From contig PRDI01000123.1 of the NCBI GenBank assembly GCA_003345595.1, positions 1 through 38,718 on the forward strand: DNA of 38,718 nucleotides, in the 5' to 3' direction. The translations under genes were made by a program, and so were the position numbers. The notes below the pieces were generated by a model that saw nothing but the letters and a program-made list of their open reading frames with translations, ran no database searches and was not told where the DNA came from. Within the stretch, counting starts at the first letter, position 1; each line of letters begins with the position of its first letter. Of this stretch, positions 1-38,718 are shown piece after piece. The stretch comes from Candidatus Thorarchaeota archaeon. GTDB taxonomy: Archaea > Asgardarchaeota > Thorarchaeia > Thorarchaeales > Thorarchaeaceae.

Positions 1-41
1 ATCTGGGAACTCGCGGAATTCGAAGCACAGGGCGGAGAGCT

Positions 42-2051
42 TTAATCATGTGAAGTGGCGAGGAGGGTATTCTCGCCGTGCCAGGGTTTCAATAGTCCTA
101 TTGAGTAGCCGTCTGACGGTGTGTCATGTATTGAGTTCAAGAACGGGTATCTGACACGATGCCTTGACGGCACGGACGCATGCTTCAGCTGCACCAAGTA
201 GAGGATCAGCACTCCGACAATTACTGCCAGCGATCCAATGAACACAATCGACCCAACCTGTGAAATAAAGCTGGGAAATCCCTGCTCTATGTTCCCATCG
301 GCAGTGGTCTGGTTACGAGCACTAGGAGCCGGGTCAACGACTCTGCATCTATAGAAGTAGTATGGATTGTAGGTTTGCTCGCAGAACTGACCTTGAACAT
401 ACTCAGACACGTTGAACGGTCCCGAAGTCACCATCTCTTGAGCAGGTGGTTGTACGCCTGATATGTTCCAGTTAGCTGCACCAATCGACTCAAAGACGTG
501 CTCAGGAATTATTGGCATGTAACCGATGGTGTGCAGATGCCAGTATGATTCAGTCGCGAACTCGACGACCAGTTGGTACTTGTTTGGGGCATACGCTGCA
601 GTCAAGTCGGCCAAGTCTGCTCCGTACGGGTTGCCCGGAGCCTCTCGGTAGAAATTGATTGTGAACGAAACGTCTTCAGCCGTTAGGTTGAATCGATCGG
701 TCCAGCTAGCGTTTCGGATCAGATTGAATACGAATCGAGTGTGGCCTTCAGGCACATCTGGGTTGTCACTGTGCGTTTCCGTGAAATACGACTCAGCCAG
801 CCACATCATGTCCCGACCACCGGGGTCACGCTTGATAAGGCTGTCATACAGCTGGTCCAGCACGTTCATCGTATATCGGGAACCGGTGGCCATGAAGTTG
901 AACGTATCAATGTCCATTGAATTGCTCAAGCGAAAGGTCGCACCAAATGGGCCTCCTAGAGATATCTTCAGATGCACCTTGAACTTCGTCCACCAACCGG
1001 GGATGCCATCATCGACCTCGTTGACTTGACCCTCGAACCTGTCAGTTCGATATGCAGACAGGAAGACGTTCTCATAGAGGACTATCACGGGGCATTGGTA
1101 AAGCAGTATCTTCTGCATCTCGGTTGCGGCTTCGTAGACCTCGTCGTAGTCTGTAGAGTGAAGCAGCTGATCTCTCCAAGAGTCGTATGAAGCATTTTCA
1201 AACTGCGGGAGGTTCCAGTATCTCTCCCCGGCGTAGCTGGACCAGTACTCATACGCAAGCCAGTCTACGTCCATAGTGGTGAAGCGTGTATGTAAGAACA
1301 TCATGTCGTAGTCTATGTCACAGCATTCCCATGACGGCCAGTCGAAGAAGGGACCTAGGGAGGACGCGTTGAGGTGCAACCCTCGAAGCCCCTCGAGGAA
1401 TACCTGTCGGACTTCCTCGAAAATGCTAGCGAATACTGTCGTTCCCACAACGACATCGAAATTGCTGCCGTCTGGTGCCTCCCGAAAGCCGTCGCTGTCG
1501 GTATCTAGGAATCCCATTTCATCAAGTAGCTGATTCCCGAGTGGCACATTCGCTTTGTAATATGTGTAGGGCGAATTGCCTTCGATGGAGAATGGGTTCG
1601 CTCTTGGGATGACAGAATCTAGGGGAACAGAAAGCCCGTCCCATACTTCGCGAGAAATTCTCTCTTTATCTACCCCAAAAGCTACTGCCCTTCTGAAGCC
1701 AGTGATGTTGAACGGGTATCTCCCTGTGTTTATGGCTACATAGCCATACGAGTTCATGAATGTCTCTGTTACCTCGATATCCTCTGCCTCCATCAGGCGG
1801 GAAAGATAAGTCGGACTGACTGAGTCGCCGATGGCGTCGATTTCGTCATTGAGCAGTGCAAAGACTTGCTCGTCGCTGTTGGGGATAACTTTGAAAATGA
1901 GCTTGTTGATGTACGGCCCAAGCTTGGTGCTCTCAGGCAGAGATTCAACGCACGGTGCGGGCACTGCCTCTAGGCTGACCAAGAGCACAGCCACTGCCAA
2001 CGCTGCAACTACACAGCGTCTAATCCCGAAGCTCTGAGCCAACGATAACAT
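42..2051 (-). CDS. ABC transporter substrate-binding protein, family 5 (OppA/DppA-like), apparently circularly permuted, with C-terminal membrane anchor
   Basis: Hydrophobic N-terminal signal-like segment. Family-5 motifs FRRAVAFGVD, LYDSLIKRD..LAES, LTAEDVSFT and TSGPFNVSEY..NPYY. C-terminal TM helix (VGSIVFIGSLAVIVGVLILYLV). Confidence 0.9.
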   Translation of the reverse strand: MLSLAQSFGIRRCVVAALAVAVLLVSLEAVPAPCVESLPESTKLGPYINKLIFKVIPNSDEQVFALLNDEIDAIGDSVSPTYLSRLMEAEDIEVTETFMNSYGYVAINTGRYPFNITGFRRAVAFGVDKERISREVWDGLSVPLDSVIPRANPFSIEGNSPYTYYKANVPLGNQLLDEMGFLDTDSDGFREAPDGSNFDVVVGTTVFASIFEEVRQVFLEGLRGLHLNASSLGPFFDWPSWECCDIDYDMMFLHTRFTTMDVDWLAYEYWSSYAGERYWNLPQFENASYDSWRDQLLHSTDYDEVYEAATEMQKILLYQCPVIVLYENVFLSAYRTDRFEGQVNEVDDGIPGWWTKFKVHLKISLGGPFGATFRLSNSMDIDTFNFMATGSRYTMNVLDQLYDSLIKRDPGGRDMMWLAESYFTETHSDNPDVPEGHTRFVFNLIRNASWTDRFNLTAEDVSFTINFYREAPGNPYGADLADLTAAYAPNKYQLVVEFATESYWHLHTIGYMPIIPEHVFESIGAANWNISGVQPPAQEMVTSGPFNVSEYVQGQFCEQTYNPYYFYRCRVVDPAPSARNQTTADGNIEQGFPSFISQVGSIVFIGSLAVIVGVLILYLVQLKHASVPSRHRVRYPFLNSIHDTPSDGYSIGLLKPWHGENTLLATSHD

Positions 2052-2210
2052 CCCGAATGCCCTTCAGTACGCTCACCATTGGCTACAGGTCAAATAAAGA
2101 GATATTGTGCCAAGAAGCACACATGTGATAAGGAAGGAGATAGAAACGCCCGTTGAACTCAGTCAAGTGGGCATCCGCCTGAACGTCACTGCGAACAGTG
2201 AGCCGGCCAC

Positions 2211-2540
2211 TTAACCTAGGAGCCAGAAAAACAGGAAAGGAATCAGCGAAACAGCTATGCAGCACAACACTAGGCCTACTGCGGCACAAGCATTGCACTC
2301 AGGCTGAGGCTCTGTGCTGAATCCTCCTGCACCGCCAGCGCTGGGCCGCATACCTGGAAACGGCCCGGCCGCGCCTGACTGACGCTCCTCATCTGAGAGC
2401 GAGAAGGTACCGAACCCAGGGATGTACTCAAAAACCCCGCGGCAGTTTGGGCACCTCATTCTGATCGACTGGTCATACTCTCCTGAGGGTTGAGAACTGA
2501 TTGGTGCACCACAGTAAGGACAGGTGGGTTGGTCAGACAC
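2211..2540 (-). CDS. Small Zn-ribbon protein with C-terminal transmembrane helix
   Basis: CPYC...CPNC Zn-ribbon, Gly/Pro-rich linker and a Cys-rich hydrophobic C-terminus. GTG start preceded by GGAGTGA on the minus strand. Confidence 0.75.
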   Translation of the reverse strand: MSDQPTCPYCGAPISSQPSGEYDQSIRMRCPNCRGVFEYIPGFGTFSLSDEERQSGAAGPFPGMRPSAGGAGGFSTEPQPECNACAAVGLVLCCIAVSLIPFLFFWLLG

Positions 2541-2677
2541 TGTGTTTCACTCCTCGCCATACTCATGGCCAAATGGCGAATGAACTGTGATACATGAATG
2601 CATTTGCCGTTATATGCATTCGGCATGGTGTATTCATAGGCAGTACTCTTATACCTGTGGACCACTCGGCCGTAGTC

Positions 2678-3304
2678 ATGTCGACTGCTGAAGGGAGCAA
2701 GAAGCCCGTGACCACTTTCATGGTAGGTTTCCTAGGCCCGCTTGTTGCCATTGTGTGCATTCTGATAGCTATCTTCATTTCACCATGGTTCTCATGGTCA
2801 GACAACGCGCTGAGTGACCTTGGCAACTATAACAATGGCATAGCTGCGGCTGTCGTGTTCAATGTGGGACTCATTGTCACAGCCGTCTTGATGCTGTACT
2901 TCACCGTGACTCTTCTGAGGGCGCTGAAGGACTGGCCAACAAGAATCGGTTTGATCATTCTGGTGGTTTCCCTCGGCTTCCTTGCCAGCATCGGAGTGCT
3001 CTCCGAAAACTTCGGTAGTCTGCACTTCTACGTTTCAGCCGGATTCTTCCTCCCCTTCCCCTTTGCAATGTGGATTATTGCCATCTCTTGGCTCAGGTAC
3101 AGGAAACTCTGGTGGTTCTGTCTGGTCTCCTTCCTGCTGCCCTTCGTGTCGCTCTACATGTGGACTTCCTACTTCGGAGGTACCCTGCCTTGGACTGGGG
3201 TCGCGATACCGGAAATCGTGACTTCGGTCACGGCGATTGGCTGGATATGGGTCATCAATCTTCTGCATAAGTGGGGATTGCTGAAGCAAATAACCAGACA
3301 ATAG
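2678..3304 (+). CDS. DUF998-family integral membrane protein
   Basis: SPWFSWSDNALSDLG motif, FNVGLI, LHFYVS and AIPE; about 6 TM helices. Start moved to ATG 2678 (MSTAEG) because the ORF extension from 2594 covers the divergent promoter region. Confidence 0.85.
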   Translation: MSTAEGSKKPVTTFMVGFLGPLVAIVCILIAIFISPWFSWSDNALSDLGNYNNGIAAAVVFNVGLIVTAVLMLYFTVTLLRALKDWPTRIGLIILVVSLGFLASIGVLSENFGSLHFYVSAGFFLPFPFAMWIIAISWLRYRKLWWFCLVSFLLPFVSLYMWTSYFGGTLPWTGVAIPEIVTSVTAIGWIWVINLLHKWGLLKQITRQ

Positions 3305-3320
3305 CTGACCCCGAGAGTGA

Positions 3321-3387
3321 GCGCTATCGAGTAGCGCCTAAAATGAGATCCCGCAGTGATGCTTGGAGTGGGATAGTGTCCCACTCC
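3321..3387. terminator. Two stem-loops in a convergent intergenic gap
   Basis: GCGCTA-N5-TAGCGC (3321-3337) and GGAGTGGGA-N5-TCCCACTCC (3365-3387) lie between converging stop codons. The terminator role is inferred. Confidence 0.45.
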
Positions 3388-3403
3388 TCAACATCGGGTG
3401 ATT

Positions 3404-4708
3404 CTATATTAGCTGGTCAAGCAACTGCAGCAGCTCAACGACTTCAAGGTCTGAGCCGGGCAGCTTCTTGTGTGACAGTGCTTCCTCTTCTTTCAAAGCT
3501 TTGATGCCATCGCTCAGGTTGGTCACACAGAATGGACACGATGTCAGAAGGACTTGTGCTCCAGTCGAGGCCGCCTCCTTCAGGCGCTCCTTTGCTGTCG
3601 CCAACGCCATATCTGGAAACTGTGCTTTCACGCCTCCGCCTGCACCGCAGCAGAAGCTGTCGCCCTTGACTCGATACATCTCCTTGAGCTGTAGAGCCGG
3701 TATTGCCTTCATGACCTCCCGCGGCAACTCGAACCAGGCTTCCTTTGCCTTCTCCGCTGTCCGGGCATCTGTGAGCCAGTTGTTGGAGCGGCTCAGAATA
3801 TCCTTCTCAATCGCAATGCCCACATGTCGGATGCTGTGGCATGGATCATGCCATGTGACTGTCTTGCTGTATGGTTTCGTGATCTTGAGCTTGCCTGACC
3901 TGATATTGTCACGCACGAGCTCCATCGTGTGCTGGACCTTGAATGGTAGCGGCTTGCCGCTTATGCGGGGATAGTCGTTGCGAAACGTCTTGAAGCAGCC
4001 AGCACAGGAGAAGACAACTGTTTCATAGTTCTTGAACAGCTCAATGTTCTTCCTCATGACGTCCTCAAAGATTGCCTTCTGTCCAGTCCTCAGCATTGGA
4101 GACCCACAGCAGACCTCACTCGTCAACACCGTGAAGTCAATTCCCAGCTTCTTCAAGAGACTGGCAGTGTGCTTTGCGATGTGCTGCTGCCTATACGCAC
4201 CTGTGCATCCCACGAAGTAGGCGACCTTCACGTCCTTCCTGTCCTTGGCACCCGCGAACCAGTCAGTACGTTTCTCACGAGGCTCATTGTAAGGATTCCT
4301 CAACAGATCGTTACCGACCATCTCGCCGAACTTCTTGTGTTTTGCCAGTGGTTCGATGCCAGCTTCAATGATGGCTGCCCTGAGAGCCTCAGTGACTGAT
4401 ACTGTATCTATCCGATTCTCGCATTGAGTTTCACAGTTTCCACAGGTCGTGCATGCCTCCACAACCTCAAGCAATTCCTTGCTCGGCTTGATCTCGTTGT
4501 TAAGGAAAGCACGGGCAATCCACTGCTTGCCGGAGTTGAAGTAGCCCTCCCAACCATAGTAAAGACCAGCAGGACAACCCTGGATCATTCCAGTGTACTC
4601 CTCAGTCTGACCCTCTCGGTCTGGTTCGCCTGAGTAGGCATACTGACAAGCGCGGCAGTGTATGCAGCGCGCGTTGATCATTCGTAGGTCTTCAAGAGTT
4701 GATGTCAT
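3404..4708 (-). CDS. (Fe-S)-binding protein, HdrD/GlpC/GlcF-like: ferredoxin-type motifs plus two CCG domains
   Basis: CIHCRAC...CP and CTTCGNCETQC. CCG domain 1: YFVGC, CCGSP, SCAGC. CCG domain 2: WHDPCH, CCGAGGG, SCPFC. Confidence 0.92.
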   Translation of the reverse strand: MTSTLEDLRMINARCIHCRACQYAYSGEPDREGQTEEYTGMIQGCPAGLYYGWEGYFNSGKQWIARAFLNNEIKPSKELLEVVEACTTCGNCETQCENRIDTVSVTEALRAAIIEAGIEPLAKHKKFGEMVGNDLLRNPYNEPREKRTDWFAGAKDRKDVKVAYFVGCTGAYRQQHIAKHTASLLKKLGIDFTVLTSEVCCGSPMLRTGQKAIFEDVMRKNIELFKNYETVVFSCAGCFKTFRNDYPRISGKPLPFKVQHTMELVRDNIRSGKLKITKPYSKTVTWHDPCHSIRHVGIAIEKDILSRSNNWLTDARTAEKAKEAWFELPREVMKAIPALQLKEMYRVKGDSFCCGAGGGVKAQFPDMALATAKERLKEAASTGAQVLLTSCPFCVTNLSDGIKALKEEEALSHKKLPGSDLEVVELLQLLDQLI

Positions 4709-4770
4709 GACAATCCTTTCTCCGTTCCATATTCAATGCATTTAAGCTTCGTTTTGTGGCCGCATCAACC

Positions 4771-6360
4771 TCATTTCTTGACCTGCGGCTTGGTCGGCTT
4801 GCTGACCTTGCTCTCACTGGCCTTTGGTTCCCCGCAGGGATTGGGCAACTTGGTGACCGCTTCCCACGGGATGGCTAGTCTACCCGGATGCAATATCAGA
4901 TTCGGATCCAAGACCTTTCTGAACTTCACCAGCATCTTGTAGTAGTCTTTCGCCAGACTGAAGGTTTCAGGAGCGTGTACAAATGGGTCGGGTCTGTAGT
5001 TCAACCAACCTTGCTTCAGGAATGACTTGGTAGTTTCAAGATTGAACTCTCTGATCTTGTCATAGATACCGGGCTTGGTACTGTCGAAACAGACGATCGG
5101 CATGACAATAGCTTGTCGGCCATGGTCGATTGAAGCAACCCACATCGTCGGTGGAAAACCGTACTCCTCCATCTTCGCACAGTACTGCTCCATCATATTC
5201 GCGCTCTCAAGCCATGGGCAGTACCATGTGATGAACAGGAAACCTGCTTCCCAGAGCGCGTACGGAATGGCAATCTTGTTCGGCTTCTTCAGGCGCGATG
5301 CTATCTGCTTGGGGTGAAGGTACTGCTGAGGGCACTTGGTGTTCGCCTTCACCTCGTAGGCCTTGTATATCTCGTCAATCTTCTTGAGCGTGAAGTCAAG
5401 CTCCTCTTGGGACCACGCCCAGATCTCATAATTCATCCAGTACTCTGACATGCCCATCTTCTTGTAGAACTCGTAGTCCAAAGGCACGTTCGTCTTGGGC
5501 CAGCGGGTCAACACAAGCTGCCAGTTGCCACCTTGGACCATCACACATCTGTCGGCAATGCCAAGTTCGTGCTTCGAGACTTCCCAAGTGGGCTTCACGA
5601 TGTCCTCAAAGCTCTCACCACCGTAGGCGACTACCGTCTTAAAATGTGGGTGAGGGACTATCTTGATAGCGGCCTTGGTTATGATGCCCATTGATCCTTG
5701 CGATCCAAGGAACAGACCGTCTGGATTCGGACCGGGACCCCATCTGTAGAAAGGTTTGGCACCCGGGACAGCCCACGAACCAGTCCTGAGAACGTCACCG
5801 GTCGGAAGAACTACCTCAAGGCCCATTATCATGTCGGCCTGTGGACCATACACTCCTGTGACCAGCGAAAAACCTCTCTCAATCGCATCACCTAGGACCG
5901 TGGCCGCTGGCGGCGCTCCATCAGGTATTGGAGGTGCCCACTCAGGATACTTTGTCTTGAATATCCTCCACGCGTCACCCGATTTGAGACCAGGCTCAAC
6001 GACCATTACGCGGTTCTCGACATCGACCTCGAGCCCGTTCATGCGAGTCATGTCCATGTATATTCCGCCAGGTTCGATGGCAGGGAGTGCAAACCCTCCA
6101 CTCAGGCCGCCGGCAGCTGGTGTGACAGGAATGAGATGCTCGTTGGCCATCACCAGAACTCTCGAAACCTCATCTGCATTGGCGGGCCGGATTATGGCCT
6201 CTGGCAGGACAGCCTCCAGACCCATTATTCCCCTTGCCATGTAGCTATGACGCAGTGGTTCACTAGTGGTTACGTACTTCTCGCCGCATATTGCCACCAG
6301 TTTCTTCACAACGTCGTCGGTGACCTTGTTATACAATCGTTTTTCCTCCATTCTCAGCAC
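4771..6360 (-). CDS. FAD-binding oxidoreductase, VAO/PCMH/GlcD superfamily
   Basis: FAD_binding_4 features PEAIIRP, DMTRMN, VVEPG, GLEVVLPTGDVLRTG and GSQGSMGIITKA; C-terminal LDPNLILHPG. Same strand as, and directly upstream of, the Fe-S gene. Confidence 0.9.
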   Translation of the reverse strand: MLRMEEKRLYNKVTDDVVKKLVAICGEKYVTTSEPLRHSYMARGIMGLEAVLPEAIIRPANADEVSRVLVMANEHLIPVTPAAGGLSGGFALPAIEPGGIYMDMTRMNGLEVDVENRVMVVEPGLKSGDAWRIFKTKYPEWAPPIPDGAPPAATVLGDAIERGFSLVTGVYGPQADMIMGLEVVLPTGDVLRTGSWAVPGAKPFYRWGPGPNPDGLFLGSQGSMGIITKAAIKIVPHPHFKTVVAYGGESFEDIVKPTWEVSKHELGIADRCVMVQGGNWQLVLTRWPKTNVPLDYEFYKKMGMSEYWMNYEIWAWSQEELDFTLKKIDEIYKAYEVKANTKCPQQYLHPKQIASRLKKPNKIAIPYALWEAGFLFITWYCPWLESANMMEQYCAKMEEYGFPPTMWVASIDHGRQAIVMPIVCFDSTKPGIYDKIREFNLETTKSFLKQGWLNYRPDPFVHAPETFSLAKDYYKMLVKFRKVLDPNLILHPGRLAIPWEAVTKLPNPCGEPKASESKVSKPTKPQVKK

Positions 6361-6720
6361 GAGGCCGAAAGGTCGAATCGTCGTAAGCGCGCCTTCGCAC
6401 GGCTGAATCCGGCATTTATCTTCATCGGCTCATCGAGCCGAGCTATACTTCAAGGACATCGATGAAACCTGCGACCGCAGTTCCTCCCAGGAAACCAGAC
6501 GCATGACGTTTCTATGAGAAACGGGCAGCTGTCACAGCACCAGTTCAATCTTCGGTGGCTAATCCTGTCTATCTCTTAACGTCACGTCAATACGCCCTGT
6601 CAAACGTGCAATACATTGGGCGACTCGGAAGAGGGAGCGACAGCCAAGGAGATACGTTCCGAGGGCTCGGAAATGAACACCCCTGCAGAGTGTAGGAAGG
6701 AACAGAGAACTAGAAGAACT

Positions 6721-6769
6721 GATTAGAAAAAGGAAGACTGGCGGAGCCGTGGTTGCACCCGGCTCCGTC
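6721..6769 (-). terminator. Hairpin plus U-rich tract downstream of the DUF1059-like gene
   Basis: CGGAGCCG (6742-6749) pairs with CGGCTCCG (6760-6767). On the minus strand it is followed by TCTTCCTTTTTCT and a further pyrimidine-rich stretch. Confidence 0.55.
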
Positions 6770-6819
6770 CCCATTAGTCCTTATGGAAAAGAACGCACGA
6801 CTTGAAGACTTACTGAAGT

Positions 6820-6990
6820 CTATTTCTTGATTGCTTTCATGATCTTGTCCATGGTCTCTTGCGGAACCGGATTGAGACTATGAACACTCCTGGCATGATC
6901 GCCAATCATCTTCAACAGTTCGTCTTGAGTCTTCGCCTTGGCGGTGAAACCGCACTTCATACCAATGTCTTTGCATTTGAAGGATGGCAT
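6820..6990 (-). CDS. DUF1059-family small metal-binding protein (56 aa, not in the ORF track)
   Basis: Manual translation: MPSFKCKDIGMKCGFTAKAKTQDELLKMIGDHARSVHSLNPVPQETMDKIMKAIKK*. It has the C-x-D-x-G-x2-C...H-x4-H pattern, GGAGG upstream and a TATA-like TTAATAA near 7047-7053 on the minus strand. Confidence 0.9.
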   Translation of the reverse strand: MPSFKCKDIGMKCGFTAKAKTQDELLKMIGDHARSVHSLNPVPQETMDKIMKAIKK

Positions 6991-7099
6991 TTTCTTGCCT
7001 CCGTAGCATCGTTAGATGCTGTTAACCATAGTGAATCCTAAACGGCTTATTAACCCTATGTTGCGTACCAAACAGAGCCACCAGTTACAGGGGTGGTAC

Positions 7100-8818
7100 T
7101 CAGAATACCTTGGGTTCGTCCCACTCACCGAAAATGTCCCGCCAGACATCACATATTTCGCCGATTGTGGCATATGCCTTCACTGCATTGACCACATGCG
7201 GCATGACGTTCTCAGTTCCATCCGACGCACGCCTAAGTCCTTCCAGAGCCTCCTGGACCTTCCTGTTGTCGCGCTCATTCCTTATCTTCGACGTGCGTTC
7301 GACTTGCCGCTTTTCGACCTCGGGGTCGATCTTCAGGACGGGAATTGAGACTTTCTCTCCCTCTAGGACATAGTCATTTACGCCAACTATCGTGCGACTC
7401 TTCGTTTCAATCTCACGCTGGTACCGATAGGAGGCTTCAGCAATCTCTTTCTGGAAGAAACCACGTTCGATTGCACGAATCACGCCACCCATAGAATCAA
7501 CCGCGTCGAAATACTTGTAGGCCTCTTCTTCCATCTCGTTTGTAAGAGCTTCCACGTAGTAGGATCCCCCAAGCGGATCAATAGTGCTAGCGGCACCACT
7601 TTCGTAGGCAAGCACCTGTTGTGTGCGAAGAGCCACTCTCACAGCCTCTTCCGTTGGCAGACACAGTGCTTCATCCATGCTGTTCGTGTGAAGTGACTGT
7701 GTACCGCCGAGCACTGCCGCCAGTGCTTGATAGGCGGTTCTTACAATGTTCACCATTGGCTGTTGCGCGGTCAACGAACACCCGGCCGTCTGAGTGTGGA
7801 ATCGCAACCATAGTGACCTAGGGTCTCTGGCTTTGAACCTCTCCTTCATCTCACGTGCCCATATCCGACGAGCGGCTCTGTACTTTGCCACCTCCTCGAA
7901 GATGTCGTTGTGCGCGTTGAAGAAGAAGGAGAGACGCGGGGCAAAGATGTCCACGTCAAGACCCGCATCCATGCCAGCCTTCACATATGTCAAGCCGTTG
8001 AGAAGTGTGAAAGCCAGTTCCTGAACTGCGGTCGAACCTGCCTCCCTGATGTGATAGCCACTGATGGAGATAGTGTTCCATCTGGGAATCTTCTCAGCGG
8101 CATATCCCATGATGTCTGTTATCAGTCTAAGTGATGGAGCGGGCGGAAAAATCCATGACTTCTGTGCCATGTATTCTTTCAGGATGTCGTTCTGGATTGT
8201 GCCACCGATCTGTTCGGAAGAAACGCCCTGCTTTTGCGCATTTACCATGTACATGGCGAGAAGGACAGATGCTGGCGCATTGATTGTCATCGATGTCGTG
8301 ACCTTATCAACGGAGATGCCACTGAACAGGATTTCCATGTCTTTCAGCGAGTCAACTGCCACGCCCAGTTTGCCGACCTCGCCCATTGCCATCGGATGGT
8401 CCGAGTCGTGGCCGAATATCGTAGGCAAGTGAAAAGCGACACTTAGCCCGGTCTGGCCATTGGCTAGCAGAAACTTGTAACGCGCATTTGACTCCTCAGC
8501 AGTGCCCATTCCTGCGAACTGTCTCATGGTCCAAAGGCGTCCACGATACATCGTTGGCTGAACAGCGCGGGTGAAAGGATACTCACTAGGGAAGCCAAGG
8601 TCATGCAGGTAATCCGAGTGCGGGACGTCAAGGGGTGTATAGATCCTCTTCACGGGACGACTCGAGGTCGTCACGAATTCCTTTCTCAGTTCTGGGCTAT
8701 CCTTCAGGTGCTCAGCCAGCGTTGTGGCCTCCCACACTACCTTGGCGGCTCTGAGGGCATCTAGACCAGACCTGCGAGGCTTAGCTTTGCGCTTGGGTTT
8801 TGCCTTCTCGACGACCAT
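7100..8818 (-). CDS. Adenosylcobalamin-dependent acyl-CoA mutase, large (substrate-binding) subunit; isobutyryl-CoA-mutase-type active site
   Basis: [46 protein letters not shown] and [10 protein letters not shown]. No B12-binding DxHxxG domain, so a separate small subunit is needed. Phe and Gln occupy the specificity positions. Confidence 0.93.
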
Positions 8819-8910
8819 CGGGGGTACTCCTCACTTTGATGACACCTGAACCACTCAGGGTTCGCGATATTAGGTCTTCGATTTGCGGAACTGATTGGGA
8901 GAGCTAGATG

Positions 8911-9474
8911 CTAGAACTCGAATCCCCTACGAGCAGGCACCTTTCTGGAAGAGTAGTAGTGTTTTACCTCTTTCATCTCGGTCACCAGATCGGCCGCCTC
9001 AATGACCTCAGGCCTCGCATACCTGCCTGTCATAATGAGCTCGACACTCTTTGGCTTCATATGAATCAGAGCGAGTTGGTTCTCAATACTGATGAGGTTC
9101 CATTCTACTGCCACATTAATCTCATCTAGTATGAGCACGTCACACTTGTGGCCAGACAAAGCATCGCGCGCCATCGTCAGCCCCTCTTGAGCCATCTTGA
9201 CATCGACGGGGTCAGGGTTCTTCTTGTCAACAAACGTGGAACGCCCGACAGGAACTATACTGAAGTTCGGAATGCACTCTACGCTTCGGAACTCACCGTA
9301 GTTCACATCAGCTCCTCCACTGCGCTCAGCCACCTTGGATTTCATAAAACAGATCATCAGGACTCTCAGACCGTGACCTGCGGCGCGGAGGCCGGCACCC
9401 AAGGCACATGTAGTCTTTCCTTTTCCATTCCCGGTGTATACCTGGACTCTGCCTGCGGTGTCTGGTCGCTTCAA
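8911..9474 (-). CDS. cobO: Cob(I)yrinic acid a,c-diamide / cob(I)alamin adenosyltransferase (CobO/BtuR type)
   Basis: VYTGNGKGKTT P-loop, ILDEI, IMTGR, ADLVTEM.EVKH and RRGFEF. Adjacent to the B12 mutase. Confidence 0.93.
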   Translation of the reverse strand: MKRPDTAGRVQVYTGNGKGKTTCALGAGLRAAGHGLRVLMICFMKSKVAERSGGADVNYGEFRSVECIPNFSIVPVGRSTFVDKKNPDPVDVKMAQEGLTMARDALSGHKCDVLILDEINVAVEWNLISIENQLALIHMKPKSVELIMTGRYARPEVIEAADLVTEMKEVKHYYSSRKVPARRGFEF

Positions 9475-10115
9475 CGTTGACCCGCCGTTCCCTTAAGCTG
9501 CTTTACCAGCTTTGCTACTCTGAGGCCCACTTGAGTGCTGCCCTCAATCGCAAGTGGGTCCTCCTTGGAGGTTCTCCACTTCCCGTCGTCGCTCTGCATG
9601 CTGCCAGAACCGAAGGTGCCATCTCTAACAGGGTTCCCAACTGCACCAACGACAATCATTCCGTGTGCCAGAGCATATCTGTTGAGCAAGTCTACGACAG
9701 CCTCCTGTCCACCATAGCGCAGGCCCGCGTATGTTACGACTGCAAAGACTTTGTCTTTGAGCTGATTGTCTTGCATCTTCATCGGCCTAGACCTGTCCAT
9801 CAGGTCCTTTAGGATTCCCGGTACAGATGTGAAATACGACGGGGCCGCTACTATGATGGCATCTGCCTGACGCATCTTCTCCTCAATCTTAGGCATATCG
9901 TCCTTCTCACTCTCAGGACACGGTTTCTTTCTCACACAGGCATCGCAGCCCGTACATCTGCGAATCTGATACTGACACAGGTCGAGCAGAGCGGTAGTCG
10001 GCTCCCTAGAACTGGCGGACAGAACAGTAGAAGCAGCTTCCAATGCTTTTGTGAGAAGAAAGCGAGTGCTGGATCTCTCACCTCTTGGAGACCCGGATAT
10101 ACCCAACACAAGCAT
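9471..10115 (-). CDS. Iron-sulfur flavoprotein (Isf) / NADPH-dependent FMN reductase family
   Basis: GISGSPR, compact CTGCDACxxxxxC cluster motif, AAPSYF, LKDLMDR and GGQE. Overlaps cobO by 4 bp. Confidence 0.9.
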   Translation of the reverse strand: MLVLGISGSPRGERSSTRFLLTKALEAASTVLSASSREPTTALLDLCQYQIRRCTGCDACVRKKPCPESEKDDMPKIEEKMRQADAIIVAAPSYFTSVPGILKDLMDRSRPMKMQDNQLKDKVFAVVTYAGLRYGGQEAVVDLLNRYALAHGMIVVGAVGNPVRDGTFGSGSMQSDDGKWRTSKEDPLAIEGSTQVGLRVAKLVKQLKGTAGQR

Positions 10116-10207
10116 GATGAATCCTCCACTTTAGACGAGTAGCCCGACCATGCCTGTGGAGTACTTCTGTGTTTCGCCTTGTCCAGCGTTATTGGTATAC
10201 TCGTGGC

Positions 10208-10990
10208 TCAAGCCTTTCGGGTGCGTCTACGGGGCTTGCTACTTTTCGACTCGTCATCAAGCAACAGCTCGATGGAGTGCGCGATCTCGCCTGCTGCCTT
10301 GACAGCCTTCAGCCTGCTCTCATCTTTGTAGGAAGCCACGGCTACAGTAAATGAGTGAACCCTAAGGATAGAAACCTCATGGCCCTCGATGGCCACGGTG
10401 TTGGGCACTACATCGGCAACGGCCTTTATCACTCCATGCGATATCTCCGACCGGATTGCAGCCAAGTGACTGTCTGGTACGCTTCCATGAACGAGACTGC
10501 CGGCCGCGTCAAACACACCCACATAGGCAACGTTGTGGGCTTCTAGATTCGCATCTACAAGCTTCTCAATCGCTGTCGAAACCCTCTCAGACGGGGAACC
10601 AAGATTCATTGTGACATACTTGTTGACCAACGCCTCTAGTCCCTCAATCTGACCCATGTCCCCAGACCAAGACACCATCAACTCTCCATAGGCAGTCGCA
10701 AACTCCTTACCCAGCGATGTCATGCGCTTGTTCAGGTGAGCAGCGTCCTCATCATCTGACGTCAGCAAAGCGATCGCAAATGACTTGAAGAACATGTAAG
10801 CCCATTGCATGCCTTCCTGTTTCAGAGCGTATACCTGTCCTGCCGCAGTGCTCCCGCTCGAGGTGAAGAGTGTGACACACGCCCTGACTTGTGGAGGGAC
10901 TGTTTCTTCTACTGAGGAGCGACCCTTGTCGTATGACCGCCCATACAGCGGCTCTCCGTTCGTCTTCACGAGGTAGGCTCGGAGTATCAT
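10208..10990 (-). CDS. Putative longin-domain + roadblock/LAMTOR-like fusion (eukaryotic signature protein)
   Basis: The N-terminal half (MILRAYLVKTNGEPLYGRSY...EFATAY...WSGD) follows the longin-like pattern of Asgard proteins. The C-terminal half (VAYVGVFDAAGSLVHG...VSILRVHSFTVAVAS...EIAHSIELLL) fits a roadblock topology. The start could be 11032, 11002 or 10990. Confidence 0.6.
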   Translation of the reverse strand: MILRAYLVKTNGEPLYGRSYDKGRSSVEETVPPQVRACVTLFTSSGSTAAGQVYALKQEGMQWAYMFFKSFAIALLTSDDEDAAHLNKRMTSLGKEFATAYGELMVSWSGDMGQIEGLEALVNKYVTMNLGSPSERVSTAIEKLVDANLEAHNVAYVGVFDAAGSLVHGSVPDSHLAAIRSEISHGVIKAVADVVPNTVAIEGHEVSILRVHSFTVAVASYKDESRLKAVKAAGEIAHSIELLLDDESKSSKPRRRTRKA

Positions 10991-11113
10991 AGCACCAGTC
11001 ATCTGAGAAGAGGCCGGTCCATCCTGCGTCATAAGTATTCTCTATCAGTGCTCCTGGAAGCAAGACAGTGTATTTTTATGACAGGATTGAGAACAAGCGG
11101 TGGGTGTGACAGT

Positions 11114-11419
11114 ATGCCTCGTGCGAAGAGCGACCTTCTGAAGCGGACTCGTTATGACATCTTTGCAGAGATCATCAGAGTGGTATACATCTACGGCTAT
11201 TGTCCACTCACACGTGCTGCTAGGTCTACAAACATGCCTGTTGACAGGGCAAAGGACGCCATCGACTACTTGTGTGAGCGGGGGCTTCTCGAAACCGAGG
11301 ATGATGAGGGTAAGCGCGTGTATAAGGTGACTGTGAGAGGAAACCAGTATCTCGAACTCTACAAGAGGATGGCAGGTATGGTGGGAATTCCCATCCCTGA
11401 ACCGATTATGGGCATGTGA
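11114..11419 (+). CDS. Winged-helix transcriptional regulator (HTH_45/COG3432-like)
   Basis: KRTRYDIFAEII...LTRAARSTNM...IDYLCERGLL...YKVTVRG..YLE. Divergent from the longin-like gene. Start placed at ATG 11114. Confidence 0.85.
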   Translation: MPRAKSDLLKRTRYDIFAEIIRVVYIYGYCPLTRAARSTNMPVDRAKDAIDYLCERGLLETEDDEGKRVYKVTVRGNQYLELYKRMAGMVGIPIPEPIMGM

Positions 11420-11716
11420 TAGTAGGCCTCTCGACATTCCTCTCTTGCCTTTCCATTGCAGATGAATAGTGCGGCAGAGAATTGTCGGATTGGTGCATCC
11501 ATCACCAGATTCGGATGGTTCCACATCATGAAAAGGACCCGGCGGTTTGCGACACTCATTCGGTCCACGTGATACAGCGCATCTTGAGTATTCATGCCCT
11601 CCTACTGATGCCAACAGTGAAACTCATATTGCCCGAGAAACCCCTCAACAGATGCCTCGACTTTAGTAAACAAGCGGACAGGTTGGCACGAACTGAGATT
11701 GAGCGAAGTTTCCCAC

Positions 11717-12448
11717 ATGGATCTGACAGAAGCCAGAAAGATCCTGCAAGAAGCGAAAGAGAAGGATGTGATCCTCCGCTTGGTTGGAGGACTGGGAATC
11801 CGGGAACATTGTACGAAGATAGCCTTCTGCGAACGAAGTCACGTTGACATAGACTTCGCTGGATTGTCGAGCCAGTCGACAAAGATCGCTAGTGTCATGG
11901 AAGGTTTCGGCTATGTAGAGAACACGAGCATGACGATGGCGACGAGTGGGAGAAGGCTGGTGTTTGAAAAACCGAGGTCCAAAGATCACATAGATGTCTT
12001 TCTTGATAGTCTCGAATTCGAACATAGAATCAAGCTGAAGGATAGGTTGGAGATCGAGGACTCAACGCTTTCCCTGAGCGACCTACTTCTCTCCAAATTG
12101 TCAATCTCAAGACTCAATGAGAAAGACATCCGAGACATCATCACTATTCTGAAGGATTTGCCGTTTGGAAACAAGGACTTGCCTGGACTCGTTAATGCTG
12201 ATTACATTACGCGTCTGTGTTCTGAAGACTGGGGTCTGTATCACGATGTGTTAGACTCCATAGCCAAATGCCTCGACGCGCTTGGATCCTACGAACTGAA
12301 CTCGGCCGAAACTGAACGCGTACTACAAGCTCTGAATGCTCTGAGGAATTCTCTGGTCGGCAGTAAGAAGACAATACGTTGGAGAATGAGAGCCTTGGTC
12401 GGAGAGCGAGCGCCATGGCGAAGAACTGTCGAGGAACAGAACGCCTAG
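11717..12448 (+). CDS. Uncharacterised nucleotidyltransferase-fold protein
   Basis: LVGGLGI...DIDF (GG plus DxD), a third Asp in HIDVFLD, and LLLSKL...NEKDIRD, as in Pol-beta-superfamily NTases. The ORF track starts at TTG 11699. Confidence 0.75.
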   Translation: MDLTEARKILQEAKEKDVILRLVGGLGIREHCTKIAFCERSHVDIDFAGLSSQSTKIASVMEGFGYVENTSMTMATSGRRLVFEKPRSKDHIDVFLDSLEFEHRIKLKDRLEIEDSTLSLSDLLLSKLSISRLNEKDIRDIITILKDLPFGNKDLPGLVNADYITRLCSEDWGLYHDVLDSIAKCLDALGSYELNSAETERVLQALNALRNSLVGSKKTIRWRMRALVGERAPWRRTVEEQNA

Positions 12449-12602
12449 ACTCGAAGACATCGCAGACAAATGACCTGAATGACGCTCTTTCAGGGTGTAG
12501 CACCGTTCTATAGCGGACAAACATAGAGCCCAGAAGCCGATTCCATCCCCAGCAGTCGCCAATCGCGAGGTAACATCTTGTGACTCCATCAGGTGTGTCT
12601 GC

Positions 12603-12645
12603 TTTATATTACGATGATTGGCAGATTCGAACTAGAAGAAGAGGT
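12603..12645 (+). promoter_or_regulatory. TATA-box-like element and Shine-Dalgarno-like motif for the bactofilin-like gene
   Basis: TTTATATT at 12603-12610 and GAGGT at 12641-12645, ahead of ATG 12654. Confidence 0.5.
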
Positions 12646-12653
12646 CAAGAACG

Positions 12654-13892
12654 ATGACCGAAGCCCAGGTTTTCAGGAACAAAGACAGAGTTGAACTTGG
12701 TACTATCCAAGGTGACGTTGAAATCCGTGACTGCAAGGTCATAGCCCCTGAGCAGGGTGAGCAGATCACGGTCACCGGGACAATCCGAATCCGAGGGGAT
12801 ACAGTCATCGAAGGATCATTGAAAGCATACGGTCTGCGTGCCGAGCGCTGTGACGTCGAGATACAGGGTGACTTGTCTGTTGAAACTAATGTCACCATTG
12901 ACAAGGGAAGTATCGAAGTCGCAGGCTCAGCCAGTGCCAAGCAGATTCAGGCAGACGGGACCATCACCGTTGGAGGAGACTTGGTCTGTGGTTCTGGCAA
13001 GGCGGGTGGAGCAATTCGAGTGACCAAGAATGCTAAGGCGATGAGGCTCTCAGCTGGAGGCTCAGTGGCGGTCAATGGAGATGCTGAGGTCGATAGGCTG
13101 GATGCTGGCGGGTCAGTTTCTGTTGGTGGCAGGATTGATTCCAAGGAGATGGATGCCGGGGGCAGCGGCAGGTGCAACTCCGGCAAGATCTCGCGGGTGG
13201 ATATCGGTGGTTCCTTCAAGGCAGAGGGCGCCGTAGAAATCGACGAGATTGACGTAGGCGGTGCGGTTTCTGTGGGGCCCGGGTCCAAAGTTGGGTCGAT
13301 CGATGTGGGAGGAGCTTTCAGAGCATCTGGTGACCTCACCTTCGGGAAGATAGATGTCGGCGGCGCTGTCAGGATAGAAGGCTCCGCTCAAGGTTCTCTG
13401 ATTGATGTGGGTGGCGCTGTACACGTCAATGGTTCTCTCACCCTAACTGAGAAGCTAGACGTGGGAGGAACTGCGGTAGTTGGCCAGGACCTACACTCTT
13501 CGGGCACAATCGATGTTGGTGGGACTCTCACAGCTGGCGGCAGAATTGAGTCCATTGGAATCGATGTCGGCGGCAAAATCGAGGCGAAGTACATTAGAGC
13601 TGAGGAAACGTTCAGAATCGGCAAGAGAGGTGAGGCCCGAGGAACTGTCGAGTCCAAGGACATTGTCATCAGGGAGCGCGCAAGAGTCGAGTCGCTTTAC
13701 GGAGACCAGATCCGTGTGGAAGAGAGAGCCAGAGTGAAGAACATCTACGGCCGCTCAGTCTACCTTGAACGGGAGGTTGTTGTCGAGGGCGAAGTCCTGT
13801 ACACAGACAGCTTTGAGGCTGAGGAACGCGCCGTTCTCAAGACCGAACCAAGAAAGGTGGACAGACTTCCTCCACCGGAGGGCATGCGATAG
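12654..13892 (+). CDS. Polymer-forming cytoskeletal (bactofilin-like) beta-helix protein, YhbE/YhbF-like
   Basis: About 12 consecutive 16-18-aa repeats containing (D/S/K)(V/A/I)GG, flanked by I.G.L/V.G beta-solenoid rungs. Rich in Gly/Val/Ile, with no signal peptide. Confidence 0.72.
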   Translation: MTEAQVFRNKDRVELGTIQGDVEIRDCKVIAPEQGEQITVTGTIRIRGDTVIEGSLKAYGLRAERCDVEIQGDLSVETNVTIDKGSIEVAGSASAKQIQADGTITVGGDLVCGSGKAGGAIRVTKNAKAMRLSAGGSVAVNGDAEVDRLDAGGSVSVGGRIDSKEMDAGGSGRCNSGKISRVDIGGSFKAEGAVEIDEIDVGGAVSVGPGSKVGSIDVGGAFRASGDLTFGKIDVGGAVRIEGSAQGSLIDVGGAVHVNGSLTLTEKLDVGGTAVVGQDLHSSGTIDVGGTLTAGGRIESIGIDVGGKIEAKYIRAEETFRIGKRGEARGTVESKDIVIRERARVESLYGDQIRVEERARVKNIYGRSVYLEREVVVEGEVLYTDSFEAEERAVLKTEPRKVDRLPPPEGMR

Positions 13893-13900
13893 GACCTACG

Positions 13901-14692
13901 CTAGCGACCTCTCAGCAGCAAGACTCGCCGCTCACACTCAGAAGTATAGGGCCGGCCATCAAACCCACCAAACTCCTGTTCGATCACAAATCCAGACAGT
14001 TCGACAAGCAGATCTGCCTCTCTGTTGAAGATTACCGCCGCTCCCGATGCCACCTCTATCACTCGGTCAAGGTTATGCCTTCTCGTGCTGGGTTTGTGCA
14101 CGGAGTACTTGACATCCACTCTCATTATCTGGTTGACGAAGTCAGTATGTATCTCTCCTCTTCTGACGACGACTCTCCCATCGGGCAGAGAAGCGGGGGG
14201 CTCTTCGAATTCCATGTGATCTGGAAGCAAAGCGCCACAGCGAAAATCGAGTATGAAGAGACCTCGGTTGGCTAGGTGCTTTCTAATGCACGCCAATGTG
14301 GATAACTGATCTCTGCTGGTCATTGCGTGTCCAAAGGAGTCAGGTATCATTATAAGCGAATATGTCTGATTGAGGGTAAAGTCTCTCATGTCGCCCTGAA
14401 CCAGCCTGATTCTCTCAGTGACGCTGCGCGGCTCGTGACTCATCCTCTTTCGGAACTCTTTGAGCATGGATGGTGACATCTCAAGAGCAGTCATCTCAAA
14501 CCCCTCTCGGGCTAGAGGGAGTGTTACTCGACCTGCCCCGGCTGCTATATCCAGAATTGGAGACCCCTGTCTGCGTGCATAATCGAGATAGAAAGGGATA
14601 TCGTTCGTGCCTGCAAAGAGGTCGCAGAACTCTCCTACTCCTTCGTATCCGGGACCGATGGTCTCACCAGCACTCTTTGCGTTCATGTGCAA
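13901..14692 (-). CDS. Class I SAM-dependent methyltransferase
   Basis: DIPFY, ILDIAAGAGRV (motif I), LEMSPSML, QGDMRDF and HL...GLFILD. Confidence 0.9.
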   Translation of the reverse strand: MHMNAKSAGETIGPGYEGVGEFCDLFAGTNDIPFYLDYARRQGSPILDIAAGAGRVTLPLAREGFEMTALEMSPSMLKEFRKRMSHEPRSVTERIRLVQGDMRDFTLNQTYSLIMIPDSFGHAMTSRDQLSTLACIRKHLANRGLFILDFRCGALLPDHMEFEEPPASLPDGRVVVRRGEIHTDFVNQIMRVDVKYSVHKPSTRRHNLDRVIEVASGAAVIFNREADLLVELSGFVIEQEFGGFDGRPYTSECERRVLLLRGR

Positions 14693-15052
14693 GACGTCCG
14701 GCAGGTGATGCCTGAACTAGACCGAAATACCTATCGAATCAGCTTTGACGGTATGAATCTGCCATAGTCAAGAGATTGACAGACTAGTCATTCATTGTCT
14801 AGCTCCATGGAGAAACACATCAGCTGCCAATCGAGCACCTTAAGACGCATCATGCATCATCTCCACACGTCGCAACCCCGAGACACGACAATGTTGACCC
14901 GCTTTCGTGATCAGTTGCTCACTGACCCCCGTTCCGCACCATAGACACTCCATGCAGACTCGAACGAAGCCACTTGAACAGGGCTTACACATTGGCAATT
15001 GATGGCCCGCCCACTTCTTGTTCCTATCAAAACGACTAATAATGCCTAGAGC

Positions 15053-16102
15053 TTGGCAGCCTTATATGATGGAGGGATAAACAGCGTGCGTACGCAGCTT
15101 CTCAGAGCAACCGGCCAGCAATCAAATTCCGTGACAGATCTCCTTGAAGATCATGATATCCGCAGAACTACGGCGGCAATTGACACGTACATCAACCGCT
15201 ATCTCGATACTGACGTCGGGCAGCCTCAGGAACTGTACGATGCAGCCCATCACCTCATCAGGGCGGGCGGCAAGCGGCTACGGTCGCTGATCACGGTCCT
15301 CACGTGCGAATTGGTCGGAGGAAGTCCTGAGAAAGCCCTTCCTGTAGCGCTGGCTGCAGAGCTTCTCCAAACGGCCAGCCTGATACACGATGACATCATC
15401 GACAACGAAAGGACCAGAAGGGGGGTGCCGGCGGTACACCGGGTTTTTGGTGTCAAGATGGCCATCATTGCAGGCGATCTGCTAATATCTCAGGCAGTCC
15501 GCATACTTGGAGAACAGGGCAACCCGGAGCTGCTGGCCATAATGGGGGGCAATGGCGCCCGAATGTGTGAGGGCGAAGCGGCAGACATGTCTGTGAGTCC
15601 GGACCGCCCAGAAGCTTTCAAGAAGAAGCAGTATCTAGAGCTCGTCGAGAAGAAGACTGTGTCGTTCCTTGAAGAGTCTGCTAGAATGGGGGCAGTTGTT
15701 GGAGGCGCAACTGAGAGTCAGAAGCGTGCCTTGACCGAATATGCTAGAGCATTGGGTTTCGCCTTCCAGCTTCGAGACGACCTCCTTGACATTGATAGTA
15801 GCATGAGGACTCGAACCGGCAGAAGCAGATCAAGCCTCGAGCTAAAACGCGGCAACTACGTTCTGATCCAAGCATTGGAGATGCTAACCCAAGAAGAGAG
15901 AGCAGCTTGCCTCATATCATTGGCCGAAGGAAGGACAGGACCCGCAATGCGAGCAATCAAGGCCACAAACGCCGCAGAGCTAGTACAAGAAGCCGCGCGA
16001 GATTATGTCGAACAAGCCAAGCGCGCTCTTTCTGGGCAGCCGCCAGAATATATACGCCTGCTCGGCAAGCTCGCTGACTTCGCATTGGTTCGCGAACAGT
16101 GA
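15053..16102 (+). CDS. Trans-isoprenyl diphosphate synthase (polyprenyl synthetase family)
   Basis: GGKRLR, FARM SLIHDDIID...RRG, AIIAGDLL, KKT and SARM FQLRDDLLD. The start is uncertain; in-frame GTG alternatives lie downstream. Confidence 0.9.
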   Translation: MAALYDGGINSVRTQLLRATGQQSNSVTDLLEDHDIRRTTAAIDTYINRYLDTDVGQPQELYDAAHHLIRAGGKRLRSLITVLTCELVGGSPEKALPVALAAELLQTASLIHDDIIDNERTRRGVPAVHRVFGVKMAIIAGDLLISQAVRILGEQGNPELLAIMGGNGARMCEGEAADMSVSPDRPEAFKKKQYLELVEKKTVSFLEESARMGAVVGGATESQKRALTEYARALGFAFQLRDDLLDIDSSMRTRTGRSRSSLELKRGNYVLIQALEMLTQEERAACLISLAEGRTGPAMRAIKATNAAELVQEAARDYVEQAKRALSGQPPEYIRLLGKLADFALVREQ

Positions 16103-16176
16103 GAGCGGGTCAGCTACAATGACAAATGCTTGTGCGTTTCCAAGTTGACCTTAAATCCTGCAGAGAGCATTGACGT

Positions 16177-16255
16177 TTGACACGACCTTAATCCTCGTGT
16201 CAAGCCTCAAATCCGACATCTGCTCAGCCGGTGGAAACCTCCCTCTTCCACCGGC
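16177..16255. terminator. Two perfect stem-loops in a convergent intergenic gap
   Basis: TTGACACGA-N9-TCGTGTCAA (16177-16203) and GCCGGTGGAA-N9-TTCCACCGGC (16227-16255). Confidence 0.45.
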
Positions 16256-16309
16256 AACTCTTGTTCTCTGAGAATGTCTACGGCAAACAGACGAACTTGA
16301 TGTTCGATG

Positions 16310-16576
16310 CTAGAGAGAATTGAGGAAAACAGCTGGCTCGTCCCCTTGGTCGATGGCCCGGACTCTGAACTTTGTTCCCTGCTCAAGCCTCATTTCAGAG
16401 GCAGTCAGTGCTCCAGCCAACTGCTTTCTGATGCCAGCCTTACTGCCTTTCCACAAGTAGATGCTCTTTGTAGGTTCGTGAACGATGCAGAATACTCGGT
16501 TTGGTTCGAGGTTCTCTTTCTTCACATCCAAGCTGACGTGTGTGCCATCATCAAGCAGCTCAAGTCCCGCGGCCAT
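16310..16576 (-). CDS. Single-domain gelsolin/cofilin-fold actin regulator (Asgard ProGel/1DGel-like)
   Basis: Gelsolin-repeat signature VFCIV.....SIYLWKGSKA......A...A..M.......V..IDQGDEP..FL in an 88-aa protein. GGAGG upstream. Confidence 0.82.
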   Translation of the reverse strand: MAAGLELLDDGTHVSLDVKKENLEPNRVFCIVHEPTKSIYLWKGSKAGIRKQLAGALTASEMRLEQGTKFRVRAIDQGDEPAVFLNSL

Positions 16577-16628
16577 GTAGTTTCAGAACCTCCACCATTT
16601 CACAGGGCTATCTAGTGCTCTACAGCTA

Positions 16629-16982
16629 TCAGATGCGCTCAAGCTGAGCTCTGACGGTGCTACCGCAGTAGTTGCACCGTGCCTCGAGGGGGCCGACCCA
16701 ATCAATGTGTTCCTGAGCAATAGCTGCCCCACACGACGGGCATCTTTCGGGCAAACGAACTGTCCTGATCTCACTCCCGTCAGACCGGACGCTTCCTCTG
16801 TATCTCTCGGGAATCGCAAACTGGGGCGCGTCTACCAGCACTCCCTTGACTGCTTGAGACCCTACTGAACACACCTTGAAGATTACCACGATGGCGACAA
16901 CCAACATTATCAAAGGCACGATGATGAACATCAGCCCTATTGCGCCAAAAAGACCGAAGAAGTAGTCAAACGGAAACTGCAT
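16629..16982 (-). CDS. Membrane-anchored Zn-ribbon protein
   Basis: Long N-terminal hydrophobic segment followed by a C-terminal CPSC...CNYC Zn-ribbon. Confidence 0.75.
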   Translation of the reverse strand: MQFPFDYFFGLFGAIGLMFIIVPLIMLVVAIVVIFKVCSVGSQAVKGVLVDAPQFAIPERYRGSVRSDGSEIRTVRLPERCPSCGAAIAQEHIDWVGPLEARCNYCGSTVRAQLERI

Positions 16983-17097
16983 TCATGACATCCTCAAAGC
17001 TGCAATGAATCTGTCATAAAACCGTCTGACATGCCTTATTACCTTTGTCGAACTTGCCCATGCCAGCGTGAGGACTGAGGCAGGTCAGTGCGATACT

Positions 17098-18075
17098 CTA
17101 CCCGGCTGTTTCCTCTCCGGCTTTCAGTGAGAAAGCAGTCTGTATGAATCTCAGACCGAACGCCAACATGCCAAGGCCAAAGACGGCTCCGAGAATCGTA
17201 GGAAAGATCAGATCAAACCGGGTGATACCGATGTACATCAAGATGAGACCGATTCCTCCCCCTACCCCAAGCTGAACAAGGCCGTTCAGCATGAGATTCG
17301 CCCTGAAGGCTACTCTTCTGGGAAACTGAGAATAGATCACTCGACCCGATGCTCCATCGACGAGAGCCTCATAGTTCCTGAACATATAGCTGTACTTCAG
17401 ATGCCACACGGGAACGTGAACCAAGAAGACAGCAGGCACCTTGAGTTTGGAGTCCATCTTCTTGATACTGTCGACCTCTTTCAGAGCTTCCTTTCGGAGC
17501 ACGTCGCCCATCTCTCTCTGTGCCAGTTCAATGGCTTCGTTGCGTCTTACTTGCGTGTCCTCAAGGGATCCACCCGACTCAAGCACCAGCTCTCTCTTCA
17601 AGAACTCCTTTCTGCGGGTGGGTATCATGTACTTCCTCAAGTGCACAGGGACCTTGCTGTGAGCCGGTATGAAGATGTCTCTCTCAATGTCGATGTGGCC
17701 CGATTCTGGGACAGTCTTCCATCCGAACCTTCCTGCAGAGCCTGATGCTCCGAAGTCCGGCTTCCTTTGGGTTCCAGCATAGTCGGCAACGGCCTCGACC
17801 TCCACGACCCAGAACGGCCAATAGGCAAGTCTGCGAGCCTTGACCTCCGCCTTCGCATCAAGGTCTTTTGGAGCACCAAGCTGCTTTGCTGTCCAGCTGA
17901 TAAGCCGCTCCTTTGACTGTTGAGGCCCATACTGGAGGCGCATCATATAGTGTTCCTTCAGAATCTCCTTTGTCAGCACCTGAACGGTTGTGCCACAATA
18001 TGGACATACAACAGTACTGCTGTGCTCCGAGAACTCAATCTTGCCTTTGCACTGAGGACACTCCATCTGGTTCAT
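17098..18075 (-). CDS. Zn-ribbon membrane protein (N-terminal CPQC/CPYC, two C-terminal TM helices)
   Basis: CPQC..CPYC, YWPFW, VHVPVWHLKYSY...VDGASGRVI and two TM helices. Overlaps the upstream paralogue by 4 bp. Confidence 0.75.
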   Translation of the reverse strand: MNQMECPQCKGKIEFSEHSSTVVCPYCGTTVQVLTKEILKEHYMMRLQYGPQQSKERLISWTAKQLGAPKDLDAKAEVKARRLAYWPFWVVEVEAVADYAGTQRKPDFGASGSAGRFGWKTVPESGHIDIERDIFIPAHSKVPVHLRKYMIPTRRKEFLKRELVLESGGSLEDTQVRRNEAIELAQREMGDVLRKEALKEVDSIKKMDSKLKVPAVFLVHVPVWHLKYSYMFRNYEALVDGASGRVIYSQFPRRVAFRANLMLNGLVQLGVGGGIGLILMYIGITRFDLIFPTILGAVFGLGMLAFGLRFIQTAFSLKAGEETAG

Positions 18076-19283
18076 TCGAATCGCCCCACTAGATGTCCAA
18101 GACTGTGTATGATGCCGGGACCTTTCTCCCGGTCCTCTCCCTCAGCAGTCAGGCAGATCTGGTATCGCAGGATAGTACCCAACATTCTCACAGATCCTGT
18201 CCATAGAACGAATCCACCCAAGAGCACAGCCAACGGAATGAATAGAATAGCACCTGAATCATCGGATGACGAACTACCCTGAAGCACTGCATATGTCACA
18301 TAGGGCAAGGCCTGAAGTAGAAGTGCAGACGAAATGAGCATGGTGACACTTGTCAGCCATTTTCCAATTCTATATCGCTTAGTCACGGGTACTTCCCCGA
18401 GGAGAACCTCCCCCGTGACCCCGGATACAGCCACCCTGAAGGTCCCGTTTCTAAACGTGAATGGCACTAGCCAGTAGGGAACGTGAACATAAGTGCAGTC
18501 CTTCGTATGTACGTCAAGCTGATAGTCAAATAGGCGCTCCACTTCCTTCAACAGCGCCGCCCTGTCCTTCTCCGATTTTCTTTGGCGCGCCCGGGGCTGA
18601 GCATCGGCCTCCGTTATCTCGGAATTGAGTACCGGAGAGGACTGGGTGGCCTTGATGTCAAAAGTGACAGGTTTCGTATCGTCAATCGAGTCGATGAACT
18701 CCTCCATGGCGAAGTCAACTGCATGTCGTCGTGCAAGAATCCAGATTGATCCTTCCCCGGTTTCGCCGGACTCGATTCGGACCCAACCATGATGACCTTC
18801 TCTCCTGTCTTTGTTGGCACCCAAGTAGTGGGTCTTGTAGCTGGAGTCAACTCGGAACATGGGAAGCCACTGCAACATCGGACTGTCAATATCCGCACTC
18901 TTAGCTACACTGGGGCCGATGGACTTCGCTGCTGAAGAGCGAATCCACCCTAGCACGACATCACGAACATTCTGAGCGTCGAGTCTGTTTGGTAACATGA
19001 GATGTTTAGATGTGGTGCCGCCGTCCACAGTGAATGTGAAACCGCAGTAGGGACAGGTGGCAATGACATCATCTGCACCGAGCGGATAAGGAGCATTGCA
19101 GCTCTGACATCTATACTGAACCAGACGAACCCCGTCCGACTCCTCTGATGGAGTGCTTTCAGACTTTTTTAGTGGCACACTCTCAGGCTTCTTAGATGAT
19201 GACCTTCCGGGTTTCTTAGATGGAGCCAAAGTCGACACATACCACCTCTGCAGCTGCGAGAACAATCCATCAAAGTGCCCCAC
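18072..19283 (-). CDS. Zn-ribbon membrane protein, paralogue of 17098-18075
   Basis: CQSC..CPYC, WLPMF, VHVPYWLVPFTF...VSGVTGEVL and two C-terminal TM helices. Confidence 0.75.
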   Translation of the reverse strand: MGHFDGLFSQLQRWYVSTLAPSKKPGRSSSKKPESVPLKKSESTPSEESDGVRLVQYRCQSCNAPYPLGADDVIATCPYCGFTFTVDGGTTSKHLMLPNRLDAQNVRDVVLGWIRSSAAKSIGPSVAKSADIDSPMLQWLPMFRVDSSYKTHYLGANKDRREGHHGWVRIESGETGEGSIWILARRHAVDFAMEEFIDSIDDTKPVTFDIKATQSSPVLNSEITEADAQPRARQRKSEKDRAALLKEVERLFDYQLDVHTKDCTYVHVPYWLVPFTFRNGTFRVAVSGVTGEVLLGEVPVTKRYRIGKWLTSVTMLISSALLLQALPYVTYAVLQGSSSSDDSGAILFIPLAVLLGGFVLWTGSVRMLGTILRYQICLTAEGEDREKGPGIIHSLGHLVGRFE

Positions 19284-19446
19284 GCGAAAGAGCGCATTGA
19301 TGTTGCTCAGGAGAGAGCACTCCGTAGGTCCGATAGTGGGTCTTCTCCGCGGCTTTGCGCTACGATGCCCGACTTCGGAACGTATAAATCATGCTGTGCC
19401 GTGCACAACCTAGTATATCAAACCTCTTTGGAGGAAAGTATGGAAT

Positions 19447-19809
19447 ATGCAGATTCCCGCATTTCTCTTGAGGAAACTCTACATTAAGGGTAGCCTCCAG
19501 AACTTACCAGATGGCTTCCAGTTCAAAATCAAGAACACGCTCTCACCAGGCACCGCGATTGGTATGACGCCACTCAAGGTCGACAAAGTGGACTTTCCAC
19601 TGGATGCCACGACAATAATGGCCGAAGCCTCTAAGATCACGGCCTCTGAAATCACCGAGAACAAGACCTTCCCAATCAAGGTGGGCGTAGAGATTACGAT
19701 TCAAGTGAAAGGGAAGCCTCTGGCTAAAGGCGAACACACACTCGACATCGGAATCAAGACCAAAGAGGCGGGTTCACTCGCTTTTGACGTAAAGGACGCA
19801 CTTGCTTGA
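19447..19809 (+). CDS. Conserved hypothetical beta-sandwich protein
   Basis: LLRKLYIKGSLQN..DGFQFKIKNTL...GEHTLDI; GGAGG upstream. From memory it resembles a small domain found alone in archaea and fused to some HMG-CoA reductases (unverified). Confidence 0.6.
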   Translation: MQIPAFLLRKLYIKGSLQNLPDGFQFKIKNTLSPGTAIGMTPLKVDKVDFPLDATTIMAEASKITASEITENKTFPIKVGVEITIQVKGKPLAKGEHTLDIGIKTKEAGSLAFDVKDALA

Positions 19810-19822
19810 ACCCTGACTTTGA

Positions 19823-19907
19823 GAGAAGGCCCATCGCCTTCTCCATTCCCCGCTTTTGGTCGACCCGAGTTGATGGTTTGTCCTAAAGGCTCGGCTTGGC
19901 CGAAGCC
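19823..19907. terminator. Two stem-loops in a convergent intergenic gap
   Basis: GAGAAGGC-N5-GCCTTCTC (19823-19843) and a bulged GGCTCGGC-TTG-GCCGAAGCC (19888-19907). Confidence 0.45.
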
Positions 19908-19918
19908 CATTCATCTTT

Positions 19919-21478
19919 TCAGCCTGTCTTAGGCCGCCGCAGGACTATCACAATCAGGACGACTGCTGCGACCCCGGCCAAACCAACAATCACTAGGACT
20001 TGAGTGAAATCAACTGGCTGAGTAGTCGTGGTAGTCGTGCTCGTTGTTGTGGAACCTGTAGTCCTGAACACGAACACAGTATGACTCCAGACCCCCTCAG
20101 AGCTGTATGCGTAGACATCCAGTTGGTGCTGACCCGGCGAAGAGGGCAACCCTGTGAGTGTCGTCATGTTTGCCGCGCCATCCCAAGAGTAAAGCTTCGA
20201 AACTGGGACCTCACTGAAGTAGATTTCCGGCAATGTGCCAGCTTGCTTGAGACTGTTATTGGCGACAACCCTCAGGAAGATCTCAATCGGTCCTTCGTAA
20301 GGCAATCGATAGTTGTCCATGGTTTCTGAGCTCAGCCCGATTGCCGTGATGTTCACGAGGCTCGGACTCACTTGTACTCTCAAGTAGTGGTTGAATGCTC
20401 CGCCCCAAGGAGTACCGTACAGTGGGGCTCCGGCACCGCCTGTAATGAGATGCACAACCCCATTGACAGTCATGCGATTGTACAGGTGGTCGTGACCTGC
20501 CACGAACAGTGTGAGATTGACAGACTCGAAAAGCTGTTGCATGCCGTCACGTTCCGTCTTATTCTCATCGAGCGAACTCCCAATGTGGCTCAGTGGGTAG
20601 AGAGGACGATGAACGAACACAAACTTCATTCGTGATCCGGAACTCGTGAGGTCGCTCGTCAGCCAAGTGGACTGTAATCCGGTGATTCTGCTCTGAGGGC
20701 CAGAAACCTCCGAATCCAGAACGACAAAATGGACCCCAGCATAATCGAAGGAAAAGTAGGTTGAGGGCTCTCCGAACTGCTCAAATGCATCAAGGAAGTA
20801 GCTTATCATGGGAGAGCCAACAGCTAGCCCGGTGTCGTGGTTGCCGATGGCAGCATAGATTGGGACGTAGTGTCCAAGGCGTTCAGTGATGTTGAGGAAA
20901 GCTGACCACCTTAATCTGTTGGTGCCAAGGTCATTGTTTACAGTGTATACGTAGTCGCCGGTCATCACCACGATGTCTGGAGCCTCAGCGATCGTCATAT
21001 TGATGATCTTAGAGTACGCCGCCGGCTGTACATAGGTGTCGGTGTCAGGTCTGTTATCTCCGAAGACGACCATCTTGAACGGCTCACCATCTGCTGGAGC
21101 GGTCTTGAAATTGTAGATGTCGCTTGAAGTGTCATTAGAGGTGACCTTGTAGTAGTACCTGTTCCCTTCTTCAAGCCCAGTCATCTTGATGCGATGAGTG
21201 ACATCGAGGGTGCTATTGGAAACTTTGTCCGCAAGACTCATGTTTAGTCCGTATTGCACTGTCGCATTCGTCGGAAGGTAAGTCTTCCACAGCAACACGG
21301 CCGATTGGTTTGTAACCATGTGCACGGTTGGCCCTCGAGTAATCAATGCAGATGACGACTCCATGTATATGCTCTGACTGAGATTCGCTTCTGCAAGTCT
21401 GTTTCCTGCTAAGAATCCTGTAGAAAGAGGGACAACAACGAGCACAAATAAGACTAGATGACCGATAGTTCTATGCAA
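19919..21478 (-). CDS. Surface-anchored metallophosphoesterase (purple-acid-phosphatase-like, FN3-type N-terminal domain)
   Basis: Motifs GD, GDYVY, GNHD, H and GHDH; FN3-like HRIKMTGLEEGNRYYYKV. Signal-like N-terminus, Thr-rich linker, C-terminal TM helix and basic tail. Start moved to TTG 21478 to avoid overlap with the divergent GNAT gene. Confidence 0.88.
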   Translation of the reverse strand: MHRTIGHLVLFVLVVVPLSTGFLAGNRLAEANLSQSIYMESSSALITRGPTVHMVTNQSAVLLWKTYLPTNATVQYGLNMSLADKVSNSTLDVTHRIKMTGLEEGNRYYYKVTSNDTSSDIYNFKTAPADGEPFKMVVFGDNRPDTDTYVQPAAYSKIINMTIAEAPDIVVMTGDYVYTVNNDLGTNRLRWSAFLNITERLGHYVPIYAAIGNHDTGLAVGSPMISYFLDAFEQFGEPSTYFSFDYAGVHFVVLDSEVSGPQSRITGLQSTWLTSDLTSSGSRMKFVFVHRPLYPLSHIGSSLDENKTERDGMQQLFESVNLTLFVAGHDHLYNRMTVNGVVHLITGGAGAPLYGTPWGGAFNHYLRVQVSPSLVNITAIGLSSETMDNYRLPYEGPIEIFLRVVANNSLKQAGTLPEIYFSEVPVSKLYSWDGAANMTTLTGLPSSPGQHQLDVYAYSSEGVWSHTVFVFRTTGSTTTSTTTTTTQPVDFTQVLVIVGLAGVAAVVLIVIVLRRPKTG

Positions 21479-21551
21479 CCAGTTCAACCTGCTTCTTGAG
21501 GAGTGGGGCCTAGTACTTAAGCACTGACCTACGACGAGCTTCAGCGCATCG

Positions 21552-22652
21552 GTGAATAACATGGAGGATAGCCGCGTCATTCGTTCGTACAGGAAGGGAG
21601 ATGAGTATGCAATAGCGCGCCTCTATAATCTCTGCTTCAGCGAGAGCGGGATTCTGTTTCCACGGTCTCCTCAGAGCTGGGTCTGGCGCTATGTGAGTCG
21701 GCCTCGATTCGATCCGGATTCAGTGTTTCTAGCTGAGGATTCTGGCAGGCTTGTTGCCTCTCTGGTCATGACATATGGCGATATGTCCGTGAACGGGGAC
21801 TCGATGCCAGTCGCCATGATTGATGATGTTTCGACACACCCTGACCATAGGAGGCGGGGATTCGCAGCCATGCTAGTCCAGCGAGCCATCGACCGCGCCA
21901 AGGATAGAGGGTGTCGACTCGTCCACCTTACTGCAGGCACCTCTGGAACTGGATTCAGAATCTACCATCGAGCTGGCTTTAGGACTGTTACGACGTGTGA
22001 TGTCATGTTCTCTGTACTTGGCGGACGTGAGAGCGCGGGTATTGTGGGTCCGGTCTTGTCGCTGCCGATGATTGCTGCCCACGCGATTCTCAGCATGAAG
22101 GCGAGGAAAAGTGTCGACTATGGGCTAAGACTCGAGGAAATGGTCGAAGAGGACGCAGGTGTCCGACTACTTGCTACGTACCAGAAGCTGTCTCATCGAA
22201 ATGGGCTCCTGCTTGCTGGGCAAAACTATGGAAGATGGCTCATTGGATCAAGACCGCTCGGAAAGACATCTCTGTTCGCGATAAGACTTCTTGGTGACAT
22301 AATCGGGGCGATGACCGTCTCATCAGTTCATACTCTATTCCATGGCAGGCCCGCGAAGATCGCCAGCATTATGAGCCCTCTCATGCCAGAAGAATTGAGG
22401 ACCGTAGACCCAGTCGCAGCTGCACTGAAGAGGGCAGGACGGTTCTCAGCGGCCCGTTTGGACTGCGTGGCGGCAACCTTGCTGACAGACTCTAGGGATA
22501 CCATCACCAAGAAGGCCTGCCAGCGGGTCGGATTCCTACGCGTTGGGTCTACAGCATCAATGGTACATCCTCTTGGCGAACCAGGCAGGATAGGAGAACT
22601 CAGGAAGGGGCTTTGGGCTCAGCCCCTGGAAACAGCGAAGTCTGCCCCCTAG
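21552..22652 (+). CDS. GNAT-family N-acetyltransferase (two-domain)
   Basis: IDDVSTHPDHRRRGFA acetyl-CoA-binding motif and IYHRAGF, followed by a second degenerate GNAT-like domain ending QRVGFL. Confidence 0.85.
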   Translation: MNNMEDSRVIRSYRKGDEYAIARLYNLCFSESGILFPRSPQSWVWRYVSRPRFDPDSVFLAEDSGRLVASLVMTYGDMSVNGDSMPVAMIDDVSTHPDHRRRGFAAMLVQRAIDRAKDRGCRLVHLTAGTSGTGFRIYHRAGFRTVTTCDVMFSVLGGRESAGIVGPVLSLPMIAAHAILSMKARKSVDYGLRLEEMVEEDAGVRLLATYQKLSHRNGLLLAGQNYGRWLIGSRPLGKTSLFAIRLLGDIIGAMTVSSVHTLFHGRPAKIASIMSPLMPEELRTVDPVAAALKRAGRFSAARLDCVAATLLTDSRDTITKKACQRVGFLRVGSTASMVHPLGEPGRIGELRKGLWAQPLETAKSAP

Positions 22653-22751
22653 AAAGTGACTGTATGTCCAGCTCGGAACGCAGCAATACGACTGTATTCC
22701 ACACCCACAACAGTTTTGAACCACTAGTTCATCCCAAAGACGGGTGTTAGT

Positions 22752-23666
22752 TTGTACATTAAGATACGCAAGGATGGGGCCTTGGGTTTTGGCCGCGGTA
22801 CTGAAGGCGTAGCAGAAATCACGTTGGGCTATGGCGAAGCGCACATGGCGGCAGCTGCCTTGGAGAAGCTTGCGCAGACCGCCCGCAGCTACAAGCAGAC
22901 GTATGTTAAGACGACCGGCGTAGGCGGTGGCAATAAGATAGACTTTGAGAGAGCAGATGATGGCACAATCACGATCTCAGGAGATGGCCATTCGTACTTC
23001 TGCACCGAGAAAGAAGTGAGAGACCTGGCAGAACTGCTGAACCACCTGCCTCCTGTTCAGGTGTCACCAGCGTCGGACTATGTTCAGAAGATCCCTCCCG
23101 AAGCGGGCATTTGCATCACCGTCAAGAATGGTGGAAAAGCAATCCAGATGAAACTCCCCGAGGCAGCCTTGATGAAGACTGCTGTCGTCACCAGTCTTGA
23201 AAGCCGGTTCTATGAGGAACATATAGTGAATGGCAATCGGAGACTGAGTGTTCAGAGAAGCAGTGACCTGAAATGGGAGCTCGGTGTGAATGATGAGAGG
23301 GTGAAGTTCACAGCCTACGAGATTGAGGCTCTGCTCGCTGGACTCCAGAACTCCATACTCGACGTATTGATGGACCTAGTGAAGTCGATGGGGGCGGACA
23401 AGATTGCGGATATTAGGGTCAAGAGTCAGATACAGAGAGTAGAGCAAGAGTCTCTGAAAATACTTGGCGACTTCAAGAAAGCCAAGACGATTTCCAAGAA
23501 TGTGACAAAGTCCGCCACCAGGATCTTGGGAACATCGGAGGACGCCGATGCACGAACTACAGAGTTCATAGAGATGGCCAAGTATGTGTACTCGAGTGTG
23601 GAACCACAGTTCCACGCGCCTCTTCTCGACCTCCTCGGATCCGCATTTGTGTTCACCAGCAAGTGA
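22752..23666 (+). CDS. Hypothetical protein with an internal tandem duplication of beta-beta-beta-alpha units and a helical C-terminus
   Basis: Uninterrupted 304-aa ORF filling the gap, with a TTG start. The internal similarity is described in the findings. Confidence 0.7.
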   Translation: MYIKIRKDGALGFGRGTEGVAEITLGYGEAHMAAAALEKLAQTARSYKQTYVKTTGVGGGNKIDFERADDGTITISGDGHSYFCTEKEVRDLAELLNHLPPVQVSPASDYVQKIPPEAGICITVKNGGKAIQMKLPEAALMKTAVVTSLESRFYEEHIVNGNRRLSVQRSSDLKWELGVNDERVKFTAYEIEALLAGLQNSILDVLMDLVKSMGADKIADIRVKSQIQRVEQESLKILGDFKKAKTISKNVTKSATRILGTSEDADARTTEFIEMAKYVYSSVEPQFHAPLLDLLGSAFVFTSK

Positions 23667-23681
23667 GCAACTGACTCCAAA

Positions 23682-25112
23682 CTAGGCAGGCGGGGGGGAG
23701 TCAAGGATCGCGGTTGACCAAGGGTACCTCTCCAGTACTCCTTGGAGCAGTCTACGTACTTTCCGTTCCTCGGAAGTCCCGGCATAGGCGAGGAGAAGGA
23801 CAAGCCCCCCTCTCGTACGCTTGAACTTCTGATACATCGTCTTGGTGGTGTTTATGGTGTCGCACACAACCATTACATCGGCTTGGGGGATGTCTAGGTC
23901 TCTTTCGCCAACAGGTGACATCACAAGGGCGCTCTGTTCGTCAGCTTCTTTGAACCGCTTGAGGACATCCGCCTTGTCTGGACTCGCACCAGTTAATGCG
24001 AACACGCTGAAACCCGATTTCTCCAGCACGCCCCGAATCTGCTTCACCATCTCGATGTAGGACGTCAGGACTACGGTCTTCTTGTGGTTCACTGCAACCT
24101 CAAGAACACGCAAGGTCTTCGCTGACACTGTGTGAAAAGCGCGACCAAGCTCGCTCAGATTAAAATAATGCTTGAGATAGTCACCGTGGAACATCCTTAG
24201 GAACTGCTTGGGCGGCATAGCATAGACATACTTGCGAAGCATAAGTAGTGATGAATACTGGCCTTTGAGGTCATCCGACACAGGAAGTCTCTCCAAGAGA
24301 AGATGGACTCTCCTCGAATCGCCCTCTACTAGATCGAGATTGTCTGTTTCCTCGAGATCCCTCATGATCTCTGTGCGTACGCTACGGACCAACTCGTCAA
24401 GCACCAGAGACACAGATCTGATTCTCGCATCCACAACTAGGCTCATTGCCAAGAAAGTTGGTTCAAGGTACTCCTCAACATCAGTGCCGTACAGTTCCTC
24501 CATCGTGATTACATGAGCACCAGTGATGTACTCCTTGAGAGTTTCCAGCTCCTTTCGGATTTCTAACTGCTCTGCGGTGAACACTGCATGGTCATCGCGC
24601 AGGGTGCCGCTCATGCCAATCAGCCATTTGTCCTTGAACACAGTTAGAATCGTGGACCACGGATAAACAAGGGTGGACGCTGAGCTCGTTCTCTTCACTA
24701 GAGTGTCGACTTCGTTGATCAACAACATTTCAAATGAGTCTAGCAGACCGGGTTGAGTTGCGGCCATTGAGGCGAGGACTTGAGGAGTGGCTACTATCAC
24801 ACGTTTCTCAACTAGTTGCCGTACCCTTCGAGCTGACGGGATTCTTGAAGACAGCTCGCCAAGATCCTTCTCGAGACCCCCGTATTCCTTCCGCAAGTAG
24901 TCAACGGTTTCTGCGAGAGACGATGAGGAATGGACTACAATCAGTATCTTCGAGTTCGGAAACCTCTGTGTGACTAGCTGGTGGGTGATGAACCGTTTTC
25001 CTAGGCCGCAGTCCAGCTCTAGAAGTAGATTAGTCCCTCTGAGCTCTGAGATTCTCTCCAGTATGTAGTTTTGGTAGCCTCGGGGTGTGTACTTCGGCTT
25101 CGACTCCGACAT
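23682..25112 (-). CDS. SF2 helicase-like protein (Hef/FANCM/Mph1-like) with degenerate catalytic motifs
   Basis: PRGYQ (Q motif), LDCGLGKR (I), VATPQ (Ib), INEVD (II), GMSGT (III), SPVGERDLDIP (V) and YQKFKRTR (VI). Start placed at ATG 25112. Confidence 0.8.
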   Translation of the reverse strand: MSESKPKYTPRGYQNYILERISELRGTNLLLELDCGLGKRFITHQLVTQRFPNSKILIVVHSSSSLAETVDYLRKEYGGLEKDLGELSSRIPSARRVRQLVEKRVIVATPQVLASMAATQPGLLDSFEMLLINEVDTLVKRTSSASTLVYPWSTILTVFKDKWLIGMSGTLRDDHAVFTAEQLEIRKELETLKEYITGAHVITMEELYGTDVEEYLEPTFLAMSLVVDARIRSVSLVLDELVRSVRTEIMRDLEETDNLDLVEGDSRRVHLLLERLPVSDDLKGQYSSLLMLRKYVYAMPPKQFLRMFHGDYLKHYFNLSELGRAFHTVSAKTLRVLEVAVNHKKTVVLTSYIEMVKQIRGVLEKSGFSVFALTGASPDKADVLKRFKEADEQSALVMSPVGERDLDIPQADVMVVCDTINTTKTMYQKFKRTRGGLVLLLAYAGTSEERKVRRLLQGVLERYPWSTAILDSPPPA

Positions 25113-25332
25113 AATACTGGCACGTCCTTGCGTAGTCTTATGAATCCATACTGGAAAACACCTTGAAGACCATCGCCAATTTCCCCATCGACGAAATGTC
25201 TTTGGGCCTGGCACACTAATGCTTTCTTTCTAACTAATCAGTCAGAACCCCGAACTGCTTTACAGCCTTTCGGCTCTTGACTCGCAGCAGGAGAATCATG
25301 GCTGGAACCTCGGTGGACAGACCGAGGGCGGC

Positions 25333-26214
25333 TTACTGAGAGCCAGACGGCTTGGTGCTAGGATCATCCGCTTTGTCAGTCACAGATCCATTGACCACAA
25401 TGTGTGAATCGATTGCACCCTGCGACTGAAGAGCCACGATTACCTCTGGCTTCTTCGGAATTGCCTTCCCGTTTATCCAGATAGTGTTCGGGGGGATTGC
25501 CCTATCCTTGGGTACAACTGTGTTTGCCCCAACGATCACGTTGTCGCCAATATTAGCACCGGCTAGGATTACCGCGTTCGCCCCGACAGTCACATTGTTA
25601 CCTATTCGTACAGTCTTCAGATACAATCTGTCGCCCTCGTAGACATGACCACTCATTATGGCGTTGTATCCAAAGAAACAGTTGCTCCCGATCACCGTGC
25701 GCTCAGGATTGAACAGGCGCCCATTGCCGACAATAGTGTTCTTGCCAATCTTTGCGCCAAAGAGCGTGTGTCTTGGCTTGGTGTCGAGAAAGACAGAGAA
25801 GAAGGATGTGAAATGCGCAAAGATGACGTAGTACGACTCGTAGTATTCGTAAGTCAGCCACTGTTCGGACTCAACTGTGTAGTAGCCGTCATCAAAGTGC
25901 GGCAATAAGCGCCGCGATCCCTTGAACATCAAGGCGAGGATTCCCAAGAAGATGCCATAGCAGATGGCTAAGCTGGGTACGAACAAGATAATGAACCAGA
26001 GCTTCTCGGGCACAAACTCTGGCAGAAAAGGACCAAGCGTGCTCTGGACGAAAAGCCGGACTGGTGCGAATGGCCAGCCAACCGTGTCCAGTAAAGGGTC
26101 CACGTTGTGGAATAGAAGGAACATTAGGAGCATAGCCGGAACAGAAGCAACTGACATGCTGACAAGAATCGAGAGCACTAAGTACACTGAGTAGGCGATG
26201 GATTTCAGCTTCAT
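25333..26214 (-). CDS. Membrane-associated left-handed beta-helix (hexapeptide repeat) acyltransferase-like protein
   Basis: N-terminal TM helices, then FGAKIGKNTIV, IGSNCFFGYNAIMSGH and IGNNVTVGANAVILAGANIGDNVIVGANTVV. Confidence 0.85.
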   Translation of the reverse strand: MKLKSIAYSVYLVLSILVSMSVASVPAMLLMFLLFHNVDPLLDTVGWPFAPVRLFVQSTLGPFLPEFVPEKLWFIILFVPSLAICYGIFLGILALMFKGSRRLLPHFDDGYYTVESEQWLTYEYYESYYVIFAHFTSFFSVFLDTKPRHTLFGAKIGKNTIVGNGRLFNPERTVIGSNCFFGYNAIMSGHVYEGDRLYLKTVRIGNNVTVGANAVILAGANIGDNVIVGANTVVPKDRAIPPNTIWINGKAIPKKPEVIVALQSQGAIDSHIVVNGSVTDKADDPSTKPSGSQ

Positions 26215-26360
26215 TCCTAGTTCGCTCTTCTTCGAAGGTCGAGGGTTACGACACCGAACGGCCTTTTAATATATACTTGTGGACAACTCAACCAGGATTT
26301 GTTTCAGAAAAGCATATACGCCCACGCCCGGAGCCGGGCATCTCTCAGGGGTACTGATAT

Positions 26361-27590
26361 ATGACACATGATCTCGTGATTGCTGGAGCTGGCCCTGCAG
26401 GACTGATGACAGCTCAGAAAGCGTCACAGCATGGGTTGAAAGTGCTCCTGTTAGAGAGGCATCAGACCCTGACCGACTCACTGATGGGGGAACTGGTCAC
26501 CCAGAAGGCTCTGAGCTTGTTGAACGTGCCAGATACTTCAGAGTGTGTTGTAAACCGCTTCAAGTCGATCGTTGGTGAGAGCCTTGACACCGGTTCACAC
26601 ATTGCTGTCGACCGTACACTACTGGGTAACTCCTATCTGCTCGATGAGGACAGTTGCCAAGAGCTGATGAGAGACCGGGCAGTCTCAAATGGTGCTGAGC
26701 TAAAGTGCCAAGCGAAGGTCGACTCGGTCATAAAGGAAGGGGAGCAGGTTGTTGGCGTCAAATACAATGGGAATCAAGAATCAAGGGCGAGTCTGACTGT
26801 CGGAGCCGACGGGTCGTTCAGTAAGGTCTCGTCAAGCGCAGGCTTCGCCCATCCTAGGTGGCTGCTCAGTTATGGGTATCGCTTCAAATTGGAGGGCTGC
26901 AGGATTGAAGATCCTCACACTGCCTATTTCTATGTAGGACGCGACGTCGGCCTAGGTTACCTTTGGTTATATCCCCGCAGTGAGTCGGAAACGAACCTAG
27001 GGATAGGTAGGGTGCCGTCATCAAGATTGAGCTGGGAAAGACTTCCTCCAATGAAGGATGTTCTCATGAAGTACATGAGGAAGCACGAGGAAACCAAGAA
27101 CGCCAGGATAGCCAATGTGAATGGAGGCGTCGTGCCATGCACTGGCCTGATTCCTTCATTCACCGGTGCGGGTGTCGCGCTCTGTGGAAACGCCGCTGGT
27201 CAGGTGTCATCAATTGTGGGTGGTGGTGTCACAACCTGTCTTCATGCCGGGACGCTACTCGCCAAACACGCGAAACGTATGGTCGAAGAGAATGACTATT
27301 CCAGAGAGAGTACGTTACTCTATGAGAAGGAGTACAGAAAGTCAAGGCTGGCAAGGAGCATCATGAACACAGGGAATGGCATGTATGCGGTTTCCAAATA
27401 TGCCATGCTGAATGACCCAGTCGCAGCCGCAGAAACAGTCCTTAGTCAGCTTGACGCTAGCACCCTGAACGATGTGATTCAGGGGCGTCTGAAGGCGGGC
27501 ACCATACTGTCCCTTATGACCGACTTCCTGCCGCTCGTGGTTAGGATTGGCGCGGGATATGTGAAGAGTGTAGCTATCACCGGAGTCTAG
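26361..27590 (+). CDS. Geranylgeranyl reductase family FAD-dependent oxidoreductase (DGGGPL-reductase-like)
   Basis: GAGPAG Rossmann motif, VGADG, GYLWLYP (YxWxFP-like), GGVVP and GNAAGQV...GGGV (the usual GDAAG has D->N). Confidence 0.85.
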   Translation: MTHDLVIAGAGPAGLMTAQKASQHGLKVLLLERHQTLTDSLMGELVTQKALSLLNVPDTSECVVNRFKSIVGESLDTGSHIAVDRTLLGNSYLLDEDSCQELMRDRAVSNGAELKCQAKVDSVIKEGEQVVGVKYNGNQESRASLTVGADGSFSKVSSSAGFAHPRWLLSYGYRFKLEGCRIEDPHTAYFYVGRDVGLGYLWLYPRSESETNLGIGRVPSSRLSWERLPPMKDVLMKYMRKHEETKNARIANVNGGVVPCTGLIPSFTGAGVALCGNAAGQVSSIVGGGVTTCLHAGTLLAKHAKRMVEENDYSRESTLLYEKEYRKSRLARSIMNTGNGMYAVSKYAMLNDPVAAAETVLSQLDASTLNDVIQGRLKAGTILSLMTDFLPLVVRIGAGYVKSVAITGV

Positions 27591-27593
27591 AAG

Positions 27594-27613
27594 GGACTCC
27601 ATTTCTGGAGTCC
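27594..27613 (+). terminator. Stem-loop immediately after the GGR-like stop codon
   Basis: GGACTCCA-TTTC-TGGAGTCC. Confidence 0.4.
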
Positions 27614-27722
27614 TCAGCAACGCAATCGGGTCCGCCCCCCTTACCCACTTCGTATATGCCCCGTCAGCCGTCTTCATGGCCATCCAATCGGAAAGAAGAC
27701 CATCTGTCATTAGAAGACAAGC

Positions 27723-27743
27723 GATATAAAGTCGAACTTTGTA
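27723..27743 (+). promoter_or_regulatory. TATA-like box overlapped by an inverted repeat, upstream of the four-paralogue operon
   Basis: GATATAAA at 27723-27730; imperfect palindrome TATAAAGT-CGA-ACTTTGTA at 27725-27743. Confidence 0.4.
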
Positions 27744-27790
27744 AACTAGCCCGAAGCTACTAAAGATACGTTTTCGTTGTTCAGACGCTG

Positions 27791-28858
27791 GTGCTCACTG
27801 AATTGCCGGAGCTTCCATCCATGTCGTCACGAGAAAGGCTTGAGAAATCACTAGGTATGTTGGGTTTTGCTCATGACCTACGAGCCCTCAGCGTCCTGCG
27901 TGCCGTACTAAACGTACAGTCATCGCTTCAGCGCCCCGTTGATGTGCTTGAGATCTATGACGCCCTCTTGCGGGCGGAACCTGGCGTAGATCTTACTCGA
28001 ACAGGGGTAAGAAAGGTCTTGGAGGCACTTGTCAATATGCGGATGGTGATGGTCGACAGTGATAGAGCACGCAGGAAGAAGTACAGCGCGGACGCAAACA
28101 CCATTGTGACAGGACTGGAGGATCTCAAGCACCAAACTCTGACAAGATTGGAAGCGCGACGAAGATTTCTCCGGGAGGAATTGTCGCTCCTGTCTTCCGT
28201 TGACTTTAGTCACATGGCAGCGAGCCTCACGCGCAGAACAAAGAACAACAAGGAGCAGCCTCGATCGAGGCTTCTGAGGGGACCTGAGGCATATAGAGAA
28301 GCCACTAGGAGCGAGATATTCGGCAAGGCAACGGCTGGAAGCATCATAAGAGTTACCAGACTCTGGCTCGGCCCGTTCATGAGCACAGTCCTAGAGGCGT
28401 TTAACGATTTGCTGAGGGCCGTCGAGAAGGGGGCAGAACTCCAGTTTTGCGTGACTCCCGACATCCTCACACAGAGCGATCTTCTTGCCACCGGTTTGCC
28501 AGAGGATAATCTGATGGAATCTTTTGCCAGAGTGGCGAGATTGAGGAAGGAGGGAGCAAAGATTGACACGAGGATCTGTGGACCTAACGCGAGAACTTAC
28601 CACTTCTCTAGCTTGAATGACGAGAGTATGGTCATCTTGCTCTCTGAGGACCCGCTGGCAGCGACATGGGTGAGTCGCAGCTTCAATCCCGACCTCGTCA
28701 AGAGTGCTATCGCGTCATTCGACCTCATATGGGAACAGTCAGTTTCTCTCTTCGACTCTCCTCAACGCCTGATCGATATGTTCCCCGGGAGTAAGTCGGG
28801 GTATCTCATTTCCACCCTGGTCAGGAGTCGAGAAAGAATGGAAGGTAAGAGGGTGTGA
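27791..28858 (+). CDS. TrmB-like protein 1 (wHTH, coiled coil, PLD-fold-like domain)
   Basis: wHTH (EIYDAL...VRKVLEALVNMRMVMVD..KKYSA), heptad helix, and C-terminal TYH..LN...VILLSE.P..ATW....FNP..V..A...FD..W. Confidence 0.7.
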   Translation: MLTELPELPSMSSRERLEKSLGMLGFAHDLRALSVLRAVLNVQSSLQRPVDVLEIYDALLRAEPGVDLTRTGVRKVLEALVNMRMVMVDSDRARRKKYSADANTIVTGLEDLKHQTLTRLEARRRFLREELSLLSSVDFSHMAASLTRRTKNNKEQPRSRLLRGPEAYREATRSEIFGKATAGSIIRVTRLWLGPFMSTVLEAFNDLLRAVEKGAELQFCVTPDILTQSDLLATGLPEDNLMESFARVARLRKEGAKIDTRICGPNARTYHFSSLNDESMVILLSEDPLAATWVSRSFNPDLVKSAIASFDLIWEQSVSLFDSPQRLIDMFPGSKSGYLISTLVRSRERMEGKRV

Positions 28859-29814
28859 TCTTGGTCGATGAGTCTGTGACCCGTGCTCTGAAGGCTCTAG
28901 GGTTGATTCTGAGAACAGACAGGGACTCTCGCACACTGAAACTGGTCAAGGCCGTGCTGGAAAGACAAAAGGAGCAAGGCGACTCCTTGAGCATCGATGA
29001 AATCCAAGACGAGTTGAGAAGAGAAGAGCCGGGGGCAGTAATCTCTAAGTCGTCCACGGGGAAAGCACTGAGGTCGGCTGTTGAGGTTGGATTTGTAAGG
29101 GCGACAGGACACGGCCCTCAGAGAATACGCTACTCTTCGGACCCTTCGGCTGTAGAAACCGGACTACATAGGACCGCCGAATCTGCCAGGCGAAGAATGC
29201 AGCAGGAAACTCGTGTTATCTCCTCTGAGTCGGATGCCGTCGCGAGCTTGGACTGTGCAGCTCTGGCACAGGACCTCGTGCTGGAGTTCACGGGCAGCAA
29301 ACAGAGAACAAGCTCCCGACTGGTGACTGGTGCAGAAGACATCCGGAGAGCAGTCGCATACAACATGAAGGACATGGCACGCGAAGGGAGTGTCATCAGG
29401 GTCACAGCCATGTCACCATCTCCGTTCATCAATCAAAACGGAGAGGTGGTTCTAGAGATTGCACACGCAGTGCTGAGGGGCGCTAACGTCCGATGTCTCG
29501 TAACCTCCAAGATTGTCGAGAGCCTGTTTCAGTCTAGCGGACCGACGGACAGTCGCGGAGATGCGTTCGGTTCCCCGGAAGCCCCTAGCGTAGCAATCAG
29601 AATCTACGACGGACCCATGACGTACCATCACGTAACACTGAACAATGAGTGCATGGCGCTGATCGTGTCAGAGAAGCCACTGACGGCGGCATGGATAACC
29701 AGACAGTTCAATCCCGATATCATTGATGCATCAGTCCTGAGCTTCGATGAATTGTGGACAGGGGCTAGGTCGATGGACGTGTCCCGCCCAGAGGAGGCAT
29801 CGGGTAACCCGTGA
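28855..29814 (+). CDS. TrmB-like protein 2
   Basis: Same architecture (TYHHVTLNNECMALIVSEKPLTAAWITRQFNPDII...FDELW). GTGA overlap with the previous gene. Confidence 0.7.
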   Translation: MILVDESVTRALKALGLILRTDRDSRTLKLVKAVLERQKEQGDSLSIDEIQDELRREEPGAVISKSSTGKALRSAVEVGFVRATGHGPQRIRYSSDPSAVETGLHRTAESARRRMQQETRVISSESDAVASLDCAALAQDLVLEFTGSKQRTSSRLVTGAEDIRRAVAYNMKDMAREGSVIRVTAMSPSPFINQNGEVVLEIAHAVLRGANVRCLVTSKIVESLFQSSGPTDSRGDAFGSPEAPSVAIRIYDGPMTYHHVTLNNECMALIVSEKPLTAAWITRQFNPDIIDASVLSFDELWTGARSMDVSRPEEASGNP

Positions 29815-30863
29815 CAGTCCGTGATTCACCCCTTCCTCGAAAACCACACGGAAGGAGTAACCCCGACAAGGAGGAACGGGCTAGGTCGGACCTCAAGACC
29901 AAGGAAATGCTAGATGCCCTCAGACTAATCGGCTACGATATCAACACAGTCGATAGACGATTCGAAGTCCTCAGAATCATCCTCCGGAACCAGCATGAAC
30001 AGGGGGTTTCAGTTCCATTCAAGGACATAGAGAGTCAGTTACAGGCAGAAGCCAATCACAAGAGTATCGTTCGGCCTCAAATATACCGATGGCTAGCATC
30101 TCTTGAGAAGGATGGATGCTTGACTGTCGACAGGTTCTCCAAGCCCCACCGCTACTCTGTCACTGCCGAAACCTTGGCAGCAGCTCTTGGCGAAGCTAGA
30201 ACAAGAGCGCTGACGTCGCTCGAACGGGATAAGATGAGGCTCTTTTCAGACATCCAGAGGCTATATGCCGCCCACGACATGGACAACCAAGAGTCTGAAG
30301 CTCCAGACTTCTCTCGTCTTGCCGGCGATGCAATTGAACTGATCACCGGAGTCCTCCAGAGGACTGCGGCCAGGTTCGCTGAAGGGATGGAACAGATAAC
30401 CAGACTGATTGATGGCGAGATATACTCGACAGTCAGAAAGGGGGACGTGCTACGACTCTCGACGAGCCAGAGGGGTATCGACTTGGCAAGCGCAGAACAG
30501 CATGCGAAAGCTGTGAGCAGGCTTGCTAGAAAGGGGGCCATCCTGAGAGTGTTGCTGAGTAGGGACTTCGACACGAACGACACGATTGGTCGCGTGATTG
30601 TTGACACCTACAAATCACTGATTCATGACAGACTCGATGTTTCACTAAGGAAACGTACACGTGCTGGGGAAACGTACCAGATGGTTGCAAGAAACAGTGA
30701 CAGAGTCGTACTCATGATATCAGATCAGCCATTCGCAGCCACCTTCATCCCGAGAATCATCAATCAGGAACTAGTGAACGATGCCATTGCGAGCTTCGAT
30801 GCGGAATTCGCGATAGCTAACGATGCCGCGGCCGAAACATCCGACTGGAGGACCAAATCATGA
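29811..30863 (+). CDS. TrmB-like protein 3
   Basis: wHTH IYRWLASLEKDGCLTVD...RYSV; C-terminal TYQMVARNSDRVVLMISDQPFAATFI...FD. GTGA overlap. Confidence 0.7.
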   Translation: MTVRDSPLPRKPHGRSNPDKEERARSDLKTKEMLDALRLIGYDINTVDRRFEVLRIILRNQHEQGVSVPFKDIESQLQAEANHKSIVRPQIYRWLASLEKDGCLTVDRFSKPHRYSVTAETLAAALGEARTRALTSLERDKMRLFSDIQRLYAAHDMDNQESEAPDFSRLAGDAIELITGVLQRTAARFAEGMEQITRLIDGEIYSTVRKGDVLRLSTSQRGIDLASAEQHAKAVSRLARKGAILRVLLSRDFDTNDTIGRVIVDTYKSLIHDRLDVSLRKRTRAGETYQMVARNSDRVVLMISDQPFAATFIPRIINQELVNDAIASFDAEFAIANDAAAETSDWRTKS

Positions 30864-31819
30864 GCAAAGCTGCTGCAGCTCTCGATTTGATTGGCATTCA
30901 CCTCGATTCCAGCGAGATGAAGGTTCTTCGATACTTGTTCAAAGCTTCACGAGGGCCACAGAGAGTGACTTTCAGTGCCGTCTATGACCAAATCAAGAAG
31001 ACAAAGGCTGTGCCTCCAACCAAAGTCTGGGTATATGAATGCCTGAGAAAGTTGGAAACAGCCGGCTTCATATCTGTCGACAAGTTGTCACGGCCCAGTT
31101 CCTACGTTGTCAGCAACGAGACAATCGCGAATGGTCTGGAGCGCGCTTGGAGAAACAGATTGGATTCGATAGAGAGTGAAATCGAACTACTGACTCGGGC
31201 AACTGCAGAGGACTTGGCCGCCTTCTTGTATAAGTCCGCAACTGGTAGCCCAACGCAACAGAACACGAACCTAGCCAGAGGAGTCGAGAATGTCAGAAGG
31301 CTCATCAGATCCGAGCTGCTAGACAGGAAACAGTGGAAAGCGGGTGACGAACTTAAGCTCATTCACAGACTAGACAACCTAATTGGCGCGAAGGGTACTA
31401 GTGGTCCTGTAGACAAGGAGATAGTTGCAGCTGCCATGGACGGCCTCAATGTGCGCGTAGTGTTCATAGCGTCAGATATCCCAATTAACGGTCTTGGCGT
31501 TGTTGCTACATTCATGCGCGACGAAGTCAGTCAGCTTGCGAGTTTGCTGAGCAGTGGGCGTCTACAGTTCAGACTGTATCCTGAAGATATAGCGACATAC
31601 AGAATCGTCGCCCTAAACAGAAGTAAACTTGTCATGCTACTGACCAATGCATTCAGGCCCGACACAGCTGTACTACTAGACCGGACTGAGCAACCGATTG
31701 TGGTTGAGCATGCGATGCAGAGGTTTGACACACTCTGGGACCAGTCGATTGACGCCAGAGCACTCATGGCGACCCTGTTTGCCAAGTCAGTAGATCCCAA
31801 TCCAGACACTACTGCCTAG
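30860..31819 (+). CDS. TrmB-like protein 4
   Basis: TrmB-like start (LDSSEMKVLRYL), wHTH VYECLRKLETAGFISVD..RPSSYVV, and C-terminal TYRIVALNRSKLVMLL...FDTLWDQS. ATGA overlap. Confidence 0.72.
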   Translation: MSKAAAALDLIGIHLDSSEMKVLRYLFKASRGPQRVTFSAVYDQIKKTKAVPPTKVWVYECLRKLETAGFISVDKLSRPSSYVVSNETIANGLERAWRNRLDSIESEIELLTRATAEDLAAFLYKSATGSPTQQNTNLARGVENVRRLIRSELLDRKQWKAGDELKLIHRLDNLIGAKGTSGPVDKEIVAAAMDGLNVRVVFIASDIPINGLGVVATFMRDEVSQLASLLSSGRLQFRLYPEDIATYRIVALNRSKLVMLLTNAFRPDTAVLLDRTEQPIVVEHAMQRFDTLWDQSIDARALMATLFAKSVDPNPDTTA

Positions 31820-31827
31820 TTCCATTC

Positions 31828-32910
31828 TCAAGCAGATTCCTGACCAAGCGTAATGACCCATTCCTTGCTCTTCGAGAGTGTCGAGAATACGTCATCGCAC
31901 ACGGCTTGGAAGTCGTGGTACGGGCCATATTCACCGCCTGCCGCATATGCGTGTCCGCCACCCTTGAAAAGCGCCGCCGCAGCGTTGCACAAGACGTTTT
32001 CCCGGCCGCGCCGGAATCCCAGCATCCCACCAGGACTCAAAGTTACAAAGAGATCGGCCACCGGCAGTTGCTGGTCGCCGATTGTGAGGTTTCTCGTATC
32101 AGCGACAAATGTGCCCATGTCAGTGGTTGTAACCCCATTCGGCATCTCAACCATCCGGACCAGACGACCGTGAATCTCTAAGTCGGAATGTGCGGCTAGC
32201 GCCTTTCGCATCTTCTTGAGCCGCTCCTTCCGATAGCTGTCTACTCTCTGATTGAGCAAGACATCACGGAACCTCCTGCCACTCTCGTCCCAGACCCCTG
32301 TCATTCCTGACTCTGCTAGGCTCCTGAGGAGAGGCATCAGAGCCGCTGTCAGGTCATCTCCCTTGTCGAGTGCAGCGAATCTTGTCAAGGACAACGCGTC
32401 AGTGAGCGCGCTTGCCGACTCTATCTCTCTGATGTTGAAATCGGTGTCATGTGCAATCTTGGCCATCTCTGCGCACACTTCATCACGGGGAAGTAACACC
32501 TTGAATGCTATCTCAGCTCCACAGTACTCGTGATTGATCCGCAGTACCGGGCTGTTGGCCAATGATAGCACGGACTTTACTGCCCTGTCGGGCCATTCAT
32601 GATGATCAAGCCATACCACCCTGCAGCCTTGGGCTGTGGCCCTCTTTAGCGAACTGATGACTGTGTCAAGGGAGTTCTCATCAAGGCCAAGGTCCGTGAC
32701 CACGATGAGGGTGTTCCTGAAGCCACCTACCTTTGGGAAGACAGCCTCGAATGAACCGTAGTCAGTAAGAACCACGCTATGTCTGAGACCCTTGGACTTC
32801 GCATATCGCCAAACGATAGCCGCAGAGATGAAGCCATCCGCGTCCTTCTCGTGAGAAACCGAATACAGAGAAGTGATCTTGGTGCTTCGCGTTTCAGTTG
32901 GTTCGGTCAT
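31828..32910 (-). CDS. DHH/DHHA1-family phosphoesterase
   Basis: H..DADG (motif I), VTDLG (II), WLDHH (III) and the DHHA1 motif GGGHAYAAG. Confidence 0.9.
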   Translation of the reverse strand: MTEPTETRSTKITSLYSVSHEKDADGFISAAIVWRYAKSKGLRHSVVLTDYGSFEAVFPKVGGFRNTLIVVTDLGLDENSLDTVISSLKRATAQGCRVVWLDHHEWPDRAVKSVLSLANSPVLRINHEYCGAEIAFKVLLPRDEVCAEMAKIAHDTDFNIREIESASALTDALSLTRFAALDKGDDLTAALMPLLRSLAESGMTGVWDESGRRFRDVLLNQRVDSYRKERLKKMRKALAAHSDLEIHGRLVRMVEMPNGVTTTDMGTFVADTRNLTIGDQQLPVADLFVTLSPGGMLGFRRGRENVLCNAAAALFKGGGHAYAAGGEYGPYHDFQAVCDDVFSTLSKSKEWVITLGQESA

Positions 32911-33026
32911 TGCGCGTCATCTTCGGCATGACATCTGTCTTTTGACACTTTTCCCAGTATTCAACACTAGTCCTTTCGAAAGTGTTTTCTCTTCACTCAG
33001 GTCCCTTCGCAGAAGAGCTGGACCAC

Positions 33027-34898
33027 ATGGTGAAATCTCAACATTCTCTGATGAGCGGTAATGAGGCGATGTCAAGAGGAGCGATAGAAGCAGGCGTTAG
33101 GTTTTGTGCCTCGTATCCGGGAACGCCTTCCACTGAGATAACAGAGAGCCTCATGCGAAGCGCTTCTGACAGAGGAATCTATGTTGAGTGGAGCACCAAT
33201 GAGAAGGTGGCTCTCGAGGCAGCTTCTGCGGCCAGCTGGGTTGGAGTCTCTGCTCTCTGCCCCATGAAGTCACTCGGTTTGAACGTTGCGGCAGACTTCC
33301 TGCTAAACCTCAACCTGTCTGGCAGTGGAAAGGGGGGCTTGGTGATCGTGGTCTGCGATGACCCGGAAGGTCACAGCTCAAGCAACGAGCAGGACTCGAG
33401 GTTCTACGCGAAAGCAGCCATGCTGCCATTGCTGGAGCCCTCCACCGGCCAAGAGGCAAAGGAGGCGATTCTCTATGCCTTCGATCTTTCCAGAAGGCAC
33501 GAAGTGCCTGTGATTGTGCGAAGCACAACGAGGCTGAGTCACTCTAGCAGTCTGGTGAATGTTGGACCATTGCCACAGGTAGCGCCGGCGACTCTGTCCT
33601 CTTTTCCCAGGGGCCTCTTCAATGTGCCTCAGCCGGCCGTGAAGCACAGAGAGCTGCTGAGCAAGATACAGCTCATAGCGGCTGAGTTCGAGAAGTCGAG
33701 CTTGAACAAGCTCAACCTAGGCCCTGACGCCAAGACCCTCTTGATATCCTCAGGCATCTGCCAGAGCTACTCCGAGGAGGCGCTGGCACTTGTCCACACC
33801 AAGAATACAGGAAGTCTAGGGCTTGTGACAACAAATCCAATTCCCACAGGACTGATTGCGAATGCCATGGCGGGAGTAGAGAGGGTGCTCTTTGTAGAGG
33901 AAACAGACCCATTCCTGGAGGATGAGATACGTTCCCAATATGTGGGCCTCTCGACGCCCGACCGGCCCCGGTTCTATGGCAAACGCACGAAAACCCTCCC
34001 GGCCTGGGGTGAAATGAGTGTGGATCATGTTGTGAAAGGTCTGTCACAGGTCACTGATCTTTCGCACGAAATGTCACTCCACGGAGGTCTAGATGCCCGC
34101 GCCAGAGGGGCCAAGCTGCTCATCTCGAGGCCTCTAACATTCTGTGCAGGATGTACTCACAGGAACGTGTACTGGGCACTGCGCCAAGAAAAGAAGAGAA
34201 GAGGCGGCCAGCTTGTCGTCGCTGGAGACATTGGCTGCTATTCGCTGGGAGTCTTCTATGACGAAACCATGAACACAATGCAGGCCATGGGCTCCGGTAT
34301 CGGTGTCGCGTGCGGACTCGGACAACTCGGTAGGTTTGGCTTCGAGTCTGCAGTCGTTGCTGTGGCAGGGGACTCAACATTTTTCCATGCCTGCTTGCCA
34401 GCTCTCGTGAATGCTCGACACAAGAATGCGAATCTTACTTTCCTGATACTTGACAATGAGACTACTGCAATGACCGGATTTCAGCCCCATCCTGGTTCTG
34501 CCGTACAAGACAAGGGCCAACGGCGCATCAGCATTCCTGATCTGGTTCGGGCAATCGGTCCGGATTACATGACAACGAGTGACTCCGTCGAGATAGGTCC
34601 ACTTATCGAACTCATTCATACCACTGTCGCAAAAGATGGACTAAGGGTCCTCATCCTGAAGGGCATATGTCGACTGGAGCAACAGCGCCGTGGTGTTTCC
34701 CACGAGGGTCTAGGCAAAGTGAGCGTGAATCCGGCTCTCTGTCGTGGTGAGAAGTGCAAGATATGCTTTAGTCAGTTCGGTTGCACTGCTATTGGCTGGC
34801 TCCCTACTGAGAAACAAGCGACAATCCTTGACGAGGTATGTGTTCGCTGCGGCTCATGCATAGGAGTGTGTCCCTACAAGGCCATTCGCCAGGAGTGA
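33027..34898 (+). CDS. iorA: Indolepyruvate:ferredoxin oxidoreductase alpha subunit
   Basis: SGNEA..RGA.EAG, SYPGTPSTEI, NEKVALE, MKSLGLNVAAD, SSSNEQDSR, FCAGCTHR, GDIGCY, TPP motif GDSTFFH...LDN.TTAMTG and a C-terminal ferredoxin. Start placed at ATG 33027. Confidence 0.95.
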   Translation: MVKSQHSLMSGNEAMSRGAIEAGVRFCASYPGTPSTEITESLMRSASDRGIYVEWSTNEKVALEAASAASWVGVSALCPMKSLGLNVAADFLLNLNLSGSGKGGLVIVVCDDPEGHSSSNEQDSRFYAKAAMLPLLEPSTGQEAKEAILYAFDLSRRHEVPVIVRSTTRLSHSSSLVNVGPLPQVAPATLSSFPRGLFNVPQPAVKHRELLSKIQLIAAEFEKSSLNKLNLGPDAKTLLISSGICQSYSEEALALVHTKNTGSLGLVTTNPIPTGLIANAMAGVERVLFVEETDPFLEDEIRSQYVGLSTPDRPRFYGKRTKTLPAWGEMSVDHVVKGLSQVTDLSHEMSLHGGLDARARGAKLLISRPLTFCAGCTHRNVYWALRQEKKRRGGQLVVAGDIGCYSLGVFYDETMNTMQAMGSGIGVACGLGQLGRFGFESAVVAVAGDSTFFHACLPALVNARHKNANLTFLILDNETTAMTGFQPHPGSAVQDKGQRRISIPDLVRAIGPDYMTTSDSVEIGPLIELIHTTVAKDGLRVLILKGICRLEQQRRGVSHEGLGKVSVNPALCRGEKCKICFSQFGCTAIGWLPTEKQATILDEVCVRCGSCIGVCPYKAIRQE

Positions 34899-35500
34899 TT
34901 TATTTGGATAGACTGTACAATGTGCTCATTGCAGGCGTAGGAGGACAGGGGAATTTACTGTGCGGAAGAGTCCTAGCAGAGGCCGCCATCTTGAAGGGAT
35001 ACAGGCCCACAATCGGTGAAACCTTTGGAGCATCACGCAGAGGAGGGACAGTGGTCACACATGTGCGCATAGGAGACCACGACTTAGGCCCCCTCATTCC
35101 TCGTGGTACGGTCGATATGTTGATTGGTCTTGAGCCAATGGAAGCACTTCGTGCGGCAGTGGACTACTGTGGAGAGCGCGCCATCGCAGTTGTGAGTACT
35201 GCCGAAGTGCAAACAATGCAGTGCATAACGGGAACGACGAAATACCCACCGTTGGCAGACATACTTGATGTCATGTCATCAATCTGTGCTAGCGTTTCCC
35301 CTATCGATCCTGTTTTAGCCCTTGGTGAGACCGAGTACAGACGCGTTTTGAACTCGTTTATGTTGGGAGCGGCACTCACCATTGGCATAGCACCTCTCAC
35401 GGCAAATGGCGTCAGAGAATCGCTGACCGGGCTCATGCAACCTGTGGGTCCCAACGTGGCTGCGTTCGATGCGGGGCTCAAAACCTCTGTCAGAGTGTGA
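34895..35500 (+). CDS. iorB: Indolepyruvate:ferredoxin oxidoreductase beta subunit
   Basis: IAGVGGQG, GETFGASRRGGTVVTHVRIG, LEPMEALR and NSFMLGA. Start is GTG 34895 (overlapping the iorA stop) or TTG 34904. Confidence 0.92.
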   Translation: MIYLDRLYNVLIAGVGGQGNLLCGRVLAEAAILKGYRPTIGETFGASRRGGTVVTHVRIGDHDLGPLIPRGTVDMLIGLEPMEALRAAVDYCGERAIAVVSTAEVQTMQCITGTTKYPPLADILDVMSSICASVSPIDPVLALGETEYRRVLNSFMLGAALTIGIAPLTANGVRESLTGLMQPVGPNVAAFDAGLKTSVRV

Positions 35501-35521
35501 GTCCGAGATCTCAGAACACGG

Positions 35522-37831
35522 CTAGACGCCATGCTTCTTGGTGTCAGAGGTCTTCTTTGCCTCGTTCCACATGAGCTCGGCGAGAATCGTGAACATGTCC
35601 GCCACACCCTCGCCTGTCTTTGCACTGCTTTCCATGTAGACGAAACCTTGTGACTCGGCCCATTGCCTAGCCTCTTCGCTGCTGACCGCCCTGTCGGGCA
35701 AGTCTATCTTGTTGCCCACGCAGACCATGGGTACCCTGCCACCTACTGACTCATCGGACTCCTCAACCCACTTGACGAGCTCACTGAACGAACGCCGACG
35801 AGTGACATCGAACACCAGTATGACTCCTGCGGCTCCACTGTAGTACATCTTGCGTACTGCTTTGAAACGAGCTTGGCCTGCAACATCCCACGCCTGTATC
35901 TTGATGCCAGTAGCGTATTGAGACTCTGGTGGCGAGATGTGAGTGAGCTTGACTGCGAACTGCGATCCTATCGTGGTCTTGTAGTCCTTCTCGAATTGTC
36001 CAGTCGTAAATCTGTTGACTAGAGCCGTCTTGCCTACTGCACCCTCTCCTATCACCATGGTCTTGAACAGATAGCTGTACGAGTCAGAGGGTGTACCGGG
36101 CTTCAAGGGCTTGGGTTTTCGTGCACGAATCTCGGCTACAATGGTGCTCTCGGCCGACACAACTGCCCGTGCAGGGACTTCCACTGCAGCCTCCTCTTCC
36201 TCAGGAAGCTCGGCCAGTGCGGCAACATCCATACTAGTCACTTCGGTAGTTTCGCTGAAGAGCCTGTCAAGCAGTTTCTCTGCCTCACGCAATGAGGCCG
36301 CTGTGCTCTCTGTCATCTCTGGTTCTTCATCGACTGATGTGGTTGTTTCTTCTGCTGAAACCCTGCCAAAGCCAGTGCCAACAGTTTCTCCAAAAAGTGT
36401 GCCTGTATCCTCCTCAAGAGTCTCGGTTTCTTTCTGCGGGGTAAGCACAACAGGTGCCACGGCTGATGCTGCTGCCGTCACGGATCCCTTCTCGACCATC
36501 ACCGCGGTTTCGGGAGTGGTTACCTGCCGCACCCGGCCGTCCGAGTCTGTCCACATGAGTACTATGGGTCTGACAATTATCGAACCCTCGGCCTTTGGCA
36601 TTAGCTGAAGCTCAACAGTCTTTGTTTCAAAGGGTCCTAGATCGAAGCGTACCTGTTGCGGCGTGACATCCATGTCTGCCTTGGGAAACCAGTAGACCTT
36701 CCCACTAACACCACTGACGGATTTATCTGTCACGTTGGTCAGCGTGACACGGCCCCTCAACCCAGCACCGGTTTCTGCCTGAGGACTCACTTCAAACTTG
36801 GGTATAACAGTATACAAACCCTGGATGACCCTGAGTGGACCATTTGATATGCCGACGAGAACCTCCTTCCTTCCGTCGCCTCCTACGTCACCTGCACTGA
36901 TAGCGAGTATCTTGGTCCCAATTTCCACCTTTGCCACCTGTTGCAGCTCAGCTGCCTGGATACTGTAGAAGACAACATTAGCGTCGGATGTGGCGACCAC
37001 TGCCTCATCCATGTGATCGGCATTCAGCTCCTCAATCCTCAGAGAGAGAGCTTTGACCTTATCCAACATCGTGAATAGCTCGAGCCGACTCTCTTCGTTG
37101 CGGTATACCCTTATTGATCCGTCGTAGGTCACGACGCCTAGTTCCATCTTGCGGTCTCCGAGCAAATCACCGGAGGCGACAGAAACTACAGGGCTAGGTA
37201 GGTCGAGTACCTCCATCTGCTCAATTGTATGATCTTTGACTTTGAAGACTCTGACCGTCTTGTCTCTGTTGCCCGTGACGATTTCATCTATCTCATCACC
37301 ATCGACATCGCATGTCCCTATCGTTATGGGCATGTCATCGAGCCGATAGCGGGCATACTCTGACAGGTTGTTCAGAGTGTCCATCTCAAATACCCTGAGA
37401 GTTGAGTCGCTGCCGCCTACCATGATCTCATTCTTGTCGTCACCAGTTACATCGGTGACTCTGACAGTTGTCACGAATCGGTCGACAGGGTGTTCTGCCA
37501 ATAGCTCGAGACTGCCGCTGGATGAGAACCTGTAGACCTGTAGGGTACCAGCAATTCCCGCCACATCTCGAGGACCTATGCTCCGACCGACCACTATTTC
37601 GTTCTGTCCATCGTTGTTGGCGTCGGCGATCTCTATAGATAGAATGCTGCCTTCGATGTCAAGTTGAGCTAAGAACTGAATCTCGCTCTTGTTAGCATCA
37701 TAGACGCGTAGCACTCCGTCACGTCCACCTGTACAGAGCTCGGACTTTCCCGTGCCTACGACATCACCTACGGCGATTGCACTGGTGCTCTTGTCTTCCT
37801 TTATCTCGAAGAGAACTCTTGGTGAATCCAA
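35522..37831 (-). CDS. Multidomain protein: 7-blade FG-GAP-like beta-propeller, Ig/GAE-like beta-sandwich, acidic linker, Rab-like small GTPase
   Basis: Seven D-x-x-G-D-x-x-x-E-(I/L)-x-x-G-x-x-D-x-x-(L/V)RV-type repeats and a beta-sandwich (VTLTN...LGPFETKTVELQL.P..EG). The GTPase has G1 GEGAVGKT, G2 TTIG, G3 WDVAGQ, G4 NKID and G5 SAK. Confidence 0.88.
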   Translation of the reverse strand: MDSPRVLFEIKEDKSTSAIAVGDVVGTGKSELCTGGRDGVLRVYDANKSEIQFLAQLDIEGSILSIEIADANNDGQNEIVVGRSIGPRDVAGIAGTLQVYRFSSSGSLELLAEHPVDRFVTTVRVTDVTGDDKNEIMVGGSDSTLRVFEMDTLNNLSEYARYRLDDMPITIGTCDVDGDEIDEIVTGNRDKTVRVFKVKDHTIEQMEVLDLPSPVVSVASGDLLGDRKMELGVVTYDGSIRVYRNEESRLELFTMLDKVKALSLRIEELNADHMDEAVVATSDANVVFYSIQAAELQQVAKVEIGTKILAISAGDVGGDGRKEVLVGISNGPLRVIQGLYTVIPKFEVSPQAETGAGLRGRVTLTNVTDKSVSGVSGKVYWFPKADMDVTPQQVRFDLGPFETKTVELQLMPKAEGSIIVRPIVLMWTDSDGRVRQVTTPETAVMVEKGSVTAAASAVAPVVLTPQKETETLEEDTGTLFGETVGTGFGRVSAEETTTSVDEEPEMTESTAASLREAEKLLDRLFSETTEVTSMDVAALAELPEEEEAAVEVPARAVVSAESTIVAEIRARKPKPLKPGTPSDSYSYLFKTMVIGEGAVGKTALVNRFTTGQFEKDYKTTIGSQFAVKLTHISPPESQYATGIKIQAWDVAGQARFKAVRKMYYSGAAGVILVFDVTRRRSFSELVKWVEESDESVGGRVPMVCVGNKIDLPDRAVSSEEARQWAESQGFVYMESSAKTGEGVADMFTILAELMWNEAKKTSDTKKHGV

Positions 37832-38005
37832 CTTGTGCTACCTTCCGTGCTCTGTCAGTGACACTCCGCGGGTCTGGACTACTTTCAATGAGCTCAGAAG
37901 CAACCTGTGTCTAATGCTCCTTCGAGGTGAGGTGGCCTTTTCTACTTTGTGCGCTTTGAGTCCACTGGGGCGGAACGAGCCCAATCAGACACTATTTAAC
38001 GGCAT

Positions 38006-38718
38006 ATGCTGAAGCCCTGCTCGGCGACGAAGGTGCCCAAACTCTCAGTCCAGAACTTAGTCAAGTCCTACTTCAACGATAGCCTTGAGGAAACTAAGGT
38101 ACTAGACGGGATCTCCTTTGACGTCCATGAGAAAGAGTTTCTCAGTATTGTGGGTCCGTCAGGTTGCGGCAAGACCACTCTCCTGAAGATAATAGCTGGA
38201 CTCCTTGAGGCAGACAGTGGCCAGGTGATCATCGACGGGCATCCCGTAGGACCGGGACACCATCGCGTGGGTTTCATGTTCCAACAGGAGAGCCTGTTCC
38301 CTTGGAGGACTGTCAGGAAGAACATCGAGTTTGGCCTTGAGGTCAAGGGAGTGCCCACCGAAGAAAGGAGGAAGCTCTCCGACAGGATGATTGCGCTTGT
38401 CGGTATGAGGGGTCTGGAGGACAACCTACCGCATGAGATATCCGGCGGACAGGCAAGAAAGACTGAGATGGCTCGCAGCCTTGTGACCTCACCTGATGTC
38501 TTGGTTTCCGACGAGGGCTTCTCGAATCTTGATGCACAGACTAGGAATTACCTCCAAGAGGAGTTTCTTAGAATATGGCAGGAAACTGGGTCCACAGTCA
38601 TCTTCGTGTCACATAACGTCGATGAAGCTGTCTTCATGTCAGATAGGATAATCATGCTGAGTAATGCGCCTGCGCGAATAATAGAAGAGTATGTCATCGA
38701 CCTCCCAAGGCCCCGAGA
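38006..38718 (+). CDS. ABC transporter ATP-binding protein, NitT/TauT (SsuB/TauB-like); 3' end runs off the window
   Basis: Manual translation: Walker A GPSGCGKTT, FQQESLFPWRTV..NI.FGL, signature ISGGQ, Walker B LVSDEG, and VSHNVDEAVFMSDRI. Start is ATG 38006 or GTG 38033. Confidence 0.92.
   Translation, partial: MLKPCSATKVPKLSVQNLVKSYFNDSLEETKVLDGISFDVHEKEFLSIVGPSGCGKTTLLKIIAGLLEADSGQVIIDGHPVGPGHHRVGFMFQQESLFPWRTVRKNIEFGLEVKGVPTEERRKLSDRMIALVGMRGLEDNLPHEISGGQARKTEMARSLVTSPDVLVSDEGFSNLDAQTRNYLQEEFLRIWQETGSTVIFVSHNVDEAVFMSDRIIMLSNAPARIIEEYVIDLPRPR

What the first reader, a model, noticed from the sequence alone, without database searches (positions are those of the whole stretch)
35522..37831. 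Propeller-Ig/GAE-like-Rab fusion resembling a BBSome/KICSTOR-type subunit joined to its own GTPase
Seen in the sequence: seven blades (GDVVGTGKSE, ADANNDGQNE, TDVTGDDKNE, CDVDGDEIDE, GDLLGDRKME, EELNADHMDE, GDVGGDGRKE; about 36820-37831), a roughly 105-aa beta-sandwich (about 36490-36810), an Ala/Glu/Thr-rich linker, and a complete GTPase (about 35522-36079). The GTPase carries Rab-family-like motifs IGSQF, KIQAW, RFKAV, YYSGA and LVFDVT. There is no signal peptide, TM helix or C-terminal Cys, so it looks cytoplasmic and unprenylated. Established: cytoplasmic propellers with DxDGDG-type blades occur in BBS2/BBS7 and ITFG2/kaptin; BBS2/7/9 also carry a GAE domain downstream of the propeller; these complexes act with small GTPases. 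Inference: an archaeal one-chain version of a coat/tether-plus-GTPase module, possibly Ca2+-sensitive through the blade loops.
Basis: partly seen in the sequence, partly recalled or inferred. Interest (0 to 1): 0.9.

Follow-up and report, generated by a model that had tools for sequence, protein, structure and literature searches.

The report
Thorarchaeal propeller-tethered Rab-like GTPase
This is a real, single-copy core gene of Thorarchaeia (Asgard archaea) that ties a Rab-type GTP switch by a long acidic leash to a cytoplasmic seven-bladed propeller and an Ig-like domain; its closest solved look-alikes are the eukaryotic BBSome and KICSTOR propellers, but shared ancestry with them is not shown.

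Summary
Window 35522-37831 (-) is one 769-aa ORF. It has a seven-bladed FG-GAP-type propeller (1-340), an Ig-like sandwich (341-455), an acidic disordered linker (456-577) and a complete Rab-like G domain (578-755). There is no signal peptide, TM helix or C-terminal Cys.

The fusion is not a misassembly. It occurs in 78 of 87 species genomes of the class, in 23 of 24 high-quality ones and in all 17 genera, always single-copy and in conserved synteny.

BBS2, BBS9, BBS7, ITFG2 and BBS1 top Foldseek, and ITFG2 is the best PDB profile hit. The margin is small, though: generic WD40 propellers score within 2-3 Z. The matches are at blade level, and archaeal propellers without a G domain pass the same Pfam BBS models.

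The sandwich is a generic Ig fold; GAE, MG, ASH and CARDB are not separated. The G domain forms its own clade, a paralogue of the 182-aa Thor-Rab.

The most likely role is a nucleotide-gated cytoplasmic scaffold. I found no paper describing this architecture. The scan has met orthologues of this gene before in other genomes and reached the same verdict.

The parts
36812..37831 (-). Seven-bladed FG-GAP-type beta-propeller (residues 1-340). Each blade carries a D-x-x-G-D-x-x-x-E loop followed by a WD40-like G-x-x-D-x-x-L-R-V-F strand.
   Evidence: AF2 model with pLDDT 88.9 and 28 strands in seven blades. Pfam FG-GAP_3 72.9 bits, BBS2_Mid 60.9, Beta-prop_BBS7 59.6, Itfg2 42. VIA: BBS2 Z 35.6, rmsd 2.2 over 296 residues; ITFG2 Z 34.6. 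The blade loops are invariant in a blade-specific way.
37598..37624 (-). Blade-2 loop DANNDGQNE (residues 70-78), the only canonical DxNxDGxxE calcium-type loop kept by the whole family.
   Evidence: D, A, N, N, D, G and E are invariant in 26 of 26 homologues. Calcium binding itself was not tested.
36467..36811 (-). Ig-like beta-sandwich (residues 341-455).
   Evidence: Domain model with pLDDT 82. Foldseek: TRAP luminal domain 3e-5, BBS9 GAE 1.4e-4. VIA wide: BBS1 GAE and a lacto-N-biosidase Ig domain both Z 11.1, C3/C4 MG 10.6-10.7, alpha-adaptin ear 9.2, CARDB 8.3. Sub-threshold Pfam ASH in 21 of 24 members.
36101..36466 (-). Acidic disordered linker (residues 456-577): 109-137 aa long, net charge -11 to -22, 35% identity across the family.
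   Evidence: pLDDT below 50 from residue 456. Composition, length and charge; alignment.
36254..36295 (-). Conserved helix-like island in the linker, SLREAEKLLDRLFS (residues 513-526; family consensus SLKAAExLLDQLFG).
   Evidence: A517, E518, L520, L521 and F525 are invariant in 26 homologues.
36107..36151 (-). Second conserved island just before the G domain, ES..V.EIR.R.PKP (residues 561-575).
   Evidence: E561, S562, I568 and R571 are invariant.
35567..36100 (-). Rab-like small GTPase domain (residues 578-755) with intact G1-G5 and a catalytic Gln in DVAGQ.
   Evidence: Pfam Ras E 2.5e-46. Best solved relative is Thor-Rab 7ezb at E 3.3e-44, then Rab14, Rab30, Rab2A and Rab11A. Mean identity across the family is 82%. 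The fused G domains form a monophyletic clade, 99/97.
35522..35566 (-). Short basic C-terminal tail (residues 756-769, KK-containing, no Cys) plus the stop codon.
   Evidence: No Cys in the last 10 residues of any of 26 homologues; the tail ends in a conserved KK patch.

Best explanation
The gene encodes a cytoplasmic multidomain small GTPase that is specific to Thorarchaeia and a core gene of that class. Its N-terminal part is a protein-interaction platform made of an FG-GAP-type seven-bladed propeller plus an Ig-like sandwich. This platform is joined by a flexible acidic leash of about 120 residues, carrying two conserved short motifs, to a catalytically complete Rab-like G domain.

Shown:
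- the architecture;
- its conservation under purifying selection in every domain;
- a single origin of the fused G domain, as a paralogue of the stand-alone 182-aa Thor-Rab group;
- a cytoplasmic location;
- no operon partner.

Inferred:
- The G domain cycles between GTP and GDP and so changes what the platform and the linker motifs can bind.
- It could do this by docking on the platform in cis, or by releasing the linker motifs.
- The protein would then act as a nucleotide-gated adaptor or scaffold.
- Because the leash holds the switch at high local concentration near the platform, the platform or linker probably also acts as the switch's effector or regulator.

The BBS2/ITFG2 likeness places the propeller in the same structural subclass as those eukaryotic scaffolds. 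It does not establish descent.
For: - One intact ORF with confident domain models.
- The same length and Pfam architecture in more than 120 protein clusters and about 70 species genomes titled Thorarchaeota.
- Present in 78 of 87 class genomes, 23 of 24 high-quality ones and 17 of 17 genera, single copy.
- Identity by domain: G domain 82%, propeller 69%, sandwich 62%, linker 35%. Linker length and negative charge are kept, and two motif islands are invariant.
- G1-G5 are intact. The closest solved protein is Thor-Rab, which has measured GTPase activity comparable to human Rab11B (PMC10933270).
- The fused G domains form one clade (99/97), separate from the 182-aa stand-alone clade that includes this genome's own C109 copy.
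- No signal peptide, TM helix or Cys.
- The gene is always its own transcription unit, divergent from an ABC ATPase and convergent with IOR genes.
- In the one contig where the gene is broken, the break lies in the linker and both halves stay adjacent.
Against: - No direct evidence exists for any binding event, any partner or any nucleotide-dependent change.
- The neighbourhood is metabolic and gives no functional hint.
- The family has Thr where Thor-Rab has its switch-I Arg37, so its hydrolysis mechanism may differ from the only characterised relative.
- A scaffold role is a generic inference from domain types.
Confidence: 0.6

Rival explanations
1. One reading: the propeller-sandwich module is a true homologue, an archaeal relative or forerunner, of the BBS2/7/9/1 propeller-GAE or ITFG2 scaffolds. 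Fused to its own GTPase, it would be a one-chain version of a coat or tether with its ARL6- or Rag-like switch.
For: - BBS2, BBS9, BBS7, ITFG2 and BBS1 fill the Foldseek top ranks (1.7e-19 to 4e-13), ahead of integrin alpha at about 1e-12.
- ITFG2 (1e-8) and BBS7 (3.7e-4) are the best natural PDB hits by sequence profile. The first ITFG2 segment is colinear at the N-terminus, and integrins are absent.
- BBS2 has the top VIA Z (35.6) and the highest identity, 18%.
- The BBS1 and BBS9 GAE domains are among the best sandwich matches.
- The propeller-then-sandwich order matches BBS1 and BBS9.
- Canonical bacterial FG-GAP proteins (P0179, P0259, P0200, P0215, P0131) do not hit the BBS models at 1e-6, so the likeness belongs to a subclass and not to the whole superfamily.
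- A 2026 preprint lists one Asgard-eukaryote-exclusive structural cluster labelled BBS7/ITFG2 (10.64898/2026.10.28.762692).
Against: - WD40 propellers of unrelated function score within 2-3 Z.
- The Pfam BBS matches are fragmentary and blade-shifted, not colinear.
- Prokaryotic propellers with no GTPase pass the same cut-offs, and they are much closer by sequence: 80-165 bits against 37 bits.
- The sandwich is not separable from MG, transglutaminase-C, ASH or CARDB folds.
- The platform and helical domains of BBS2/7/9 are missing.
- The family is confined to one Asgard class that is not the proposed sister of eukaryotes.
- Repeat proteins converge easily.
Confidence: 0.17
2. The propeller is the G domain's own regulator. 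It would be a cis-acting exchange factor or GTPase activator, as the RCC1 propeller is for Ran and the Sec12 propeller is for Sar1. On this reading the protein is a self-cycling switch whose output goes through the linker motifs.
For: - The family lacks the intrinsic switch-I Arg that the Thor-Rab paper highlights: Thr in 26 of 26 (PMC10933270). Help with hydrolysis is therefore plausible.
- An invariant Arg (R571) lies in the conserved island just before the G domain.
- Covalent tethering gives a high local concentration.
- The examples of propellers acting as GEFs come from established knowledge of RCC1 and Sec12; they were not tested here.
Against: - There is no sequence or fold affinity to RCC1 or Sec12 in particular. 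Neither appears among the listed matches.
- A permanently tethered unregulated GEF or GAP would make the switch futile unless it were itself gated.
Confidence: 0.15
3. The protein is an extracellular or surface FG-GAP/VCBS-type adhesin or enzyme module, or an assembly chimera of two unrelated genes.
For: - Many FG-GAP proteins are secreted. Some distant hits carry dockerin or PGA_cap domains, and one near hit has a signal peptide (P0212).
Against: - No signal peptide or TM helix in 26 homologues.
- A GTPase needs cytoplasmic GTP.
- Most of the nearest single-propeller relatives also lack signal peptides.
- The identical fusion occurs in 78 genomes from independent assemblies, including closed chromosomes.
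Confidence: 0.01

Closest known systems
Thor-Rab (PDB 7EZB/7EZD/7EZE; Tran et al. 2024, PMC10933270) and the 182-aa stand-alone 'Rab family GTPases' of Thorarchaeota
   Same: - Best solved match to the G domain: E 3.3e-44, about 50% identity.
- The stand-alone group is 51-58% identical.
- Same RabF-like motifs.
- Same lack of a C-terminal prenylation Cys and the same short tail.
   Different: - The fused G domains form a separate, well-supported clade (99/97).
- They sit at the end of a 769-aa protein.
- They have Thr where Thor-Rab has Arg37.
BBSome subunits BBS2, BBS7, BBS9 and BBS1 (PDB 6VBU, 6VOA, 6XT9)
   Same: - Top Foldseek and VIA matches of the propeller.
- A propeller followed by an Ig-type (GAE) sandwich.
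- Cytoplasmic.
- The BBS1 propeller is the docking site of a small GTPase (ARL6), as the entry titles of 6VOA and 4V0N show.
   Different: - 12-18% identity, and only blade-level sequence matches.
- No coiled coil, platform or helical C-terminal domains.
- The GTPase is covalently attached and is Rab-like, not Arf-like.
- No sign of the other BBSome subunits was sought or found.
ITFG2 of the KICSTOR complex (PDB 9V6E, 9O5A)
   Same: - Best natural PDB hit by sequence profile: 1e-8, with a colinear first segment.
- Z 34.6 over 323 residues.
- A single cytoplasmic FG-GAP-type seven-bladed propeller.
   Different: - ITFG2 has no sandwich, linker or G domain.
- 15-16% identity.
- Only 37 bits in total, built from three short segments.
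Cytoplasmic single-propeller FG-GAP-like proteins of archaea (for example P0156 from Helarchaeales, P0149, P0136, and this genome's own 355-aa C114 protein)
   Same: - The nearest non-orthologous sequences: 79-94 bits, 26-31% identity.
- The same hybrid blade motif.
- Most lack a signal peptide.
- They pass the same Pfam BBS models.
   Different: - They have no sandwich, linker or G domain.
- The matches are blade-shifted, not colinear.
Other multidomain Asgard small GTPases (longin- or roadblock-fused Rag/Arf-like; Liu et al. preprint 10.1101/2020.10.19.343400; PMC10933270)
   Same: - The same general phenomenon: lineage-restricted fusions of a small GTPase to a trafficking-type domain, produced by domain shuffling.
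   Different: - Those fusions use longin or roadblock domains.
- I found no propeller-Ig-Rab architecture in the papers I could search.

Membership tests
Ras-superfamily small GTPase (Pfam PF00071) | Pfam Ras model above its gathering score, with G1-G5 nucleotide-binding motifs | tested here: met
   157.6 bits against a cut-off of 21.6. GEGAVGKT, TTIG, DVAGQ, NKxD and SAK are invariant in 26 homologues.
Rab family in the eukaryotic sense | RabF1-F5 motifs | tested here: met
   IGSQF, KIQAW, RFKAV, YYSGA and LVFDVT align with the Rab14 and Thor-Rab motifs and are conserved. These are near-matches, not identical to the eukaryotic consensus.
Rab family in the eukaryotic sense | C-terminal Cys for geranylgeranylation and a hypervariable tail | tested here: not met
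   No Cys in the last 10 residues of any of 26 homologues. The tail is 14 residues and basic.
Rab family in the eukaryotic sense | Placement inside the eukaryotic Rab clade in a phylogeny that includes Ran, Ras, Rho, RabL and the IFT22/27 proteins | not testable with these tools
   No eukaryotic sequences could be fetched. There are only PDB E-value ranks: Thor-Rab, then Rab14, Rab30, Rab2A and Rab11A.
Stand-alone Thor-Rab group (182 aa) | Membership of the same clade, and the intrinsic switch-I Arg37 | tested here: not met
   It forms a separate clade, 99/97 for the fused group. The equivalent residue is Thr in 26 of 26.
FG-GAP / integrin-alpha-type beta-propeller | FG-GAP repeat models above cut-off and a seven-bladed fold | tested here: met
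   FG-GAP_3 72.9 bits (cut-off 26.9) and FG-GAP 25.3 (cut-off 22.1). Seven blades in the AF2 model.
FG-GAP / integrin-alpha-type beta-propeller | Several DxDxDGxxD calcium-binding loops | tested here: inconclusive
   Only blade 2 keeps a full DxNxDGxxE loop. The other blades have a hydrophobic or small residue at position 3. Metal binding was not measured.
BBSome subunits BBS2/BBS7/BBS9 | Propeller closest to BBS propellers in fold and sequence, and specifically so | tested here: inconclusive
   The BBS proteins rank first and pass the Pfam cut-offs. However, WD40 propellers are within 2-3 Z, the matches are fragmentary, and GTPase-less prokaryotic propellers pass the same models.
BBSome subunits BBS2/BBS7/BBS9 | GAE domain after the propeller | tested here: inconclusive
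   BBS1 GAE Z 11.1 and BBS9 GAE E 1.4e-4, but these tie with unrelated Ig domains. Pfam GAE_BBS1 matches 1 of 24 members at E 0.18.
BBSome subunits BBS2/BBS7/BBS9 | Platform and alpha-helical C-terminal domains | tested here: not met
   After the sandwich come a disordered acidic linker and a G domain.
KICSTOR ITFG2 | Colinear match to the Itfg2 model or chain over the whole propeller | tested here: inconclusive
   Pfam Itfg2 scores 42 bits (cut-off 27) in two stretches shifted by one blade. The PDB profile hit is 37.5 bits in three short segments, the first of them colinear.
CARDB / DUF11-type prokaryotic Ig domain | Fold or profile match that stands above other Ig classes | tested here: inconclusive
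   CARDB 3idu Z 8.3. Pfam CARDB matches 1 of 24 members and BatD 5 of 24, all sub-threshold.
ASH (MSP/PapD-like cytoplasmic Ig) domain | Pfam ASH above its gathering score | tested here: inconclusive
   21 of 24 members match, but below the cut-off: the best E is 4.6e-5, and P0001 scores 15.1 bits against a cut-off of 27. CEP192 ASH Z 8.8.
Roco proteins | Roc domain followed by a COR domain | tested here: not met
   The Roc model matches (105.8 bits) as expected for any Ras-like domain. The protein ends 14 residues after the G domain, and no COR hit appears.
Known anti-phage defence systems (PADLOC) | Any PADLOC model hit | tested here: not met
   No family at E <= 0.01.

The most novel reading that the evidence does not exclude
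The protein would be a GTP-gated, self-assembling proto-coat or tether. In the GTP state the leashed Rab-like domain of one molecule docks on the propeller of another, as ARL6-GTP docks on the BBS1 propeller, and the linker motifs engage the Ig-like domain. The propeller-sandwich module would be a surviving archaeal relative of the ancestor of the BBS1/2/7/9 and ITFG2 scaffolds. That would put a switch-plus-scaffold trafficking unit in Asgard archaea before eukaryotes.
Probability: 0.1. Interest if true: 0.9.

Novelty: new variant of a known kind. Interest (0 to 1): 0.58.

Why it matters
Small GTPases and propeller-based scaffolds are the two building blocks of eukaryotic membrane traffic, and how the two became coupled is an open question in eukaryogenesis. 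Here a whole Asgard class keeps, as a single-copy core gene, a covalent pairing of a Rab-like switch with a propeller and Ig module. The closest solved look-alikes of that module are the BBSome and KICSTOR scaffolds, both of which work with small GTPases.

Even if the likeness is only one of structural class, the protein is a tractable one-chain system. It could show how a Rab-type switch talks to a propeller platform without prenylation, GDI or separate effectors. Its relative Thor-Rab has already been purified and crystallised. If the likeness reflects descent, it would add a new family to the Asgard inventory of eukaryotic signature proteins.

Tried and rejected
- Complex prediction: N-terminal module (1-460) against linker helix plus G domain (505-769), with GTP and Mg. 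It returned no verdict (score 0.00 in both runs, controls not run). It counts neither for nor against docking.
- Operon partners: none. The flanks are an ABC transporter (NMT1-type binding protein, permease, ATPase), IOR alpha and beta, and a DHH protein. They are conserved by general synteny only.
- Analogous propeller-Ras fusions in other lineages: ten 716-796-aa hits from the exhaustive search were scanned, and none has a G domain.
- Unfused orthologues: the apparent G-less homologues are contig-end partials, or in one case (P0118) a gene broken in the linker with the G half immediately downstream.
- Sandwich by sequence profile against PDB: nothing below E 0.25.
- Defence-system models: no hit.
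- Literature: searches for Asgard with BBSome, ITFG2 or FG-GAP, and for Thorarchaeota with small GTPase and propeller, found no description of this architecture. The Kostlbacher 2026 main text has no BBS, ITFG2 or propeller words, and its supplements are not held.
- Four tandem paralogues next to the locus were checked for a GTPase signature, because the divergent lineage has an Arf-like gene at that position. None was found.
- A G-domain tree with eukaryotic Rab, Ran and RabL sequences could not be built, because no eukaryotic sequences were obtainable.
Full report
**What is there.** Window 35522-37831 on the minus strand is a single 769-aa ORF. The TTG start has a GGAAGG element about 10 nt upstream and coincides with the ATG of homologues. 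The stop lies 21 nt from the convergent IOR beta gene. Pfam finds a Ras-family domain at residues 590-753 (E 2.5e-46). In the first 340 residues it finds FG-GAP_3 (72.9 bits), BBS2_Mid (60.9), Beta-prop_BBS7 (59.6), Itfg2 (42.0) and PHTB1_N (31.5), all above their cut-offs. An AlphaFold2 model of residues 1-470, built on 24 homologues, is confident (pLDDT 88.9, pTM 0.85). It shows seven four-stranded blades and then a beta-sandwich at 342-455, with disorder from residue 456. None of 26 homologues has a signal peptide, a TM helix or a C-terminal Cys.

**Is the fusion real?** Yes.
- More than 120 protein clusters of about 765-785 aa share the architecture at 62-96% identity.
- Within the class it occurs in 78 of 87 species genomes, in 23 of 24 high-quality ones and in all 17 genera, as a single copy. 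A member of the second family of the order carries a form that is 46% identical.
- An exhaustive search of 1.8 billion representatives found only three family clusters. One is a 40%-identical full-length form (P0122). Scores then drop sharply to non-orthologous propellers.
- Synteny is stable: ABC ATPase (divergent), the fusion, IOR beta and alpha (convergent), then DHH. The gene is always its own transcription unit.
- The only G-less homologue not at a contig end is a gene broken in the linker, with the G half directly downstream.

**Conservation.** Mean identity to this protein is 82% in the G domain, 69% in the propeller, 62% in the sandwich and 35% in the linker. The linker nevertheless keeps its length (109-137 aa) and its net charge (-11 to -22). 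It also contains two invariant islands: SLKAAExLLDQLFG at 513-526 and ES..V.EIR.R.PKP at 561-575. Each blade loop is invariant in a blade-specific way.

**The G domain.**
- G1-G5 and the catalytic Gln are intact.
- The best solved relative is Thor-Rab (7ezb, E 3.3e-44), followed by Rab14, Rab30, Rab2A and Rab11A.
- Thor-Rab has measured GTPase activity similar to human Rab11B and also lacks prenylation Cys residues (PMC10933270).
- The genome holds at least 16 small-GTPase paralogues, the closest being a 188-aa stand-alone ORF at 54% identity.
- In the protein database, fragments of the fusion family (70-85% identity) are followed by a uniform group of 182-aa stand-alone Thorarchaeal Rab-family GTPases (51-58%).
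- In a maximum-likelihood tree the fused G domains, including the distant P0122, form one clade (99/97). It is separate from the stand-alone clade, which contains this genome's own copy. The branching among these clades and the other paralogues is unresolved. The fusion therefore arose once.
- The family has Thr where Thor-Rab has the switch-I Arg37 that its authors discuss as a possible intrinsic arginine finger.

**The propeller and the BBSome/KICSTOR question.**
- Foldseek ranks BBS2 (1.7e-19), BBS9, BBS7, ITFG2 and BBS1 above integrin alpha headpieces, which score about 1e-12.
- A sequence profile of the family finds ITFG2 (1e-8), BBS7 (3.7e-4) and BBS2 (8e-3) as its best natural PDB hits, and it finds no integrins.
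- Rigid-body alignment puts BBS2 (Z 35.6, rmsd 2.2 over 296 residues, 18% identity) and ITFG2 (Z 34.6) first.

Four controls weaken the inference of specific kinship.
- Unrelated WD40 propellers (Ciao1, LGI1, RACK1, COPI) reach Z 32-33.7.
- The Pfam and PDB matches are short and mostly shifted by a blade. Only the first ITFG2 segment is colinear.
- Prokaryotic propellers with no GTPase pass the same BBS2_Mid, BBS7, Itfg2 and BBS1 cut-offs.
- By sequence the nearest non-orthologues are metagenomic and archaeal propellers at 79-165 bits, against 37 bits for ITFG2.

Two further points refine the picture. Canonical bacterial FG-GAP repeat proteins do not hit the BBS models at 1e-6, so the likeness belongs to a subclass and not to the whole superfamily. 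That subclass has a WD40-like G-x-x-D-x-x-L-R-V-F strand after each FG-GAP loop. Also, the nearest single-propeller relatives mostly lack signal peptides, and one is from Helarchaeales.

**The sandwich.** Folded alone (pLDDT 82), it is a generic Ig-like sandwich.
- Foldseek gives the TRAP luminal domain (3e-5), then BBS9 GAE (1.4e-4), complement MG domains and MSP/VAP domains.
- The Foldseek-independent search ties BBS1 GAE with a bacterial glycosidase Ig domain at Z 11.1. C3/C4 MG domains follow at 10.6-10.7, the alpha-adaptin ear at 9.2, GGA2 GAE at 8.7 and CARDB at 8.3.
- No Pfam family passes its cut-off. ASH is the most recurrent sub-threshold match, in 21 of 24 members.
- The PDB profile search finds nothing.

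Neither GAE nor CARDB can be affirmed or excluded.

**Mechanism.** What is shown is a cytoplasmic platform joined to a competent Rab-like switch by a flexible, charged, motif-bearing leash, with every part under purifying selection and no operon partner. I infer a nucleotide-gated scaffold: the state of the G domain controls what the platform and the linker motifs can bind. Whether the propeller is effector, regulator or both is open. One complex prediction gave no verdict and is not used as evidence.

**Literature and earlier notes.** I found no paper that describes this architecture. The general pattern of lineage-restricted multidomain Asgard ESPs is known. A 2026 preprint lists one Asgard-eukaryote structural cluster labelled BBS7/ITFG2 that matches an ESP catalogue. 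I could not tell whether that cluster contains this protein. The scan has met orthologues of this gene in several other genomes, and earlier follow-ups reached the same verdict. I re-derived that verdict here independently.

**Verdict.** This is a real, conserved and apparently undescribed variant of the Asgard multidomain small GTPases. Its evolutionary reading is possible but unproven.

Noticed in passing
window 27791-31819 (+): Four tandem paralogous ORFs (355, 319, 350 and 319 aa) with overlapping stops and starts, so probably one operon. They have no Pfam family, only faint TrmB/wHTH-like hints at E 0.03-0.09. Homologues lie at the same position next to the DHH gene in 43 related loci.
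   Followed up: partly
L002:1150-2217 (+), own genome contig C114: A stand-alone 355-aa cytoplasmic propeller without a signal peptide. Its top Pfam hit is Beta-prop_BBS7 (43 bits), while FG-GAP_3 falls just below its cut-off. P0198 is an orthologue from another source. It is a second BBS/ITFG2-like propeller in the same genome, this one with no G domain.
   Followed up: partly
own genome, loci L081-L096: At least 16 small-GTPase paralogues in a 2.7 Mb genome that is 83% complete. Three of them lie inside long ORFs (489, 526 and 656 aa on contigs C23, C43 and C102), which may be further multidomain GTPases.
   Followed up: no
L100:3001-5374: In one JGI metagenome contig the orthologue is split in the linker into two overlapping co-oriented ORFs: 455 aa (propeller plus sandwich) and 346 aa (linker plus G domain). 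It is either a frameshift error or a rare natural split. The break falls exactly at the domain boundary.
   Followed up: partly
L097:8480-13144: In the divergent lineage (P0270, 40% identical) the fusion gene is followed by ribosomal protein S17e, the DHH gene, a 319-aa protein with an Arf-family domain in its C-terminal half, and a 772-aa protein with no Pfam family.
   Followed up: no
protein P0143 (796 aa, metagenomic): A cytoplasmic BBS7/FG-GAP-like propeller followed by a long Pro/Ala-rich linker and four repeats of a DUF5817_CT-like winged-helix module. The layout is the same, a propeller, a long linker and a C-terminal module, but the output domain differs.
   Followed up: no
window 32982-35500 (+): A 2-oxoacid:ferredoxin oxidoreductase pair of the indolepyruvate type (638 aa with POR_N and TPP_enzyme_C; 220 aa with POR). 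The two genes overlap by 61 nt, and the pair ends 21 nt from the stop of the fusion gene.
   Followed up: no
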